From an uncultured delta proteobacterium (GTDB lineage: Bacteria > Desulfobacterota > Desulfobacteria > Desulfobacterales > CAWEAR01), in the NCBI GenBank assembly GCA_963806835.1, contig CAWEAR010000033.1, positions 33,992 through 97,991 on the forward strand: a stretch of 64,000 nucleotides of DNA, read 5' to 3'. Positions 1 to 64,000 of this stretch are shown here, piece by piece (the first letter of the stretch is position 1; each line of letters starts with the position of its first letter). The position numbers and the translations under genes were made by a program. A model generated the notes under the pieces. That model saw only the letters and a program-made list of their open reading frames with translations. It ran no database searches and was not told the DNA's origin.

Positions 1-123
1 TGCGGACTTTGCAGTTCTGTCTGTGTATCCAAAATGCCCGTTCTTCAATATATCAGGCTGGCAAAATATGAACTGAGCCGGATAATGAAAGAGAATGAGG
101 AGAAGGAGGCTGCAAATGCTTAA
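1..123 (+). CDS. rnfC: RnfC C-terminal fragment (gene runs off the 5' edge)
   Basis: Frame 1 is open from base 1 to TAA at 121-123: CGLCSSVCVSKMPVLQYIRLAKYELSRIMKENEEKEAANA*. The CxxCxxxC spacing fits the second ferredoxin-type cluster motif of RnfC. The stop overlaps the rnfD ATG (ATGCTTAA) and rnfD-G-E-A follow. Confidence 0.6.
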   Translation, partial: CGLCSSVCVSKMPVLQYIRLAKYELSRIMKENEEKEAANA

Positions 124-1069
124 TCAGAAGAAATTTATTGTTTCCCATGCTCCTTTTTGGCATAATGGAACAACTATATCTGCAAGAAGTTATAATATCA
201 TGCTGGCGGCTCTGCCGGCAGTACTGATGGGATTTATTCATTACGGGATGGCAGCGGTAGGCGTTATATCGCTCTCTATCTCTTCCGCAATTCTCTGGGA
301 ACTGGCATTTAACCGTATAGCTGAAAGTCCGGTCAGCATCGGAGACGGCAATGCTGCAATGATCGGGATGATCTTCGGTATGCTTCTTCCCGCGACAGCA
401 CCGTGGTGGTTTGTAATAATCGGTACTTTTTTGGCAATTGTTATCGGAAAACAGATTTACGGCGGTATCGGTGCAAATCCGTTTCATCCTGCGCTGATTG
501 CTGTTGCCATATTGGGGTTGTCATGGGGAGATGTTCTTGATTTTGATGAAGCGCTGAGAAATTATGACCTTGGCTTTACGATGGTATATCCGTTGGCTGC
601 ATTAAAATATTTCGGTGTATCAGCGATTGATGTATTCAGCGCAGGCGATTTGCTGATGGGAAAACAGGCAGGCGCTGTCGGCGCAACATTCGGACTTGGG
701 CTTATACTTGGCGGTATTTATCTGATTATAAGAGGGATTATCCGGTGGGAAATATCCCTTTCATTTTTGGCCGGTGTTATTATAACAGCATGGATATTCA
801 ATGCTTATGATTCCGCCAAATATGCAGGTGCCGGTTTCCATCTCTTAACAGGTTATACACTTATCGGCGCTTTTTTTCTGGCGACAGAGGATTCATCTTC
901 ACCCGTCAATTTTATCCCGATGCTGATTTACGGTGCTTTTGCCGGAATGATGACCGTACTGATCAGAAATATCGGCGCGCATGTTGACGGTGTAGTATTT
1001 GCTGTTTTAGTTGCCAATCTTATTAGCCCGCTTTTGGACAGAATCAGACCAAAAGTACTGGGAGCGTAA
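116..1069 (+). CDS. rnfD: Rnf electron-transport complex subunit D
   Basis: Polytopic membrane ORF. The C-terminal block FFLATEDSSSPVN...IYGAFAGMMTVLIRNIGAHVDGVVFAVLVANLISPLLD is typical of the RnfD/NqrB family. The ATG at 116 overlaps the rnfC stop. An alternative in-frame ATG lies at 95. Confidence 0.9.
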   Translation: MLNQKKFIVSHAPFWHNGTTISARSYNIMLAALPAVLMGFIHYGMAAVGVISLSISSAILWELAFNRIAESPVSIGDGNAAMIGMIFGMLLPATAPWWFVIIGTFLAIVIGKQIYGGIGANPFHPALIAVAILGLSWGDVLDFDEALRNYDLGFTMVYPLAALKYFGVSAIDVFSAGDLLMGKQAGAVGATFGLGLILGGIYLIIRGIIRWEISLSFLAGVIITAWIFNAYDSAKYAGAGFHLLTGYTLIGAFFLATEDSSSPVNFIPMLIYGAFAGMMTVLIRNIGAHVDGVVFAVLVANLISPLLDRIRPKVLGA

Positions 1070-1191
1070 AGGAGTGAGAAGTGGGAAGCGGGGAGTGAGA
1101 ATAAAGAATGCAAGTTCCTCTTGCGACTTGCAATATGCGACCTGCAACCTGTTTCAATCGTTAATTCTCAATCCAGAAAGGGTTTATTAAA

Positions 1192-1785
1192 ATGAGTGAA
1201 ATGATAAAAATGGTGGTTGTCCTCACAGCATTGAGCGCATTTTCCGGCGGTCTGCTGGCTGCGGTACGTGATAATACCAGGGACAGAATTGAAATCCAGC
1301 AGTTGCTGTTTGTTAAAGGTCCCGCTATAAAATCAATTCTTGAGGGAGCATCCAATGATCCGATTGCGGATCGGTTTAAAATAAAAGACGGTGAAGTTGA
1401 AAGAAATTTTTTTGTCGGTGTATTTGACGGAAAAGCAGAGACCATTGCCTTTGAGGCCGCGGGTAAAGGATACGGCGGCGCGGTCGGCGTGATGGTAGGG
1501 GTTAATACAAAAGATGATAAAATTGTCGGTGTTTGTGTCACAACCGATTCTGAAACCCCGGGTATGGGCGCAAAAGCAAAAACAGACCCGGCATTTCCTG
1601 CCCAGTTCAAGGGTATCAGCACACAAAAGCCTGTAAAAGTTACCAATGACGGCGGAGAAATCAATGCTATCGGCGGGGCAACCATTACATCCCGTGCTAT
1701 GTGCGCCGCAGCAACAGAGGCAAGTGATGTATATAACCGGCTGAAACCTCAGTTAGAGGAACAATTAAAAGCATTTAACAAGTAG
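1192..1785 (+). CDS. rnfG: Rnf complex subunit G (FMN-binding)
   Basis: 197 aa with an N-terminal membrane anchor. ETPGMGAK and GGATITSRA motifs are characteristic of the RnfG/NqrC FMN-binding domain. It sits between rnfD and rnfE. Confidence 0.85.
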   Translation: MSEMIKMVVVLTALSAFSGGLLAAVRDNTRDRIEIQQLLFVKGPAIKSILEGASNDPIADRFKIKDGEVERNFFVGVFDGKAETIAFEAAGKGYGGAVGVMVGVNTKDDKIVGVCVTTDSETPGMGAKAKTDPAFPAQFKGISTQKPVKVTNDGGEINAIGGATITSRAMCAAATEASDVYNRLKPQLEEQLKAFNK

Positions 1786-1884
1786 TCATTGGTATTGCGG
1801 TATTTAGTCATTGGTCATTGGTCATTATGCAAGGTGTAATGACTGAATCAGTAAACGACTGATGACTGATGACTGATGACTGAA
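1785..1884. repeat. Opposed heptamer arrays in the rnfG-rnfE spacer
   Basis: GTCATTG at 1785, 1807, 1814 and (GTCATTA) 1821. These are followed by the near-complementary array TAATGAC..CGACTGATGACTGATGACTGATGACTGA at 1838-1883. Confidence 0.8.
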
Positions 1885-1901
1885 AATAGGGAGAAAAATA
1901 T

Positions 1902-2512
1902 ATGGCAAAGACAGTTACTCAGGAGTTTCTCAAAGGATTATGGACTGAAATACCGCCTTTTCGGCTTGTACTTGGTCTGTGTCCGACATTGGCTATTACC
2001 AAAACAGTAGAAAACGGACTCGGAATGGGAGTGGCAGTCACCTTTGTTCTGGTCGGATCCAATTTTCTGATTTCGGCATTAAGAAACATTATACCCTCAA
2101 AAGTACGTATTGCCTGTTTTATCGTTGTTGTTGCAACATTTGTTACAGTTGTTGAGCTTGTCATGCAGGCATATACCTACTCGTTATTTCTCAAGATGGG
2201 TATCTTTATCCCTCTTATTGTTGTCAACTGTATTCCGCTTGGACGCGCCGAGGCATTTGCATATAAACAGGGAATACTCCCTTCATGTGCAGACGGGCTT
2301 GGTATGGGTATAGGTTATACTATGTCACTCTCTTCACTCGCAGCTTTCCGTGAACTGTTCGGAAGCGGAAATCTGACAATATGGGGAGATATGAAAATAA
2401 TGGAAATTTTTGGACATTCATTTCAGCCGTTTTCGTTTCTGCTTCAGGCACGGGGGCATTCGTTGCTCTTGGACTGATGCTTTGCCTGATGAATATCGCC
2501 GGAAAGAAATAA
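1902..2512 (+). CDS. rnfE: Rnf complex subunit E, apparent -1 frameshift near 2429
   Basis: RnfE/NqrD-like membrane protein (CPTLAIT, IPLIVVNC). The annotated frame stops at 2477. The expected C-terminus (V)FVSASGTGAFVALGLMLCLMNIAGKK* continues in another frame to TAA at 2510-2512. One extra G in CAGCC(G)GTT would restore it. Confidence 0.85.
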
Positions 2513-2524
2513 TTTTTGTTCAAA

Positions 2525-2557
2525 AAACCCTAAGGGACTTAAAAACCCTTAGGGTTT
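2525..2557. repeat. Palindromic element AAACCCTAAGGG-N8-CCCTTAGGGTTT (family P2)
   Basis: aaaccctaagggacttaaaaacccttagggttt lies between rnfE and rnfA. Related copies are at 38857-38890 and 50041-50073. Confidence 0.85.
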
Positions 2558-2578
2558 CAATTCATAAGGAGAAAATAA

Positions 2579-3154
2579 ATGGGTGATTATATTGCTCTTA
2601 TTATCAGTTGTATTCTGATAAACAATATTCTGCTTTCCCAGTATCTGGGCAACTGCCCATTTCTCGGAACATCCAAAAAGATGGAAACCGCTGTGGGTAT
2701 GGGAATGGCGGTTGTATTTGTTCTGGTGCTGGCTGGCGGTATAACATGGATTACCAAGGTATTTATATTGGAGAAATTCGGTCTTGAATATCTGCAAACT
2801 ATGGCATTTATTCTTATTATCGCGGCTCTTGTTCAATTTGTAGAAATGTTCCTGAAAAAGAGCATTCCGGCATTGTACACAGGACTTGGAATCTATTTGC
2901 CCCTGATTACCACAAACTGTGCGGTTCTGGGCGTCTGTCTGATCAACATCAATGAAGAATATACTTTTGTACAGTCTCTTGTTACTTCATTTGCTTATGC
3001 CACAGGCTTCGGTTTTGCCCTGGTTCTCTTTGCAGGTGTCCGGGAGCGTATTCTGCTGGCAAGAGTACCCAAGCCTTTGCAGGATACATCTATCGGACTG
3101 GTAACAGCAGGGCTTCTTTCACTTATATTCTTTGCGTTCAAAGGAATGGTATAA
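2579..3154 (+). CDS. rnfA: Rnf complex subunit A
   Basis: 191-aa six-helix membrane protein of the RnfA/NqrE family (LGNCPFLG, YLPLITTNCAVLG). It follows rnfE. Confidence 0.9.
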   Translation: MGDYIALIISCILINNILLSQYLGNCPFLGTSKKMETAVGMGMAVVFVLVLAGGITWITKVFILEKFGLEYLQTMAFILIIAALVQFVEMFLKKSIPALYTGLGIYLPLITTNCAVLGVCLININEEYTFVQSLVTSFAYATGFGFALVLFAGVRERILLARVPKPLQDTSIGLVTAGLLSLIFFAFKGMV

Positions 3155-3185
3155 TATCGCAGGTCGGGGTGAATGAATTTTTTTT

Positions 3186-3242
3186 AGACCTGCGGGGACC
3201 TCGGTGAGCTCAGTCGAACCGTTTTTAAAACCCCGCAGGTCT
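3186..3242. repeat. Hairpin element after rnfA (possible terminator)
   Basis: AGACCTGCGGGG (3186-3197) pairs with CCCCGCAGGTCT (3231-3242) across a 33-nt loop. A T-rich stretch (cttattttctt) follows. Confidence 0.5.
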
Positions 3243-3344
3243 TATTTTCTTATAAATCCACGGGAGGACAACTTGAAGACACAATCAATATCAATTGTGT
3301 AAAGATATTTGTTTTTCGTGGATTTTTTTATTTATATCAGTGAC

Positions 3345-3542
3345 ATGGAAAATATACGTGAAATTGCAAAGGTCTGTAGGAAAGTAAGCATAAAAAATCA
3401 GCAGAGCGATTTTGCTTACTGGCAGAGCAGGAGTTATGAGGAACGGCTGGCTTCTCTGGAAGAAATAAGACAGGAATATCACGGATCGGAAAATGATACT
3501 GAACAAAGACTTCAGAGAATTTATACAATTGTTAAACGATAA
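3345..3542 (+). CDS. Small hypothetical protein upstream of and overlapping a nucleotidyltransferase-fold gene
   Basis: ORF MENIREIAKV...ERLASLEEIRQEY...RLQRIYTIVKR. Its 3' end overlaps the next ORF by 50 nt. I recognise no family. Confidence 0.35.
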   Translation: MENIREIAKVCRKVSIKNQQSDFAYWQSRSYEERLASLEEIRQEYHGSENDTEQRLQRIYTIVKR

Positions 3543-3934
3543 CAATGTCCGCTATCTCGTCATCGGAGGTTATGCAGTAGCATTTCACGGACATCCCCGT
3601 TATACAAAGGATATTGATATTTGGCTGGATCTGACAACAGATAATGCAGAACACACGGTGAAGTCGCTTGAGCAGTTCGGATTTGGTTCACTGGGGCTGC
3701 AAACAGGAGATTTTCTTGTTCCGGATCAGATAATTCAGACTAGGTTATCCGCCTAACAGAATTGATCTGCTTACATCGTTGGAAAATATGGATTTTCAGG
3801 AATGTTATAATTCCCGGTCAGAATTTACGGTAAGCGGTGTGAAAATAAATTTTATTAATCTGCCGAATCTGAGAAAAAGTAAAAAAATTGCGGGACAATA
3901 TCAGGATTTAGCGGATTTGGAAAATTTGCAGTAA
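3493..3934 (+). CDS. Minimal nucleotidyltransferase-fold protein (frameshifted near 3735)
   Basis: N-terminal YLVIGGYAVAFHGHPRYTKDIDIWL fits a G[GS]..D.D nucleotidyltransferase signature. After the annotated stop the family-typical continuation LGYPPNRIDLLTSLENMDFQEC...QYQDLADLENLQ* reads on in another frame to TAA at 3932-3934. Confidence 0.6.
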
Positions 3935-3985
3935 GCAAAACCATCCATGTTGTATATTATTCATCTTTTAACAAAAAGAAGGAAA

Positions 3986-6391
3986 ATGATCATGAAACAG
4001 ATGATAAATCTCAATATTATATTTACACTGTTCTGCCTTGTCATTGGCGTAACAGCCGCAACAGCGCAGCAGCCGGAAGCAGAGGGAGACAAAACATTGT
4101 CCCCCTATTTTTTTGTCAAAAGCGACGACCCGAATGTGGATCAGCTTCCGCTGAAAGCGACCTCCGCGGATGTCAGCATTGCCGGTGTTATCGCGGATGT
4201 CAAAGTAACACAGGTTTATAAAAACGAAGGAAACAAGCCACTTGAAGCTATCTATATCTTTCCTGCATCCACCAGAGCCTCTGTATATGGTATGAAGATG
4301 ACCATCGGAGAGCGAACCATTATTGCAAAGATTCAGGAGCGGGAAAAAGCCCGTCAGGAGTATGAGCAGGCAAAGCAGCAGGGAAAAAGCGCATCCCTTT
4401 TAGAGCAGCAGCGTCCCAATGTATTTCAGATGAATGTTGCAAATATTCTGCCGGGGGATGAGATAAAAGTTGAATTAAGTTACACAGAATTGCTGATTCC
4501 CGAAAAAGGAATTTATGAATTTGTTTATCCCACAGTTGTGGGTCCCCGGTATTCCAATCAGCCCGCAGCTTCTGCACAGGCTTCTGAAAAATGGGTTGAA
4601 AATCCGTATCTTCATCAAGGAGAAAAACCGACATATTCTTTTGATATTGCTGTTCATCTTTCAGGAAGTATGCCGATTCAGGATGTTACCTGTTCAACCC
4701 ATAAAGTTGATGTCAGTTATACGGGAACTTCAATTGCTGAGATAAAACTTGATCCGTCAGATAAAACAGGCGGAAACAAGGATTATATTCTCAAATACCG
4801 GCTTACAGGAGGTAAGATTGAGTCCGGACTGCTCTTATATTCAGGTCAGACAGAAAATTTCTTCCTGCTGATGCTGCAGCCGCCTGAAAGGGTAACAAAT
4901 GCACAGATTCCGCCGAGGGAATATATCTTTATTGTAGATGTTTCCGGTTCTATGTACGGATTTCCCCTTGATATTTCAAAAAAGCTGATGAAAGACCTGA
5001 TTCAGGGATTACGCCCGACTGATAAATTCAATGTTCTGTTATTCTCAGGCGGATCCCAGCTCCTTTCAGAAAGCTCATTGCCTGCCACATCCGAGAATGT
5101 TGCTCAGGCGATTCAGTTGATTGAACAGCAGCGCGGCGGTGGGGGAACAGAGCTTTTACCCGCTCTGCAAAGGGCGCTGTCATTAAAAGGAACTGAAAAT
5201 TATTCCCGCTCGATGGTAATTGTAACAGACGGATATGTGGGTGTAGAGAAAGAAACCTTTGATCTGATTCGGAACAGTATGGGAAATGCAAATTTTTTCT
5301 CTTTTGGAATCGGCTCAAGCGTCAATCGTTTTCTTATTGAAGGAATGGCAAGGGTCGGTATGAGTGAACCCTCTATAATCACAAAACCGGATGAAGCGTC
5401 AAAAGAAGCTGAAAAATTCCGTGAATATATTCAATATCCTGTGCTGACAAGAGCAAAAGTTGATTTTGACAAATTTGATGTATATGATGTTGAGCCTCCG
5501 GGAATTCCTGATTTGCTTGCAGATCGTCCTGTGATTCTTTTTGGAAAATGGCGAGGAACTCCCAAAGGAAAGATCATCTTAAACGGAATTTCAGGGGAGC
5601 AGCAATATACAACAAGTGTTGATGTGAGTAAAGTCAAGCCTCTTGAGATCAACTCTGCTCTCAGGTATCTATGGGCGCGGCATAAAATTGCTCTGCTTGC
5701 AGATTATAACAAACTCTATCAGGATGATGCGCGAGTAAAAGAAGTTACCCGTTTAGGACTGACTTACAATCTGCTGACAGAATATACTTCTTTTGTTGCG
5801 ATTGACAGTCTGGTACGCCGTAAAGACGGGGAAATAACCACAGTAAAACAGCCCTTGCCTTTGCCGGAAGGTGTGTCTGATTATGCTGTGATGTCCAAGT
5901 CTATGGCAGCACCGCCTTCAATGAGTTTACGCGGAGCAGCAAATGAATCTATGACAGAGCAGAAAGTAACGGCAGAGCCGTCTCCTCCGCCGGTACTTGA
6001 TGAAAAACGTGCTGAAAAAGAAGAGCATGTTGACAAAAAAGATAAGACTATGCCGGTAAAAGGGAATGTTGTCAATACACCTGAAAAAATAAAGATAACA
6101 AAAAATCTTTCAAAGCAGGATGTTGAGCAGATAATCGCTCTGCATATCGGGGAGCTTGAAAAATGCTATCAGACGGCTTTGCTGAATGACCTCAGTTTAA
6201 AAGGAGAGGCTGTTCTGAGGGTGGTTACAGATTCTAAGGGAAAGGTCAAATCAGTTAAATTGACATCCGCTGATTTCACCGCCGAGTCATTGAAAGAATG
6301 TATTATAAAGATTGTAAATCAATGGCAATTCCCTGCAACAGCAGACGGAAAAGATGGGATTGTTGAGTATCTCCTGATTTTCAAACCGTAA
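3986..6391 (+). CDS. Secreted VIT + von Willebrand factor A domain protein with an AgmX/PglI-like (TonB_C-like) C-terminal domain
   Basis: Signal-peptide-like start MIMKQMINLNIIFTLFCLVIGVTAATAQQ. A VIT-type N-domain (ADVKVTQVYKNEG..IYIFPAS..VYGMKM) is followed by a VWA MIDAS motif (IFIVDVSGSM). The C-terminal ~90 aa (KCYQTALLNDLSLKGEAVLRVVTDSKGKV...QWQFPA) resembles the AgmX/PglI C-terminal domain. The ORF also opens at 3947. Confidence 0.75.
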   Translation: MIMKQMINLNIIFTLFCLVIGVTAATAQQPEAEGDKTLSPYFFVKSDDPNVDQLPLKATSADVSIAGVIADVKVTQVYKNEGNKPLEAIYIFPASTRASVYGMKMTIGERTIIAKIQEREKARQEYEQAKQQGKSASLLEQQRPNVFQMNVANILPGDEIKVELSYTELLIPEKGIYEFVYPTVVGPRYSNQPAASAQASEKWVENPYLHQGEKPTYSFDIAVHLSGSMPIQDVTCSTHKVDVSYTGTSIAEIKLDPSDKTGGNKDYILKYRLTGGKIESGLLLYSGQTENFFLLMLQPPERVTNAQIPPREYIFIVDVSGSMYGFPLDISKKLMKDLIQGLRPTDKFNVLLFSGGSQLLSESSLPATSENVAQAIQLIEQQRGGGGTELLPALQRALSLKGTENYSRSMVIVTDGYVGVEKETFDLIRNSMGNANFFSFGIGSSVNRFLIEGMARVGMSEPSIITKPDEASKEAEKFREYIQYPVLTRAKVDFDKFDVYDVEPPGIPDLLADRPVILFGKWRGTPKGKIILNGISGEQQYTTSVDVSKVKPLEINSALRYLWARHKIALLADYNKLYQDDARVKEVTRLGLTYNLLTEYTSFVAIDSLVRRKDGEITTVKQPLPLPEGVSDYAVMSKSMAAPPSMSLRGAANESMTEQKVTAEPSPPPVLDEKRAEKEEHVDKKDKTMPVKGNVVNTPEKIKITKNLSKQDVEQIIALHIGELEKCYQTALLNDLSLKGEAVLRVVTDSKGKVKSVKLTSADFTAESLKECIIKIVNQWQFPATADGKDGIVEYLLIFKP

Positions 6392-6398
6392 GGAGCAA

Positions 6399-6430
6399 AG
6401 AAGCTAAGTTTCTTAAAAAACTTAGCTTCT
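6399..6430. terminator. 13-bp-stem hairpin between convergent genes
   Basis: agaagctaagttt-cttaaa-aaacttagcttct. There is no clean U-tract on either strand, so its role as a terminator is tentative. Confidence 0.35.
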
Positions 6431-6445
6431 TAAAAAACTTCGGTA

Positions 6446-7763
6446 TTAATACATAAGCTCAGGTAAAAACAGAACAATCTGCGGAAAAACTGTCATAATA
6501 ATAATACCGGCAATAATGGCAATCAGAAAAGGAAATATACCTTTGAAGATAGTTTCAAGCGGAATACCGTTTTCAATAATCCCCTGTGCAATCCCGAAGA
6601 CCACATATACATTAATTCCGACAGGCGGCGTGATTACACCCATCTGAGTAACCAGCACAATAATAATTCCGAACCAGATCGGATCATATCCTATATCAGT
6701 AATTACCGGAAAAAAAATCGGAATCGTGAGCATAACCAAAGCAAGGGCATCCATAATACATCCACCGATAAAATAGACAAAAACTATTGCGCTGATAATC
6801 ATATACGGCGGCAAATTAAGCCCTCCGATCCATGAGGCAATGTTAAAAGGTATCCGGGTAACAGCAAGAAATTTTCCGAAGATAACAGCGCCGGCAATCA
6901 GCATCATGACCATACATGAGGTTCTTAGAGTTTCCTCCAGAGATTTGACAAATCCCTTCCATGTAAGCTGGCGCCTGATCAGAGCAATAACAAGGACTAT
7001 AAATGCTCCTACTGCCGCGGCTTCTGTCGGGGTAAAAAGACCTTTGAACATCCCGCCTATCACCAGAATGAAGACTATTAATGTATCACTCATGCCTGAT
7101 AAAGATTTAATCTTCTCTTTCCATGTAAATTTTTCACCCGGAGGTCCCTGATTCGGATCAATGCGGCACCAGATATAAACCGTAAGAATAAAGAGAAGTG
7201 TCAGCAGGAGAGCGGGAAAAATTCCTGCGATAAACAATGCGCCGATAGATTGCTCTGTAAGTACTCCATAGACAATCATTACCACACTCGGAGGCATGAT
7301 CATTCCAAGCCCTCCGCCTGACGCCACAGACCCTGATGCAAGTTCATCACCGTATTTATAGCGTCTCATCTCAGGCAGTCCTACGGTTGCCATAGTCGCG
7401 GCGGTTGCCGGGCTTGATCCGCATACAGCTCCGAATGCAGTACACGCAGATATTGTTGCCATTGCCAGCCCTCCGCGTGTGCTTCCGAAATATTTGTAAG
7501 CTGTGTCATAAAGCCTGCCACCCGATGCCGCTGTTAAATGCAAACTGCCCCATCAGGATAAAGAGCGGAATAGTTGTGAGTCCGTAAGAAGAAAATGCTT
7601 CATAAATATTTCTGGACAGAAGATTCAGCCCTCCTTTGCCGGAGACGATTATTGAAAAACCTGCATAACCGACCATTGCCATAACATAGGCAACAGGCAT
7701 CCGTGTCATAAAGACAGCCAACATAACAATAATACCGATAATACCGATAAGCGTAGTATCCAA
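6446..7763 (-). CDS. dctM: TRAP transporter large permease DctM (two ORFs joined by a homopolymer frameshift near 7520)
   Basis: The 85-aa ORF (7506-7763) and the 365-aa ORF (6446-7543) together match DctM architecture (LFILMGQFAFNSGIG|GRLYDTAYKYFGSTRGGLAMATI..GSSPATAATM). Reading GGG as GG in GGCATCGGGTGGCAGG gives GIGGRLYD. Confidence 0.85.
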
Positions 7764-7780
7764 TTTAATTACTCCTGAAA

Positions 7781-7982
7781 GTTTGTAATACTGCCTTTAG
7801 GCAGAGTTTGTAGTACCCCGCCTTTAGGCGGTGAATCAGATGATTATACTGATATGACAGACCGCAGAGTTTGTAGTACCGCCTTTAGGCGGTGAATCAG
7901 ATAATTATACTGATATGACAGACCGCCTAAAGGCGGTACTACGAACTTGGACAGACCGCCTAAAGGCGGTACTACGAACTTG
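7781..7982. repeat. Array of palindromic units GTAGTACCGCC-TTTA-GGCGGT (family P1), both orientations
   Basis: At least five copies of (G)TTTGTAGTACCGCCTTTAGGCGGT or its complement ACCGCCTAAAGGCGGTACTACGAACTT, between the dctM start and the tpsA-like stop. Confidence 0.9.
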
Positions 7983-8081
7983 TTGTGATAATAACATGCT
8001 CATCAGATAAAGAATATCCGCCCCGTTTAACAATTATTTTTTTGATCTGTTTTGTATCTTTCTTTTCATTTTGAAACATTT

Positions 8082-10811
8082 CTAATCTTTTCTTTTTTCA
8101 TCTTTTTTATCATTATCAAACCGGAACAGCGGACCCGGCAGCCAGTCATTCAGAGAATTTGCTGCGCTGTCATGCCCGCTTATCAGAAACCGGCTTATAT
8201 CTTCACCGGAACGGGCTGAACAGGGGAGTTTCATCCATTTTGCTGCATCAACTGTATCGGCAGGAAGTAATGTCATACCCGAAGTAATATCCAAATCAGG
8301 TGCTTCAATCTTCACAGTTCCGTCATTTCCCCTTTTTGACGTGGCTGTTATTCTGCTGTCTGCTGATTTGATGTAATTATCCGTCAGAATAAAAATTGCT
8401 CCGCCGTCTCCGTCTTCGGCGTTTGCCGTGATATTGCCGTGATTTAATATAACGAATTTTGAATCTGCTTTCACATCTCCGCCGTCTCCTGCTCCGATTA
8501 AAACAGTGCCGGTAATATCTCCGTTATAAAGATAAATTTCATTCCCGGCTTTAACGGATATTTTACCGCCGCCCGCGCCGTTTGCTTCTGTTGTTATTGT
8601 ACTGTTGCCGGAAATTTTTACAGAATCTGATGCACTGACATTAATAGTTCCTGCATTGCCCCCGTTTTCTTCCGCATTGCTTTTGGAAGATATTGCTGCA
8701 TTATTCTCTAATTGAAGACGGCTGATATTCAAATCAATTTCACCAGCCTGCCCGCCGCCATCGGTGCTTGTGCTTATCTCTCCGCTTTTATTAAGAGATA
8801 CTTCTTTTGCGGTTATCTGAATTTTACCCCCGTCCCCTGCCTGTTCCATTTCGCCGTAGGATGACGCAAAAATACCGGCAGGATATTCGTCTGTGCTGTT
8901 TTTGCCTGAAATAAAGAGCGAATCATAAATATGAATTTTTATATCGCCGCATTTGCCGGTACCGTAAGAAATGGCGTTTATCTGCGAGCCATCGCCAAGA
9001 TACAGTTTTTCCGCTGTTACCTGAATCATGCCTCCGTCACCCGCCTGATCTGATTCACTTTCTGTTCCTGCATATATGCCGCTTTGCCAATCGCCTGAGA
9101 TATTTTCACCGGAGATTCTGATTGTACCGCCTGCCTGAATATTTATATTGCCGCCGTTACCTGCTCCGATTGTTGCCGCACTAATCTGAGCACCGTCTGT
9201 AATCTGCAAATCTCCTGAATTTATTTCAATTGTTCCGCCGTTACCCGCGGCTTCGGTTTCACCCTGTGCATTTGAACTGATTTTAGTCAGATAACCTGAA
9301 CTGCTCTCACCGGAAAGGCTTATCAGATCACTTTGAATCTTTATATTTCCGCCGTTACCTGTTCCGAAACTTGTTGTGCCGATCTCTGCTCCGTCTCTTA
9401 GATATGACTCTTTTGCAGTAAATTCAATGCTTCCGCCGTCACCGGCTGATTCTGTTTTCCCCTGAGCATTTGAAACAATCTTGGATGCTTTGCCATTACT
9501 ATTTTCACCGGATAATGTAATTGAATTATCAGTATGAACTGTTATATGTCCGGCATTGCCGGGTCCGAAACTGGTTGTGCCGATTTCTGCTCCGTCTCTG
9601 ATATTCACATCTTTTGCAGTTATTTCAATCCTTCCGCCATCGCCTGCGGAATCTGTTTTATCCTGTGTATTAGAAACAATTTTGCAAATATCCGGTTGCT
9701 CATTTTCACCTGAAAGAGTAACAGAATCAGAGACTTTAATTATTATATTGCCGCTATCGCCTGAACCCTCTGTTTTTGCGTTTATCCATGCTCCGTCTGT
9801 AAGATTCAGATTATCTGCCTGTATATCTATACCTTTGCCATTGTCCGAACCATAAGTAATGGCATTTATCCTGCTGTTATTCATGACAAATTCACCGGCA
9901 CGGATATAAACAGCGCCGCCGCCTGTTCCGTTTGCGTTTATCCATGCTTCATCGGAAATACTTATATTTCCAAATTTTTCAAAACCGGAAACATCAGGTA
10001 CGCTCTCAGTTATTGCAACTTCTCCGCCTGATACTACACTCACTAAATTGATATATCCCTCAGGAGCATTTACAGAACCGGGATGTTCTTTTAATTTAGC
10101 CACTTCCCCTTCTTCTCCGGTATTGTAATATGTTCCTCTCTTTATCTCAATATCTCCGCCGATAATAGATACGGTATTTCCTTCTTTCACATGAAGCCCT
10201 GTATGGCTGTTTTCATCCCATTCCTGTTCTGTAATTTCTCCTTTTCCTTCAATACTGATAAGACCTGAGACTTTGGAAGTCTTTATATTTTTATCCAAAA
10301 AACCGAAAGCAGCCGGTGCGGCAACAGAGAGAATCTCATTTTCCAATGGCTGAACAAAGAATTTTTCATTCTCTCCCATACGCAGATAATCGGCTGTGCT
10401 TACATGAAATGACCCTGCTAAGTCCAATGACGCATTTGGACCAAATAATATGCCTGCGGGATTTAGAAGATAAAGATTTTCTGCGCCGGATACTATTTTT
10501 CCGTTAATCCATGAATATTCACCGCCGGTTATCCTGCTGATGGTATTGGTTATTCCTGAATCATTAAAAACAGCACTCTCGCCTGTATGAAGATTGAATT
10601 TCCCGAAGCTGTGAAAAAGATTCCCGCCTTGCTGTGTTCCGCCTGTAATATTGAATGTACTGCCGTCAGAAGTTACGGTTGTGCCGAGTCCGGACGATGT
10701 GATGCCTTGCGGATGCGATATTCCGCTGCTGTTCAAGTCTATAGCGTAAGCCGGAATAACAATGATGGAGGATATAATGATGATACTTATACACAGCTTG
10801 TTATAATTCAT
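8082..10811 (-). CDS. Two-partner-secretion exoprotein (filamentous haemagglutinin N-terminal TPS domain + beta-helix repeats)
   Basis: Signal peptide, then a TPS-domain signature (GGNLFHSFGKFNL..AVFN..ISRITGG..INGKI...NLYLLNPAGILFGPNASLDL). This is followed by about 8 repeats of the type SGEN..K.VSNAQG.TESAGDGGxIE.TAK. Confidence 0.85.
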   Translation of the reverse strand: MNYNKLCISIIIISSIIVIPAYAIDLNSSGISHPQGITSSGLGTTVTSDGSTFNITGGTQQGGNLFHSFGKFNLHTGESAVFNDSGITNTISRITGGEYSWINGKIVSGAENLYLLNPAGILFGPNASLDLAGSFHVSTADYLRMGENEKFFVQPLENEILSVAAPAAFGFLDKNIKTSKVSGLISIEGKGEITEQEWDENSHTGLHVKEGNTVSIIGGDIEIKRGTYYNTGEEGEVAKLKEHPGSVNAPEGYINLVSVVSGGEVAITESVPDVSGFEKFGNISISDEAWINANGTGGGAVYIRAGEFVMNNSRINAITYGSDNGKGIDIQADNLNLTDGAWINAKTEGSGDSGNIIIKVSDSVTLSGENEQPDICKIVSNTQDKTDSAGDGGRIEITAKDVNIRDGAEIGTTSFGPGNAGHITVHTDNSITLSGENSNGKASKIVSNAQGKTESAGDGGSIEFTAKESYLRDGAEIGTTSFGTGNGGNIKIQSDLISLSGESSSGYLTKISSNAQGETEAAGNGGTIEINSGDLQITDGAQISAATIGAGNGGNINIQAGGTIRISGENISGDWQSGIYAGTESESDQAGDGGMIQVTAEKLYLGDGSQINAISYGTGKCGDIKIHIYDSLFISGKNSTDEYPAGIFASSYGEMEQAGDGGKIQITAKEVSLNKSGEISTSTDGGGQAGEIDLNISRLQLENNAAISSKSNAEENGGNAGTINVSASDSVKISGNSTITTEANGAGGGKISVKAGNEIYLYNGDITGTVLIGAGDGGDVKADSKFVILNHGNITANAEDGDGGAIFILTDNYIKSADSRITATSKRGNDGTVKIEAPDLDITSGMTLLPADTVDAAKWMKLPCSARSGEDISRFLISGHDSAANSLNDWLPGPLFRFDNDKKDEKRKD

Positions 10812-10834
10812 AATTTTCTCCGTAAGATAAAAAA

Positions 10835-11230
10835 GTTCGTAGTACCGCCTTTAGGCGGCAGATGTGAATAACCGCATAAATGCGGTTGTTCGTAGTACCG
10901 CCTTTAGGCGGTAGATGTGAATAACCGCCTAAAGGCGGTACTACAAACTTTGCAGATGTGAATAACCGCATAAAGGCGGTACTACAAACTTTGCAGATGT
11001 GAATAACCGCATAAATGCGGTTGTTCGTAGTACCGCCTTTAGGCGGCAGATGTGAATAACCGCCTAAAGGCGGTACTACAAACTTTGTGAATAACCGCAT
11101 AAATGCGGTTGTTCGTAGTACCGCCTTTAGGCGGCAGATGTGAATAACCGCCTAAAGGCGGTGCTACAAACTTTGTGAACAACCGCATAAATGAACTTTG
11201 CTGCGTTCCCACGCAAATCGCGGGAACGAA
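10835..11230. repeat. Composite tandem array of family P1 palindromes plus AACCGCATAAATGCGGTT hairpins, ending in a GTTCCCACG..CGCGGGAAC hairpin
   Basis: About four 90-135-bp super-units (GTTCGTAGTACCGCCTTTAGGCGGCAGATGTGAATAACCGCCTAAAGGCGGTACTACAAACTTTG...AACCGCATAAATGCGGTT). Confidence 0.9.
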
Positions 11231-11247
11231 ATGACGAGATAAAATCC

Positions 11248-14200
11248 TTAATTCCGAACTGCGGTAATTTTCTGAAGAATATAAATCACATCCTCCAATC
11301 CGATCTTTCTGTCCTCATTAACATCCGCCTCTGTGGAGATCGTTGAATAGACCGGAACCTGAACGCAAATCTGTAATCCGGAAATTGCATCCCGAAGATC
11401 AACTGTACCGTTACTGTCAATATCACCGGATTTAAATATCTCTCTTTTTGCCACCAGCGCCCATTTTGAAGATAAATACCTTGTTCTGAAATGGATTTGT
11501 TTATTCTCCTTGTCAATTGTAGCCCCTTTTACCTTTTGCCATGAAGAAGAAGTCTCAAGAAAATATGCAGGAACAATATTCTCTTCTGTAATTCCGAATC
11601 GCGACAGAGCCGCATCTGTATAAGGAAGGCTTATCATTATATCCTTATCAGATTTTTTAAGAATCATCTTTCCGTTCTCCTTTTCATACATGGCAATTGA
11701 ATATCCGTAACCAGTCAGATAATCCTCGGCGTTATCGGGAAATCCGGCTATACCCGGTTTTATCACAATTTTTATACTATCTGTGAAAATTACCTGCTTT
11801 GTTTCTCTGTTTTTAAGCTCCTGAACAGATACAGCATCGGTCGGAATATATATCTGAATACCGTCTGAAAGGAGATTGCACCATCCTTTTTTTACAGGAA
11901 AAGTATCGCTTATTCCTTTAGGAAGCGTTCCCATAAACTTTAAAAACAGATCAGATACAGTTATCTTCTCATCATTGCCTGATATATCAGCTTCAGCTTC
12001 ATTACTTTGATAAAAACTGTTCACATCCGCTGGTTCATAAACCGCTCTGATGTTCCAGATATTACTCCCATCTGCAACCGCCTTTGCTACAAAGAGTTCA
12101 TAATATCCATTGGCATCTGTATATCCGTCAGCTTTCTGACCATCTGCGCTGTAAGCTGAGACAAATGCGTTTTCTACAGGCTGATTCTTTTCATCAACAA
12201 CTTTTCCTGTCAGATATGTATCTGCTTCACGCAGCTTTAAAATCACCTCTCCTGTAGTTTGCCTTGACGGTGCTACAGGTTCAGACTGTTGAGAAGAAGC
12301 TCCCTTTTTTTTACCGGTTCCCGTCCGTTTTTGTAATATTCCTTCTTCAAGACTCTTTAAAGCTGTTCCTATTTTTGCTTTTCTTTTAGAACCTGTTCCC
12401 TCGTTTGACGGCGTATAGAATATAAATTTTCCTTCATTGTCTGTAAAAACCATATTTTCAAAAATACTCTCTCCGTTCTCTCCTGTATATGGAATACGGA
12501 TCCATGTCTGAATATTCGGGACAGGCTCTCCGTCAGGATTTTGAACCTCTCCCCTGACAATATAGTCCAGCCGCTTCAGAGTAAAATCTTTGAAAACAGT
12601 CTCTTTTGCTCTGACAGAGACAGGCATGGGGCTGTCTGCTTCAAAAACATATTTATCAGTCTCCAGTTCATAGCTCATATCCCATGTACCTTCTGATACA
12701 TTCATCTTAAAAGCACCGTCATAAGGATTTATATCAGCGATCTGCCATGAGCCTGTATTTCTCAAAGACGCAAGGACACGTCCTGATATTCCGGTTATAG
12801 GATTTCCTTTTGAATCCTTGATTTTCCCCTGAATCAGCGCATCGGTTTTGCTTACCTGAAGAATTACCGATGTCGGTTCAGGTTTGACTTCTGTTTCTTT
12901 GGTAAACAGATACTCAGAATTAGGAGGAAATTCAAGACCGATAAAGACTTTTTCAGCAGGGATATTTACGGAAAATTCTCCGTTTTTCACCCATGAATAA
13001 ACAAAAGGATTGCTTTCATCTTCAAAACGGGCATAAGCCCATGCCTCTATATTATTCAGAATATTACCGTTTTGATCCTGAATTTTTCCGGTAACAGTGG
13101 CGGCAGTCTTTTCCAATACAAAATCATCAAGTCTTTTATTATCCTTATCTGTAATATGTATCTGTCTTGGAAAATCTTTAAAAATATAAGATATCTCTTC
13201 AGGAATAAAAAGCGTTACAGTCCATTCTCCCGGAGTCAGTTTTATATTGTAATAACCGTCAGCATCGGTAACGGATGAAAGCCATCTGCCGACTGAATCA
13301 AACGCATCTGCAAATATTCCCGCAATCTTATTCCCATCTTTATCTTTTATAATCCCGCTGACGGAGCAGTCTTTTGAAATTAAACTGACAGTTCCGATAT
13401 ATTCATCTTTATTGTCAATTTTGACCTGTAGAGGTGCCGGTACTGATAAATCAGGGTATATTGCCGCATCTTCAATATATATTGAGACTTCATAAGGACC
13501 ATCAAGCAGAGGAAGTGAAAAATCGCCTGATTTTTTTACACATACTAAAGCGTCGGTTCCGGTTTCCACATTAAATGCTTCAACATATACACTGTAATTC
13601 TTTAAAGGAATACCTGAAGGATCAATCACTTTTCCTTTCAGATAACCGGCAGGTTTAAGAAGTGTAATATCTGCATGTATAATTTCTTGAGTATCATCTT
13701 CGGCAAATGTTACATTCCGGGATTCAGGACAAACCCATGCAGTTGTATATTCCTCATAAGTATATACTTCCCATTCTCCCCCGTTGACCCAAATCTCAAA
13801 GTTGCCGTCGTCGTCTGTTAAGCTGTATCTGTAAATCTCTTTTTCCATGTTTTCAGCAAAGACCCATATATCTGCAACAGCACTCCCTTCAGATGTTTTC
13901 ATTGTTCCGGATATTTTCTTGTAATACTGAGGCAGTATTATATTTTTTAAATCCAATATGCTGTTCGGATCAGTTACTGTAAATTTATAATTTCTGATCC
14001 ATCCTGCCGCTGCATTTTCATAAGAAGGTTCAATATCAAGAGAATATTCTCCTGATGGGAGATTCAGTTTAATGTATCCGCTGTTTTCAGTACTGAAAAT
14101 CTGATACAAATCGCTGTTATCACCTTTGACATGAATTGAAGCAGAATTTACCGATGTTCCGTCAGACAGCAGAACTCTTCCGATTACATTTGATGTTTTC

Positions 14201-14568
14201 AGAAACAGAGGAGCCGGGAGTGTTATGATTTCATTTGCCGATTTCAGATTCACGGTTATTATTTCAGAGTTGGCATATTTTCTGTATATTTCATCAGACG
14301 GAGAATATGCCTGAATGCTCCATTCCCCGGCAACCCAACTGCCGCTTACCAATTTGGTTACAGAAAATTTTCCGTTAAAATCTGAATATGCTTCTGCACT
14401 GTTCAGATAATCAGATGTTTTAGCGTAAACATAAGCATAAGGGACAGGTGTGTTATTATGAAGCCTGACTTCTCCGTGAATCTCTGCGCTGATTGCAGAC
14501 TGACTGAAGAGTACAAATAAAGTAAAAAGAAAAATATACATTGCCATGATTATTTTTTTTGTCTGCAT
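11248..14568 (-). CDS. Large secreted protein with ~9 carboxypeptidase-regulatory-like (Ig-like) repeats and a C-terminal dockerin-type module
   Basis: Signal peptide. Repeated modules of the form hxGKVxDxxGNPhxxAxV....TDxxGxFxh. C-terminal tandem Ca-binding loops DIDSNGTVDLRD and DVNEDRKIGLED (dockerin type I pattern). Confidence 0.6.
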   Translation of the reverse strand: MQTKKIIMAMYIFLFTLFVLFSQSAISAEIHGEVRLHNNTPVPYAYVYAKTSDYLNSAEAYSDFNGKFSVTKLVSGSWVAGEWSIQAYSPSDEIYRKYANSEIITVNLKSANEIITLPAPLFLKTSNVIGRVLLSDGTSVNSASIHVKGDNSDLYQIFSTENSGYIKLNLPSGEYSLDIEPSYENAAAGWIRNYKFTVTDPNSILDLKNIILPQYYKKISGTMKTSEGSAVADIWVFAENMEKEIYRYSLTDDDGNFEIWVNGGEWEVYTYEEYTTAWVCPESRNVTFAEDDTQEIIHADITLLKPAGYLKGKVIDPSGIPLKNYSVYVEAFNVETGTDALVCVKKSGDFSLPLLDGPYEVSIYIEDAAIYPDLSVPAPLQVKIDNKDEYIGTVSLISKDCSVSGIIKDKDGNKIAGIFADAFDSVGRWLSSVTDADGYYNIKLTPGEWTVTLFIPEEISYIFKDFPRQIHITDKDNKRLDDFVLEKTAATVTGKIQDQNGNILNNIEAWAYARFEDESNPFVYSWVKNGEFSVNIPAEKVFIGLEFPPNSEYLFTKETEVKPEPTSVILQVSKTDALIQGKIKDSKGNPITGISGRVLASLRNTGSWQIADINPYDGAFKMNVSEGTWDMSYELETDKYVFEADSPMPVSVRAKETVFKDFTLKRLDYIVRGEVQNPDGEPVPNIQTWIRIPYTGENGESIFENMVFTDNEGKFIFYTPSNEGTGSKRKAKIGTALKSLEEGILQKRTGTGKKKGASSQQSEPVAPSRQTTGEVILKLREADTYLTGKVVDEKNQPVENAFVSAYSADGQKADGYTDANGYYELFVAKAVADGSNIWNIRAVYEPADVNSFYQSNEAEADISGNDEKITVSDLFLKFMGTLPKGISDTFPVKKGWCNLLSDGIQIYIPTDAVSVQELKNRETKQVIFTDSIKIVIKPGIAGFPDNAEDYLTGYGYSIAMYEKENGKMILKKSDKDIMISLPYTDAALSRFGITEENIVPAYFLETSSSWQKVKGATIDKENKQIHFRTRYLSSKWALVAKREIFKSGDIDSNGTVDLRDAISGLQICVQVPVYSTISTEADVNEDRKIGLEDVIYILQKITAVRN

Positions 14569-14585
14569 AAAGACCTCCTTTTTAT

Positions 14586-14817
14586 TTATAAATCAGCGGA
14601 CTTGGCGGACACGCTGTCGCTTAGTTTGTAGGGCGGACAAAGCGGAGCATGTCCGCCAAAGTTTGTAGGGCGGACAAAGCGGACATGTCCGCCAAAGTTT
14701 GTAGGGCGGACAAAGCGGAGCATGTCCGCCAAAGTTTGTAGGGCGGACAAAGCGGAGCATGTCCGCCAAAGACACGTATCCGAAAAAGTGGACACGCTCC
14801 GCTTTGTCCACCCTACA
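14586..14817. repeat. Tandem array of a ~37-nt hairpin unit GTTTGTAGGGCGGACAAAGCGGAGCATGTCCGCCAAA (family P3)
   Basis: Four head-to-tail copies at 14623-14770 (one copy is 3 nt shorter). A degenerate copy lies to the left and an inverted partial copy (GGACACGCTCCGCTTTGTCCACCCTACA) at about 14788-14817. Confidence 0.9.
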
Positions 14818-14854
14818 TTCTTGAATTGTTTCTATTGAACCTGTTATTTTAGAA

Positions 14855-16204
14855 TCACAAATTCGGTTTCGCGAACCAGTTCATTATCGGATGACCCCAC
14901 CCGGCTCTGATGCCTCTTCCCAAAAAACGATATATCGGCTCCGCTTTCTTATACGCAGCATTAAGCATGAATCGCTTTGCAAAACCCGGCTCTCCGAAGC
15001 GGCAGCGGGTTTGGACAGATCGCCATGAGTAAAAATCTTGATAAGCCTGAAAATAGCCTGCTTCAAGTTCATCAGGTGACATAAGTTTCGGGCGATAGAC
15101 AGCACGTGTAGTATCGTAATGTTCCCATTTACTGTCAATGATTCTCCCTTCTTTTTGAAGTTTTTTGTAAAGAAGTGTCCCCGGATATGGTGTGAGAATT
15201 GTGAAAGTGGCAGTTTCAAGCCTTGCTTCTATCCCGAACTCTGTAGTGCGACTGAACACGTCTGTGTTGTCGTTGTCAAAACCAAAGACAAAGCTGCCGT
15301 TCACCATTATGTCTCTGTCATGCAGACGTCTGATATTCCGAATGTAGTTCTCTGTCTTGTTCCAGCCCTTCCTGACTTCGTTCAGGCATTCTTTGTTTAT
15401 GCTCTCGAAACCGATGTAAAGGGTCCTGCATCCTGACTCTGCCAGCAGGTCAAGAATCCCTTCGTCATCTGCTGCGCCGATAGTTGTCATGCCGAACCAA
15501 TGTATCTTCATCGGTATCAGAGCTTTCAGCAGCTTTACAGCATAATCACGGTCAGCCAAAAGATCATTATCAATAAAGGCGACCACCCGCGAAGAACGGG
15601 ACTCAATCTCCCGCAGTACCATGTGGAGAGGACGCTGCCGGAAACTCACACCCTTCCTGCTGCTTTCAAAACAGAACCAGCAGCGATTTACGCATCCTCT
15701 GCTTGTTGATAAAGAGGCTGTGAGAACATAATCGGACATTGAAACGCACTTCCAGTCTGCATCCGGCGTTTCAGACAAAGGGAGGGGTTCACCGACATAT
15801 TGTTTTTTGAGCCGTCCGTTCCGAAAGTCAGTCAGTACTGTCTGCCAAATGCCCTCTGCCTCGCCGATGACAATGCAGTCAGCATGAGAACCGGCTTCTT
15901 CGGGACAGAGGGTTACATGAGGTCCTCCCAGAATCACCGGCAATCCGTTGGCTCTTATCTTATCAGCCAAATGGTAAGCACGATTTGCAGCAGCAGTCCA
16001 AACACTGATACCCGCTATATCTGCATCCAGGGTTTCAGGTGTAAGCCGGTGGTACTCATCATATATGACCACTTCGTGTTCTTTCGGAGTAACTGCGCTG
16101 AGGATTTGCAGACAATGGGGAGGTACCATAAAGTGCTTGAGGCGGGTACCCCGGCGTAATGATGCGGTAGCAAACACAAGAGCAATTTTCATTCTTTTCC
16201 TCAA
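14855..16204 (-). CDS. B12-binding domain radical SAM protein
   Basis: 449 aa. N-terminal cobalamin-binding-like domain (KIALVFA...VILGGPHVT). Radical SAM cluster motif SRGCVNRCWFCFE (CxxxCxxC). Confidence 0.75.
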   Translation of the reverse strand: MRKRMKIALVFATASLRRGTRLKHFMVPPHCLQILSAVTPKEHEVVIYDEYHRLTPETLDADIAGISVWTAAANRAYHLADKIRANGLPVILGGPHVTLCPEEAGSHADCIVIGEAEGIWQTVLTDFRNGRLKKQYVGEPLPLSETPDADWKCVSMSDYVLTASLSTSRGCVNRCWFCFESSRKGVSFRQRPLHMVLREIESRSSRVVAFIDNDLLADRDYAVKLLKALIPMKIHWFGMTTIGAADDEGILDLLAESGCRTLYIGFESINKECLNEVRKGWNKTENYIRNIRRLHDRDIMVNGSFVFGFDNDNTDVFSRTTEFGIEARLETATFTILTPYPGTLLYKKLQKEGRIIDSKWEHYDTTRAVYRPKLMSPDELEAGYFQAYQDFYSWRSVQTRCRFGEPGFAKRFMLNAAYKKAEPIYRFLGRGIRAGWGHPIMNWFAKPNL

Positions 16205-16262
16205 TTTCAGATATGAAGACTATAAATATAGTTACCAAATGAATAGTATTTTATAGTATTCA

Positions 16263-17333
16263 TCAGGTTTTGAAACCGGCACCATATTGTCCGGTGATAA
16301 AACGGGTCAGAATATTAAGGGCGCCGACAATGTCAGCCTGCTCTGAATGCCCGCATTTCAGACACTTGAAATTCTCATTGACCCGGTTACCCCTCTCGGT
16401 ATGGGCGCATAAAGGACACATCTGACTGGTTTTATAAGGATTCACGCTCCTGAAGGAAACACGGTTTTCTTCACAGCGCATCTCGATAATTCTGAGCAGT
16501 TCCCTGTAATTCCAGTTGCCGAGAGTCTTTCTGAAATTCTTTGAACGGTTTTTCTTTCCGCCCTGTTTAAGTCCTTTCAGATTTTCACAGACAGCAAGAC
16601 GCATTTCACTGAAATTCAGTTCTTTTACAGTTTTATGTATATAATATGAAAGGGTTTTTTTTGCCCGTTTATAAGCCTCTGAACCCTGTCTTTTACGCTT
16701 TATGATATTTATCAGAGGCTTTACTTCAGAGCCGTATAAAACGCCTCCGGAGGTTGCCATAAGATGATTTATTCCGCAGTCAATCCCGGCAAGTTTCCCT
16801 GATGTTTTCTTTTCACCCGTCTCTTTTTCAAAAGAAAAGATGACATATTTTCTGTGAACTGTAACAGATTCCGACATTTTCCATCCGGAAAACAGATTCA
16901 TATGACGGTGGCGTTTCAGAGGGATATGCAGTTTTATCTTATTGCCTGCGGAGTGAATCACAAGCCACAGGTCAAAAGAATTGCGCCCTTTCTCAGTCCT
17001 GACGCACTGGGATGAGAGAATCATCTTTTTTCCTGTATGGACGGGCTTTACAGGTTCAATCCCCTTTGCATCCGCACTCCTGACCGCGCTCTGCACCATG
17101 CCGAGAGCCTCTCTTGCACAGCACTGGCGCATACGGGCTGAAAGCCATGATGAGGGGATATTTACAATCTCTTTTTTCAGGTCTTTTCTCTGAAAATCAT
17201 TTCCGAAGAACATTTCAATAAAGATATTCGCAACACGTGAATATTCATCCATTATTTCACTGAGAACATCACGCTTTTTTTCCGTCATGAATTTCAGAGA
17301 TGTCTTTGACGACCTTGTTATTTTCATTTTCAA
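16263..17333 (-). CDS. tnpB: TnpB (OrfB) RNA-guided endonuclease-like protein
   Basis: 356 aa. The RuvC-like triad is present (GIDCGINH; VCENLKGL; EQADIVGALNI). Zn-ribbon CPLC...CLKCGH. Confidence 0.85.
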   Translation of the reverse strand: MKMKITRSSKTSLKFMTEKKRDVLSEIMDEYSRVANIFIEMFFGNDFQRKDLKKEIVNIPSSWLSARMRQCCAREALGMVQSAVRSADAKGIEPVKPVHTGKKMILSSQCVRTEKGRNSFDLWLVIHSAGNKIKLHIPLKRHRHMNLFSGWKMSESVTVHRKYVIFSFEKETGEKKTSGKLAGIDCGINHLMATSGGVLYGSEVKPLINIIKRKRQGSEAYKRAKKTLSYYIHKTVKELNFSEMRLAVCENLKGLKQGGKKNRSKNFRKTLGNWNYRELLRIIEMRCEENRVSFRSVNPYKTSQMCPLCAHTERGNRVNENFKCLKCGHSEQADIVGALNILTRFITGQYGAGFKT

Positions 17334-17889
17334 GTTCCCTTATCAGCTTTTCAGTCTTTCTTCTGCTCCGCCTCAGTCCGTAAAGCCTTGCGGTGAAGCA
17401 TGTTACAAGACTTACAAAATCCTGCATCAGTTCGTCTCTGCCGCCTGCCGATTCATTGATGATTTCAATCCGGCAGCCCTGAGATTCTTTAAACAGCCTG
17501 ATATAATTGAATCCGAATCTTGTCAGTCTGTCTTTATGTTCAATCACTATTCTTGTAATTTCAGGGTTTTTAAGAAGTTTTTCCAGTTTCGGGCGGGCAT
17601 CGTTCAGTCCCAATGCGCATTCTTTTACAACCTCTCTGATTTTATAACCTTTCGCAGCACAGTATGCACAAAGACGTTCCGCCTGACTTCCGAGATTCTT
17701 TCTGTTTTCAGATGATGAAACACGGGCATAACAGACTGTGTATTCAGGTCTGCAGGGCGAATCTTCAGGTATTAAAATTTTTCCGAATGCATCCTGAAAG
17801 GCACCGGGAATTTTGCCGGCTTTGTAACGGTTCCATGCGGCACGGTATTTAATTCCGTGTTCTTCCGCATATTCACTTAAAGTTTTCAT
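17269..17889 (-). CDS. tnpA: IS607-type serine recombinase TnpA
   Basis: 206 aa. N-terminal MerR-like HTH (LSEYAEEHGIKYRAAWNRYKAGKIPG), then a resolvase catalytic domain (VCYARVSSSENRKNLGSQAERL...DRLTRFGFNY). It overlaps tnpB by 65 nt. Confidence 0.85.
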   Translation of the reverse strand: MKTLSEYAEEHGIKYRAAWNRYKAGKIPGAFQDAFGKILIPEDSPCRPEYTVCYARVSSSENRKNLGSQAERLCAYCAAKGYKIREVVKECALGLNDARPKLEKLLKNPEITRIVIEHKDRLTRFGFNYIRLFKESQGCRIEIINESAGGRDELMQDFVSLVTCFTARLYGLRRSRRKTEKLIRELENENNKVVKDISEIHDGKKA

Positions 17890-17971
17890 AGTATTTAATA
17901 TAAATTAATACTATAAAATACTATTTTTGTCAATAAAAAAATATAATACTGTTTCTTCGGGACTAATAACC

Positions 17972-18082
17972 CGTAGGTTGGGGTGAATAAAATGAACCCC
18001 AACAATCTGAGAATGTCGGAGTTCGCTCTGTTCACCCCAACCTACCTTATGCTGCGTTCCCACGTGAAACGTGGGAACATAG
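17972..18082. repeat. Two hairpin elements downstream of the nfnB-like gene
   Basis: Perfect 15-bp inverted repeat GTAGGTTGGGGTGAA (17973-17987) / TTCACCCCAACCTAC (18031-18045). This is followed by GTTCCCACG-TGAAA-CGTGGGAAC (18056-18078). The same hairpin family occurs at about 11205-11227. Confidence 0.85.
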
Positions 18083-18092
18083 ACCATTCGGA

Positions 18093-19507
18093 CTACCAGC
18101 CCCATGTCAGATATTTATGAATTGAATCCGCGGCTTTTCTTCCCACGCCATTGCCAGAATAACGGTTGCAGAGCCGGTAACAATATCGCCTCCTGCCCAT
18201 ACACCTTTTTTGCCTGTCTTTCCGGTTTCAGGGTCAGCAAGGATATATCCCCATTTATTCAACTGCATATCAGGGGTTGATTGTGTCAGCAGAGGATTTG
18301 CCCCTGTTCCTACTGCAACAATCACCAAATCGCAATCCATCTTAAATTCAGAACCCTTCATGGGAACGGGGCTGCGTCTGCCGGAAGCATCAGGTTCACC
18401 AAGTTCCATTTTAATACATTCCATGCCGGTCAGCCGCCCTTTTTCATTTCCGATATATTTCACCGGAGCAGTCAGAAGGAAAAATTCAATCCCCTCCTCC
18501 TCGGCGTGATGAGTCTCCGCAGCTCTTGCAGGCATCTCTGTTCGGGAACGGCGATAAACAATCCGAACCCTGTCCGCACCGAGACGCTTTGCTGTTCGGG
18601 CTGAATCCATTGCCACATTTCCTGCGCCAAGTACTACAACATCTTTTCCTTTAATTACAGGTGTATCAACTTCAGGGAAAAGATAAGCCTTCATAAGATT
18701 GTTCCGGGTCAGATATTCATTGGCGGAAAGTATGCCGATCAGGTTCTCCCCCGGAATATTCATAAACCGGGGTAATCCTGCGCCCACGCCGACAAAGATC
18801 GCACTGTATCCTTCTTCAAACAACTCATCCAAACTGACAATTCTTCCTACCACTTTGTTACATTCCAGTTTGGCACCGAGTTTTTCAAGAAAGGCAACTT
18901 CTGAAAAGACAATCTCCTTGGGAAGCCTGAATTCAGGAATCCCATAAACCAGAACCCCGCCCGGTTTATGAAACGCCTCCATAATAGTAACAGCATGCCC
19001 TTTGGCAATAAGATCACCGGCAACTGTGAGTCCCGCAGGTCCTGAGCCGACAACCGCAATCTTCTTGCCCGTGGATTTTGCTTTCGGAGGAAGCTCCCCT
19101 GTCCCGTGCATCCGCTCATAATCTGCGGCAAAGCGCTCAAGGTTTCCGATTGCAACCGGATCTCCTTTTTTACCGACAATACACTGAGCTTCGCATTGAG
19201 ATTCCTGTGGGCATACCCTTCCGCAGACAGCAGGAAGGCTGTTTTTTGTCCAGAGATTTCGGATTGCTCCTTTAAAATCTCCGTCTTTTATCAGTTTGAT
19301 AAAACCGGGTATGTCAACTTCAACCGGACATCCCTGCACACACCCCGGATTTTTACATTGCAGACACCGCTCCGCCTCTTTCATAGCGGTTTCCTGGCTG
19401 TATCCCATTGGAACTTCTTTGAAATTCTTATTTCTTACATCCGGCTTCTGCTCAGGCATAGGCTGTCTGGGTATTTTTTCCTTTTTTTCTTTCTTCTCTT
19501 CTGCCAT
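18093..19507 (-). CDS. nfnB: NADPH-dependent oxidoreductase, GltD/NfnB/SudA family (frameshift in the last ~20 codons)
   Basis: N-terminal Cys clusters (CLQCKNPGCVQGCP; CGRVCPQESQCEAQC), FAD/NAD Rossmann motifs (VVGSGPAGL, VLGAGNVAMD) and GGDIVTGSATVILAM. The canonical end AMG(V)GRKAADSIHKYL.. appears if one G is added in ATGG(G)CG. The stop would then be at 18093-18095 instead of 18107. Confidence 0.8.
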
Positions 19508-19534
19508 ATTTTTTCCTCCATATATATCAGTTAT

Positions 19535-19806
19535 TAGTACCGCCTTTAGGCGGTAGAGCAGGTTCGTAGTACCGCCTTTAGGCGGTGGAGCGTGAATTAC
19601 CGCCTAAAGGCGGTACTACGAACTTTTTGTACTACGAACTTTTTGCGTGAATTACCGCCTAAAGGCGGTACTACGAACTTCTTCACTGCCGCCTAAAGGC
19701 GGTACTACGAACTTTTTGCGTGAATTACCGCCTAAAGGCGGTACTACGAACTTCTTCACTGCCGCCTAAAGGCGGTACTACGAACTTTTTGCTACTACGA
19801 ACTTTT
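19535..19806. repeat. Family P1 palindrome array between the nfnA-like and nfnB-like genes
   Basis: At least seven ACCGCC-TTTA/TAAA-GGCGGT units with GTACTACGAACTT flanks, in both orientations. They fill nearly all of the 306-bp spacer. Confidence 0.9.
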
Positions 19807-19813
19807 TCACTGA

Positions 19814-20644
19814 TTATGCTGTTAATTTACAATAATGACCATAACATTCTTTTTCTTCCCCAAGGTATGACTGGAGACGCTTCATCAGTTCGTCATAATC
19901 AACCTTATGCCCGTCAAATTCAGGACCGTCAACACATCCGAATTTGGTCTCACCTCCCACAGTAACCCGGCATCCGCCGCACATGCCTGTGCCGTCAACC
20001 ATGATCGGATTCAGACTTACAACTGTTTTCACATTGTAATCTTTTGTTATTTTGGATACAAATTTCATCATAGGGACAGGTCCGATAGCAACAACCATGT
20101 CTATCCCCCCTTTATTTAAAATCTCTTTCAGCACATCTGTAACAAATCCATGATGTCCATAAGATCCGTCATCTGTACATGGATAAAGCTCATCAGAAAC
20201 CGCTTTCATCTTATCTTCAAGAATAAGGGTATCTTTATCTCTGGCACCGAGTATGCTGATAACCTTGTTTCCGATCTCTTTCATTCCTCTTGTGATAGGA
20301 TATAAAACCGCTATTCCTGTGCCGCCGCCGACACATAATACAGTTCCGATTTTTTCAATGTGCGTTGCTTTTCCTAAGGGACCGATAATATCCTGATATT
20401 CATCCCCTACCTTTAAGCTCTTAAAGAGTGCGGTGGATTTTCCGACAACCATGTAAATAACAGTGACAGTTCCCTTTTCAGGATTTGTATCTGCCATTGT
20501 CAGGGGAATACGCTCTCCGTTCTCATTTGCCTTTATGATAACAAACTGTCCGGGCTTTGCTTTTCGGGCAATTAACGGCGCTTCAATTTCATTCAGAATA
20601 ACCGTTCCCTTGGACATCTCTTCACGTTTTACGATCTTAAACAT
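19814..20644 (-). CDS. nfnA: Ferredoxin-NADP reductase-like small subunit (NfnA/SudB family; FAD/NAD-binding, 2Fe-2S)
   Basis: 276 aa. FNR-like fold (GQFVIIKANENGERIPLTM, VLCVGGGTGIAVLYP) and a C-terminal cluster motif GTGMCGGCRV...CVDGPEF. Confidence 0.8.
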   Translation of the reverse strand: MFKIVKREEMSKGTVILNEIEAPLIARKAKPGQFVIIKANENGERIPLTMADTNPEKGTVTVIYMVVGKSTALFKSLKVGDEYQDIIGPLGKATHIEKIGTVLCVGGGTGIAVLYPITRGMKEIGNKVISILGARDKDTLILEDKMKAVSDELYPCTDDGSYGHHGFVTDVLKEILNKGGIDMVVAIGPVPMMKFVSKITKDYNVKTVVSLNPIMVDGTGMCGGCRVTVGGETKFGCVDGPEFDGHKVDYDELMKRLQSYLGEEKECYGHYCKLTA

Positions 20645-20885
20645 GATAATCCTCCAAACACTTAAAAATTTCTCTGTCTCTTAAAAAATAAAGCTATACA
20701 ACTCTTTGTTTTTATCTTATAACCTGTAAATTCTACGCTCCGGCGCGGGAACAGGATAACAGGATATTTTATAATTTCAGGAAATGCTGAAACTATAATG
20801 TTAGCACACCTTTGTTAGTATATCAATTTAAAAATGTAAATTGAATTTTTTTTCTGACTAAACCCTTAGGATTTTAAATACAGCC

Positions 20886-23111
20886 ATGCAAACCAATATA
20901 TTTAAAAAAAATAATTTAATATCAGAAAGTGAACGCAGAAAAAGAAAGCGGGAGATTATTCTTATTTTTGCAATTATTGCAATTGTCACAGTTCTGACAT
21001 TTGCTGAAAACCGGCTGATTCATTTCGGATCAGATTTTCCCATCTCAAATACTGTTCTGATGTTCACCATTATCAATGTCAACCTGCTGCTGCTTATTCT
21101 TCTGGTATTTCTGGTATTCAGAAATCTGGTCAAGCTTCTTTATGAAAGAAAACGGAGACTGATGGGAGCAAAACTCCGTACCCGTCTGGTGATTGCATTT
21201 ATCTCTATCACTCTTTTGCCTACAAGCGTGCTTTTTTTCTTTTCAGTCCAGTTTATTACAACCAGTATTGATTTCTGGTTCAATGTGCCTGTTGAGCAGG
21301 CATTGGATAATTCATTAAATGTCGGAAGGCGTTTATATTCTTATGTAGAGGAGAATCATCAGTTTTTTTTAAAACAGATTGCTCATCAGATAAAGAGCAG
21401 AAATCTTTTAGCTCCTGAAAAGAGAAAAGATCTTTCAAAATATATAAATATAGCACAGAGATCATTCAATCTTCATTCAGCAGAAGTATATACAGCAAAT
21501 ACAGAACGGATTGCTTATGCTTTTAATAAAAAAATTCAATACTTCAAAATGATGAACAGCGATGGTTTTAACCGGAATATAAGCTCTGAAAGTCTCTGGT
21601 CTGTTTTTGAAACTATCCCTGAAGGAGAACTGACCCGGACAATCAGTACAATCCCAGTTCGGAGTGAGGAAATCTGAAGCCGAGGCTTTTGCAGTTTTAT
21701 CAACCCTGATTCCTCCGGAGCTTTCTCAGAATCTTGCATCTATTTCAAAAGGTTTTGAAGAGTATCAGCAGATAAAGCTTTTGAAAAAACCGATTCAGAT
21801 TACCTATTATATTACAATTTCAATTGTTGCATCACTGGTTCTGTTCTGCGCTGTATGGTTCGGATTTTATCTTGCAAAATCTATCAGTATTCCGATTATG
21901 GAACTTGCTGAAGGAACACGGAAAGTTGCCGAAGGGATCTGAGTTTCAGAATCAGCACGGTAGCAGATGATGAAATCGGTACTCTTGTTGATTCATTTAA
22001 TAAAATGACGCAGGATCTGCTAATCAGCAGAGAGCAGTTGGAGTTTTCCGCTGCAAAACTTCAGAAGCAGAATATTGAGATTGAAGAGAGACGGCGTTAC
22101 ATGGAGATCGTTTTAAAGAATGTCTCCACAGGGGTGATTACACTGGATGCAGAGGGGATTATAACCACAACAAATAAATCTGCTGAAAGGATGCTGAATA
22201 TAAAATATCAGGATGTTTTTAATAAAAGTTATAAGATTCTGTTAAAAGAGGAATATCTGACTCTTGACAAAGAGATAACGGAATCTCTTTCTGTTTCACC
22301 TGACAATTCAGTTGAATTTCCTCTGAGAATGACAATAGAAGGAAGACCGCGCAGTTTTATCTTTCATGTCAATGCTCTGAAAGATGACACCGGGAATCAT
22401 ATAGGGATGGTCATGGCATTTGATGATTTGACGGAGCTTGAGAAGGCACAGCGAATGGCGGCATGGCGCAAAGTAGCCCGTCGAATTGCCCATGAAGTAA
22501 AGAATCCTTTGACGCCTATCAAATTATCTGCACAGCGTCTGAAACGGCGTTATGCGGAGCGTATGAATGAGCCGGTCTTTGAAGAATGTACCAATATGAT
22601 CATTGACCATGTTGATCTGATCCGGAATCTGGTGAACGAGTTTTCAGATTTTGCAAGGTTTCCTACGGCAAATCCTCAGCCGTGTGATCTTCCTCCGATT
22701 ATTGAAGAAACTGTGGCGCTTTACCGGGAAGGGCATCAGAATATTCATTTTGAAATCAATATGTCAAATCCTATTCCCTGTATGAACCTTGACCGCCAGC
22801 AGATCAAGCGGGCGATGATCAATCTGGTCAATAATGCAATTGCTGCTGTCAGAGAAGAAGGGAGTGTTATTATATCGTTATCCTATGATACATTATCAAA
22901 ATCCGTCAAGATTGAAGTGGCAGATACCGGCGCAGGGATTTCTGATGAAGTTAAAGCTCATCTGTTTGAGCCTTATTTTTCTACAAAAAAATCAGGCATG
23001 GGACTTGGACTGACGATTGTAAGCTCCATTATTGCGGAGCATCACGGTAAGATCAATATTGATGATAATCAGCCGCATGGGGCTAAGTTTATCATAGAGA
23101 TGCCGGTGTAA
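20886..23111 (+). CDS. NtrY-like sensor histidine kinase (three ORFs joined by two frameshifts near 21670 and 21940)
   Basis: N-terminal TM segments. A HAMP domain is split by the second shift (AEGTRKVAEG|DLSFRISTVADDEIGTLVDSFNKMTQDL, restored by GGG->GGGG). Then a PAS domain, the H-box AHEVKNPLTPIKLSAQRL, and the HATPase N/G boxes (NLVNNAI, DTGAGI, GMGLGL). Confidence 0.8.
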
Positions 23112-23280
23112 TATTGTTCCCACACAAAGCATAGGAACGAGATGTTTTTCATGGTGTCTTCTGTAACAAATCCGTTCGGAAAACATAAAAATACTGCTGA
23201 GTCCTTATTCAGAGCCGTATTTCTCCGTTCCCGTAATCAGATATTTATAACCAAAGCTGATGACTGTTCCCTGTTCCCTG

Positions 23281-26069
23281 TTAAAACGTATAGCCAAGTG
23301 AAAAATGAAATCTTCCGCTGCTCTCACCCTCTTCACGATCAAGTTTAATGCCGTAAAGAAATCCGATAGGACCGATTGGCGTAATATAGCGGAGTCCAAG
23401 CCCCACTGTTGTGCGGTAATCTGCGGTATCATCATCCTCATCAGGAATATTACTTATCATTCCGACATCATAAAAACCTGTCAGTTCAAAATTCATCCCC
23501 AAATCAAACCTTGCTTCAAGACTTCCTGAAATCGCCTCTTTTCCGCCCTGGGGTTTTCCGTTTGTATCATAGCAAAGCATATTTTCACTGAATCCCCGTA
23601 CATCAGATGTACCGCCGAGAAAAAAGAGCTGATCTTTCGGAACATTCCCTTCTGAATCAACCGGAGCAATATAGCCTATCCTTCCGTAGCACGCAAAAGT
23701 AAGCCGTGAAAGCGGAGTCCAGTAATATCTTGCGTCAAACAGGTATTTGAAAAAATTATCCATATCATTCTCAATACCTCTTGAAATATCAACTGAAAAA
23801 GCAGAAAATACACCCTTTTTCGGACGGATAAAAGAATCCCTTGTATCATAACGGACTGAAGGGGTTGTTACAAAAATGGTTCTCGGCTCAAATTCTTCAT
23901 CAGATTTGGAACTGACTGAATCATCACGCTTAAACTGTTCTCTCTGCTCAAAACGGAAATTCAGACTTGTCCCCAGACTCTTAAACCAGTCTTTATTAAA
24001 TCCCGCGGATGCACCGTAAGTTCTTGTCCCGAAATCCTGATTAAGCTCCTCCCGCTGATCCATAAAAAAATTCGCAGTCCCTGAAATCCGGAATCCGAAA
24101 AGCCTCGGTTCCGTAATTCCGATTTCACCGTGATGCCCGATTTCACTTATCTCTCCGCTTATCCACGCATCTTTGTTGGTTCCGAAAAGATTATGATCCC
24201 CGACTTTTGCATGGGCAAAAAAATTCTTTTCTGTATCATAACCTGCCCCTGCCTGAAAAAAGTAAGGTTTTTTCTCCTCCATTTCAACAAAAAGATTCAC
24301 ATCTTCTGCTTTTTCCTTTAATCCGATTGATTTAAACTGAACTGAGTTGAATGTGTCTATATCCCTGATATTCTTCTGTGTTTCAAGCATTTTTTTCAGA
24401 GAAAAAGGATCCCCGGCTTTACCTGAACCTCATTCTGAATAATACGCTCTTTGGTTCTGAAATTTCCTGTATAATAAATCTGTCCCATCTCCACAAAGCG
24501 ACCCTCTTCAACTGTATAAACTATATCGGCATTTTTCTGATCCGAAGATATTGAAAAAGTCCCGCTGACTTTGACATGAGGGTATCCCCTCTCTGAAATC
24601 AGTGCTGCCAAAGCATTTTCATCATTCTGTATAAGAAATTGCTGAAACGGTTTTCCTTTTTTCATAAAAAGAGCATCATAAGCCTCTGTTTCGGAAAGCG
24701 TTGTAAGCCCGTTTATTTTTACCGAAGATACCTGTGTGGCTCTTCCTTCTTCAATCTCAAGGGTTATATCAACTTTTCTTTTATCTTCACTCCATTGAAT
24801 ATTCTCTTTCACCTGTGTATTCATATATCCGTTTTTCAGATAAAATGCCTGAATCGCCTGAATATCTTCTTTTAACACCTTTGGAACAAACGCCCCTTTA
24901 TTTAAAGTTCCGGGTATTTGAGTCAGAATCTGTTTTCTTATCTTCTCTTCTTCAAATGAGTTATTTCCGGCGATCTTTATTGAATTGACAATCGCCTGAG
25001 GTCCCTCTTCAATTATAAAGGAGAGGTTCCGATCCGTTTCATTCTTGGCGGTATCTTCAATCTTTATATCTGCTTCAAGATAGCCTGCATTTTCATAACG
25101 CTCTTTTATCTTTTTTACGCTCTTTTTTATCCCGGAATCATATTTGTTACCTTCTTTGAAAAGCACTATATCTTTTTTTAAAGTAAATCCCCAGAATTCT
25201 TTATTTTCTTTAAATTCAATATCATAATGCTTTCCTTCATCAATCGTCATTAATACCGTAACACTTTTTTTCTTTTCATCTTTCTCCACTGCAAAATTTA
25301 TCGCGGCATCAGCATATCCTTTTGTTTTATAGAATTCTGTCAGTTCTTTTATATCTTTTTTCAGACTCTCCTCGACAAACCGCCCTGTACCCCTGGGAAG
25401 CATAGATGAAAGCCAGATTTTCATTCTCAGTTTAAGTCTTTTTTCCGAAAAAGCCTTATTCCCCTGAATATTAATCTTTTTCAGGATATAATAAGCCCCC
25501 CGTTTTATTTTGACATGAATGGAAAAATAACCGTCTGCCGGATCCTGATGCGAAGTTACTTTAACTTCCGGTGAGATAAATCCTTCTCTCCGGAAAAGCT
25601 CAGTTATCAGTCTCTCCTGTTTGGGAAGCTCATCAGGGACAAATGCGTCTCCGGTATAAATTGTCATGGTATTCAGGATTTCCCGTTCAAAAAGCGGAAA
25701 CGCCCCTTCTGTCTTTATATCTTTGATCAGTTGAAACGGTGTCAGAGAAAAGATAATCGCTGTCTTATCTGCTTCATCCTGGGAATCTGCATGAATCTCC
25801 TGAAATTTTTTGCACAATTTCAATGCTTCAATGGTGTTTTGGAGTTTTTCAGCAGAAAAAGGTTCTCCTTCTTTAAGGAAGATCATTTTTTCTGCTATAT
25901 TTCTCAAATAAGATTCATTAACCGGGGAATCCTTAATATTAACAAGTATTCTGGAGATTATCTGATCCCGGGCTGTCTCAGGTTTGCTCTCTTCTGAATA
26001 GGCATGATTAAAGAGCCAGATGCCTGTTAATATAATCAAAAAACACATAAGATATTGAATGAATTTCAA
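23281..26069 (-). CDS. bamA: Outer-membrane protein assembly factor BamA (POTRA and barrel ORFs separated by one frameshift at ~24408)
   Basis: The 557-aa ORF has POTRA-type repeats. The 369-aa ORF is the beta-barrel (ends ..RFHFSLGYTF). At the junction, AAGCCGGGGATCC reads KPGILFL*. With one more G it reads KPGDPFSLKKMLETQKNI, joining both ORFs. Confidence 0.85.
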
Positions 26070-26172
26070 AGTGGTCTCCTTTTTATATTACTTAGTTTTT
26101 TCAAGTCGTGTGCGTAAGATGAGTTAGGAATTAACAATGTTTTGAAAACTTAGGAAATTTTTCTGTATGAAC

Positions 26173-26391
26173 TTATCTTTCAAAAATATCATCAGGAAGC
26201 TCAAATTTTCTTACAAGTCCCTTCAGGGCATAAGGAAGAATCATTGTTTTGTTTCCATGAGATTTAACCGGAAAAGACTTGTTTCCCTTGACAAATTTAC
26301 CGGAATGTCTTCCGCCGGTTTTCGGATCAAAGCTGACTCCATAATCTCTTAGAATATCAATTACTTTTCTCAGTTCCAAAGATTTAGGCAT
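26173..26391 (-). CDS. HicA/YcfA-like small toxin (tentative)
   Basis: 72 aa. LRKVIDILRDYG...GGRHSGKF...FPVKSHGNK loosely follows the HicA (YcfA) pattern. Its ATG overlaps the stop of the upstream HicB-like ORF (TATGCCTAA). Confidence 0.45.
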   Translation of the reverse strand: MPKSLELRKVIDILRDYGVSFDPKTGGRHSGKFVKGNKSFPVKSHGNKTMILPYALKGLVRKFELPDDIFER

Positions 26392-26730
26392 AGCATATCC
26401 CGTGTATGCCCTCTGATTTCAGAGCATCAGCATTTTTTTCTATCATAACTGATTCGTCCCGCAGTCTTTGTTCCCGAAAAATATTCCACAAGGCTACATC
26501 ATCCGGATCGATAATTTCATCAAATGCTCCCGTCCGACGGCATAAACAACATAATCTGCTATACTCCCGCTAAGTGAGGCAAGAGCATCTTCCTCATTTT
26601 TACCATGGCTTGAAACAGAAAAATCAAGACAGCGGGCAACAATAACTCCGTCTTCCTCTGTCAGTAAGATATGGAGATTCAGACCGGGAAGATTATTCAC
26701 CATTCCTGTTAATGCTTTTAAAGGTTTCAT
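26384..26730 (-). CDS. HicB-like (UPF0150) antitoxin, frameshift near 26520
   Basis: N-terminal ...HILLTEEDGVIVARCLDFSVSSHGKNEEDALASLSGSIADY fits the HicB N-domain pattern. After a TTT/TTTT shift the frame continues FDEIIDPDDVALWNIFREQRLRDES...GICYA* to TAA at 26384-26386. Confidence 0.5.
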
Positions 26731-26923
26731 TTTTTCTCCTAATACCGAATTTTTCTCTTGCTTTTATCAGCACAAGATTATCATCGCTTCGGATTTGATT
26801 CTGTCTTACCGTTAAATTTTTCAGTATCACATATTCATAATTTATGTCAAGAAAAAATTTTAAATTACAAAGAGTTATATTCTTTATTTACTTTTTTTCA
26901 AAAATAATATAAAAGCATTATAA

Positions 26924-27841
26924 ATGAATGAAAAACAATTTAATCATTGCCTTCTTTGTCCCCGGCATTGCGGGGCGGATCGGTATTCCGATAAACTGGG
27001 ATATTGCAGAACCGGCGCGGGTTTCCATATCGGAGCTGTTACGGTTCATAAAGGAGAAGAGCCGGTTATCAGCGGCAAGATGGGAATATGCAACATCTTT
27101 TTTTCCAGATGCAATCTGCAATGTATATATTGCCAGAATTACCAGATCAGCAGAAACAAAGGAAAAATTATTGATTACAATTATAATCTTAATGATCTGA
27201 CAGAAAAAATTATATCTGTTCTTGATACAGGAGTTAATGCAGTCGGCTTTGTCTCCCCTTCTCACTGTATTGCACAGATGAAAATGATCATCAATGCCTT
27301 ACAGCAGAGAGGGAAAAAACCTGTAATTGTCATGAATACCAATGCGTATGACAATACTGAAACGCTTCGTATGCTTGAAGGGATGATAGATATTTATCTT
27401 CCTGATTTTAAATACATGGATGCAAATCTTTCAAAAAAATATTCTGATGTATCTGATTATCCTGAAATTGCAACAAAAGCGATCAGAGAGATGTATCGCC
27501 AGAAAGGCTCAATGCTCAGATATGATGATGACGGAAATGGAGAATCAGGGCTGATTATCCGTCATCTGATATTACCGGGTCATGTTGAGAACAGCCTTGC
27601 GGTTTTAAGATGTATTGCAGAGGAGCTTTCAACATCAGTCCATATCTCTCTGATGTCTCAGTATTATCCGCCAGAGCCTGTCAAAGATCATCCTGTTATC
27701 GGAAGAAGACTTAACCCGGATGAATATGAGAGGGTTGTCAAAGAAATGGAATCTCTCGGATTTTATAACGGCTGGATACAGGAATTGGAGAGTTCATCAA
27801 GTTATGTTCCTGATTTTGTTAAGGAGCATCCGTTTGAATAA
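26924..27841 (+). CDS. Radical SAM protein, PflX-like (pyruvate formate-lyase activase-related, COG1313 type)
   Basis: 305 aa. CPRHCGADR...GYCR N-terminus, EEPVISG, and the radical SAM motif FSRCNLQCIYCQNYQIS. Confidence 0.7.
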   Translation: MNEKQFNHCLLCPRHCGADRYSDKLGYCRTGAGFHIGAVTVHKGEEPVISGKMGICNIFFSRCNLQCIYCQNYQISRNKGKIIDYNYNLNDLTEKIISVLDTGVNAVGFVSPSHCIAQMKMIINALQQRGKKPVIVMNTNAYDNTETLRMLEGMIDIYLPDFKYMDANLSKKYSDVSDYPEIATKAIREMYRQKGSMLRYDDDGNGESGLIIRHLILPGHVENSLAVLRCIAEELSTSVHISLMSQYYPPEPVKDHPVIGRRLNPDEYERVVKEMESLGFYNGWIQELESSSSYVPDFVKEHPFE

Positions 27842-27845
27842 GAGG

Positions 27846-27895
27846 GGTAGAGGATTAGAGAGATAGAGGATTAGAGGGGTAGAGGATTAGAGGGA
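27846..27895. repeat. 16-nt tandem repeat x3 (TAGAGGATTAGAG core)
   Basis: The core occurs at 27848, 27864 and 27880, immediately after the radical SAM stop codon. Confidence 0.8.
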
Positions 27896-27928
27896 TACTT
27901 TGATTTTTGTACTTAATAATTACCCAAT

Positions 27929-28966
27929 ATGTCATTAAGATTCTTAATTATACATGAAAGCATTGTAATCAGAAATATCATTCAGCGATATATTGCAGCA
28001 GATTATCATGAAGCTACTATTGATTTAAGTCATTCTGCTGAGAATGCCAAACAATTGCTGAAAGAGAGAAAGTACGATCTGATCTTCTCCGGCATGGAGA
28101 TGGCTGAGACAAACGGAATTGATTTGTGTCATCAGACACGGCTTTCCGGTATCAATCAGAAGACGCCGATGATTATTATGATTGCTACGGATAATCAGTC
28201 GCGGCGCAGACGATTTGCTGAAGAAGGGATTCATTATATTCTCCCCATCCCTTTTACTTCATCTCAATTCAGGGCATTACTCTCCAAAATTTTTTATTCA
28301 GATGTTCATGGTATCCCTCTTTACAGCAATATACTGAAAAACAGGGCGATTATTCAGATAAACGGGAAGCATATTCTGGCTTATGTCATTAATATTTCAA
28401 TGGATAGTGTAATATGTGAGCTGATTTACCCTGAAAAGAATGAATCCCTTATTATTGCTTCTCAGATAACTGTCCAGTTTCCGATAGATTATGGAAGAGC
28501 TATCATGATTAATATTATAGCTGATTTGCCGGATGGTCTGAGAATCAGCGGGAGTCAGAATGAATCTTTTCATCATCGCCCTGTTATCACAGGAAAAGCA
28601 GTCTGGAAATCTTTTGAGCTGATCTCTGCCACAAAAAAGAGCCTGAAGATGTCTTTAAATCAGGAGACTGATTTAGAATCCAAGTATCTTTCCGGACTCA
28701 GTTCTTCCCTTATTAAAGAGAATGAAGGATTACGGGCTGAATTAAATGCGTTTCATGCTGAAAAGCAGGGGCTTCTGCTTCAGATTTCCCGGCTGGTAAA
28801 GAGAATTGCAGAGCTTCAAAAAGGAGTGTCTTCTTCATTAAAAGATGTTTCGCTCAGTTCTCTGATTAATGAGGTTGCCAAACGCTCTGATGATCCTTCA
28901 AAACTGCCTATATTCAAAAGGATTATTGAAGATAATGTGAAATTAAGAGATGCGTTAAAACCCTAA
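27929..28966 (+). CDS. Degenerate receiver domain + PilZ-like domain + C-terminal coiled coil
   Basis: The first ~120 aa align to CheY-like receivers, but the acidic pair is HE, the phospho-acceptor position reads IFSG (Gly) and the conserved Lys is absent. The central NISMDSVICEL resembles the PilZ (D/N)xSxxG motif without RxxxR. The C-terminus is heptad-rich (LRAELNAFHAEKQGLLLQISRLVKRIAELQ). Confidence 0.5.
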   Translation: MSLRFLIIHESIVIRNIIQRYIAADYHEATIDLSHSAENAKQLLKERKYDLIFSGMEMAETNGIDLCHQTRLSGINQKTPMIIMIATDNQSRRRRFAEEGIHYILPIPFTSSQFRALLSKIFYSDVHGIPLYSNILKNRAIIQINGKHILAYVINISMDSVICELIYPEKNESLIIASQITVQFPIDYGRAIMINIIADLPDGLRISGSQNESFHHRPVITGKAVWKSFELISATKKSLKMSLNQETDLESKYLSGLSSSLIKENEGLRAELNAFHAEKQGLLLQISRLVKRIAELQKGVSSSLKDVSLSSLINEVAKRSDDPSKLPIFKRIIEDNVKLRDALKP

Positions 28967-29054
28967 TGGTTTTTGAGATTGACTTTCTTTTAAGTCAGAT
29001 TTAAGAGAAGAAACCAAGTTTTTTATATACTTTAATACAAAAGGAGTTTGAATC

Positions 29055-29854
29055 ATGTTTACAACAGTCGGAAAAGCGATCCGGATGGAACGGATTATGA
29101 ACCGGAACACCCGTAAAACCGTGATTGTTCCTATGGATCATGGCGTGAGTGTGGGACCTATAAAAGGGCTGATAGATATGTCAGAAACCGTTAATTTGGT
29201 TGCCGAAGGAGGTGCAAATGCAGTTATCGGACATATCGGACTGCCGCGTCACGGGCACCGGAAGCAGGGAAAAGATATTGGACTGATTCTTCATCTTTCC
29301 GCATCCAGCACCCTATCCCCCAAGCCGAACAGAAAAGTTCTTGTAAATACAGTTGAAAACGCCCTGCGCATGGGAGCAGACGGGGTTTCTATCCATATCA
29401 ATATCGGCGATGATAATGAAGCTGAGATGCTCAGGGATTTTGGAAAGGTTGCGATTGAATGCAGTTACTGGGGAATGCCTCTGATTGCAATGATGTATCC
29501 CAGAGGGGAGAAGATTGAAGATGAAAAAGATGTAAGTGTTGTTAAAATTGCAGCAAGAATCGGAGCCGAACTGGCGCAGGATTTTGTCAAAACCAATTAT
29601 ACCGGAGACCCGGAATCTTTTGCAGAGGTGGTTGAGGGGTGTCCGGTTCCTGTTCTGATTGCCGGAGGAAGCAAATCAGGCACTGAAGAGATGTTTAAGA
29701 CTATCGAAGGGGCAATGAAGGCTGGTGCAAAAGGCTTGTCTATCGGCAGAAATGTATTTCAGCATGAAAACCCGACCTTGTTTGTCAAAGCCGCGTGTGC
29801 AATTGTCCATGACAATCTGAGCGCAAAGAGGCGCTGGAGATGCTGAAGAGTTAG
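29055..29854 (+). CDS. Class I aldolase of the DhnA/FbaB family, ADH-synthase (AroA-prime)-like; 3'-terminal frameshift
   Basis: KAIRMERI...[14 protein letters not shown], and the Schiff-base Lys context DFVKTNYTG. The annotated end ...LSAKRRWRC* becomes the typical [12 protein letters not shown] (stop at 29852-29854) if AAA is read as AAAA at ~29825. Confidence 0.65.
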
Positions 29855-29904
29855 GAATAAAAGTAATCATTTTGTTGCATGGATGCCGTAATAAAACCTG
29901 ATAA

Positions 29905-29943
29905 AGAGCTTGAAGGTTCCATGAACCTTCAAGCTCTTTTTTT
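29905..29943. terminator. Rho-independent terminator (bidirectional context)
   Basis: 14-bp perfect stem AGAGCTTGAAGGTT / AACCTTCAAGCTCT with loop CCATG, followed by TTTTTTT. It lies between convergent genes. Confidence 0.8.
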
Positions 29944-29963
29944 ATTACAGCATATTTTTATTC

Positions 29964-31343
29964 TTATGGCTTCATGAACGTTGTTCCGACTGCAAGGTAA
30001 CTGTATCCTCCGGCAACCAGATCTTCAAAATCAGGAATCATACGCCTTCCGTCAATAATCAGATAAGGCGGTTTGACGCTCTTCTCTATTGTTCTTGACA
30101 CACCCCGGAATTCTTCCCAGTCCGTAGATATAAAAAGAGCATCAGAGCCTTCAATCGCCTCTCTTGCGCTTGGATAATATTCTATTTTTTCAAACAGAAT
30201 ATTCCTGGATGGTGAAAAAACGTTTTGTGCGCTTTCATTTGCCAAAGGATCATACGCTTTTATCTTAGCAACCCCTTTTCCCAGAAGTGATTCAATCACT
30301 TTGATTGAAGAAGCATCTCGCATGTCATTGGTATGTTTCTTAAAAGCAAGACCAAGCACGGCTATTGTTTTATTATTGAATTTAAAACCCGCTTCTGTAA
30401 TTGCCCGTTCTACAAGATAAACCTTCTGATATTCATTCACTTCATAAGACGCCTCAAGCATCTTGGTATTGACATTGGCATTTCTCAACTGATAAATCAG
30501 AGAGGCAATATCTTTTCCAAAACAACTCCCCCCTGCTCCGTTGCTGACAAAAGAACCCCATGTACTTATCCTGTCATCTGACGTAACTCCGAGCCGGAGG
30601 TCATCTATATTTACATTCGGAAATTTCTCTCCGATCTTTGCGCCCACGCCGTTCCAGAAAGAGATATAAGTTAAAAGCATTGTATTTGCAACATATTTTA
30701 TAGCCTCCGCAGTCTCAGGCGTTGTTTCAATATATTTTATCCGAACATGGTTGATAAACTGGGAATAGACACGGCGGAGAATTTTAAAATCAGCCTCGTG
30801 ATCGCACCCCACAACAACCCGATCCGGTTTCCGAGCCTGATTAATTGCCGTGCCTTCAGCTAAAAATTCAGGATTTGATGCAACCCCGAAATTCTTTACT
30901 TCATGGGCATTCATAATCTGCTCAAGATGCCTTGCAGTTCCGATAGGTACCGTGCTTTTATTGATAAAGAGAATCCGATGCTCCTGATTCTCTCTTGCGG
31001 CAACAGCTTCCGCCAAATCCTCAGCCGCAGCATTGTAAAATACCAGATTGGTCGAGCCGTCCAGATTCGGCGGCGTGGGAAGGCATAAGAAGATTGCATC
31101 CGTTCCTTTGATAACAGATTTCAAATCACTTAAAAAAAAGAGATATTTTCCGACTGTCTCTTTAATAATGGCAGCCAGCCCCGGTTCATTCACATATTTT
31201 TCTATTTTTTCCGGCTGTCCCGTTGAAAACGCCTCTATCTTTTTTATATCATTGTCATAAGCATAGACTTCATGCCCGTATTCCGAACATACAGCCGCAT
31301 GGACAAGCCCGACATATCCGGTTCCCGCAACAATTATTTTCAT
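29964..31343 (-). CDS. ugd: UDP-glucose/GDP-mannose dehydrogenase family protein (UDP-glucose 6-dehydrogenase-like)
   Basis: 459 aa. N-terminal Rossmann motif MKIIVAGTGYVGLV and the catalytic Cys motif GAGGSCFGKD. Confidence 0.85.
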   Translation of the reverse strand: MKIIVAGTGYVGLVHAAVCSEYGHEVYAYDNDIKKIEAFSTGQPEKIEKYVNEPGLAAIIKETVGKYLFFLSDLKSVIKGTDAIFLCLPTPPNLDGSTNLVFYNAAAEDLAEAVAARENQEHRILFINKSTVPIGTARHLEQIMNAHEVKNFGVASNPEFLAEGTAINQARKPDRVVVGCDHEADFKILRRVYSQFINHVRIKYIETTPETAEAIKYVANTMLLTYISFWNGVGAKIGEKFPNVNIDDLRLGVTSDDRISTWGSFVSNGAGGSCFGKDIASLIYQLRNANVNTKMLEASYEVNEYQKVYLVERAITEAGFKFNNKTIAVLGLAFKKHTNDMRDASSIKVIESLLGKGVAKIKAYDPLANESAQNVFSPSRNILFEKIEYYPSAREAIEGSDALFISTDWEEFRGVSRTIEKSVKPPYLIIDGRRMIPDFEDLVAGGYSYLAVGTTFMKP

Positions 31344-31391
31344 ACAACTCCTTTTATCAGTTATCAGTGAATATTGACAATTGATAACTGT

Positions 31392-31658
31392 TCACTGCTT
31401 CAATTCCACAAGCGTAGCTCCCCAGCTTCCGGCTTCAATAGGAGCATCTTTGAAAGATTTTACCATCGGATTCTTTTTTAAAAGCTCCTGAACCCGTTTT
31501 TTTAAAATTCCTTTTCCTTTTCCGTGAATAACCCGAACTGAAAATATATTAGCCTGAATACACTCATAAAAATAATCTTCCAGAAGATTAGGCGCATCTT
31601 TGGGCTGAAATGTATGTAAATCAAGTACATCTTCTATTGGAAATTGAACCGGCTTCAT
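31392..31658 (-). CDS. Smr domain protein
   Basis: 88 aa. LDLHTF...VRVIHGKGKGILKKRVQELLKKNPMVKSF...GSWGATLVEL matches the Smr/MutS2 C-terminal nuclease domain pattern. Confidence 0.8.
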   Translation of the reverse strand: MKPVQFPIEDVLDLHTFQPKDAPNLLEDYFYECIQANIFSVRVIHGKGKGILKKRVQELLKKNPMVKSFKDAPIEAGSWGATLVELKQ

Positions 31659-31919
31659 TTGTTATCCTTTTGCCATAGTCATAATCACTGCTCAGTCAGG
31701 TTTACGATATATTTTTCAGCCATGCAGTCTTCCTTTTTCAAAATATCAGGAGGAGATTATCATATCAGAACCCACCCGTCAAATTCATTGCGGTCAGGTA
31801 GTAGAAAAGTCCTGCCATATTCAGCAGAAATAGCTCAACCGGCTGTCTCTGCTTTATTTAAGACCCTGATGATTTTTAAAACCATCAGGTTTTCTCTTTA
31901 AAAACCATTGATATTAAAA

Positions 31920-32417
31920 TTAAATGTTTTTACGGTACAGCAGTTCATTGAATCCGGGTTTAATCAGACCGCATATAGCGGCTATTTTTACAAATTCCTT
32001 CCGTTCATAGAAATTAACTGCATTTTGATTAAATTCAGATACTATTACCCAAAGGTTTTCTGATTCTGTTTTGGATTGCATTTCCGCCCATTTTATAATT
32101 TCATTGCCGATTCCTGTTCTCTGATAAGATTCAAAGATTCCAAGCATTTCTATGTAAGCTCCGCGCAGCCATGGATAGCGGATACCTGTAACACCGCAGA
32201 TATTATCCTCTTTCACAATAACATATCGTTTTAAAGCAGTATCTTGTCGGAGAAGATATTTAAAAAGACTCTCAGATGAGTAATTCAGTGTACGCCATGG
32301 ATCGAGTTTTGCCAAATGATTGCTTATCAGTCCGGCATCATTATTATTGTTCAGAAATTTAAGCATACAGGAATGTAATATATAAGACTGATCTGAAAAC
32401 GGAGTCTTTTTTGTCAT
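31920..32417 (-). CDS. GNAT family N-acetyltransferase
   Basis: 165 aa. Acetyl-CoA binding block YQRTGIGNEIIKWAE and C-terminal NAVNFYERKEF. Confidence 0.7.
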   Translation of the reverse strand: MTKKTPFSDQSYILHSCMLKFLNNNNDAGLISNHLAKLDPWRTLNYSSESLFKYLLRQDTALKRYVIVKEDNICGVTGIRYPWLRGAYIEMLGIFESYQRTGIGNEIIKWAEMQSKTESENLWVIVSEFNQNAVNFYERKEFVKIAAICGLIKPGFNELLYRKNI

Positions 32418-33472
32418 TTTTCTGCTCCTGCTTTTTTATCATACCGTAAATTATCACCGGGTTTTAATTCATAACATTCTTCGGCTGAAACAATTTCTCC
32501 CATGCAAATAAGTTCGCTGACCGTAACAAATGTAAAGCCTCTTTCTTTTAATTCAGGGATAAAGACGGGTAATGCCTCAGCGGTACCGTATCCTCTGCCG
32601 TTGGCATGACAGACAATAATTGAACCCGGTTTTGTCTGACTCAGAACAATTCTGCTGATCTCTTTGTCGCTCTGCTTTGGAGAAGGGTCTCCGGTCACCA
32701 CATCCCACTGAACTGCTGATAAGCCATGTTTAGCCAGTATATTTAATGCAACTGAACTGCATGTTCCGTAGGGAAACCGGAATATCATAATCATCTTAGG
32801 TATTTTTTCTGTTTCACTGAGATCAGAATTTTTCATACAGATTCTTTTCATCAGTTCACCCCGCAAAAGTTCATATTGGGACTGTGTAAAGAGAATCTGC
32901 TCTTCAATCTCTTTCTCTTTTAAAATTCTCAGATTTCTGTGTGACCATGAATGGTTGCCGATTTCAAACAGAGGATCTGCCATAATTTGCATACTCTTTT
33001 CCGGGTGGGAGCGCATCCATTTTCCGCCGGCAAAAAAGGTTGCTCTGATTTTATTTGTTCTTAAATAATTGACAATTTCAGAATCATATCCGCTTACCTC
33101 ATTTGCAGCTTCACAAAGATCAAATGTCAGAGCAATAATTTTCAGATTATTATAAGGTTTTACACAGCGTATTGAATTTTTTCTCTCTTTAACCAGAAGG
33201 GGAAGTCTGAAATCAGGAGATATTTTTAAAGGAGGAGTATTATCAGATATTTTCAGTTTTTTTATCTTTTTATCATCAGGACTCCCCTGCAATTCTTTAT
33301 CTGTCCAGCAGGCTTCCAAAATTTTTTGTGAGCCGAATTTCATATCTGTAAAATCCTCTTTTTTTTCTGCTTCAGATAGGCTATAAACAAGACAGACTAT
33401 AAACAGACAGATTGACATGGAAGTTATTTTTTTCATTATAAGCAGGGAAAACCTGATGATTGCAGAAAACAT
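32414..33472 (-). CDS. Polysaccharide deacetylase (NodB homology) family protein, secreted
   Basis: IALTFDLCE..., [25 protein letters not shown], and a signal-peptide-like segment. The likely true start is the internal Met at 33436. It overlaps the GNAT gene by 4 nt. Confidence 0.7.
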
Positions 33473-33519
33473 CAGGTTTTATTCCTACAATATTTTTTCA
33501 GTCAGATCAAACTATTTTT

Positions 33520-34551
33520 ATGCCGAATAAAATCTTAAAATATTCATCAGATATTCAGGGCATGGTTTCCGGTTCATCTTTACCGATTGATCTGGATAAT
33601 GGAATCCTCTCTCTGCGTCCTGAAAAATTATCTGACTATGTGGGACAGCAGGAGGTGGTTGAAACCCTTAAAATCGCTATTGAAGCCGCAAAAAAACGAA
33701 AAGAGCCTTTAGAACATCTCCTTTTTCACGAACCTCCGGGGCTTGGGAAAACCACGCTTGCGCACATCATAAGCAATGAAATGGGGGGGAAACTTACTGT
33801 AACATCGGGTCCTGCTCTTGAAAAAGGAGGGGATTTAATCGGTATTCTGACACATCTTGAAGAGGGGGATGTTCTTTTTGTGGATGAAATTCACCGTATT
33901 CCAAGAACTGTTGAAGAGTTTCTGTATCCGGCAATGGAGGATTTTGCAGTTGATTTTGTCTTTGACAAAGGAGTTCATGCACGAAGCCACAGATACCGCC
34001 TGAAACAATTTACCCTTGTCGGAGCAACAACCCGTGTGGGTCTTCTCTCAGCCCCTTTGCGTGACAGATTCGGCATATTCAGAAGCCTTGACTTTTACAG
34101 TGAAGATGATCTGGTAAAAATTACAATGCGTTCTGCTGCATTACTGAACATTGTCATTGATGATGGGGGCGCAGCAGAGCTTGCAAAACGCTCCAGAGGA
34201 ACCCCCAGAATTGTAAACAGGCTTTTAAAACGGGTCAGAGATTATGCACAGGTCAGGGGAGACGGAAAAATCATCAAAGAGACTGTATCTGTTGCCCTCT
34301 CGTTAGAAGGTGTTGATGAAAAAGGACTTACAAACCTTGATCGCCGTTACCTGAAAACAGTTATTGAATTTTACAAAGGGGGACCTGTCGGGATTGAAGC
34401 AATTGCCGCAACTCTTCAGGAGGAGACAGATACCCTTGTTGATGTGGTTGAGCCGTATCTGCTGAAGGTCGGGCTGATTATAAGAACATCATCCGGCAGA
34501 AAAGTATCAAAAGAAGCATATAAGCATTTGGAAAAAATAATAAGTAGTTAA
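33520..34551 (+). CDS. ruvB: Holliday junction branch migration helicase RuvB
   Basis: [12 protein letters not shown]..., Walker A region [11 protein letters not shown], Walker [10 protein letters not shown], sensor TLVGATTR, and [16 protein letters not shown]. The track ORF opens at TTG 33460. An ATG at 33520 or 33562 is more plausible. Confidence 0.9.
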
Positions 34552-34594
34552 GTTTCTTTAAAAAATTTGGCTTTTTTGACAAGGAAAGTAATTC

Positions 34595-37018
34595 ATGTAT
34601 CCGATACAAAAAACAGGTACACCTGTGAATAAACAGAAGCGTGAGGAGACAGGAACTGTACTTATAGCCCTGATTTTCGTTATGATAGCAGTTGCCGCAA
34701 TCGGGCTGATTACATTATCTGTAAATACCATATCTACATACAGTCAAATGAATGTGAATAATTTCAATAAAGCATATTATCTTGCAGAATCAGGCTGTAG
34801 ATGTTTTAGAAAGGGAATTTTTCCGATGCCTTATACAAGTAATGATTATACATTGACAGACGGAGGAAAAATTTCTGTAAAAAAAGAAGGGATGAAAACC
34901 TTTTCGATCAAAGGTATTGTAAATCAGGGAACAATCTTTGAAGCGGCAAGAAAAATTTATTGTATTGATAGTCCTTCCTGTGTCAATACTTTATCTGTGT
35001 GTAATAATAATACTTTTATCTCTAAGGGTTTGAGCTACTGGAATTTTGATGATAATTCTGATCCGGGAAATGATTCATGGGATGGCAATCATGCAACATT
35101 AAACGGTGCTTTATCATGGTCAGATGTATTGGAAGAAAAAGGAATTGTAAACAGTGCGTTGGAATTTGATGGAAGCGATGATTATTTATACACTCCTTTT
35201 AAACCGAATGTAATCGTAGATAATAATCCTTTTACAATCATGTTCTGGGCAAAACCGAATAGTTCAGGAAAGCAGACTATTCTCGGTACAAGTGCCGGAA
35301 CAAATAATCTTTCTGTAGGAATTGATTCAGGTAACTGGTATTGGGAATATGGAGATAAATTTTCAGTTACAATTCCAGAGCTTCTGTCTGTATCCAATCA
35401 ATGGCAGCATATTACTCTTGTTTATACCGGAATTCCGGATCAGAAGATGATTCTTTATGTTAATGGAGAACAATCAGCAAGTTATGATTACGGAACTTCC
35501 GGCGGCAATGCAGCAATGCCGGGTACTGATCTGTTTATCGGAGCAAAAAATGATAACGGAAGCGGCGATATTGAATATTTTAACGGTTTCCTTGATGAAT
35601 TGGCAATTTATAACAGAGCATTAGATTATAATGAAATTAAAAGAGTTGTCTGTATCAATGGTTTGAGCTACTGGAATTTCAATGATGAATATAATCCGGG
35701 AAAAGATTACTGGGGAGGTAAAAATGCTGTTTTAAACGGCGCAGCATCATGGACAGATATTTGGCAAAATGACTTTACCAACTGCCTTACAGAATTTGAA
35801 GGAGTTGACGGATTTTTGGAATTTGACGGAACAAATGTTTATCTTTCCGCGCAGTTTAAACCTAATGTTATCAAAGATGATAAACCTTTTACAGTATTAT
35901 TATGGGCAAAGCCGACAAACTTGGGAACTCCTCAAACCTTACTCGGAACAACTGACGGAACAAATCATTTTTCCATCGGAATTAATGTTTCAGACAAATG
36001 GTATTGGGAATACGGGGATAAATCTTCAGATACATCCATATCTGGGGTGAACAATTGGCAACATATCGCTCTTGTTTATACAGGCGATTCTGGAAACATG
36101 ATTACATACTTCAATGCTTCTCAATCCGTCTCTTATGATTACGGAACTTCAGGCGGAAACGCAGCAATGCCGAATCAATATCTTTTTATCGGAGCAAAAA
36201 ACAATAACGGAACAGGTGCTGTTGAACATTTTAAGGGATTCCTTGATGAAACAGCAATTTATGACAGGGCATTAACTGTCTGTGAAATCAGAGAATTTTA
36301 CAATGCTGTATGTCATGCAGGATGTGAAGCGGTTGCATATTATCCGTTCAATTGCAATGCTGATGATGAAAGCGGATGGTGTAGGTCAGGAAACGGAAAT
36401 AAAGGAGAAGTCAACGGAGCAGTATTGACAGGAGATCGGTTCAGTTGCATTGAAAGGGCATATCAGTTTGACGGAACAGATGATTATATTCATGTTTCTG
36501 ACAATGATACTTTGGATTTATCTACTGAAGGAACATTGGCGGCATGGATTTATATCAATGATTACAGAGAGCTTGGCGGAATTATACATAAGGGGGATAA
36601 GGGAAATTTTACTGATGAAGCATATTCTCTGCAATTCTGGTTCGGAGAATCCGGTAACGGAAAAAAGAAAATAATCTTTGCCTTACTTGAAGAACCGGCA
36701 GTTTTGCGTTCACTGGTTTCGGATATTCTGCTTAACCTGCATGAATGGTATTATGTTGCAGGTACATGGGATAAAGACGGAATGTATCTTTATATTATTG
36801 ATAAAAATAATCTGCTTACTTATAAAGAAAATACATCAGTAAAAAATATATCTGCAAGAAATACTTCCGGCGGTCTTAATATCGGCTCTCAATTGGGAAG
36901 CGGGAGTTACGGCGGTTACGGGAATTGTCCGTTTAATGGTGTAATTGATGATGTTGTTGTTTCCAATAAGAGATTCAGCGAGGATGAGATCAAAGAATTA
37001 GCATACGATCACCCCTGA
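34595..37018 (+). CDS. PilX-N-like membrane-anchored protein with three LamG (concanavalin-A-like) domains
   Basis: The N-terminus EETGTVLIALIFVMIAVAAIGLITLS...NKAYYLAESG resembles the PilX N-terminal domain. Two ~205-aa near-repeats begin GLSYWNF(D/N)D... and end FLDE.AIY(N/D)RAL. A third LamG-type module carries FNGVIDDVVVSNKRFSEDEI. Confidence 0.6.
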   Translation: MYPIQKTGTPVNKQKREETGTVLIALIFVMIAVAAIGLITLSVNTISTYSQMNVNNFNKAYYLAESGCRCFRKGIFPMPYTSNDYTLTDGGKISVKKEGMKTFSIKGIVNQGTIFEAARKIYCIDSPSCVNTLSVCNNNTFISKGLSYWNFDDNSDPGNDSWDGNHATLNGALSWSDVLEEKGIVNSALEFDGSDDYLYTPFKPNVIVDNNPFTIMFWAKPNSSGKQTILGTSAGTNNLSVGIDSGNWYWEYGDKFSVTIPELLSVSNQWQHITLVYTGIPDQKMILYVNGEQSASYDYGTSGGNAAMPGTDLFIGAKNDNGSGDIEYFNGFLDELAIYNRALDYNEIKRVVCINGLSYWNFNDEYNPGKDYWGGKNAVLNGAASWTDIWQNDFTNCLTEFEGVDGFLEFDGTNVYLSAQFKPNVIKDDKPFTVLLWAKPTNLGTPQTLLGTTDGTNHFSIGINVSDKWYWEYGDKSSDTSISGVNNWQHIALVYTGDSGNMITYFNASQSVSYDYGTSGGNAAMPNQYLFIGAKNNNGTGAVEHFKGFLDETAIYDRALTVCEIREFYNAVCHAGCEAVAYYPFNCNADDESGWCRSGNGNKGEVNGAVLTGDRFSCIERAYQFDGTDDYIHVSDNDTLDLSTEGTLAAWIYINDYRELGGIIHKGDKGNFTDEAYSLQFWFGESGNGKKKIIFALLEEPAVLRSLVSDILLNLHEWYYVAGTWDKDGMYLYIIDKNNLLTYKENTSVKNISARNTSGGLNIGSQLGSGSYGGYGNCPFNGVIDDVVVSNKRFSEDEIKELAYDHP

Positions 37019-37304
37019 TGGTTTGTCCCTCTATCAAATCATCTATATTAAAATAACTATTGGAAATTACCCATGATGTTGTCCGCAGAATTACAAAATC
37101 ACAGTCAGAAGAAACTTCATTGATTCAGATGATTATCCTCTGCTTGTAAGCATCTGTTTATGTGACGATTCCGTTACCGGCAACTTATAAAACGGCTCAA
37201 AGCCTTCGGATTTCAGTTTGACCGTCGTGCTGCAGGCAGTTTCATAAAATCCGGTTTAATCCTCTTATAAGCCGTCATATAATTATTTTGTTCTGCTGAA
37301 TTTT

Positions 37305-37577
37305 TTAAGAATTATCCATCCCCAACAGCATAATATTCAACACTGCCAATGACCGGGAACTGATAACATATCGCGTCTGAAACTGGGAATCAAGACGCCG
37401 GGCAATTTCAGGTCCCCGGGTCAAAAGCCAGGGCGGAACCGTTTCATTATAAATCCCTTTGAGCGGAAGCGGATAATTGGGATGACATATATATGCCTGA
37501 AAATACTCTTCCAATATTTTTTTCATATCTGTTTTGAAGCGCTCCGGGTCGGGCTGATTTTTCCAGAAATTATCCAC
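37305..37577 (-). CDS. Hypothetical 90-aa protein overlapping the 3' end of the helicase-like gene
   Basis: The ORF starts with GTG inside ...TGTGGATAA, an 8-nt overlap with the upstream stop. It has no TM segment and no family I recognise. An alternative ATG lies at codon 18. Confidence 0.4.
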   Translation of the reverse strand: MDNFWKNQPDPERFKTDMKKILEEYFQAYICHPNYPLPLKGIYNETVPPWLLTRGPEIARRLDSQFQTRYVISSRSLAVLNIMLLGMDNS

Positions 37578-40500
37578 AGAACATGGCGTTCAGCGGAACC
37601 GCAAGCCACCTGTTCATAAGTGATCCTTTTGTTTCACTTTCCGTATCACTTTCTGATTCTTCTGCAAGTACATTGAGAATCGGGAGCAGTTCATTTGCCG
37701 GAACACGCACTCCTTTAACAGTATCCGGGTTTTTTGCCAGATTGCTCAGTTTTGCACATAATGCCTTGAGTATATTACCTGTTTTTTGAAGATGCGTATC
37801 AATCCTGTGGGTATTTTTCTCTTTAATCTTCTCTTTAAGGGGGTGAAGATTTTGCAGAAGCAACTCTCCGACTGTGTAACATTCTTCAGGAAGATATTCA
37901 TTCTTTGCAATAATATCAAGACTTTTTTCTGCATCATGCATGAACTGCTTTAACAGTTTTTTACGGTATTCTTCTGAAATAAACGTTTCAGGATGATTGC
38001 CGGTATGAGAGAATATCACGGTTTCATTCTGAAAAATATCGCGGATATGCTGTGTGATATACCAGAGTTCTTTGTTTTCGGGATCCTGTCTGTAAGCAGA
38101 TTCCAAAGCACGGATTGAACCTGAAAGATTATCCATTGTGGTCTGAGATGCCCCTTGCACCAGACTTCCTGATATTGGAATACATGCTACTGGTTTGCCA
38201 AAAAGATCAGATGCTCCGAATATCCGTGTGAAGATGCTCATCCGCATAATCATCTGAGTTGCAAAAAGATTGACGATCTGCTCCATTTCAGAAGCTCTCA
38301 AGTCTTCCCTCGGAGTACAAAGCTCTGTTTTGTAAGATACAAAGACCTGCTGAATAATTATTTCAATATCCCGCTCTAATTTATTACCTTTTCCCGTTCC
38401 TCTGCCCCGGTATATCCCCTGTAAAAATTCCATAAAATTATTCTCAAGAGAGAATGTCGGAATAATACAGATAATCTTAGTTGCATTAGGAAAACTGATT
38501 CCGCGTGTGCCTGATGATGTCATGATAATAATATCAGCCAGATCACCGTACTGTGAAACAGGAACTTCCCGTTCTTTTATATTTTTCTCCGATTCTGAAA
38601 CAGGAGAGAGTAATTTACGCTTCTCCGCCGGAGGTGTAAAAGAATGAAGAGTGATAACGACTGGGCATTTTTCTGTATTGACACGGCTATAAGCAAGGAT
38701 GTATTCTTTAAGCATATCCACAGAGACTTTATCCTGTATGATCACAATTGACTGCTCTTTTGGTCTTTGCTGCCAACGATCCACAAGCTCCTGAGCAAGC
38801 TGCATGAGAAGACGGTTTTCCAGATGGCGGTAAGATTTAGATAAGCTATTGTTCTCAAACCCTAAGGGTCTTCGAAGACCCTTAGGGTTTTCTTCCTGTA
38901 AGAAATCAAAAACAGGTCGCCATTTCAATCTCAGATTTGATGCGGGATAGACATTTGCGTTGATGATTTTAGCCGGTAAATCCATAATTTTAGCTGATTC
39001 AATACTAAGTCCTTTGGAATCAGCATTTCCGTTAAAGAGAATCTGATCCGGCTGTGATCTGCTTTTATTCAGATACAGTTCAACAGATGACGCATTGATA
39101 AGAGAGGCATCAGCGATAATCATCCGAAATTTCAAAGGGCATATCTTTCCTATCTCTTTGAATCGCTTCTTGATATTTATCTGAAAATCTGTCATCTCCT
39201 GAGCAGTCTGACGCCCTGCGCTGTCGCCTGTTACTTCATCAATAAAGAATATAATCTCATTAACCTGAGATGCAAATTTTTCAACAGAGCCAATATCCGG
39301 ATCCCTGTTTGTGCCGAATATCTTTTTCAGATTTGCTTTGAACGTGGTAATCTCCTGCTCCAGTTCCCTGTTGGACTGAGTAGTAACACACGCGATAATC
39401 CGTCTGTAATGATAATCTTTTACAAGCCTGTGAACAGCCTGCATTGTAGTATTAAAGACTCCGGGGATAAAAACTTTTTTCCCTTCGCCTGCTCCGCCTT
39501 TTTCAAGCCTTTTGTAAGATTTTCTTATCTTTATCAGCGGAAGACCTTCAAGGTCTGATTTATCAGGATAAAGCGGCTGAGATTCAAGAATTTCCGCATC
39601 TTCGGGGCATAAAAAGAGAAATTTCGGATCATTCGGCAGATCACGCCGGGACCGGCAACTCAAAGCGGATTTTCCGTGATATGCTTCAGCCGCCTTCAGC
39701 AGAGCAGCATTGGTGTTAATACATATCATTTCATCCTTACCGATAAGCTGATTTTTATCATTCGCGGGATCAAATTTTGCAATCAGGTCTGTATTTACCT
39801 GAAGTCTGGGGCTTACATAAACCAGCAGATATGTTTTCTGATAATTTGCAAGAATATTGCGAAGTGCAGTAGTCTTGCCGATACCAGGTGTTCCTGAAAG
39901 CACATAAATTTCAGTATCATCAGAATTATTCCAGACGTATCTGACAAGCTCCGCATGAGCATCCTGCATGGAGTTTATATCGGCATTGCAAAGATGTCGG
40001 GCAATATCATGAGGAAGCCATGCCTGAAGCTCTTTTGCTGTCGGTGCCGTGCCGGTGGGAGCATATCCTTCAATCTTTTCAGTAAATCCGTAAGTCAGAT
40101 AATCCGGCAGGCGCGTTTTGCTGAGAAAAGTCTCTTCCGCTCTTTTAAAAAGAAGATTCAGATCATCTTGCAACTCATTTGAAACATTTCTTTTTATATT
40201 CCGTAAAACAGCACGCTGAGTTGTGAGAATCTCACTTTTGCGCAGCTTCTCTTTTTCATCAGGCGTTCTGTTTTTATGATACTGAATCCCTTTATAAATC
40301 ATACCCATTTCATGAAGAAGCTCTGATTCATCTTCCCTTACATGCAGAAAATGTCTGCCCCGATCTGTAAATGCAACAATATGAAATTCAATATTCCCCT
40401 TGCCTGTTGCCCATTTATCAAAGGGTTTATCTGAAATAATCCGATCTTTTATTGTGTTATACAGTGAAAAGAGATAACCCCCGCCCTGAAACAGCTTTTT

Positions 40501-41247
40501 TGCGATCTTGTCATGGGTTGCCAACCCATTAAAATAATTTTTTAAATCCGGTGATATTTCCAATCCCAGAGTATCACTGGCAATTTGAAAATCTCTGCTC
40601 TTTATGACATTGCTCATCATGGATTTCCCGCGTCTGAGGCTCTCGTAAATATCATCCGGATCAGAGAGATTCAGTTCCGTATCCAGAGTCGGCGATGTAT
40701 GGGCAGAGAGTTCGTAACAGATAAAATGAAAGCGGTAAGCGTCATTGTGAAAGGTTCTGATGATGAACAGCATATCTGCATAAGGCATTTCACCCTTTTT
40801 TTTCAATCCGTTAAAATCAAAACCGGAAAGATTGGCGATTCGGGATAATTCTTTATGAGCTGAAACAGCTTTTTCCTCAGAGTTCAAAAATTTTCCAAAA
40901 GCCGGATTTGTATAAATCCATGCAATAACAGGATTATTTCTTCTGCATGGAAGCGATTTGACAAACTGCCGGGTTTCACAGAATCCCTGCATATATCCCT
41001 GAAATAATCTTGCATTTAAAACAGAGAGAGCGGTTTTAAGTGAGTTTGACTGTAGAAGGGATTTATCAGATTTTCTGTTAAATTGCTGATATATCTTTGT
41101 TAAATTGATTCCATCCATCTGAGATATGATCTTTGCAATCTGTTTTTCGCATATTTCCGACTGCTTAAAAGCACGCAAAGCAGATATTGTACCGGTTATT
41201 CCGCCAAGCTCATATACCTCTCCCTGTATAACACCGAATTCATCCAT
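37570..41247 (-). CDS. Large (1,225 aa) P-loop NTPase / SF2-helicase-like protein with uncharacterised N- and C-terminal regions
   Basis: Walker A LSGTPGIGKTT (39868-39897), Walker B IIFFIDEVTGD (~39225-39255), motif V-like MTSSGTRGISFP (~38488-38520) and motif VI-like QGIYRGRGTG (~38392-38421). I could assign neither the first ~440 aa nor the last ~270 aa. Confidence 0.75.
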   Translation of the reverse strand: MDEFGVIQGEVYELGGITGTISALRAFKQSEICEKQIAKIISQMDGINLTKIYQQFNRKSDKSLLQSNSLKTALSVLNARLFQGYMQGFCETRQFVKSLPCRRNNPVIAWIYTNPAFGKFLNSEEKAVSAHKELSRIANLSGFDFNGLKKKGEMPYADMLFIIRTFHNDAYRFHFICYELSAHTSPTLDTELNLSDPDDIYESLRRGKSMMSNVIKSRDFQIASDTLGLEISPDLKNYFNGLATHDKIAKKLFQGGGYLFSLYNTIKDRIISDKPFDKWATGKGNIEFHIVAFTDRGRHFLHVREDESELLHEMGMIYKGIQYHKNRTPDEKEKLRKSEILTTQRAVLRNIKRNVSNELQDDLNLLFKRAEETFLSKTRLPDYLTYGFTEKIEGYAPTGTAPTAKELQAWLPHDIARHLCNADINSMQDAHAELVRYVWNNSDDTEIYVLSGTPGIGKTTALRNILANYQKTYLLVYVSPRLQVNTDLIAKFDPANDKNQLIGKDEMICINTNAALLKAAEAYHGKSALSCRSRRDLPNDPKFLFLCPEDAEILESQPLYPDKSDLEGLPLIKIRKSYKRLEKGGAGEGKKVFIPGVFNTTMQAVHRLVKDYHYRRIIACVTTQSNRELEQEITTFKANLKKIFGTNRDPDIGSVEKFASQVNEIIFFIDEVTGDSAGRQTAQEMTDFQINIKKRFKEIGKICPLKFRMIIADASLINASSVELYLNKSRSQPDQILFNGNADSKGLSIESAKIMDLPAKIINANVYPASNLRLKWRPVFDFLQEENPKGLRRPLGFENNSLSKSYRHLENRLLMQLAQELVDRWQQRPKEQSIVIIQDKVSVDMLKEYILAYSRVNTEKCPVVITLHSFTPPAEKRKLLSPVSESEKNIKEREVPVSQYGDLADIIIMTSSGTRGISFPNATKIICIIPTFSLENNFMEFLQGIYRGRGTGKGNKLERDIEIIIQQVFVSYKTELCTPREDLRASEMEQIVNLFATQMIMRMSIFTRIFGASDLFGKPVACIPISGSLVQGASQTTMDNLSGSIRALESAYRQDPENKELWYITQHIRDIFQNETVIFSHTGNHPETFISEEYRKKLLKQFMHDAEKSLDIIAKNEYLPEECYTVGELLLQNLHPLKEKIKEKNTHRIDTHLQKTGNILKALCAKLSNLAKNPDTVKGVRVPANELLPILNVLAEESESDTESETKGSLMNRWLAVPLNAMFCG
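38857..38890. repeat. Perfect 34-bp palindrome (family P2) embedded in-frame in the helicase-like CDS
   Basis: aaaccctaagggtcttc|gaagacccttagggttt. It is translated as ENPKGLRRPLGFEN (residues ~786-799). Confidence 0.9.
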
Positions 41248-41299
41248 AGATTAACCTTTTTTACTTGATAAATCAATTATTAATTTTAAATTCAGACAG

Positions 41300-41328
41300 A
41301 TAATATTATAAAAGTAAAAAATTGTCAA
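41300..41328 (-). promoter_or_regulatory. Sigma-70-like promoter for the helicase-like gene
   Basis: On the minus strand: TTGACA (41328-41323), 17 nt, TATTAT (41305-41300), about 50 nt upstream of the ATG at 41247. The AT-rich context raises the false-positive risk. Confidence 0.4.
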
Positions 41329-41374
41329 ACCTGTAAAAGTAAAATTTCGGAGAGAATCGGAAATATGGAAGCAG

Positions 41375-41403
41375 TTGACTTTTTTGTTTGTTTGTATTAT
41401 AAG
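41375..41403 (+). promoter_or_regulatory. Sigma-70-like promoter upstream of the amidinotransferase-fold gene
   Basis: TTGACT (41375-41380), 17 nt, TATAAG (41398-41403). It would give a ~160-nt leader containing an imperfect 16-bp hairpin (TTAAGAAAAGGGATTTT...AAAATCCTTTTCTTAA). Confidence 0.3.
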
Positions 41404-41566
41404 GCAGAGGATTTGAATCACGGATTTACCGTATTAAAAAGATTGCGATGATTCATCTACAGGGATTGCGGTTAAGAAAAGGGATTTTATTCAGAAAAAG
41501 TAAAAAATCCTTTTCTTAAACAGAATCCTTGCAGATGCCTGTAATTTTGTGAAAGGATGATAAAAA

Positions 41567-42397
41567 ATGAGAGCTTATATAAATTCCGAATTTGCCGCTT
41601 TGAAAGCGGTATTATTAGGTTTTATTGATAATTTTAAAATACGTGAACCCGTGAACAGTGTTCAGCGCTATTATTATAAAAATGATCCGCCGCATTCTGA
41701 TTTGATGATTGAGCAATATGAAATGCTTGTTGAAATATTTGAAAATTTCGGTGTTCAGGTTTATCGCTATGACCATAAGCCGGTGAATATGGGAAGACCG
41801 TTTTGCCGTGATGCGTTCACAGTAATTCATGATACTTTATTCATTTGTTCTATGAAAAACAGACCTACACCTGATGTTACAGATTTAACGGCGGAGATTG
41901 AAACTCCTGTAATGCAGATTGATAAAGGGATTGTTGAAGGCGGAGATATTCTTATAGATAAAGATATTCTGTATATCGGAATGGGGGAACGGACAGAATT
42001 GACAGGATTGCAACGGATTAAAGAGCAACTGAACAACAAATTTGAAATTCAGCCGCTTCAGCTTAAATCTGAAATTTTACATTTAGATGTTGTCCTTAAC
42101 TTACTGGGCAAAAAGACAGCTCTGATTTATCCCGCGGCTTTTAGTGAAGAATCCCTTGATATTTTAAAAAAGCGGTATAATCTGTTTGAAATAAACGAAT
42201 CAGAGCAGTTTGCTCTCGGAACAAATCTGGTCTCATTAACGCCTGAAACCGTTATTTCAGAAAAAAGGCTGATCAGAATCAATGATTTTTTAAAAAAAGA
42301 GGGTTTTAATCTAATCACAACAGATTACAGCGAAGTATCAAAGCTGGGAGGTTCCTTTCGTTGCAGTACATGCCCGTTGATACGGGAGAAGTTTTAA
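41567..42397 (+). CDS. Guanidino-group-modifying enzyme superfamily protein (DDAH / arginine deiminase / amidinotransferase-like)
   Basis: 276 aa. GGDILIDKDILYIGMGERT, ILHLDVVLN, and a C-terminal catalytic-Cys context GGSFRCSTCPL. Confidence 0.6.
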   Translation: MRAYINSEFAALKAVLLGFIDNFKIREPVNSVQRYYYKNDPPHSDLMIEQYEMLVEIFENFGVQVYRYDHKPVNMGRPFCRDAFTVIHDTLFICSMKNRPTPDVTDLTAEIETPVMQIDKGIVEGGDILIDKDILYIGMGERTELTGLQRIKEQLNNKFEIQPLQLKSEILHLDVVLNLLGKKTALIYPAAFSEESLDILKKRYNLFEINESEQFALGTNLVSLTPETVISEKRLIRINDFLKKEGFNLITTDYSEVSKLGGSFRCSTCPLIREKF

Positions 42398-42419
42398 CGT
42401 GTGTCTGAAGTTTTAAAAT

Positions 42420-42467
42420 ACCTAACCCCCCTTGCCCTTTAGTTAGGGAAGGGGTCGGGGGTTAGGT
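42420..42467. repeat. GC-rich hairpin ACCTAACCCCC...GGGGGTTAGGT
   Basis: 11-bp stem at 42420-42430 / 42457-42467, just after the stop codon. Possibly a terminator or repeat element. Confidence 0.6.
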
Positions 42468-42552
42468 CAGGGAATGCGGAATGTCTCTTGTAGATTTATA
42501 TATTGCCGTAACAATAATGAAAAAGCTCTTTGCCTTGTTAATTTCTGATGCT

Positions 42553-43293
42553 TCATGACTCATGAGAATGAGGCACACCTCCCAAAGCATGACGATGATA
42601 ATGACGGTGAAGGACAGCAGAATCGCCGTTATAAATAATTCCCCCTTTTTTCATCTGATAAATACTTCGGGTCGTATCTGCAAGAAAATCATATTCATGA
42701 GAGACAATAATATAACTGATCTCCAGTTCATTTAAAATATGAATAAGACGCTCTCTTGTAGATTCATCCAATGCAGTTGTCGGTTCATCCAGAAGCAGAA
42801 CATCAGGCTGCATTACCAGAACAGTTGCCAATGCCACCAACTTTTTTTCTCCCCCTGACAGCCGATGCGTTACACGATCTTCAAACCCTTTCAGGTTCAG
42901 GGATTCCAGTGTTTTTAAAGAGATTTTAATCGCTTCTTCGGGTGTTTTTCCCATATTCAGGGGACCGAAAGCAACATCTTCCAGAACTGTGGGACTGAAT
43001 AACTGATCATCAGAATTTTGAAACAAAAATCCCACTTTCTGTCTGACAATGCGGAAATCTTTTTCCGTCTGCACATGCATCCCTGTAATATGAAGATTAC
43101 CGGATGAAACAGGTAAAAGCCCCATAAGAATATGCAGAAATGTGGTTTTACCGCTTCCGTTGGGACCGATAAGTCCGATTTTCTCCCCTTTTTTCAGCTC
43201 AAAATTCAGGCGATCCAGCACAGGCGATCCGCTGAAAGGATAGGAAAAAGAGACATCTTTCATTTGAATAATTATATTATTTTCATCAGCCAT
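42553..43293 (-). CDS. cbiO: ECF/cobalt-type ABC transporter ATPase (CbiO/EcfA-like) with a His-rich tail
   Basis: Walker A GPNGSGKTT, signature LSGGEKK, Walker B LLLDEPT. C-terminal HRHYHRHALGGVPHSHES. The likely start is MADENNIIIQMKDVSF at 43293. The track ORF extends to 43437. Confidence 0.75.
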   Translation of the reverse strand: MADENNIIIQMKDVSFSYPFSGSPVLDRLNFELKKGEKIGLIGPNGSGKTTFLHILMGLLPVSSGNLHITGMHVQTEKDFRIVRQKVGFLFQNSDDQLFSPTVLEDVAFGPLNMGKTPEEAIKISLKTLESLNLKGFEDRVTHRLSGGEKKLVALATVLVMQPDVLLLDEPTTALDESTRERLIHILNELEISYIIVSHEYDFLADTTRSIYQMKKGGIIYNGDSAVLHRHYHRHALGGVPHSHES

Positions 43294-44033
43294 TCCAGAT
43301 ATTCCAATCCGATAACTGCAATAATCATAAAACCCGACCAGATAATATCTTTTCGGGTCAGTGAAAACTCTTGAAGAGAGTAAAATTTTCCTTTGAATCC
43401 CCGGCAGAGCATTGCATGATGAACCCGTTCTGCCCACTCGGAGGCTCTGACAAATAACATTCCTGCAAGATAAGCATAAGTCCGGTAAGTATAAAGATTT
43501 GTTTTCGGCTTAAATCCCCTGATTTTTGCGGCTCTGACAAGTCTTTGATACTCCTGCTCAATAACAAAGATATAGCGGTAGGTGAGTAAAAGAAGATGAA
43601 CAATCTTTTCAGGAACATAAAGACGGTTCATGGCATGTCCCAGTGTAACTAAAGAGGCTGTGGCAACCAGCGGGATAAAGATCAGCAGGATAGCATTTGA
43701 TTTCAGTGTAATCCGGGCGGCAAGAAGAACCCCTTCCCGGCTCACCTGAAAGGGTCCTATCTGAAAAAGAGTATCTCCTTCAAATGTCAGCGGCAATATT
43801 AACCAGAAAAGAAAGACCAGTCCGTTGACAATTGCAACTCTTTTTATAAGCTCCCGCATATTTAACCTCGCCATTCCGATCAGCAGGAATGAAAGCAGAA
43901 TCGCGGCAATCATCGCGGAAAAGCGGCTGGAAAGGGCTATCACAAATGAACAGACTGTTGCGGCAACAATTCTTACTCTCGGATCAAGCTGATGAATCAG
44001 CGAATTTCCGGTTGCAAAGGGTTCAGATATCAT
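43272..44033 (-). CDS. cbiQ: ECF transporter transmembrane component (CbiQ/EcfT-like)
   Basis: 253-aa polytopic protein. N-terminal LDPRVRIVAA and a conserved RAAKIRGF loop. Confidence 0.7.
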   Translation of the reverse strand: MISEPFATGNSLIHQLDPRVRIVAATVCSFVIALSSRFSAMIAAILLSFLLIGMARLNMRELIKRVAIVNGLVFLFWLILPLTFEGDTLFQIGPFQVSREGVLLAARITLKSNAILLIFIPLVATASLVTLGHAMNRLYVPEKIVHLLLLTYRYIFVIEQEYQRLVRAAKIRGFKPKTNLYTYRTYAYLAGMLFVRASEWAERVHHAMLCRGFKGKFYSLQEFSLTRKDIIWSGFMIIAVIGLEYLEWLMKII

Positions 44034-44968
44034 TTGACCTCCAGAAGCTCCTGAGCTTTTTTATGCCCCAGATAGCTCGCCTCTTTTAAATCATCTTCAG
44101 CCTGCTTTGCTTTTCCCATTTTCTGGTAAACAATTGCCCTGTTATAATACGCTCCCGCGTAATTCGGCTTTAAGTCAATCGCACTGTTCAAAGCATCCAA
44201 TGCCTCTTCATAGTTTCCTGAGTTAAAGAATACTTTACCTTTTTCAACACGATCCAGCGCCACTGTATTGTGAACCGGGGTCTTTGCAATCCCTTTGAAT
44301 TCATAGCTACAGTGCTTACAGACTTTTGCTTTTGACAGCACTTTCTCAGCACATCTTGGACATGCCTTCATTCTCTCTAAACTGCTCTCACTCACTTTCT
44401 CCTGTATCTTTTTATTCACTGTTACATGATATTTCTGCATAATCCGTTCTAAAAACAATGCAAAAGGTTTTTCATCCACCTCATATATTGAAATCTGATG
44501 AACGATCTCCTGCTGGACAATCTGCTGGTTCTCCTGATAATCCGGGAGTATCAGAGAAAAATCAGCCAACAGTTCAATAATCTGACCGTATTTGTCAAGT
44601 TGCAGATTCTGCAATGCAGCGGTCGCGCCCATTTCATTTTTGATGTTTTCAATCTTGAAATAATCGAGCGCATTTTTGATAAGGGTCTGAGTTCCTTCCC
44701 GGATAGTCTTTTCAAGAGTTGTGGTATCATGCTCTTTTTTCAGCCTGCGTATCTTTCTCTCATATTTTTCTCTTACCAGACGCGTCTTTCCTTCATACTC
44801 CTCATCAAGCCATCGTTTTGTAAGAATAAACGTGATAAGCAGAGAGAGTATGGAAGAGAGAATGGTCGCAATAAAAGATACTGCGGTATTTTTTATCTGA
44901 AAAGGCAGATATGCCGCAAGACCGACAGCCACGGATCCTAGAACAATAAGACTGGCATAAATATTCAT
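44030..44968 (-). CDS. Membrane-anchored coiled-coil / zinc-ribbon / TPR protein
   Basis: Two N-terminal TM helices, CPRCAEK..(x10)..CKHCSYEF, and TPR repeats (GNYEEALDALNSAIDLKPNYAGAYYNRAIVYQKMGK). Its stop overlaps the cbiQ ATG (ATGA). Confidence 0.6.
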   Translation of the reverse strand: MNIYASLIVLGSVAVGLAAYLPFQIKNTAVSFIATILSSILSLLITFILTKRWLDEEYEGKTRLVREKYERKIRRLKKEHDTTTLEKTIREGTQTLIKNALDYFKIENIKNEMGATAALQNLQLDKYGQIIELLADFSLILPDYQENQQIVQQEIVHQISIYEVDEKPFALFLERIMQKYHVTVNKKIQEKVSESSLERMKACPRCAEKVLSKAKVCKHCSYEFKGIAKTPVHNTVALDRVEKGKVFFNSGNYEEALDALNSAIDLKPNYAGAYYNRAIVYQKMGKAKQAEDDLKEASYLGHKKAQELLEVK

Positions 44969-45252
44969 TTCATTCCCTCCCTGACAGATATTCTCTTTTA
45001 ATTAATATACAACTTTTATGCTTTTTGTTCAAGCTGTTTTTAGTCCAGCCTTTTATTAAAGACTTAAACAGACAGATATAATATATTTTATAAGATTAAC
45101 TGTAAAAGAGTCAAGAGATTCTTAAAATAATTTATCATAATAAAATTTCCGATTCTGTAGCTCTGTTTACGGGATTGTCCGGGCAAAAAAAATAATCTGA
45201 ATGTTGTCAAATCTATTGCTTTTTTATATAAAATATTTTATGAAATATAAAT

Positions 45253-45300
45253 ATGCGAATCGGAAATCAGGAATTGAGAATTAGGAATTAAGAATTAACA
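45253..45300. repeat. Purine-rich 7-8-nt tandem motif (GGAAATCAGGAATTGAGAATTAGGAATTAAGAATTAAC)
   Basis: Degenerate GAATTNA units repeated head to tail, upstream of the lipoprotein gene. Confidence 0.6.
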
Positions 45301-45358
45301 GTGGGTTATAAATTAGCATCAATATTAAAAAGTCCGGCATCAGCAAAGGAGGTAATAA

Positions 45359-46090
45359 ATGAAGAGAGTTATATTATCTGTTTTTATATCTGCGGCATGG
45401 CTGTTCATGTTCGGGTGTTACACACAGACGCCCCGACCTGCTGCTTATGATTACAGCACCCAGCAGACAATGCAGGCAGCATATCATTGGGATATTCTTG
45501 CAGAAGATGTTGCAAGAGAGATCAAAATGAATTTGGCAAAAAGGGAGTCTCTGACTCAGCCGGTATATGTGGAACCGGCATGCGGCGCACCTTTGTCCCC
45601 ATGTCAGCCTCACGGAGAATCACCTTTTGGAGAGGGTTTCCGTGATCTTCTCATGACTCATCTTGTTAAACAGGGGCTTATCACGATTGATGAAATAGAA
45701 AACGGTGCATTGGTTGTTTCCAATAAGGTACAGGTAGTCTATCATAAAGAAAACCGTCCTACCCGGCGCTATCCGGCTGGAATTGTATCAGGTATTGCAA
45801 CTACCATAGCCGGATCAATACTGGTTCTCAGAGATGCTTATGAATACGGCAGCGTGGGACCGCAGAGCCTTGCGTTGGGATTTGCTGTTATAGGCGGGGG
45901 TGTCTGGTATGATGTAACCGGCGGAATGTTTAATAAAATGCCGCACAGTGAGGTGATTATCACTACATCCATCAAGGATTACAATGCTTATGTTATGAGA
46001 AAGACCGATATTTATTATATTAACGATCAGGATTACTGGCATTACATGACGCCGCCTCCGGCTCATGTCATTGAGGTTCACGGTTCATAA
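45359..46090 (+). CDS. Hypothetical lipoprotein
   Basis: Signal peptide with lipobox LFMFGC. Gly-rich hydrophobic C-terminal segments. No family recognised. Confidence 0.55.
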   Translation: MKRVILSVFISAAWLFMFGCYTQTPRPAAYDYSTQQTMQAAYHWDILAEDVAREIKMNLAKRESLTQPVYVEPACGAPLSPCQPHGESPFGEGFRDLLMTHLVKQGLITIDEIENGALVVSNKVQVVYHKENRPTRRYPAGIVSGIATTIAGSILVLRDAYEYGSVGPQSLALGFAVIGGGVWYDVTGGMFNKMPHSEVIITTSIKDYNAYVMRKTDIYYINDQDYWHYMTPPPAHVIEVHGS

Positions 46091-46100
46091 ACAAATATAA

Positions 46101-46274
46101 GACAGGAAACTAAGTTTACGTGATGTGCAACTTTTTCCAAGTCATTCAAAACAAAGACTTATAATTTATTTTTTACCACAAAGACTCAAAGACTCAAAGA
46201 CTCTAAGTATCTGATGTTCTTAGTGTCTTTGTGGTAAAAAGTTGCACATGGCGTAAGTTTCTTAGTTTCCTGTC
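46101..46274. mobile_element. MITE-like nested palindromic element (~174 bp)
   Basis: Outer imperfect inverted repeats GACAGGAAACTAAG..TGTGCAACTTTTT (46101-46137) versus AAAAAGTTGCACA..CTTAGTTTCCTGTC (46233-46274). Inner hairpin ACCACAAAGAC...GTCTTTGTGGT with CAAAGACT tandem copies. Confidence 0.6.
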
Positions 46275-46300
46275 TTGAATTTTAACCTGGGGGAATTTAT

Positions 46301-46831
46301 ATGACAGCTTATAAAAAAAATCTTTGTCTGATTCAGGTGCTGAAAGTATTCTGCATTATTCTTCTGTTTACCGGATTATGCGGATGTGCCGGGGACTTAA
46401 TCAGATCAAGCTACAGAGCCACTGACAATCTGGTTTTTCAGGCAACCCCGCCTCTTATCCCTAATCAGCCGATTCTTATAGCCACTTTTGTCAATATTGA
46501 CAATCTGGAAGAATCTTCAACTTTCGGGAGAACGATTTCAGAATATATCGGATCCCGTCTTGCACAGCATGACTACAGAGTTGTGGAGATGAAGTTAAGA
46601 AATTCTATTTTTATCAAAGATGACGGTGAGTTTTTTCTTTCAAGAGAATTAAAGAATATCAGCACAAAGCATAATGCTCAGGCAGTGGTGGTGGGAACTT
46701 ATTCTGTTGCAGAGAATGTTGTGTATGTATCCGCCCGTATGATTCGCCCTTCAGACGGAATCATTATCACATCTTATGCTTATAAAATCCCGCTGAATGA
46801 TAATACCAAAAAAATGCTTGGATTGTATTAA
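46301..46831 (+). CDS. FlgO-like / LpoB-like outer-membrane lipoprotein
   Basis: Lipobox LTGLCGC. ILIATFVNIDNLEESSTFGRTISEYIGSRL...GEFFLSRE...AQAVVVGTYS...VYVSARMI follows the FlgO family pattern. Confidence 0.55.
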   Translation: MTAYKKNLCLIQVLKVFCIILLFTGLCGCAGDLIRSSYRATDNLVFQATPPLIPNQPILIATFVNIDNLEESSTFGRTISEYIGSRLAQHDYRVVEMKLRNSIFIKDDGEFFLSRELKNISTKHNAQAVVVGTYSVAENVVYVSARMIRPSDGIIITSYAYKIPLNDNTKKMLGLY

Positions 46832-47143
46832 GGAAAAGTAACCGGTAACCGGGTAAAAATTCTGATAAGAAGTGCTGTAATTGTAAGTACGGACAATTTC
46901 AATCGCATTGCAGCCGTAAATGGGATGAAACTAATGCTATGCTGATATGAAAGCATTGCCTAAAAGCCGCGCTTGTGAACACTTCCTTTTTTGGTAGTGG
47001 GTCAAACCAGTTGATAAAGTGTACAACATTCCAAAAATATTTAGCTAAACTCAGTTTATCAACCGATTTGACCCATCACCACCTATCATTTTATAAATCA
47101 GCAACTATTATATCGAACTCACGTTAAATAGTAAAAACTTCCT

Positions 47144-47172
47144 TTGACAAGTGATAATTTTTGAGTTATAAG
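47144..47172 (+). promoter_or_regulatory. Sigma-70-like promoter upstream of fcl
   Basis: TTGACA (47144-47149), 17 nt, TATAAG (47167-47172), about 135 nt upstream of the fcl ATG. Confidence 0.4.
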
Positions 47173-47306
47173 TATAGGTTCTTTAGTGAATTTATCATTC
47201 ATCGTAAAGAATATATTTATAATAAATAAAGGCTCTTATTTAAAACAAGCATGTAACTGAGAGGGCGGAGCCATATCAACACTCTGCCATCTTGCCTAAA
47301 ATAATC

Positions 47307-48407
47307 ATGATTTCTTCAACATCCCGCATTTTTGTCGCCGGTCACAGGGGGATGGTCGGTTCTGCTATCCTTCGTTATCTTAAAGCTAAAGGCTTTCCCA
47401 ATATTATCACACGCACCCATGCTGAACTGGATTTGACTAATCAGCAGTCAGTCCGTGATTTTTTCAGAAATGAAAAGATAGATTATGTGGTTCTTGCTGC
47501 GGCAAGAGTCGGCGGCATTTATGCCAACAATTCTTATCCGGCTGAATTTATCTATCAGAATATCATGATTGAGTCAAATGTGATTCATGAGGCTTATAAA
47601 GCAGGAGTAGAAAGGCTTTTGTTTCTTGGCAGCAGTTGTATTTATCCGAAACATGCGACTCAGCCGATGAAAGAAGAGTATCTTCTTACAGGTTATCTTG
47701 AGCAGACCAATGAACCGTATGCAATTGCAAAAATTGCCGGAATAAAACTTTGTGAATCATATAACCGGCAATACGGAACAAAATACAGGTCGGTTATGCC
47801 GACCAATCTTTACGGTCCAAATGATAATTTTGATTTAAATACCTCTCATGTTCTTCCTGCCTTAATCCGAAAATGTCATCTTGCAAAACTTGCTGATAAT
47901 CGGGATTTAGATGGGATAAGAAAAGATGAATCAGTCTTTGGTAAAATTCCTGATGATATTCGTAATTCAATCGGAATCAATACTGATTTCTCTTTTTCCG
48001 CATCTCATTCTCCAAAAATTATTATATGGGGAACCGGCACACCTTACCGTGAATTTCTTCATGTGGATGATTTAGCCTCCGTATGTTTTTTTCTGATGCA
48101 GGCTGATGATACTTTATATGAAAAATTTACTCAGCCGATGTTGTCGCATATCAATATCGGAACCGGAAAAGATATAACTATTCGTGAGTTGGCTGAAGTT
48201 ATAAAGAAAGTAATCGGATTTGAAGGGGAGATAGTTTATGATTCCAGTCAGCCGGATGGAACGCCGAGAAAATTGCTTGATGTTTCCCTTATAAATAAAA
48301 TGGGTTGGAGAGCAAATATAAGTCTGAAAGAGGGTCTGATTCAGACATATAAATGGTACAAAGATAAATTAGGAATTTACATTGGAAGATTTACAAATAT
48401 CCTCTGA
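47307..48407 (+). CDS. fcl: GDP-L-fucose synthase
   Basis: [57 protein letters not shown]. It carries the long-loop variant between the last two blocks. The track ORF opens at TTG 47292. Confidence 0.9.
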
Positions 48408-48420
48408 TAAAATTAAAATA

Positions 48421-48563
48421 AAGAGAATTGAATATGACTCATTCGGCAACATCATAAACGACACAAACCCTGCATTTGCCGTACCCTTCGGCTTCGCAGG
48501 CGGGCTGTATGACAGTAGTGCGGTTCGGCTACCGTGATTACGACCCGGATACAGGGCGATAGG
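48421..48563 (+). pseudogene. Remnant of an RHS/YD-repeat core C-terminus
   Basis: [29 protein letters not shown], then (frame change) [12 protein letters not shown] reproduces the terminal YD repeats of RHS cores. There is no start codon, no upstream repeats and no toxin tip. Confidence 0.6.
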
Positions 48564-48573
48564 TAAACAACAA

Positions 48574-48975
48574 ATGATCCATTTAATTCAATCAAAATTA
48601 TTAAGTTCAACCCCGGAACAGGCAAAAGATACAGGTCTTGCCATGATTCTGATATGCCTGCTGATTGCCCATTTTGGAAAGATTTATCAATTTGTTCCGA
48701 TTGCGATTATCCTTCTGCTTATTGTAATGATTTTTCCTAATTTCTTTAAGCCTTTTGCATGGTTCTGGTTCGGTCTTTCCAATCTGTTGGGAACAGTTGC
48801 TTCAAAAATAATATTGTCAATCCTCTTCTTTGTTCTGGTTACACCTGTCGGATTTATCCGGCGTCTTGCCGGTGCAGATACTTTGCAGCTCAAAGAATGG
48901 AAAAAAAGCAAAGAATCGGTTTTTAAGGTTCGGGATCATCAATTTTCAGCAGAAGATGTGGAAAATCCTTATTGA
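48574..48975 (+). CDS. SxtJ-like small membrane protein
   Basis: 133 aa with 3 TM helices. The family is usually found with DUF5989 and a carbamoyltransferase, and both are present downstream. Confidence 0.5.
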   Translation: MIHLIQSKLLSSTPEQAKDTGLAMILICLLIAHFGKIYQFVPIAIILLLIVMIFPNFFKPFAWFWFGLSNLLGTVASKIILSILFFVLVTPVGFIRRLAGADTLQLKEWKKSKESVFKVRDHQFSAEDVENPY

Positions 48976-49235
48976 GTCTATTCTGGTGTGTCACACTTTA
49001 CATGGTACAAGGATTCTTTATAAGAAGATGATTATAAGAAACAGATTTTTATTCTTTTTTTAGGCTCTTCAATCTTTTTTGCGGATTTGCATAGGGGCAA
49101 ATAATTATTCGCCCCTACAGTCTGAAATTTCCACAAAAATCCTTGAAGAACCTCCTTTTTGTTATAAAAAATCCCTGTACCATAAAGAAAAAAATAAAAA
49201 TCCGTAATTTCTCACAATTTTTGAAAAATTTTATT

Positions 49236-49844
49236 ATGGCATTTTCAGATTTTAAATCAGTTTCACAAGTTCAGGAAAAATATAAAATAAAATATGTTGA
49301 AGATAACTTTATAGAATATCGGGAATATCCAGTGTCCGAATTTTTTTTAAAGGAATCTGAGTTTAACAGAGAACATATAGATATTTTTATATCTGAAGCA
49401 TCAAGATGTGAAAATATCATTTATCCTGTTTTAAGGGAAGTATATAAAAATTTTGCTGAAAAATATTCTCTTTGGAGTCATAAATCTATCTCTTATGATG
49501 AGGAATTAACCGGCACTCCTGATTATATTATATCAACAAGATCAGATTTGGGAAAAACAGTTATGGGATTGCCGCTTGTTCTTATAACAGAAGCAAAGCA
49601 GAATAATTTTACTGAAGGCTGGGGGCAATGTCTTGCAGAATTGATAGCGGCTCAGAAAATCAATAAAAATGATGTGTTTCCTGTGTATGGTATTGTAACA
49701 GACGGCGAGTTATGGCAATTCGGAAGGCTTGAGTCAAATATCTTTACAAAACAGAAAACAGGATTGACAATTGACAATATAGAAAAAATATTCGGGGCGA
49801 TAAATTATTTACTCGCCTTGCATGGCGTCATTCTTGATGAATGA
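49236..49844 (+). CDS. PD-(D/E)xK nuclease-fold hypothetical protein
   Basis: GTPDYIIS...LPLVLITEAKQNNFTEGWGQCLAELIAAQ...VYGIVTDGELWQF gives a D...EAK signature. The track ORF opens at TTG 49143. ATG 49236 is more plausible. Confidence 0.55.
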   Translation: MAFSDFKSVSQVQEKYKIKYVEDNFIEYREYPVSEFFLKESEFNREHIDIFISEASRCENIIYPVLREVYKNFAEKYSLWSHKSISYDEELTGTPDYIISTRSDLGKTVMGLPLVLITEAKQNNFTEGWGQCLAELIAAQKINKNDVFPVYGIVTDGELWQFGRLESNIFTKQKTGLTIDNIEKIFGAINYLLALHGVILDE

Positions 49845-49885
49845 CAGAATTAATATCAATTTCAGCTTTTTATGAGGAATAAATT

Positions 49886-50035
49886 ATGGATTTCTTAAAA
49901 GATTTCTGGGGATTTTTAAAAGTACGCAAAAAATATTGGTTATTGCCGATTATCCTTACCCTCCTGTTATTCGGCGGACTCATTGTTCTTACAGGCGAAT
50001 CCACGGTCGCTCCATTTATCTATACACTCTTTTAG
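49886..50035 (+). CDS. DUF5989 (SxtK-like) small membrane protein, absent from the ORF track (49 aa)
   Basis: MDFLKDFWGFLKVRKKYWLLPIILTLLLFGGLIVLTGESTVAPFIYTLF* closely follows the conserved DUF5989 pattern. It lies directly upstream of the carbamoyltransferase. Confidence 0.75.
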   Translation: MDFLKDFWGFLKVRKKYWLLPIILTLLLFGGLIVLTGESTVAPFIYTLF

Positions 50036-50040
50036 TTAAT

Positions 50041-50073
50041 AAACCCTAAGGGTTTTGAAGACCCTTAGGGTTT
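50041..50073. repeat. Family P2 palindrome
   Basis: aaaccctaagggttttgaagacccttagggttt between the DUF5989 gene and the carbamoyltransferase. Confidence 0.85.
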
Positions 50074-50088
50074 CCTTTAAGATAACCA

Positions 50089-51960
50089 ATGACAACAAAA
50101 TCAATCTTAGGAATATCAGCTTATTATCATGACAGTGCGGCGGTTCTTCTCACAGACGGAGAGATTATCGCTGCTGCTCAGGAGGAGCGGTTCACGCGCA
50201 AAAAGCATGATGCTTCTTTTCCGACAAATGCGGCAAGATATGTGCTTGAAGAATCAGGTTTAAATATAGATGATTTGAGTGCAGTGGCGTTTTATGAAAA
50301 GCCGTATCTTAAATTTGAGCGTCTGCTTGAAACATATCACGGCTTTGCTCCACGAGGGATAATGAGCTTTCTTTCTGCCATACCTGTATGGATCAAAGAA
50401 AAACTCTTTATGCGAAAAATGCTGAATGATGAACTGGTTAAGCTGGGTTCATCAGGAGATAATAAAATCAACCTGCTTTTCCCTGAACATCATCTTTCAC
50501 ATGCGGCGAGCGCGTTTTATCCTTCCCCGTTTGAAGAAGCGGCTATACTCACGGTTGACGGGGTTGGAGAATGGGCAACTACAACTATCGGCTTTGGAAA
50601 AGGAAAAGATATATCAATTCTGCGTGAACTTCATTTTCCTCATTCAATAGGGCTGCTCTATTCTGCTTTTACCTATTACTGCGGGTTCAAGGTGAACAGC
50701 GGAGAGTACAAACTGATGGGATTAGCTCCTTACGGCAACCCTGATTCAGAGCAGACAAAGCAATGGAAAAAAAAGATTCTTGATGAAATGATAGATGTTC
50801 GGGAAGACGGTTCTCTTTTGCTGAACATGGATTATTTTAATTTTGCAACAGATTTAACCATGTGCAGAAATGATTTATGGGAATCGTTTTTCGGAATTCC
50901 AAGAAGAACGCCTGAAACCAAACTGAATCAGTCTTATATGAATATGGCGTTGGCTATTCAGCAGGTTACTGAAGATGTGATCTTTTCTCTGGCGCACACG
51001 GCTAAAAAACTGACTGACTGCAAATATCTGACAATGGCTGGCGGTGTTGCTTTGAATTGCGTTGCAAACGGAAAACTGCTGCGTGAAAATATCTTCAAAG
51101 ATTTGTGGATTCAGCCTGCTGCCGGAGATGCAGGCGGAGCATTGGGTACCGCATTAGCAGCATGGCATATCAAAGAGGGGAATAATCGGAAAACAGACAA
51201 AAAGAGTGATAAAATGAAAGGGGCATATCTGGGACCTGAATTCAGCGATTCAGAGATACTGCGGATTACCAGACGTTATCAGGCTCCTTATCATTATTAT
51301 GCTGATTTTGATCAGCTTTGTCATGAGATTGCAAAGATTTTGAGTCGGGGTAATGTTGTAGGCTGGTTTCAGGGAAAAATGGAATATGGTCCCAGAGCAT
51401 TGGGAAACCGAAGCATTATCGGAGATCCCAGATTGCCGGATATGCAGAAAAAACTCAATCTGAAAATCAAATATCGGGAAGGATTCAGACCTTTTGCTCC
51501 CTCTGTTATTGAAGAGGATATCGGAACTTATTTTGATCTGGATCGTCCGTCCCCTTATATGCTTCTGGTGGCAATGGTAAAAGAAGATCGCCGGAATCCC
51601 ATGCCGGAAGGATATGAAAATATGGAGATGTACGAACGGCTTTATCATCTCCGTTCGGATATTCCGGCTATTACCCATGTTGATTATTCTGCAAGAATTC
51701 AGTCAGTAAGCAGAGAGACAAACGAAAGATACTGGAGACTTGTCAATATATTTAAAGAAGATACAGGCTACGGAGTTATTGTAAATACCAGTTTCAATGT
51801 TCGCGGAGAGCCTATTGTATGCACTCCTGATGACGCATACCGCTGTTTTATGCGTACTGAAATGGATTTTCTGGTGATAGGTAATTTTCTGTTTGATAAG
51901 AAAAATCAGCCTGAATGGAAAGATAAGAGAGATTGGCGATCTGAGTATGAGCTGGATTAA
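50089..51960 (+). CDS. Carbamoyltransferase (NodU/CmcH family)
   Basis: 623 aa. ILGISAYYHDSAAVL, EERFTRKKHD, LTMAGGVALNCVANG, NTSFNVRGEPIV. Confidence 0.9.
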   Translation: MTTKSILGISAYYHDSAAVLLTDGEIIAAAQEERFTRKKHDASFPTNAARYVLEESGLNIDDLSAVAFYEKPYLKFERLLETYHGFAPRGIMSFLSAIPVWIKEKLFMRKMLNDELVKLGSSGDNKINLLFPEHHLSHAASAFYPSPFEEAAILTVDGVGEWATTTIGFGKGKDISILRELHFPHSIGLLYSAFTYYCGFKVNSGEYKLMGLAPYGNPDSEQTKQWKKKILDEMIDVREDGSLLLNMDYFNFATDLTMCRNDLWESFFGIPRRTPETKLNQSYMNMALAIQQVTEDVIFSLAHTAKKLTDCKYLTMAGGVALNCVANGKLLRENIFKDLWIQPAAGDAGGALGTALAAWHIKEGNNRKTDKKSDKMKGAYLGPEFSDSEILRITRRYQAPYHYYADFDQLCHEIAKILSRGNVVGWFQGKMEYGPRALGNRSIIGDPRLPDMQKKLNLKIKYREGFRPFAPSVIEEDIGTYFDLDRPSPYMLLVAMVKEDRRNPMPEGYENMEMYERLYHLRSDIPAITHVDYSARIQSVSRETNERYWRLVNIFKEDTGYGVIVNTSFNVRGEPIVCTPDDAYRCFMRTEMDFLVIGNFLFDKKNQPEWKDKRDWRSEYELD

Positions 51961-52602
51961 ATGATGAATAATATCCGACCTGAAAATCTGCCTGAAAATC
52001 TGATTGATAAGCGGAGAAGATTTATTTCGCTTGCATTAAAATATGCAAAGCCCGGATCAGGAAGTCATTCTGATTTTTTAAAAAACAGAACATTGAAATA
52101 TTTGATTCCAAAGCTGAAAGATATTTTTATTAAAACCCGGTTTGTTATTGTCGGAGGTCTTGCAACCCGGCTTTATATGCCGGAGCGAATGACGCTGGAC
52201 GTGGATATTCTTATTCTCAGCGATGATGCTTTAATAGCTGAAAATGAACTGAAAAGAGCAGGATGTCAAAAAGTTGGAATTTTATCTATCGGAGGAAGTA
52301 CATGGAAGTTGCCTGATAATACTTCTGTTGATGTAATTATCTGTAATGAAGAATGGATATATGAATCAATCTCTTATCCTGTGATTGCATCTGACGGTCT
52401 TCCCTATATTGATTTGCCGTATCTGGTTCTTATGAAATTTCAGTCAGGGCGTCTTCAGGATATGGCAGATATAAGCCGGATGCTGGGTCACGCTGGTGAA
52501 GATTATCTGAAAAAGACCCGGAGACTTTTTCAAGATTATATTCCGAATGCCTCTGAAGATTTGGAAAGCCTTATTTTACTTGGAAAATTAGAAAGTTGCT
52601 AA
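51961..52602 (+). CDS. Minimal nucleotidyltransferase-fold protein
   Basis: FVIVGGLATRLYMPERMTLDVDILI carries the same G[GS]..D.D signature as the 3493 gene. Its ATG abuts the carbamoyltransferase stop (TAAATG). Confidence 0.5.
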   Translation: MMNNIRPENLPENLIDKRRRFISLALKYAKPGSGSHSDFLKNRTLKYLIPKLKDIFIKTRFVIVGGLATRLYMPERMTLDVDILILSDDALIAENELKRAGCQKVGILSIGGSTWKLPDNTSVDVIICNEEWIYESISYPVIASDGLPYIDLPYLVLMKFQSGRLQDMADISRMLGHAGEDYLKKTRRLFQDYIPNASEDLESLILLGKLESC

Positions 52603-52683
52603 ATTAGATAATATTTTTATGGAAGATTGAGACTGATAACAGATAAATTATAAAATAAAAATTCTTATCAAAGGTAATTTATT

Positions 52684-52920
52684 ATGATTAATGGCATCCG
52701 ACAACAGACTATTGTAAGAGAAGGCGGAAAAATTGAGATTATTTCATCAGAATTACCTGTCGGCAAAAAAGTTGAAGTGTTTGTCTGGATAGAACCTTCT
52801 GAACAGGATACTACTGAATATTTACTCTCCACCGAAGCTAACAGGAAACATCTCTTACAGGCAATAAAAGATTTGGAAGACAAATCATCTTATATCTATG
52901 TCAATTCCGATGAGTTATGA
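52684..52920 (+). CDS. Antitoxin partner of YoeB (YefM-like C-terminus)
   Basis: 78 aa. C-terminal TEYLLSTEANRKHLLQAIKDLE is YefM/Phd-like. Its stop overlaps the yoeB ATG (ATGA). Confidence 0.65.
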   Translation: MINGIRQQTIVREGGKIEIISSELPVGKKVEVFVWIEPSEQDTTEYLLSTEANRKHLLQAIKDLEDKSSYIYVNSDEL

Positions 52921-53177
52921 AAAAAATAGCTTTTCTGCCCAAAGCATTTGAAGATTTTAATTTTTGGGCAAAAGAAGATAAGAAGATTTATAAAAAAATA
53001 GTTGATCTCATTAAAGATATTGAACGGAGTCCTTTTCATGGGATTGGTAAACCCGAACCTTTGAAATATGAATTTAAAGGTCTGTGGTCAAGACGTATAA
53101 CTGAAGAACACCGACTTGTATATAAGATTACAGAAGAAGAAATTATTCTTCTTTCATGCAGATTTCATTATATTTAA
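52917..53177 (+). CDS. yoeB: YoeB/Txe family toxin
   Basis: 86 aa. F...A.EDF.FW...DKKIYKKIVDLIKDIERSPF.GIGKPEPLKYEFKGLWSRRITEEHRLVY...SCRFHY. Confidence 0.85.
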   Translation: MKKIAFLPKAFEDFNFWAKEDKKIYKKIVDLIKDIERSPFHGIGKPEPLKYEFKGLWSRRITEEHRLVYKITEEEIILLSCRFHYI

Positions 53178-53208
53178 GGATCATTATCTTTAGAATAATC
53201 TATTAATT

Positions 53209-54382
53209 ATGCTTACTTCTTCTGAAATTCAGATCCATTCTGAAAAACGGCGAAAACAGTTCTGTTGAATTCAAAGACGCTCAGGTCAGACCAGAATCGC
53301 TTTCCAAAGAGATGGCGGCTTTTGCCAATACACAGGGCGGGGTTATTCTGCTCGGAGTTTCAGATCAGGGGATTGCCCAAGGATTGGATGAGCAGTTTCC
53401 ATATGAAGAATGGGTGATGAATATTGCCCGACAAAATGTTGTTCCGGGATTGCGGGCAGAATTTCAGTCAGCCGATATTCAGGGTAAGAAAATAGGAATT
53501 ATCCATGTTCCAAAAGGTAAAGATAAACCTTATCAGACGATTGACGGCAAATATCTGATTCGCATCGGTTCGACAAACAGAATTGCAACACATTCGGAAC
53601 TGATGCGGTTATTTCAGGGATCAGGGTTATTTCATTACGATCAGATTCCGGTTTATGGTACAAGTATTCAGGATTTAAACTTTTCCAGTTTAGATTCATA
53701 TTTCCGGCGTTATGAGATTACTTTTTCACAGGAGAAAGAATCAGAAAAAAAGATTCTATTAATTAACAGTGATATTCTGACTGAAACAGGTGAGACAAGC
53801 ATCGCGGGTCTGCTTATTTTTGGTATAAATCCGGTCAGATATTTGATGCAATCCGGGATAACTTTTGCTCATTTCAAAGGAACGGAGATTACAGATATAC
53901 TGATTGACAAACAGAGTATTGAAGGAACATTGGATTTTCAGATTGATACAGCATTTGCCGTGATTAAAAATAATCTGCTTACCCCATCCGTGATAACAGG
54001 AACAAGACGTGAAGATATTCGTAAAATGTATCCTGATGCGGTATTCCGGGAAGTTCTGACAAATGCGGCAGTGCATCGGAATTATTCAATATCAGGTTCT
54101 AAAATCAGGGTATTCATGTTTGACGACCGGCTGGAAATCATCAGTCCGGGGCGACTGCCTAACACTGTAACCATTGAAAAACTGAAAGCGGGTGTCTCTT
54201 ACGCTGTTAACCCGATTATTGTCAAATTTATGGAGAATCTCCGTTATATGGATCAACTGGGACGGGGGCTTCCAATGGTCTGGCGTGAAGCAAACCGTCT
54301 GAAAAGTAAAGTGGAATTCAAAGAGATCGGAGAGGAATTCAAGGTAACGCTCTTTTTTCCCGATAAAAAAGGTCAGGCATAA
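53209..54382 (+). CDS. Schlafen-like AlbA_2 + GHKL-type ATPase domain protein (COG2865-like), N-terminal frameshift near 53233
   Basis: After the shift: ILKNGENSSVEFKDAQVRPESLSKEMAAFANTQGGVILLGVSDQG (AlbA_2 signature). C-terminal REVLTNAAVHRNY...GRLPN (HATPase_c_4-like). The ATG at 53209 is in a different frame from the 53312 ORF. Confidence 0.65.
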
Positions 54383-54383
54383 A

Positions 54384-54803
54384 ATGGGGCTTATACATAC
54401 AGAAATTGAACTGATCAGCAGCGATGATCTGGCATTGTTAAGAAGGGGTTATCTGCAAGAAGATAAAGTAAGAAGAATGTTTGTAAAAGTTCTTGTAGAT
54501 ACTGGTTCTTATATGCTGGCGATCAATGAAGCGATTAAAATTCAGCTTGGGCTTGAAAAACTGGATGAACAGATGGGAGAACTTGCAAACGGTTCCAAAG
54601 CAGTTTTTGATATTGTCGGTCCCGTGGATATCCGTTTTGAAAACAGAAAAACAACAGTCCGTGCTGTTGTTTTACCGGGTGATACAGAACCGTTACTCGG
54701 TTCTATTCCTATGGAAGATATGGATATATTAGTTGATCCAAGAGAGCAGAAACTTATTGTAAATCCTGCAAGTCCATATATGGCAAAAAAATCCCTTAAA
54801 TAA
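54384..54803 (+). CDS. Retropepsin-like (clan AA) aspartic protease
   Basis: 139 aa. Catalytic motif VLVDTGSYMLAIN and a C-terminal LLGSIPMEDM flap/dimer region. It starts 1 nt after the previous stop. Confidence 0.7.
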   Translation: MGLIHTEIELISSDDLALLRRGYLQEDKVRRMFVKVLVDTGSYMLAINEAIKIQLGLEKLDEQMGELANGSKAVFDIVGPVDIRFENRKTTVRAVVLPGDTEPLLGSIPMEDMDILVDPREQKLIVNPASPYMAKKSLK

Positions 54804-54815
54804 GAGCTTACAGAA

Positions 54816-55667
54816 ATGACACAAATAACTGAGATTGAACAGGAACATATAAAGATAATTGAGCCGTCCAAGGGATGGAGCTTTCCTGATCTGCGTGAAG
54901 TATGGCGGTACCGTGAACTCCTTCTGCTTTTGGTGTGGCGTGATACAGTAGTGCGTTATAAACAGAGTATTGTCGGAGTTGGCTGGGCAATCATCAAGCC
55001 GGTTATATCTATGGTGGTATTCAGCATTGTCTTTGGTCAGCTTGCAAGACTCCCCTCTGACGGGGTTCCGTATCCGATTTTTACTTATGTGGCGATTCTG
55101 CCCTGGGGATATTTTGCAGGCTGTCTTGGCGGATCAAGCAGCAGCCTTGTCGGCGGTGCAGGGATTATGTCCAAAGTCTATTTCCCGCGTCTTATTCTCC
55201 CTCTTTCAACCTTATTTGCCGGAATGGTTGATTTTTTTATATCTTTTCTTGTTCTTATTGCCATGATGTTCTGGTATCATGATCAGATAATAATTACATG
55301 GGGGATTTTCTGTCTGCCATTTTTTCTTTTTCTTGCTATGATGACAGGTCTTGCATTCGGTCTTTGGCTGACATCATTCACTGTGAAATATCGGGATGTG
55401 GCGCATTTATTGCCTTTTATTTCACAGATATGGATGTATCTGACTCCGGTAGCTTATACAGCCTCTCTGGTCCCTGAACAATGGAGAATGATTTATTCGT
55501 TAAATCCAATGGTCGGTGTGATTAATGGCTTCAGATGGGCGTTACTTGGACAGACTCAGCCGGATTGGTTTGCAATTTCAATGAGTACAATCGTTACAGC
55601 AATTGTTCTTATTTCAGGGCTTTATTATTTCAAAAAAACAGAGCGGACGTTTATTGATATTGTTTGA
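54816..55667 (+). CDS. wzm: ABC-2 type polysaccharide export permease (Wzm/KpsM/TagG-like)
   Basis: 283 aa with 6 TM helices. N-terminal ELW.YRELL..LVWRD..VRYKQS.VG..WA..P is typical of Wzm. Confidence 0.8.
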   Translation: MTQITEIEQEHIKIIEPSKGWSFPDLREVWRYRELLLLLVWRDTVVRYKQSIVGVGWAIIKPVISMVVFSIVFGQLARLPSDGVPYPIFTYVAILPWGYFAGCLGGSSSSLVGGAGIMSKVYFPRLILPLSTLFAGMVDFFISFLVLIAMMFWYHDQIIITWGIFCLPFFLFLAMMTGLAFGLWLTSFTVKYRDVAHLLPFISQIWMYLTPVAYTASLVPEQWRMIYSLNPMVGVINGFRWALLGQTQPDWFAISMSTIVTAIVLISGLYYFKKTERTFIDIV

Positions 55668-55704
55668 AGAGTATTCGGAAGTCTTGATTTAACAGGAGAA
55701 ATAT

Positions 55705-56178
55705 ATGAATTGGCAGGAAGTATGCAAAAATAGATACTTGCAGAATTTGCCGTTCAAAATTGAGCTGAATGAAGATGGAAAAATTACGATGTCTCCTGTC
55801 AAGGTTTATCATTCTGCATATCAGGGAAAAATATCAGCTTTATTATATTTAAACACAGATGGCGGAGAAGTTTTGGCGGAATGTGCAATAAAAACAGATA
55901 AAGGAACTAAAGTTGCCGATGTTGCATGGGCGTCTGATGAAAAATTCAAACATATTAAAAATGAAGCTGAATGTTCTGTTTCTCCTGAAATTTGTGTTGA
56001 AATTTTATCTTCAGGCAATACTGAAAAAGAAATAAAAGAAAAGAGAGATTTATATTTTAAAAGCGGCGCTGAAGAAGTATGGATATGTAACAAAAAAGGG
56101 AGGATACATTTTTATAATTCCGAAAAGGGTAAAATAAAAGAATCTGAATTATCGCCTGATTTTCCAAATAAAATATGA
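55705..56178 (+). CDS. Uma2 (DUF820) family endonuclease-fold protein
   Basis: VADVAWAS...PEICVEILSSGNTEKEIKEKRDLYFKSGAEEVWICN follows the Uma2 PD-(D/E)xK pattern. Confidence 0.65.
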   Translation: MNWQEVCKNRYLQNLPFKIELNEDGKITMSPVKVYHSAYQGKISALLYLNTDGGEVLAECAIKTDKGTKVADVAWASDEKFKHIKNEAECSVSPEICVEILSSGNTEKEIKEKRDLYFKSGAEEVWICNKKGRIHFYNSEKGKIKESELSPDFPNKI

Positions 56179-56190
56179 CGGTATAAAAAT

Positions 56191-57094
56191 ATGAAATCTT
56201 TAAAAGCCTTATCTTATAACACCGGATTAAATGAAAACAGGGAAAAGCCTCTTTTTGCCGAAGATGATTTCTGTAAAGACGGTCTTGCGGTATCTGAAGA
56301 AGAATACTGGGAAAAATATTACAATGATCCTGATTTCAGTTACGAGTGGAATAACGGGGTTTTAGAGGTAAAACCTATGTCTGATATTAAAGGGAGCCAG
56401 ATATACCGCTGGTTTTTAAGTATTCTGGAATGTTATTTTTCAACTTATCCTGTAGGCATTATTGTAAATCTTGAAATCGGATTCCGTCTGGCTCTTGCAC
56501 GATAAAACCAGTATCCGCAAGCCTGATATGGGAATAATCCTTCATAAAAATTCTGTTGCCGCTAATCCTGATGATTGCAATTATACAGGTAGTTTTTGAT
56601 ATGTGTATTGAATCCCTTTCATATTCTGATCCAGAAGAGGTAAAACGGGATACACTTTATTCAAAAAAGAGGAATATGAGGGAATCGGCGTAAAAGAATA
56701 TTATATTCTGGATGCAAGAGGCAAAGAAACATCCTTTTATGGTCTTAATACAAAAGGGAAATATCAGAAAATCAGACCTGTAAATAAAGGATATAATCCG
56801 TTCTCATGCACTGGAAGGTTTTCGGTTCAGGATTTCTGATCTGTACCGTCAGCCTTCCCTGAAAGATTTGGCGGAGGATGAAGTTTACTGCAAATATGTT
56901 CTCCCATTTTATCAGGAGGTCAGAGAAAAAGCTGAAAAGGCTGAAAAGGCTGAAAAACAGATAGTTATAGAAAAGCAGAAGGCGGAAGAGGCTGAAAAAC
57001 AAATAATTCTGGAAGGAAAAGAGCCGAAAAGGCTGAAAAGAGAGCGGAACGCCTTGCAGAAAAACTCAGAGAACTTGGAATCAGCGTTGAATAA
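56191..57094 (+). pseudogene. Uma2 family gene, multiply frameshifted paralogue of 57738-58625
   Basis: It is colinear with the intact copy (..DGLAVSEEEYWEKYYNDPDFSYEWNNGVLEVKPMSD.. to ..LRELGISVE*) but needs several frame changes after 56505. Confidence 0.7.
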
Positions 57095-57096
57095 AT

Positions 57097-57704
57097 ATGC
57101 GAAGAAAACTTACCCGTTCTGAAAATATGGCGCGAATCCGGAGCCGGGATACAAAACCTGAAATTCAGTTGAGACAGGCGTTATGGGCTGAAGGATTCCG
57201 TTACAGACTGAACAGCAAATTGCCGGGCGACCTGATATTATTTTTGCACAGGCGAAAGTTGCAATCTTTGTTGACGGATGTTTCTGGCACGGATGTCCGC
57301 TTCATTATTCACCGCCCCGCACACAGCAGAATTTCTGGAGAGACAAACTCAGAAAAAACGTCTTACGGGATATTGCAGCAGATGATGCTCTGAAATCAGA
57401 TGGATGGCATGTTATCCGAGTTTGGCAGCATGAGCTTTCAGATATGGACGGCGTTGTAAAAAAAATAACTGGAATACTTAAACATTCTGAAAATCTAAAA
57501 ATATATAAGATAGATACGGTTTTGATTGGCAATGTTTCCGAAACAGCCATTCAGTACGGACAGCCAAAAACATGGTGGATATGCGACTGCGGAAGCAAAG
57601 ATGTGCAGGTTTTTGAATTGGAAAGAGCCGATTTATCTGCCGGACATGCGGAACTGATATGCAGGGAATGCCGGAAAATTTGGAGAACAACAAGACCGCT
57701 CTGA
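57097..57704 (+). CDS. vsr: Very-short-patch repair endonuclease with a C-terminal Cys-rich extension (one homopolymer frameshift at ~57225)
   Basis: MARIRSRDTKPEIQLRQALWAEGFRYRLNSKLPG|(R)PDIIFAQAKVAIFVDGCFWHGCPLH..FWRDKLRKNVLRDI...GWHVIRVWQHEL. GGG->GGGG restores the frame. An extra ~65 aa carries CDCG...CRECRK. Confidence 0.8.
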
Positions 57705-57737
57705 TCTGTCAGCGTGATGTAAAATCAGGTTGAAAAT

Positions 57738-58625
57738 ATGAAAATTTTAAAGACATTATCACATGATTCCGAAATATATGAAAGCAGTCATAATATGATT
57801 ACGGAAGGTGAAGTATCTTATGACGGGCTTGCGGTTTCCGAAGAAGAATACTGGAAAAAATATTATAATGATCCTGATTTCAGTTACGAATGGAATAACG
57901 GAGTCTTAGAGGCAAAACCCATGTCGGATATTAAAGGCAGCAGGATATACAGGTGGTTTTTAAGCATTCTGGAATGTTATTTTTCAACTTATCCCACAGG
58001 CATTATTGTAAATCTTGAAATAGGATTCCGTATGGAACTTGAGGATAAAACAAGTATTCGTAAACCTGATATGGGGATAATCCTTCATAAAAATTTTGTT
58101 ACCGCGAATCCTGATGATTGCAATTATACAGGTATTTTTGATATGTGTGTCGAATCTCTCTCATATTCCGCACCCGGAGAGATCAGGAGAGACACGGTTT
58201 ACAAGAAAAAAGAATATGAGGGTATCGGCGTAAAAGAATATTTTATTCTGGATGCAAGGGGAAAAGATACGGCATTCTATGCTCTTAATAAAAAAGGGAA
58301 ATATCAGAAAATCAGACCTGTAAAGAAGGATATAATCTGTTCCCATGTATTGGACGGCTTTCAGTTCAGAATTTCTGATTTGTACCGGCAGCCTTCTCTG
58401 AAAGAACTGACCGGGGATGAACTCTACTGCAAATATGTTCTGCCGTTTTATCGGGATGTCAGGGAAAAAGCAGAACAGGCTGAAAAACAGATAATTCTGG
58501 AAAAACAGAAGGCGGAACAGGAACGAAAAAGAGCGGAGCAGGCTGAAAAACAGATGATTCAGGAGCGGCAAAGAGCGGAGCGTCTCGCGGAAAAACTCAG
58601 AGAACTCGGAATCAGCATTGAATAA
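57738..58625 (+). CDS. Uma2 family endonuclease-fold protein with a Lys/Glu-rich coiled-coil tail
   Basis: 295 aa. KPDMGIIL..., FDMCVESLSYSAPGEIRRDTVYKKKEYEGIGVKEYFILD. Tail EKAEQAEKQIILEKQKAEQERKRAEQAEKQ. Confidence 0.7.
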   Translation: MKILKTLSHDSEIYESSHNMITEGEVSYDGLAVSEEEYWKKYYNDPDFSYEWNNGVLEAKPMSDIKGSRIYRWFLSILECYFSTYPTGIIVNLEIGFRMELEDKTSIRKPDMGIILHKNFVTANPDDCNYTGIFDMCVESLSYSAPGEIRRDTVYKKKEYEGIGVKEYFILDARGKDTAFYALNKKGKYQKIRPVKKDIICSHVLDGFQFRISDLYRQPSLKELTGDELYCKYVLPFYRDVREKAEQAEKQIILEKQKAEQERKRAEQAEKQMIQERQRAERLAEKLRELGISIE

Positions 58626-58657
58626 ATATGCAAAGAAATTTGAATATGGAATAAAAA

Positions 58658-59224
58658 ATGATAGAATCTGTTAAAAGCAATGCTGATTATGCTGACCTTT
58701 ATTCTATTCCTGAAAACATGATTGGAGAAATCATTGACGGCGAACTTTATGCCATGCCAAGACCATCGCCGAGACATTGTAATACAGCATCTTCATTGGG
58801 AATCATAATAGGATATTATTACAAAATTGGCATGAATGGCGGTATAGGAGGATGGTGGATATTGGATAAACCGGGAATTCATTTCAGCGATCTCAAAGAA
58901 GATATTATGGTACCTGATATATCCGGCTGGAAAAAAGAAAAAATGCCTGAACTCCCGGCAGAAACTTATTTTTCTGTTACGCCGGATTGGATTTGCGAAA
59001 TATTATCACCGGCAACGGCTGCACATGACAGAAAAAAGAAGCTGCCCAAATATGCCAAATTCGGAGTATCATATTTCTGGATAGTTGATCCCGCAAACAG
59101 AACAGTTGAAATTTTAAAACTGAAAAATGGTGAGTACTCAGTATCAGCAGTTTATTGCGAAGATGACAAAATGAAAGCAGAGCCTTTTACGGAAATTTTA
59201 ATTGATTTAAAAAATATCTGGTAA
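58658..59224 (+). CDS. Uma2 family endonuclease-fold protein
   Basis: 188 aa. GELYAMPRPSPRH..., MVPDISGW..., PDWICEILSPATAAHDRKKKLPKYAKFGVSYFWIVDP. Confidence 0.75.
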   Translation: MIESVKSNADYADLYSIPENMIGEIIDGELYAMPRPSPRHCNTASSLGIIIGYYYKIGMNGGIGGWWILDKPGIHFSDLKEDIMVPDISGWKKEKMPELPAETYFSVTPDWICEILSPATAAHDRKKKLPKYAKFGVSYFWIVDPANRTVEILKLKNGEYSVSAVYCEDDKMKAEPFTEILIDLKNIW

Positions 59225-59346
59225 CTCATGTTATGCACCCGTTATGTCATTTCTGCGTAAGCAGGTATTAGGAAAAGTCAGAAAACACCGCGGTATTTCA
59301 GCTTACGCTGGAATGACGGTGAGTAATGTGAGATGGTAAATAAATT

Positions 59347-60631
59347 ATGAGTAATACAGTTATCCGTGTTGAATATTTAAGTAAAGAATATAAACTTGGT
59401 CTTGTGGTTCATGACAAGCTGGCAGACTTGATTTCCGCCGGCGACTGAAAAAATTACCGATGGAATAAAAAAACTGTTGAATATTCCGAAACCTGATGAT
59501 AAGATACAGAACATAAAAAAGGATATGCCTGAATATATATAGGCAATTAAGGATGTTTCTTTTGAAGTAAAACAGGGTGAGATTGTCGGCATTATCGGTA
59601 AAAACGGGGCGGGTAAAAGCACATTATTAAAAATTTTGACGGGAATCACTGAACCGACAAAAGGCAGAGTATGGATAAAAGGAAGAGTAGGAAGTCTGTT
59701 AGAAGTGGGAACAGGCTTTCACCCTGAATTGACAGGTCGTGAAAATGTCTTTTTAAACGGCGCGATTCTCGGAATGACACGGACAGAAATTAAGAAAAAA
59801 TTTGATGAAATTGTCGCTTTTGCTGAAATTGAAAAATTTATTGATACCCCGGTTAAACGATATTCAAGTGGAATGTATGTAAGATTGGCTTTTGCTGTGG
59901 CAGCTCATTTGGAGCCTGAAATTTTGCTGGTAGATGAAGTTTTAGCTGTTGGAGATGCCTCATTTCAGAAGAAATGTCTCGGCAAAATGAATGATGTTTC
60001 AAAGCAAGGGAGGACAATATTATTTGTAAGTCATAATATGACAGCACTTCAAAGCCTTTGCCAAAGGGCTATATGGCTGAATAATGGTAATGTTAAAGAT
60101 GATGGACAGGCAACTAAAATAGTTACAAATTATTTACAGGCATTTTCTGCTTCTGTGCTTGAACAGAAATGGAATAATCCTGAAGATGCCCCTGGCACTG
60201 ATAAAGTCAGAGTTCATTATATCCGTGTTTCTCCTGAAGATGAATCTACAGACAGAATAACGATTCATACTCCTATTAAAATAGAGTTTGAATTTTGGAA
60301 TTTTATACCAAATACCTGTTTAAATATTAGTCTTCATCTTTATAACCTTGAAAATATTTTTGTTTTTGATTCTCCGTCAGAGTCAAAAACATTTCAGGCA
60401 GGATTTTGCCATATTCCGGGAAATCTTTTGAATGATGGAGGATATAGGGTTGAAATGATGGTTCTTAAAGATACAACCGAGTGGTTATTTTTTCATGACA
60501 ATTTAGCGATGTTTGAAATTCATGATGTTGAACGTGATGAAATTAAGTGGTATGGAAAATGGGCTGGGATAATTCGTCCGAAATTAATTTGGAAAACAGA
60601 ATGGCTTGACAATCTTCCAAACATAACTTGA
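59347..60631 (+). pseudogene. wzt: Wzt-type polysaccharide ABC ATPase with a C-terminal glycan-binding-like domain; 5' end disrupted (frameshift ~59440 and in-frame TAG 59540-59542)
   Basis: The N-terminus [31 protein letters not shown].. parallels the second wzt copy at 63633. TAG replaces the Trp codon of MPEYIW. The Walker A motif GKNGAGKST lies upstream of the only uninterrupted ORF (59636-60631). Confidence 0.7.
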
Positions 60632-60635
60632 CATT

Positions 60636-62078
60636 ATGAAAAAGAATCTTTTGATTATTATTGCTTTATTGTTTATTTCGGTTGGAATTATATGTAATGA
60701 GTGGGTGATTGGTATAATATTCAGTTCTGACGGGGTAATCGAATCAATATCTTTCAGAATCAGAATTTTTGTATTTGAGATATTTCTTATAGTCATAGGT
60801 TATTATATAATAAAACACAGTGGTACCGCTTCTTTTCATCCGAAGAATATTTTCTTGATATGTATTAGTTTGATACTGATTTCATCAGGTATTTTGATTA
60901 ATGAGTGGGTTATTGCAAAAATATTCAGCCCTTTCTTTGGTATCCATGTTTATAATAGTTCAGTAAAAATAGTGACTTGGCTATTTGATTTAGTAGTTAT
61001 CCTTATTGGTTATTGCATTATAAAGTATCAAAACAGAATTTCTGTAAAAACAATGAGTGTGAGTTTTGCGGTTCTATGTTTTTCAATGTTTATATCATTA
61101 GTAAGTGGTGAGTTATTTTTAAGAGTTGCAGGATATAAAGCATGGCGACCGGATGAATGGAATAATGAAAAAATTATTCCACCGCTTGTTGAACCCGGAG
61201 GTAAGTTCTATCAAACACATCATTCGCTAGGTTATATTCATTTACCCGGTGAGTTTAAAGTTATTTATCCTGACGGATATTCATTTAAAGTAACCCATCG
61301 TACTGATACTTTGAGAATAACTCATCCTTTAGAAACCTATGATTCATATAAAAAAGATGAAATCTGGATTTTTGGCTGTTCATTTACATATGGGTGGGTT
61401 TTAAATGATAATGAAACATATGCTTGGCTATTGCAGGAAAAAATGACAGATTATGAGATTGTTAATTTCGGAGTAGGAGGATATGGAACATTACATTCAT
61501 TAATTCAGTTTCAGGAATTTCTTAAAACCCGAAAAAAGCCTGTGATTGTAATTATTGCTTATGCTTCCTTTCATGATGAAAGAAATACATTTTTAAGAAG
61601 TCGGAGAAAAGTAGTTGCAGCTTTTAACAAACTCGGACCATGCATACAGCCATATGCAAGGATTGATAAAAAAGGAGAAATCATTTATGCTATGGCAAAT
61701 GTTGAATACACTCCGTTTCCCCTGATGCGTTATTCAGCTTTTATACACCTGATTGAAAACTCTTATAATAACATTGAAGACCGATTTTATCATAGTCATG
61801 AAGTTTCCAAAGCTATTATCAGAGAATTTTTTAAGATAGCCCAAGAAAATGATATAAAACTTTTTGTTGCTGGTATAACGTCTGATTCAACGACTTCTGA
61901 TATGCTACAATATTGTCAAAACCAAGGAATTATGACGGTTGATATATCTGTTGATTTGACAAGAAAAGAAAATACCATGCTGCCGCATGATGGTCATCCA
62001 AGTCCGATTGCAGACAGACAATATGCTGATAAACTTGCAGCTTTTTTAAGAAATAATATAAGTCATTATGAGAAATAA
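60636..62078 (+). CDS. Membrane protein with duplicated N-terminal TM module and C-terminal SGNH/GDSL-hydrolase-like domain
   Basis: Block I-like IWIFGCSFTYG (Cys in place of the usual Asp), a GVGGYG block, and block V-like HDGHPSP. The N-terminal module NEWVI..IFS....IFVFEIFLIVIGYYIIK is repeated twice. Confidence 0.6.
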   Translation: MKKNLLIIIALLFISVGIICNEWVIGIIFSSDGVIESISFRIRIFVFEIFLIVIGYYIIKHSGTASFHPKNIFLICISLILISSGILINEWVIAKIFSPFFGIHVYNSSVKIVTWLFDLVVILIGYCIIKYQNRISVKTMSVSFAVLCFSMFISLVSGELFLRVAGYKAWRPDEWNNEKIIPPLVEPGGKFYQTHHSLGYIHLPGEFKVIYPDGYSFKVTHRTDTLRITHPLETYDSYKKDEIWIFGCSFTYGWVLNDNETYAWLLQEKMTDYEIVNFGVGGYGTLHSLIQFQEFLKTRKKPVIVIIAYASFHDERNTFLRSRRKVVAAFNKLGPCIQPYARIDKKGEIIYAMANVEYTPFPLMRYSAFIHLIENSYNNIEDRFYHSHEVSKAIIREFFKIAQENDIKLFVAGITSDSTTSDMLQYCQNQGIMTVDISVDLTRKENTMLPHDGHPSPIADRQYADKLAAFLRNNISHYEK

Positions 62079-63609
62079 ACTTTTATTTGGTATCGGTTTA
62101 TGTTTTATTATACTCGGAATTATACTGAATGAATGTTTAATAGCTAAATTATTTACTTCTGATGGTGTGCTTGGCTCTTTATCATTCAGAAGCAGAATTT
62201 TTGTATTTGAAATATTTCTTATCATTAGCGGATATTTTATAATAAAATATCGTAACATTTTTTATTTAAAAAATATTTTCCTTACAAGTATCGGATTATT
62301 CCTGATTTTATGCGGAATCCTGTTTAATGATTGGTTCTTTGATAAAATATTCTGTATTCGTTATGGTACGCTTTCAAGGACAAGCATATGGATATTTAAT
62401 ATAGTAATTATACTTCTCGGCTTGCTTATTATCAGGTATCAAAATAAAGATATGGTATTAAATTTCAGTATCAGCGGCTTTTCTATATTTGTAGCACTTA
62501 TAATTTTGGAATTTTTTTTAAGATTCATCAATCCCCCTTTAATTCAAGGTATTGGAACAGATCAGACAGAAAAAGCAAAATTTTATGGATGGGCATTACC
62601 GCCTAATACAAAATTACCGTTTATCAACCCTGACAACGGTAATATATCTTATTTTAAAATAAATTCTCATGGATGGAAAGATATTGAGCATCAGTTTGAA
62701 AAACCTCAAGGTATTCATCGAATTTTATTTTTAGGAGATTCAAATACTTATGGGGTAGTTCCATTAGAAGATTTATATACCCGTAAGGTTGATCAGTTAT
62801 TAAAAGAACGGGGAATGAGAAATATTGAGGTGATTACTATTGGAGTGGGGGGGTGGGGAACAGATCAGTGTCTGGAGGCTCTAGTTACAGAAGGAATAAA
62901 ATATCATCCTGATTTAGTTATATATACTTTTTGCGGGAATGATGTTCTTGATAATCTTCCTCCGTCTAAAGATAATCCTGATGCTCTTCAATGGAAAAAA
63001 CCGTTTGATTATAAAGTTCAAAATGGAGAACTGATAAGGGTTTCAAGAAAAGTTCAAAAAACAAAAAAAAAATGTTTATATAAAATTGTAATGCTTGATA
63101 AAATTATTAAATTTAAGGATAATTTATTCAATAAAAACATAATTGTGTATGAAGCATTACAAAATCAGCACTGGTGGGAACCATATGCCCCTGATCCGAC
63201 ATCATCATGCTATCCATATAGTCCTTCTGGTGAATCTTCTGACCTCAGATACGCATGGAATTTATTAGAATTACTTATTTTAAAGATGAAAACAGTTTCA
63301 CAGGAAAATAATGCAAAATTTATAGTTTTTTCTGAAGAAAGTGATGAAGGAAAAAGGCTTTGGAATATCAGATGGAATCAAATTTCAACAGACGGAATAT
63401 CTGATTATATCATCAGGGAAGGAAAAAAATATTCTGTTGATTGGAAACGCCCTTTAAAGAATCTTACTGATATATGTGATAAGCATAATATTCCTTTGAT
63501 TAAACCTAAAAGAAAATATGACCGTTATGAATATGACCCTCATGCTAATTCCGTTGGAAATTCAAGAATGGCTGAAGATATAACAGAATTTTTGATCAGC
63601 AGATTCTAA
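62068..63609 (+). CDS. Paralogous membrane SGNH/GDSL-hydrolase-like protein
   Basis: Block I ILFLGDSNTYG, a GVGGWGTDQ block, a FCGNDV block, and block V-like DPHANSVG. It has the same duplicated N-terminal TM module and overlaps the previous gene by 11 nt. Confidence 0.65.
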   Translation: MRNKLLFGIGLCFIILGIILNECLIAKLFTSDGVLGSLSFRSRIFVFEIFLIISGYFIIKYRNIFYLKNIFLTSIGLFLILCGILFNDWFFDKIFCIRYGTLSRTSIWIFNIVIILLGLLIIRYQNKDMVLNFSISGFSIFVALIILEFFLRFINPPLIQGIGTDQTEKAKFYGWALPPNTKLPFINPDNGNISYFKINSHGWKDIEHQFEKPQGIHRILFLGDSNTYGVVPLEDLYTRKVDQLLKERGMRNIEVITIGVGGWGTDQCLEALVTEGIKYHPDLVIYTFCGNDVLDNLPPSKDNPDALQWKKPFDYKVQNGELIRVSRKVQKTKKKCLYKIVMLDKIIKFKDNLFNKNIIVYEALQNQHWWEPYAPDPTSSCYPYSPSGESSDLRYAWNLLELLILKMKTVSQENNAKFIVFSEESDEGKRLWNIRWNQISTDGISDYIIREGKKYSVDWKRPLKNLTDICDKHNIPLIKPKRKYDRYEYDPHANSVGNSRMAEDITEFLISRF

Positions 63610-63632
63610 AAACTCTGAATTAGTAAATGTAA

Positions 63633-64000
63633 ATGACTATGGCAAACAATAATGACATCGTTATTCGTGTAGAAAACATCAGCAAATTCTATAAACTTGG
63701 TTTAGTTGTCAATGATAAGTTAGCAGATTTGATTTCTGCCAGTGCAGAAAAAGTCGTAAATGGTATTCGGCGATTGGTGAATAGCTCTGAATCTGATGAT
63801 AGAACACAAAAATCAAAAATCAAAAATCAAAAATCAGATATGCCTGAATATATCTGGGCTTTACAGAATGTATCTTTTGAGCTTAAGCAAGGAGAGGTTC
63901 TTGGCATTATAGGTAAAAACGGTGCGGGCAAAAGTACGCTTCTGAAAATTTTGACAGGAATAACTGAGCCTACTGAAGGAAAAATATGGATGAAAGGACG
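63633..64000 (+). CDS. wzt: Second Wzt-type ABC ATPase (5' part; runs off the window)
   Basis: [36 protein letters not shown]...[53 protein letters not shown]. It is intact across the positions that are broken in the first copy. Confidence 0.8.

Follow-up and report, generated by a model that had tools for sequence, protein, structure and literature searches.

An undescribed helicase family with a nuclease-like domain and a large partner protein: a probable solo copy, recently damaged or mis-sequenced, in an uncultured delta proteobacterium

Introduction

The window, i.e., the whole stretch of 64,000 nucleotides analysed here, carries on its reverse strand a very long helicase-like open reading frame overlapped at its end by a small one. 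The question is what these two frames encode and whether they form, as a sequence-only reading had proposed, an orphan defence module made of a stand-alone helicase and a small partner. The answer put forward here is that the window probably holds a lone copy from an undescribed nuclease-helicase module of two proteins, the copy being either recently damaged or mis-sequenced and the module possibly defensive. The gene found in the window is called A and its usual partner B.

A single gene interrupted by a frameshift

Both ORFs, including the GTG start of the small one within TGTGGATAA, were confirmed as first reported. The features of the locus are the following:

37570-41247, reverse strand: long frame of gene A, spanning codons 1-1225 (ORF call), encoding 1225 aa and ending at a premature TAA; it comprises the N-terminal domain, the SF2 core and most of the C-terminal region
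37305-37577, reverse strand: severed C-terminal part of gene A (about 88 codons) in the +1 frame, called as a 90-aa ORF; 56-61% identity to the C-termini of homologues
37577-37585, reverse strand: frameshift site, with one extra base within ATGTTCTGTGG, located by comparison with the reading frames of homologues
39973-41247, reverse strand: N-terminal family-specific region, residues 1-425 (AF2 model, exhaustive profile search)
40474-40782, reverse strand: putative PD-(D/E)xK (RecB/Cas4-like) motifs, proposed from alignment columns, strand and helix positions and weak fold matches
38293-39969, reverse strand: SF2 helicase core, residues 427-985 (motifs, model, fold matches)
37305-38292, reverse strand: C-terminal region, from residue 986 to about 1313 in the repaired protein, interrupted by the frameshift (AF2 model)
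38857-38890, no strand: perfect 34-nt palindrome inside gene A, residues 786-797 (sequence)
41300-41328, reverse strand: sigma-70-like promoter match (consensus match only)

The long frame is not the one uninterrupted ORF that it was first taken for, nor is the small one a separate gene. The 90-aa product is 61% identical to residues 1188-1270 of the homologue P0004 (E = 4e-35) and 56% identical to residues 1224-1308 of P0012 (E = 2e-35). Since it aligns to the last 85 residues or so of full-length homologues, gene A carries a +1-nt frameshift located 88 codons before its natural stop. Thus, positions 37305-41247 of the reverse strand are a single gene of about 1,313 codons split by a 1-nt insertion. 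At the site itself, the homologues read ...AM(H/C)I(D/N)xFWK, whereas in the window frame 0 gives ...AMFCG followed by a stop and frame +1 gives VDNFWK.

The 1225-aa ORF shares 51-62% identity with homologues of about 1,270-1,320 aa across 91-100% of its length, and every invariant column of the family is kept. The tail stays open as far as the normal stop and is as close to the homologues as the body (mean identity of 58.5% and 59.1%, respectively). Two of its columns are invariant in the family and about eight are nearly so.

A widespread family and its partner protein

Gene A is no orphan: at least 386 relatives were found among the GTDB species representatives (about 185,000), and the cyanobacterial branch of the family amounts to 668 proteins at E <= 1e-10. 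The hosts are chiefly filamentous cyanobacteria, together with Desulfobacterales, Beggiatoa-like Thiotrichaceae, Thermogemmatispora and some Betaproteobacteria. The distribution is patchy, as expected from horizontal transfer, and the insertion sites vary. Conjugative plasmids of cyanobacteria carry the family too, next to an integrase and a transposase, whereas phages lack it. No match in Pfam, NCBIfam, PADLOC, PHROGs, the PDB or the literature names A or B. Gene A belongs to a protein family that is undescribed and has spread horizontally.

The conserved companion of A is B, a protein of about 1,000 aa encoded next to A in 77 of the 86 loci. Among diverse loci, A and B are the only recurring genes. 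The B proteins of different clades are homologous to each other, their C-terminal third being strongly conserved; they are not helicase-like and are no paralogues of A. On plasmid C of Trichormus variabilis, the B and A genes overlap by 4 nt, and the metagenomic protein P0318 is a natural B-A fusion. This suggests that A and B form a complex. As B matches nothing, any role attributed to it is a guess.

The window departs from this arrangement. In the nearest clade, B lies a few kb downstream of A in every locus with enough downstream sequence; here, this place is occupied by a convergent LamG gene, and no B was found in the 64-kb window (tblastn, best E = 0.2), although it might lie outside. 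Because A is solo and its last 88 residues are detached, the gene has either decayed very recently into a pseudogene or relic, or is intact and was misread in an error-prone assembly. The frameshift may be genuine or may be a sequencing error. That A is intact and functional, the extra base being a sequencing or assembly error and B being encoded elsewhere in the genome, is a serious possibility, to which we give somewhat less than an even chance. It would account for the conservation of the tail and for the presence of all the invariant residues. Furthermore, the essential bamA gene, elsewhere in the window, is broken as well, by a G missing from a GGGG run, which is typical of homopolymer miscalls, and solo A genes exist in a few other genomes (L017, L045 and L064). 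However, the extra base of gene A does not lie within a long homopolymer, and the convergent gene found where the nearest clade has B argues against an intact module.

The helicase core

The motifs noticed initially were all confirmed at their positions: motif I (Walker A), GTPGIGKTT, at residues 452-460; motif II (Walker B), FFIDEVTGD, at residues 667-675; motif V, TSSGTRGISF, at residues 910-919; and motif VI, QGIYRGRG, at residues 943-950. Motif Ia (residues 479-485) and motif III (residues 712-715) can be added to them. About 210 aa lie between Walker A and Walker B, as had been noted, and RecA1 contains an insertion. Across 27-51 family members, GxPGIGKTT, SPRxxxN, DExxG, DAS, SxxRGxxF and QxxxRGR are invariant and occur in this order.

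The two-RecA core proposed from these motifs has an SF2 fold. Its AF2 model, with pLDDT mostly of 85-95, gave 349 PDB matches at E <= 1e-3 (best E = 1.9e-9), and the 50 best are all SF2 proteins, including Chd1, Pol-theta, UvrB, Brr2, DEAH helicases, MDA5, RecQ, Lhr and MrfA. As the top matches cover at least eight SF2 subfamilies with nearly equal E values (1e-9 to 1e-7) and TM-scores of 0.15-0.42, no named subfamily fits the core. In Pfam, Helicase_C scores 20.1 on A, under its gathering cut-off of 23.5.

The palindrome at 38857-38890 coincides with a 7-aa insertion that is found in no homologue; the palindrome itself is one copy of an element that is dispersed in the sequence.

The N-terminal and C-terminal regions

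The two regions flanking the core had been described as belonging to no recognisable family, which still holds since no Pfam, NCBIfam or PADLOC model matched them. An exhaustive profile search found the N-terminal 425 aa or so solely in family A (258 representatives, all with the same architecture). In the AF2 model of this domain (pLDDT 76.7, core blocks above 90), a helical bundle is followed by an alpha/beta core. The conserved residues lie on a beta-beta-alpha arrangement, with A157-D158 at the start of one strand, E179-L-S181 on the strand after it, and D246-K247...K251-L-x-Q254-x-x-x-Y258 on the helix that comes next. D158, K251, Q254 and Y258 are invariant, S181 is invariant or nearly so, and residue 179 is acidic (E/D).

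These residues recall the PD-(D/E)xK nucleases. The invariant D158, which directly precedes strand 159-167, has the position of the motif II Asp, and the invariant Q254 and Y258, within helix 247-266, form the QxxxY motif that defines the RecB family. The third element, (D/E)-x-K, departs from the canonical form: Ser181 stands at the position of the Lys, and the invariant K251 is found on the following helix instead. Foldseek searches returned weak matches, none of them statistically significant (best E = 1.8 in the PDB and 0.07 in BFVD); those with a name are mostly PD-(D/E)xK proteins, i.e., MGME1 (five times), HinP1I, CinB, UL24/UL76, YqaJ, Cas4, DUF2800 and VRR-NUC. The profile of the domain matched nothing among PDB sequences, and no sequence or profile search linked it to any nuclease. 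By its conserved residues and the order of its strands and helices, the domain thus resembles a RecB/Cas4-type PD-(D/E)xK nuclease, and its nuclease activity is putative.

The domain could also be a sensor or regulatory module. A would then be no more than an ATP-driven switch or translocase, and B would hold the effector activity, if there is any. That neither structure nor sequence searches linked the domain significantly to a nuclease, and that motif III lacks its canonical Lys, is consistent with such a role, and the strongly conserved C-terminal third of B could be an enzyme. Against it, the invariant D, the acidic-x-S and the KxxQxxxY occur in the RecB-type order and on the expected secondary-structure elements, and the weak matches from two independent structure libraries converge on PD-(D/E)xK proteins. 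We consider a sensor unlikely on balance and retain a nuclease-like domain.

The C-terminal region of A is conserved and mostly helical. Most of it is modelled with a pLDDT below 50, and it has no Pfam or PDB match and no assignable fold.

Genomic context and possible role

In the preferred reading, A combines an N-terminal nuclease-like domain, an SF2 motor with a RecA1 insertion and a conserved helical C-terminal region. The motor would use ATP to translocate on, or to unwind, nucleic acid, which the N-terminal nuclease would cut, while B could be a specificity, sensor or regulatory subunit. Almost everywhere else, A is co-transcribed with B, to which it is fused in one case; in the window copy, the 1-nt insertion cuts off the highly conserved last 88 residues, and B is missing.

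By analogy with Hachiman, Cas3 and DISARM, the likeliest role of the module would be defence against foreign DNA, which is also suggested by the context in the closest clade. Within this clade, which is that of the window, L001 has a PARIS system (AriA/AriB) inserted between A and B, and in L011 a type IIG restriction-modification enzyme adjoins A. Overall, about 5% of the 133 dereplicated neighbours match defence models; the neighbours of A-B are mostly metabolic, and mostly housekeeping or metabolic in cyanobacteria. In PADLOC, no model matched A or B. Tentatively, A and B may constitute a nuclease-helicase system of two components that had so far escaped recognition and that serves immunity or genome surveillance. 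If so, it would be widespread in cyanobacteria and shared through horizontal transfer with other large-genome, often filamentous bacteria, and the protein B and the nuclease-like domain of about 425 aa would each represent a new family, without relatives in Pfam, PADLOC, NCBIfam, PHROGs or the PDB.

The module might instead be a DNA end-processing machine for repair or recombination, functionally analogous to AddAB, RecBCD or AdnAB. Like these, it has two large subunits (about 1,000-1,300 aa), a RecB-family signature (acidic residues and QxxxY) and a DNA motor. The housekeeping or metabolic neighbours in cyanobacteria, the empty PADLOC search and the presence of the repair helicases UvrB, Pol-theta, RecQ, Lhr and MrfA among the fold matches would also fit such a machine. 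However, AddAB, RecBCD and AdnAB are conserved housekeeping repair enzymes with SF1 (UvrD-like) motors and a C-terminal nuclease, whereas A-B has an SF2 motor, an N-terminal nuclease-like domain and a B subunit that is neither helicase-like nor a paralogue of A. Furthermore, a patchy, transfer-like distribution over a few hundred species representatives out of about 185,000, a partly plasmid-borne occurrence near integrase and transposase genes, variable insertion sites and the PARIS and type IIG neighbours are hardly those of a housekeeping enzyme. A repair function therefore seems rather improbable.

As for the composition proposed initially, a self-contained insertion of two genes, i.e., a helicase and a separately encoded 90-aa partner, it has next to no chance of being right, since every homologue has the two parts fused, which refutes it: the overlap at TGTGGATAA is compatible with coupling, a promoter-like site lies upstream and the neighbours are on the opposite strand, but the small ORF is the collinear tail of the helicase itself, no homologous locus or genome encodes the two pieces as separate genes (in this sense, the lack of a conserved pair that the sequence-only reading had named as refuting it is borne out), the conserved partner is the B protein, and neither flanking repeats nor a GC anomaly were found around gene A. 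Several of the underlying observations stand. The TTGACA-17-TATTAT site (41328-41300, reverse strand), about 50 nt upstream of the ATG, matches the consensus at 11 of 12 positions and is the best site of the region, as a consensus match only. The two neighbours are on the forward strand and encode proteins of the Laminin_G_3 and ADI/DDAH-fold (amidinotransferase-type) kinds. Neither a methyltransferase nor a cas gene lies beside gene A, nor does any other gene recognisable as defensive. What survives of the defence proposal is an undescribed accessory module that could be defensive.

Comparison with known systems

Of all PADLOC models, only mad8 of MADS (PDLC04140) gave a weak match more than once, to the protein of the window (E = 6.6e-4) and to P0027 (E = 1.4e-5). 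This likeness is limited to the P-loop/RecA1 region, i.e., to less than 20% of the protein and to its generic ATPase part; moreover, the other mad genes do not form a conserved set with A-B.

The YprA/DUF1998 helicases (DISARM DrmA/B, Druantia DruE, Dpd, ARMADA) are SF2 proteins of more than 1,200 aa that form the core of multi-gene defence operons and have RecA1 insertions and associated nucleases (PMC12458937). A is also a large SF2 helicase with a RecA1 insertion. However, the OB-CON-DUF1998 module is absent from A, which has no Pfam DUF1998 match, and the family has no four-Cys zinc cluster, as no alignment column reaches 80% Cys and no Cys is conserved. MrfA is one among many SF2 fold matches with equal scores.

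Like Cas3, A would join an N-terminal nuclease and an SF2 motor in one partner-dependent polypeptide. It differs from Cas3 by the lack of an HD domain (no match) and by a partner that is a single protein. The Cas3 models of PADLOC (Cas3d/Cas3fv) give marginal, partial matches on A (E = 0.002-0.01), and neither cas genes nor a CRISPR array were found near A or cas genes among the neighbours.

Comparison with Hachiman reveals several differences. In A, the nuclease-like domain precedes the helicase within one polypeptide; HamA is a DUF1837 protein with D-E(X)K, whereas the motif of A is D...ExS...KxxQxxxY; and no Pfam or PADLOC match to DUF1837 or HamA was found in A, B or their neighbours. Motif II is DEVT (DEVTGD) in A and DEGH in HamB, A is not specifically Ski2-like, and the HamB model of PADLOC reaches at best E = 0.08-0.09, on P0030 only. 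Hachiman also lacks a counterpart of the B protein of about 1,000 aa. Nevertheless, both are compact accessory modules in which a PD-(D/E)xK-type nuclease, putative in A, goes with an SF2 helicase (Ski2-like for HamB). Both are also predicted to work alike, with a motor that senses or loads on DNA and controls the nuclease; in Hachiman, the N-terminus of the HamB helicase contacts the HamA nuclease (PMC12278908).

A Single Frameshifted Gene

The helicase gene of the window (37305-41247, -, about 1,313 codons) is a single gene, frameshifted and without its partner, of a widespread undescribed helicase family, called here A. The sequence-only reading had thus recognized a real object but misread it as one uninterrupted ORF followed by a separate 90-aa gene. 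Both ORFs are indeed present and the lesion lies at their junction:

37570-41247 (-): main ORF of gene A, 1225 aa (ORF call)
37305-37577 (-): 90-aa ORF, whose GTG start lies within TGTGGATAA (ORF call)
~37577-37585 (-): frameshift site, one extra base within ATGTTCTGTGG (comparison with homologues)

A homology search retrieved 25 close relatives of the window protein (51-61% identity). The full-length ones reach 1,270-1,320 aa, i.e., the window ORF is shorter by 45-95 aa. The 90-aa ORF matches the extreme C-terminus of such homologous proteins, namely residues 1188-1270 of P0004 (61% identity, E = 4e-35) and 1224-1308 of P0012 (56% identity, E = 2e-35). At the matching position, NRWLVVPLSAMHIDNFWKDQ is unbroken in the homologues whereas the window is split between NRWLAVPLNAMFCG* in frame 0 and VDNFWKNQ in frame +1, which indicates one extra base within ATGTTCTGTGG. 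The 90-aa ORF is therefore the C-terminal tail of the gene itself, and the frameshift has set a trap for annotation in the form of a "small partner". In other genomes, all homologues are single ORFs and the recurrent partner is another, much larger protein, B.

Several observations suggest that the frameshift is recent, or else an artefact of sequencing. The severed tail remains open as far as the normal stop, includes 2 invariant and about 8 nearly invariant family columns, and is conserved to the same degree as the body (on average 58.5% identical to 16 close homologues, vs 59.1% for the body). Furthermore, bamA, an essential outer-membrane gene, is also broken in the window (23281-26069, -), with a POTRA ORF (24396-26069, -) and an Omp85-barrel ORF (23281-24390, -) separated by the loss of a G from a GGGG run (between ...KPG and DPFSLKK...). 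Such a split suggests that the assembly has indel errors at homopolymers, which bears on the reading of the helicase frameshift. Against an artefact at the latter, the helicase indel lies outside any long homopolymer. Programmed +1 frameshifting is unlikely, since every homologue is a single ORF and the site, UUC-UGU-GGA-UAA, is neither slippery nor stop-stalled. The window copy is probably incomplete; it is probably either a relic or a casualty of the assembly. A look-up found no record of its protein in public assemblies.

Decaying copies are also seen in other genomes. At the Desulfobacterales locus L014 (10001-16149), A is matched only in fragments and B lies in 817-aa and 83-aa pieces, and at two further loci (L025 and L052) B is split into two ORFs.

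Distribution of the A Family

Far from being an orphan, as it was first described, the gene has at least 386 relatives when each GTDB species is scanned through one genome. Most belong to filamentous cyanobacteria (Microcoleus, Oscillatoria, Rivularia, Tolypothrix, Fischerella, Trichodesmium, Moorena, Nodularia and others), and the remaining ones to Desulfobacterales, Thiotrichaceae/Parabeggiatoa and Thermogemmatispora; protein and plasmid searches added Variovorax and Cupriavidus. That filamentous gliding bacteria share genes across phyla is documented (PMC6390638), and fits this distribution. The cyanobacterial branch includes 668 proteins at E <= 1e-10, whose source names are only "helicase-related protein", "helicase" or "ATP-binding protein". 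The family is found on ten plasmids, six of which are predicted to be conjugative. A phage origin is excluded by the absence of any match in 50,697 phage records. In the library searched, no paper on the family was found by locus tag, accession or description. A is an undescribed but widespread family.

Domain Organization of A

Three regions can be delimited in the protein:

residues 1-425: N-terminal region, model pLDDT 76.7, core blocks above 90
residues 427-985: helicase core
residues 986-~1313: C-terminal region, helical, pLDDT below 50

The four motifs noticed in the sequence alone are all found in the core: GTPGIGKTT (452-460), FFIDEVTGD (667-675), TSSGTRGISF (910-919) and QGIYRGRG (943-950). 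Family alignments reveal the invariant motifs I (GxPGIGKTT), Ia (SPRxxxN), II (DExxG), III (DAS), V (SxxRGxxF) and VI (QxxxRGR). After repair of the frameshift, residues 425-1313 were modelled with AlphaFold, with a pLDDT of mostly 85-95 over the core. At E <= 1e-3, the model has 349 matches in the PDB; those listed are all SF2, with near-equal scores (E = 1e-9 to 1e-7) for enzymes as diverse as Chd1, Pol-theta, UvrB, Brr2, UvsW, DEAH, MDA5, RecQ, Lhr and MrfA. Such near-equal scores indicate that the core, as modelled, is a generic SF2 motor outside every named subfamily.

The sequence-only reading recognized no family on either side of the core, and profile searches agree with it. The window protein matches the AAA_19 P-loop of Pfam (E = 7e-6) and, below its cut-off, Helicase_C; together with distant members, it gives only marginal P-loop/Helicase_C matches in Pfam, NCBIfam, PADLOC and PHROGs. 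Nothing was found for the 90-aa ORF in Pfam, NCBIfam and PADLOC, nor any match for the C-terminal region. Sequence and profile searches of PDB chains with full-length A, its N-domain and B gave nothing meaningful, and no Cys is conserved anywhere in the A family.

The N-terminal model comprises a helical bundle, a strand (107-113), a helix, two strands (159-167 and 170-180) and a disordered loop, followed by a helix (247-266), strands (286-304) and further helices. Three motifs are common to all clades. The second strand opens with A157-D158, the third carries (E/D)179-x-S181, and the helix after it bears (D/N)246-K247...K251-L-x-Q254-x-x-x-Y258. They follow the order and placement of motifs II, III and QxxxY of RecB/Cas4-type PD-(D/E)xK nucleases, but with Ser in place of the strand Lys and an invariant Lys three residues ahead of the Gln. 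A Foldseek search of the N-domain model gave no significant match (best E = 1.8 in PDB and 0.07 in BFVD); PD-(D/E)xK proteins nevertheless prevail among the named weak matches (MGME1 five times, HinP1I, CinB, UL24/UL76, YqaJ, Cas4, DUF2800, VRR-NUC and exonuclease VIII-like). Motif pattern and weak matches together make "nuclease-like" a reasonable description of this putative domain, not a demonstrated one. When 1.84 billion representatives were searched exhaustively with a profile of the N-domain by itself, only 258 proteins matched. The full-length ones among the 150 matches listed share a common architecture of about 1,150-1,460 aa, which indicates that the domain is specific to the A family.

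The Partner Protein B

Gene-context look-ups repeatedly show, beside A, a protein of about 1,000-1,100 aa without any Pfam match. An iterated HMM detects this protein B in 77 of the 86 loci. Among the nine others, six lie on contigs ending at or near the helicase, and three are true solos (L017, L045 and L064). Among all neighbouring ORFs, once clustered, none but A and B is found repeatedly at diverse loci. B is directly upstream of A on the same strand in cyanobacteria and Thermogemmatispora, and downstream of A in the Desulfobacterales/Thiotrichaceae clade, to which the window gene belongs. The two genes overlap by 4 nt on plasmid C of Trichormus variabilis ATCC 29413 (B, AVA_RS29110; A, AVA_RS29105). 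Furthermore, the metagenomic protein P0318 (2,028 aa) is a natural B-A fusion, with B at residues 1-990 (33% identity to cyanobacterial B) and the A N-domain at 1022-1406; it is a "Rosetta stone" for A-B cooperation. P0140 (1,881 aa) may be another such fusion.

The B proteins of the different clades are homologous: Thiotrichaceae and Desulfobacterales copies share 52% identity, and 23% with cyanobacterial B (E = 7e-22); the C-terminal third is the most conserved part. No match to B was found in Pfam, PADLOC, NCBIfam and PHROGs, nor in a profile search of PDB sequences. A comparison by hhalign (probability 0.2%) also rejects B as a degenerate A paralogue.

Comparison with Known Systems

In its working, Hachiman, where a PD-(D/E)xK nuclease is controlled by an SF2 helicase (PMC12278908), would be the closest analogue of the mechanism predicted for A-B. 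However, membership fails on each tested feature: A-B has neither a DUF1837 match nor a HamB model match, motif II is DEVT in A and DEGH in Hachiman, the A core is not specifically Ski2-like, and A-B possesses the extra partner B. The YprA/DUF1998 systems (DISARM, Druantia, Dpd, ARMADA; PMC12458937) are excluded because A lacks their zinc-binding DUF1998 module. A-B has neither an HD domain nor a cas context, which excludes Cas3, and the SF2 motor of A excludes AddAB/RecBCD. The weak match of A to mad8 is limited to the P-loop region.

Genomic Context and Predicted Role

The A-B pair lands in varied neighbourhoods. Among 133 dereplicated neighbouring ORFs, only about 5% match defence models, and most are metabolic or housekeeping genes. 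In the clade of the window gene, the neighbourhood is more defence-like, as illustrated by two systems of Thiotrichaceae loci:

L001, 14007-15883: PARIS (AriA + AriB), also in L002 and L003
L011, 6920-9946: type IIG restriction-modification enzyme, directly upstream of A (E = 5e-220)

The PARIS of L001 is complete and lies between A and B (AriA, E = 4e-18; AriB, E = 4e-20; both matches span the full profile length), and a Panacea-type toxin-antitoxin gene and a STAND-like ATPase are found on the same contig. A and B of L004 flank a PDDEXK_2 transposase-like gene, and Roc/COR/LRR proteins follow. On the Trichormus plasmid, A adjoins an integrase and a transposase.

The best reading of A-B is an accessory, horizontally mobile nuclease-helicase module, for which defence is the most likely role predicted; an AddAB-like role in repair is its main functional rival. 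As a new nuclease-helicase system, the family is a reasonable candidate. If A-B works in this way, a nuclease fused ahead of an unclassified SF2 motor, with the large partner B, would be a new architecture among the systems of immunity or genome maintenance that are built on a helicase. A function would likewise be obtained for several hundred pairs of "helicase-related" and "hypothetical" genes in ecologically important cyanobacteria such as Microcoleus, Trichodesmium, Nodularia, Dolichospermum and Moorena, groups that defence catalogues centred on E. coli and Bacillus cover poorly.

On Trichormus variabilis plasmid C, two very large hypothetical genes (L087, 12921-20968; 828 and 1,853 aa) lie directly downstream of the B-A operon. 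They show weak partial matches to Tiamat TmtA models, are followed by a DEAD/DEAH helicase, and may constitute a second accessory system.

Surroundings of the Window Gene

The neighbours and the promoter put forward in the sequence-only reading were retrieved:

34595-37018 (+): Laminin_G_3 protein gene
41328-41300 (-): sigma-70-like promoter match TTGACA-17-TATTAT, 11/12, the best such site in the region (consensus match only)
41567-42397 (+): ADI/DDAH-fold protein gene

Downstream of A, where B would be expected, the window has the convergent LamG gene instead, and tblastn found no B in the 64 kb (best E = 0.2). The gene had also been taken for a self-contained insertion; a mobile insertion is rejected, with neither flanking repeats nor a GC shift. 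No tRNA was found in the 64-kb window.

An imperfect inverted repeat (41454-41537; 35-nt arms, 80% complementary, 14-nt loop) separates the helicase promoter-like site from the ADI/DDAH-fold gene, in the intergenic region from which the two genes diverge. A palindromic element of about 34 nt, AAACCCTAAGGGnyTTnrAAGACCCTTAGGGTTT, has three copies in the window:

38857-38890: within the helicase gene
~2525-2558: intergenic
~50041-50074: intergenic

The 12-mer GACCCTTAGGGT is observed 6 times in the window vs 0.07 expected. Both intergenic copies sit just upstream of gene starts. The copy in the helicase gene, a perfect palindrome in a coding region, coincides with a 7-aa insertion (within ENPKGLRRPLGF) found in no homologue, and looks like a REP/RPE-like dispersed element inserted in frame.

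The window also carries an IS607-like pair of overlapping ORFs (16263-17889, -):

17269-17889 (-): serine-recombinase ORF (Resolvase N-terminal domain)
16263-17333 (-): TnpB-like ORF with a Cas12f1-like TNB domain
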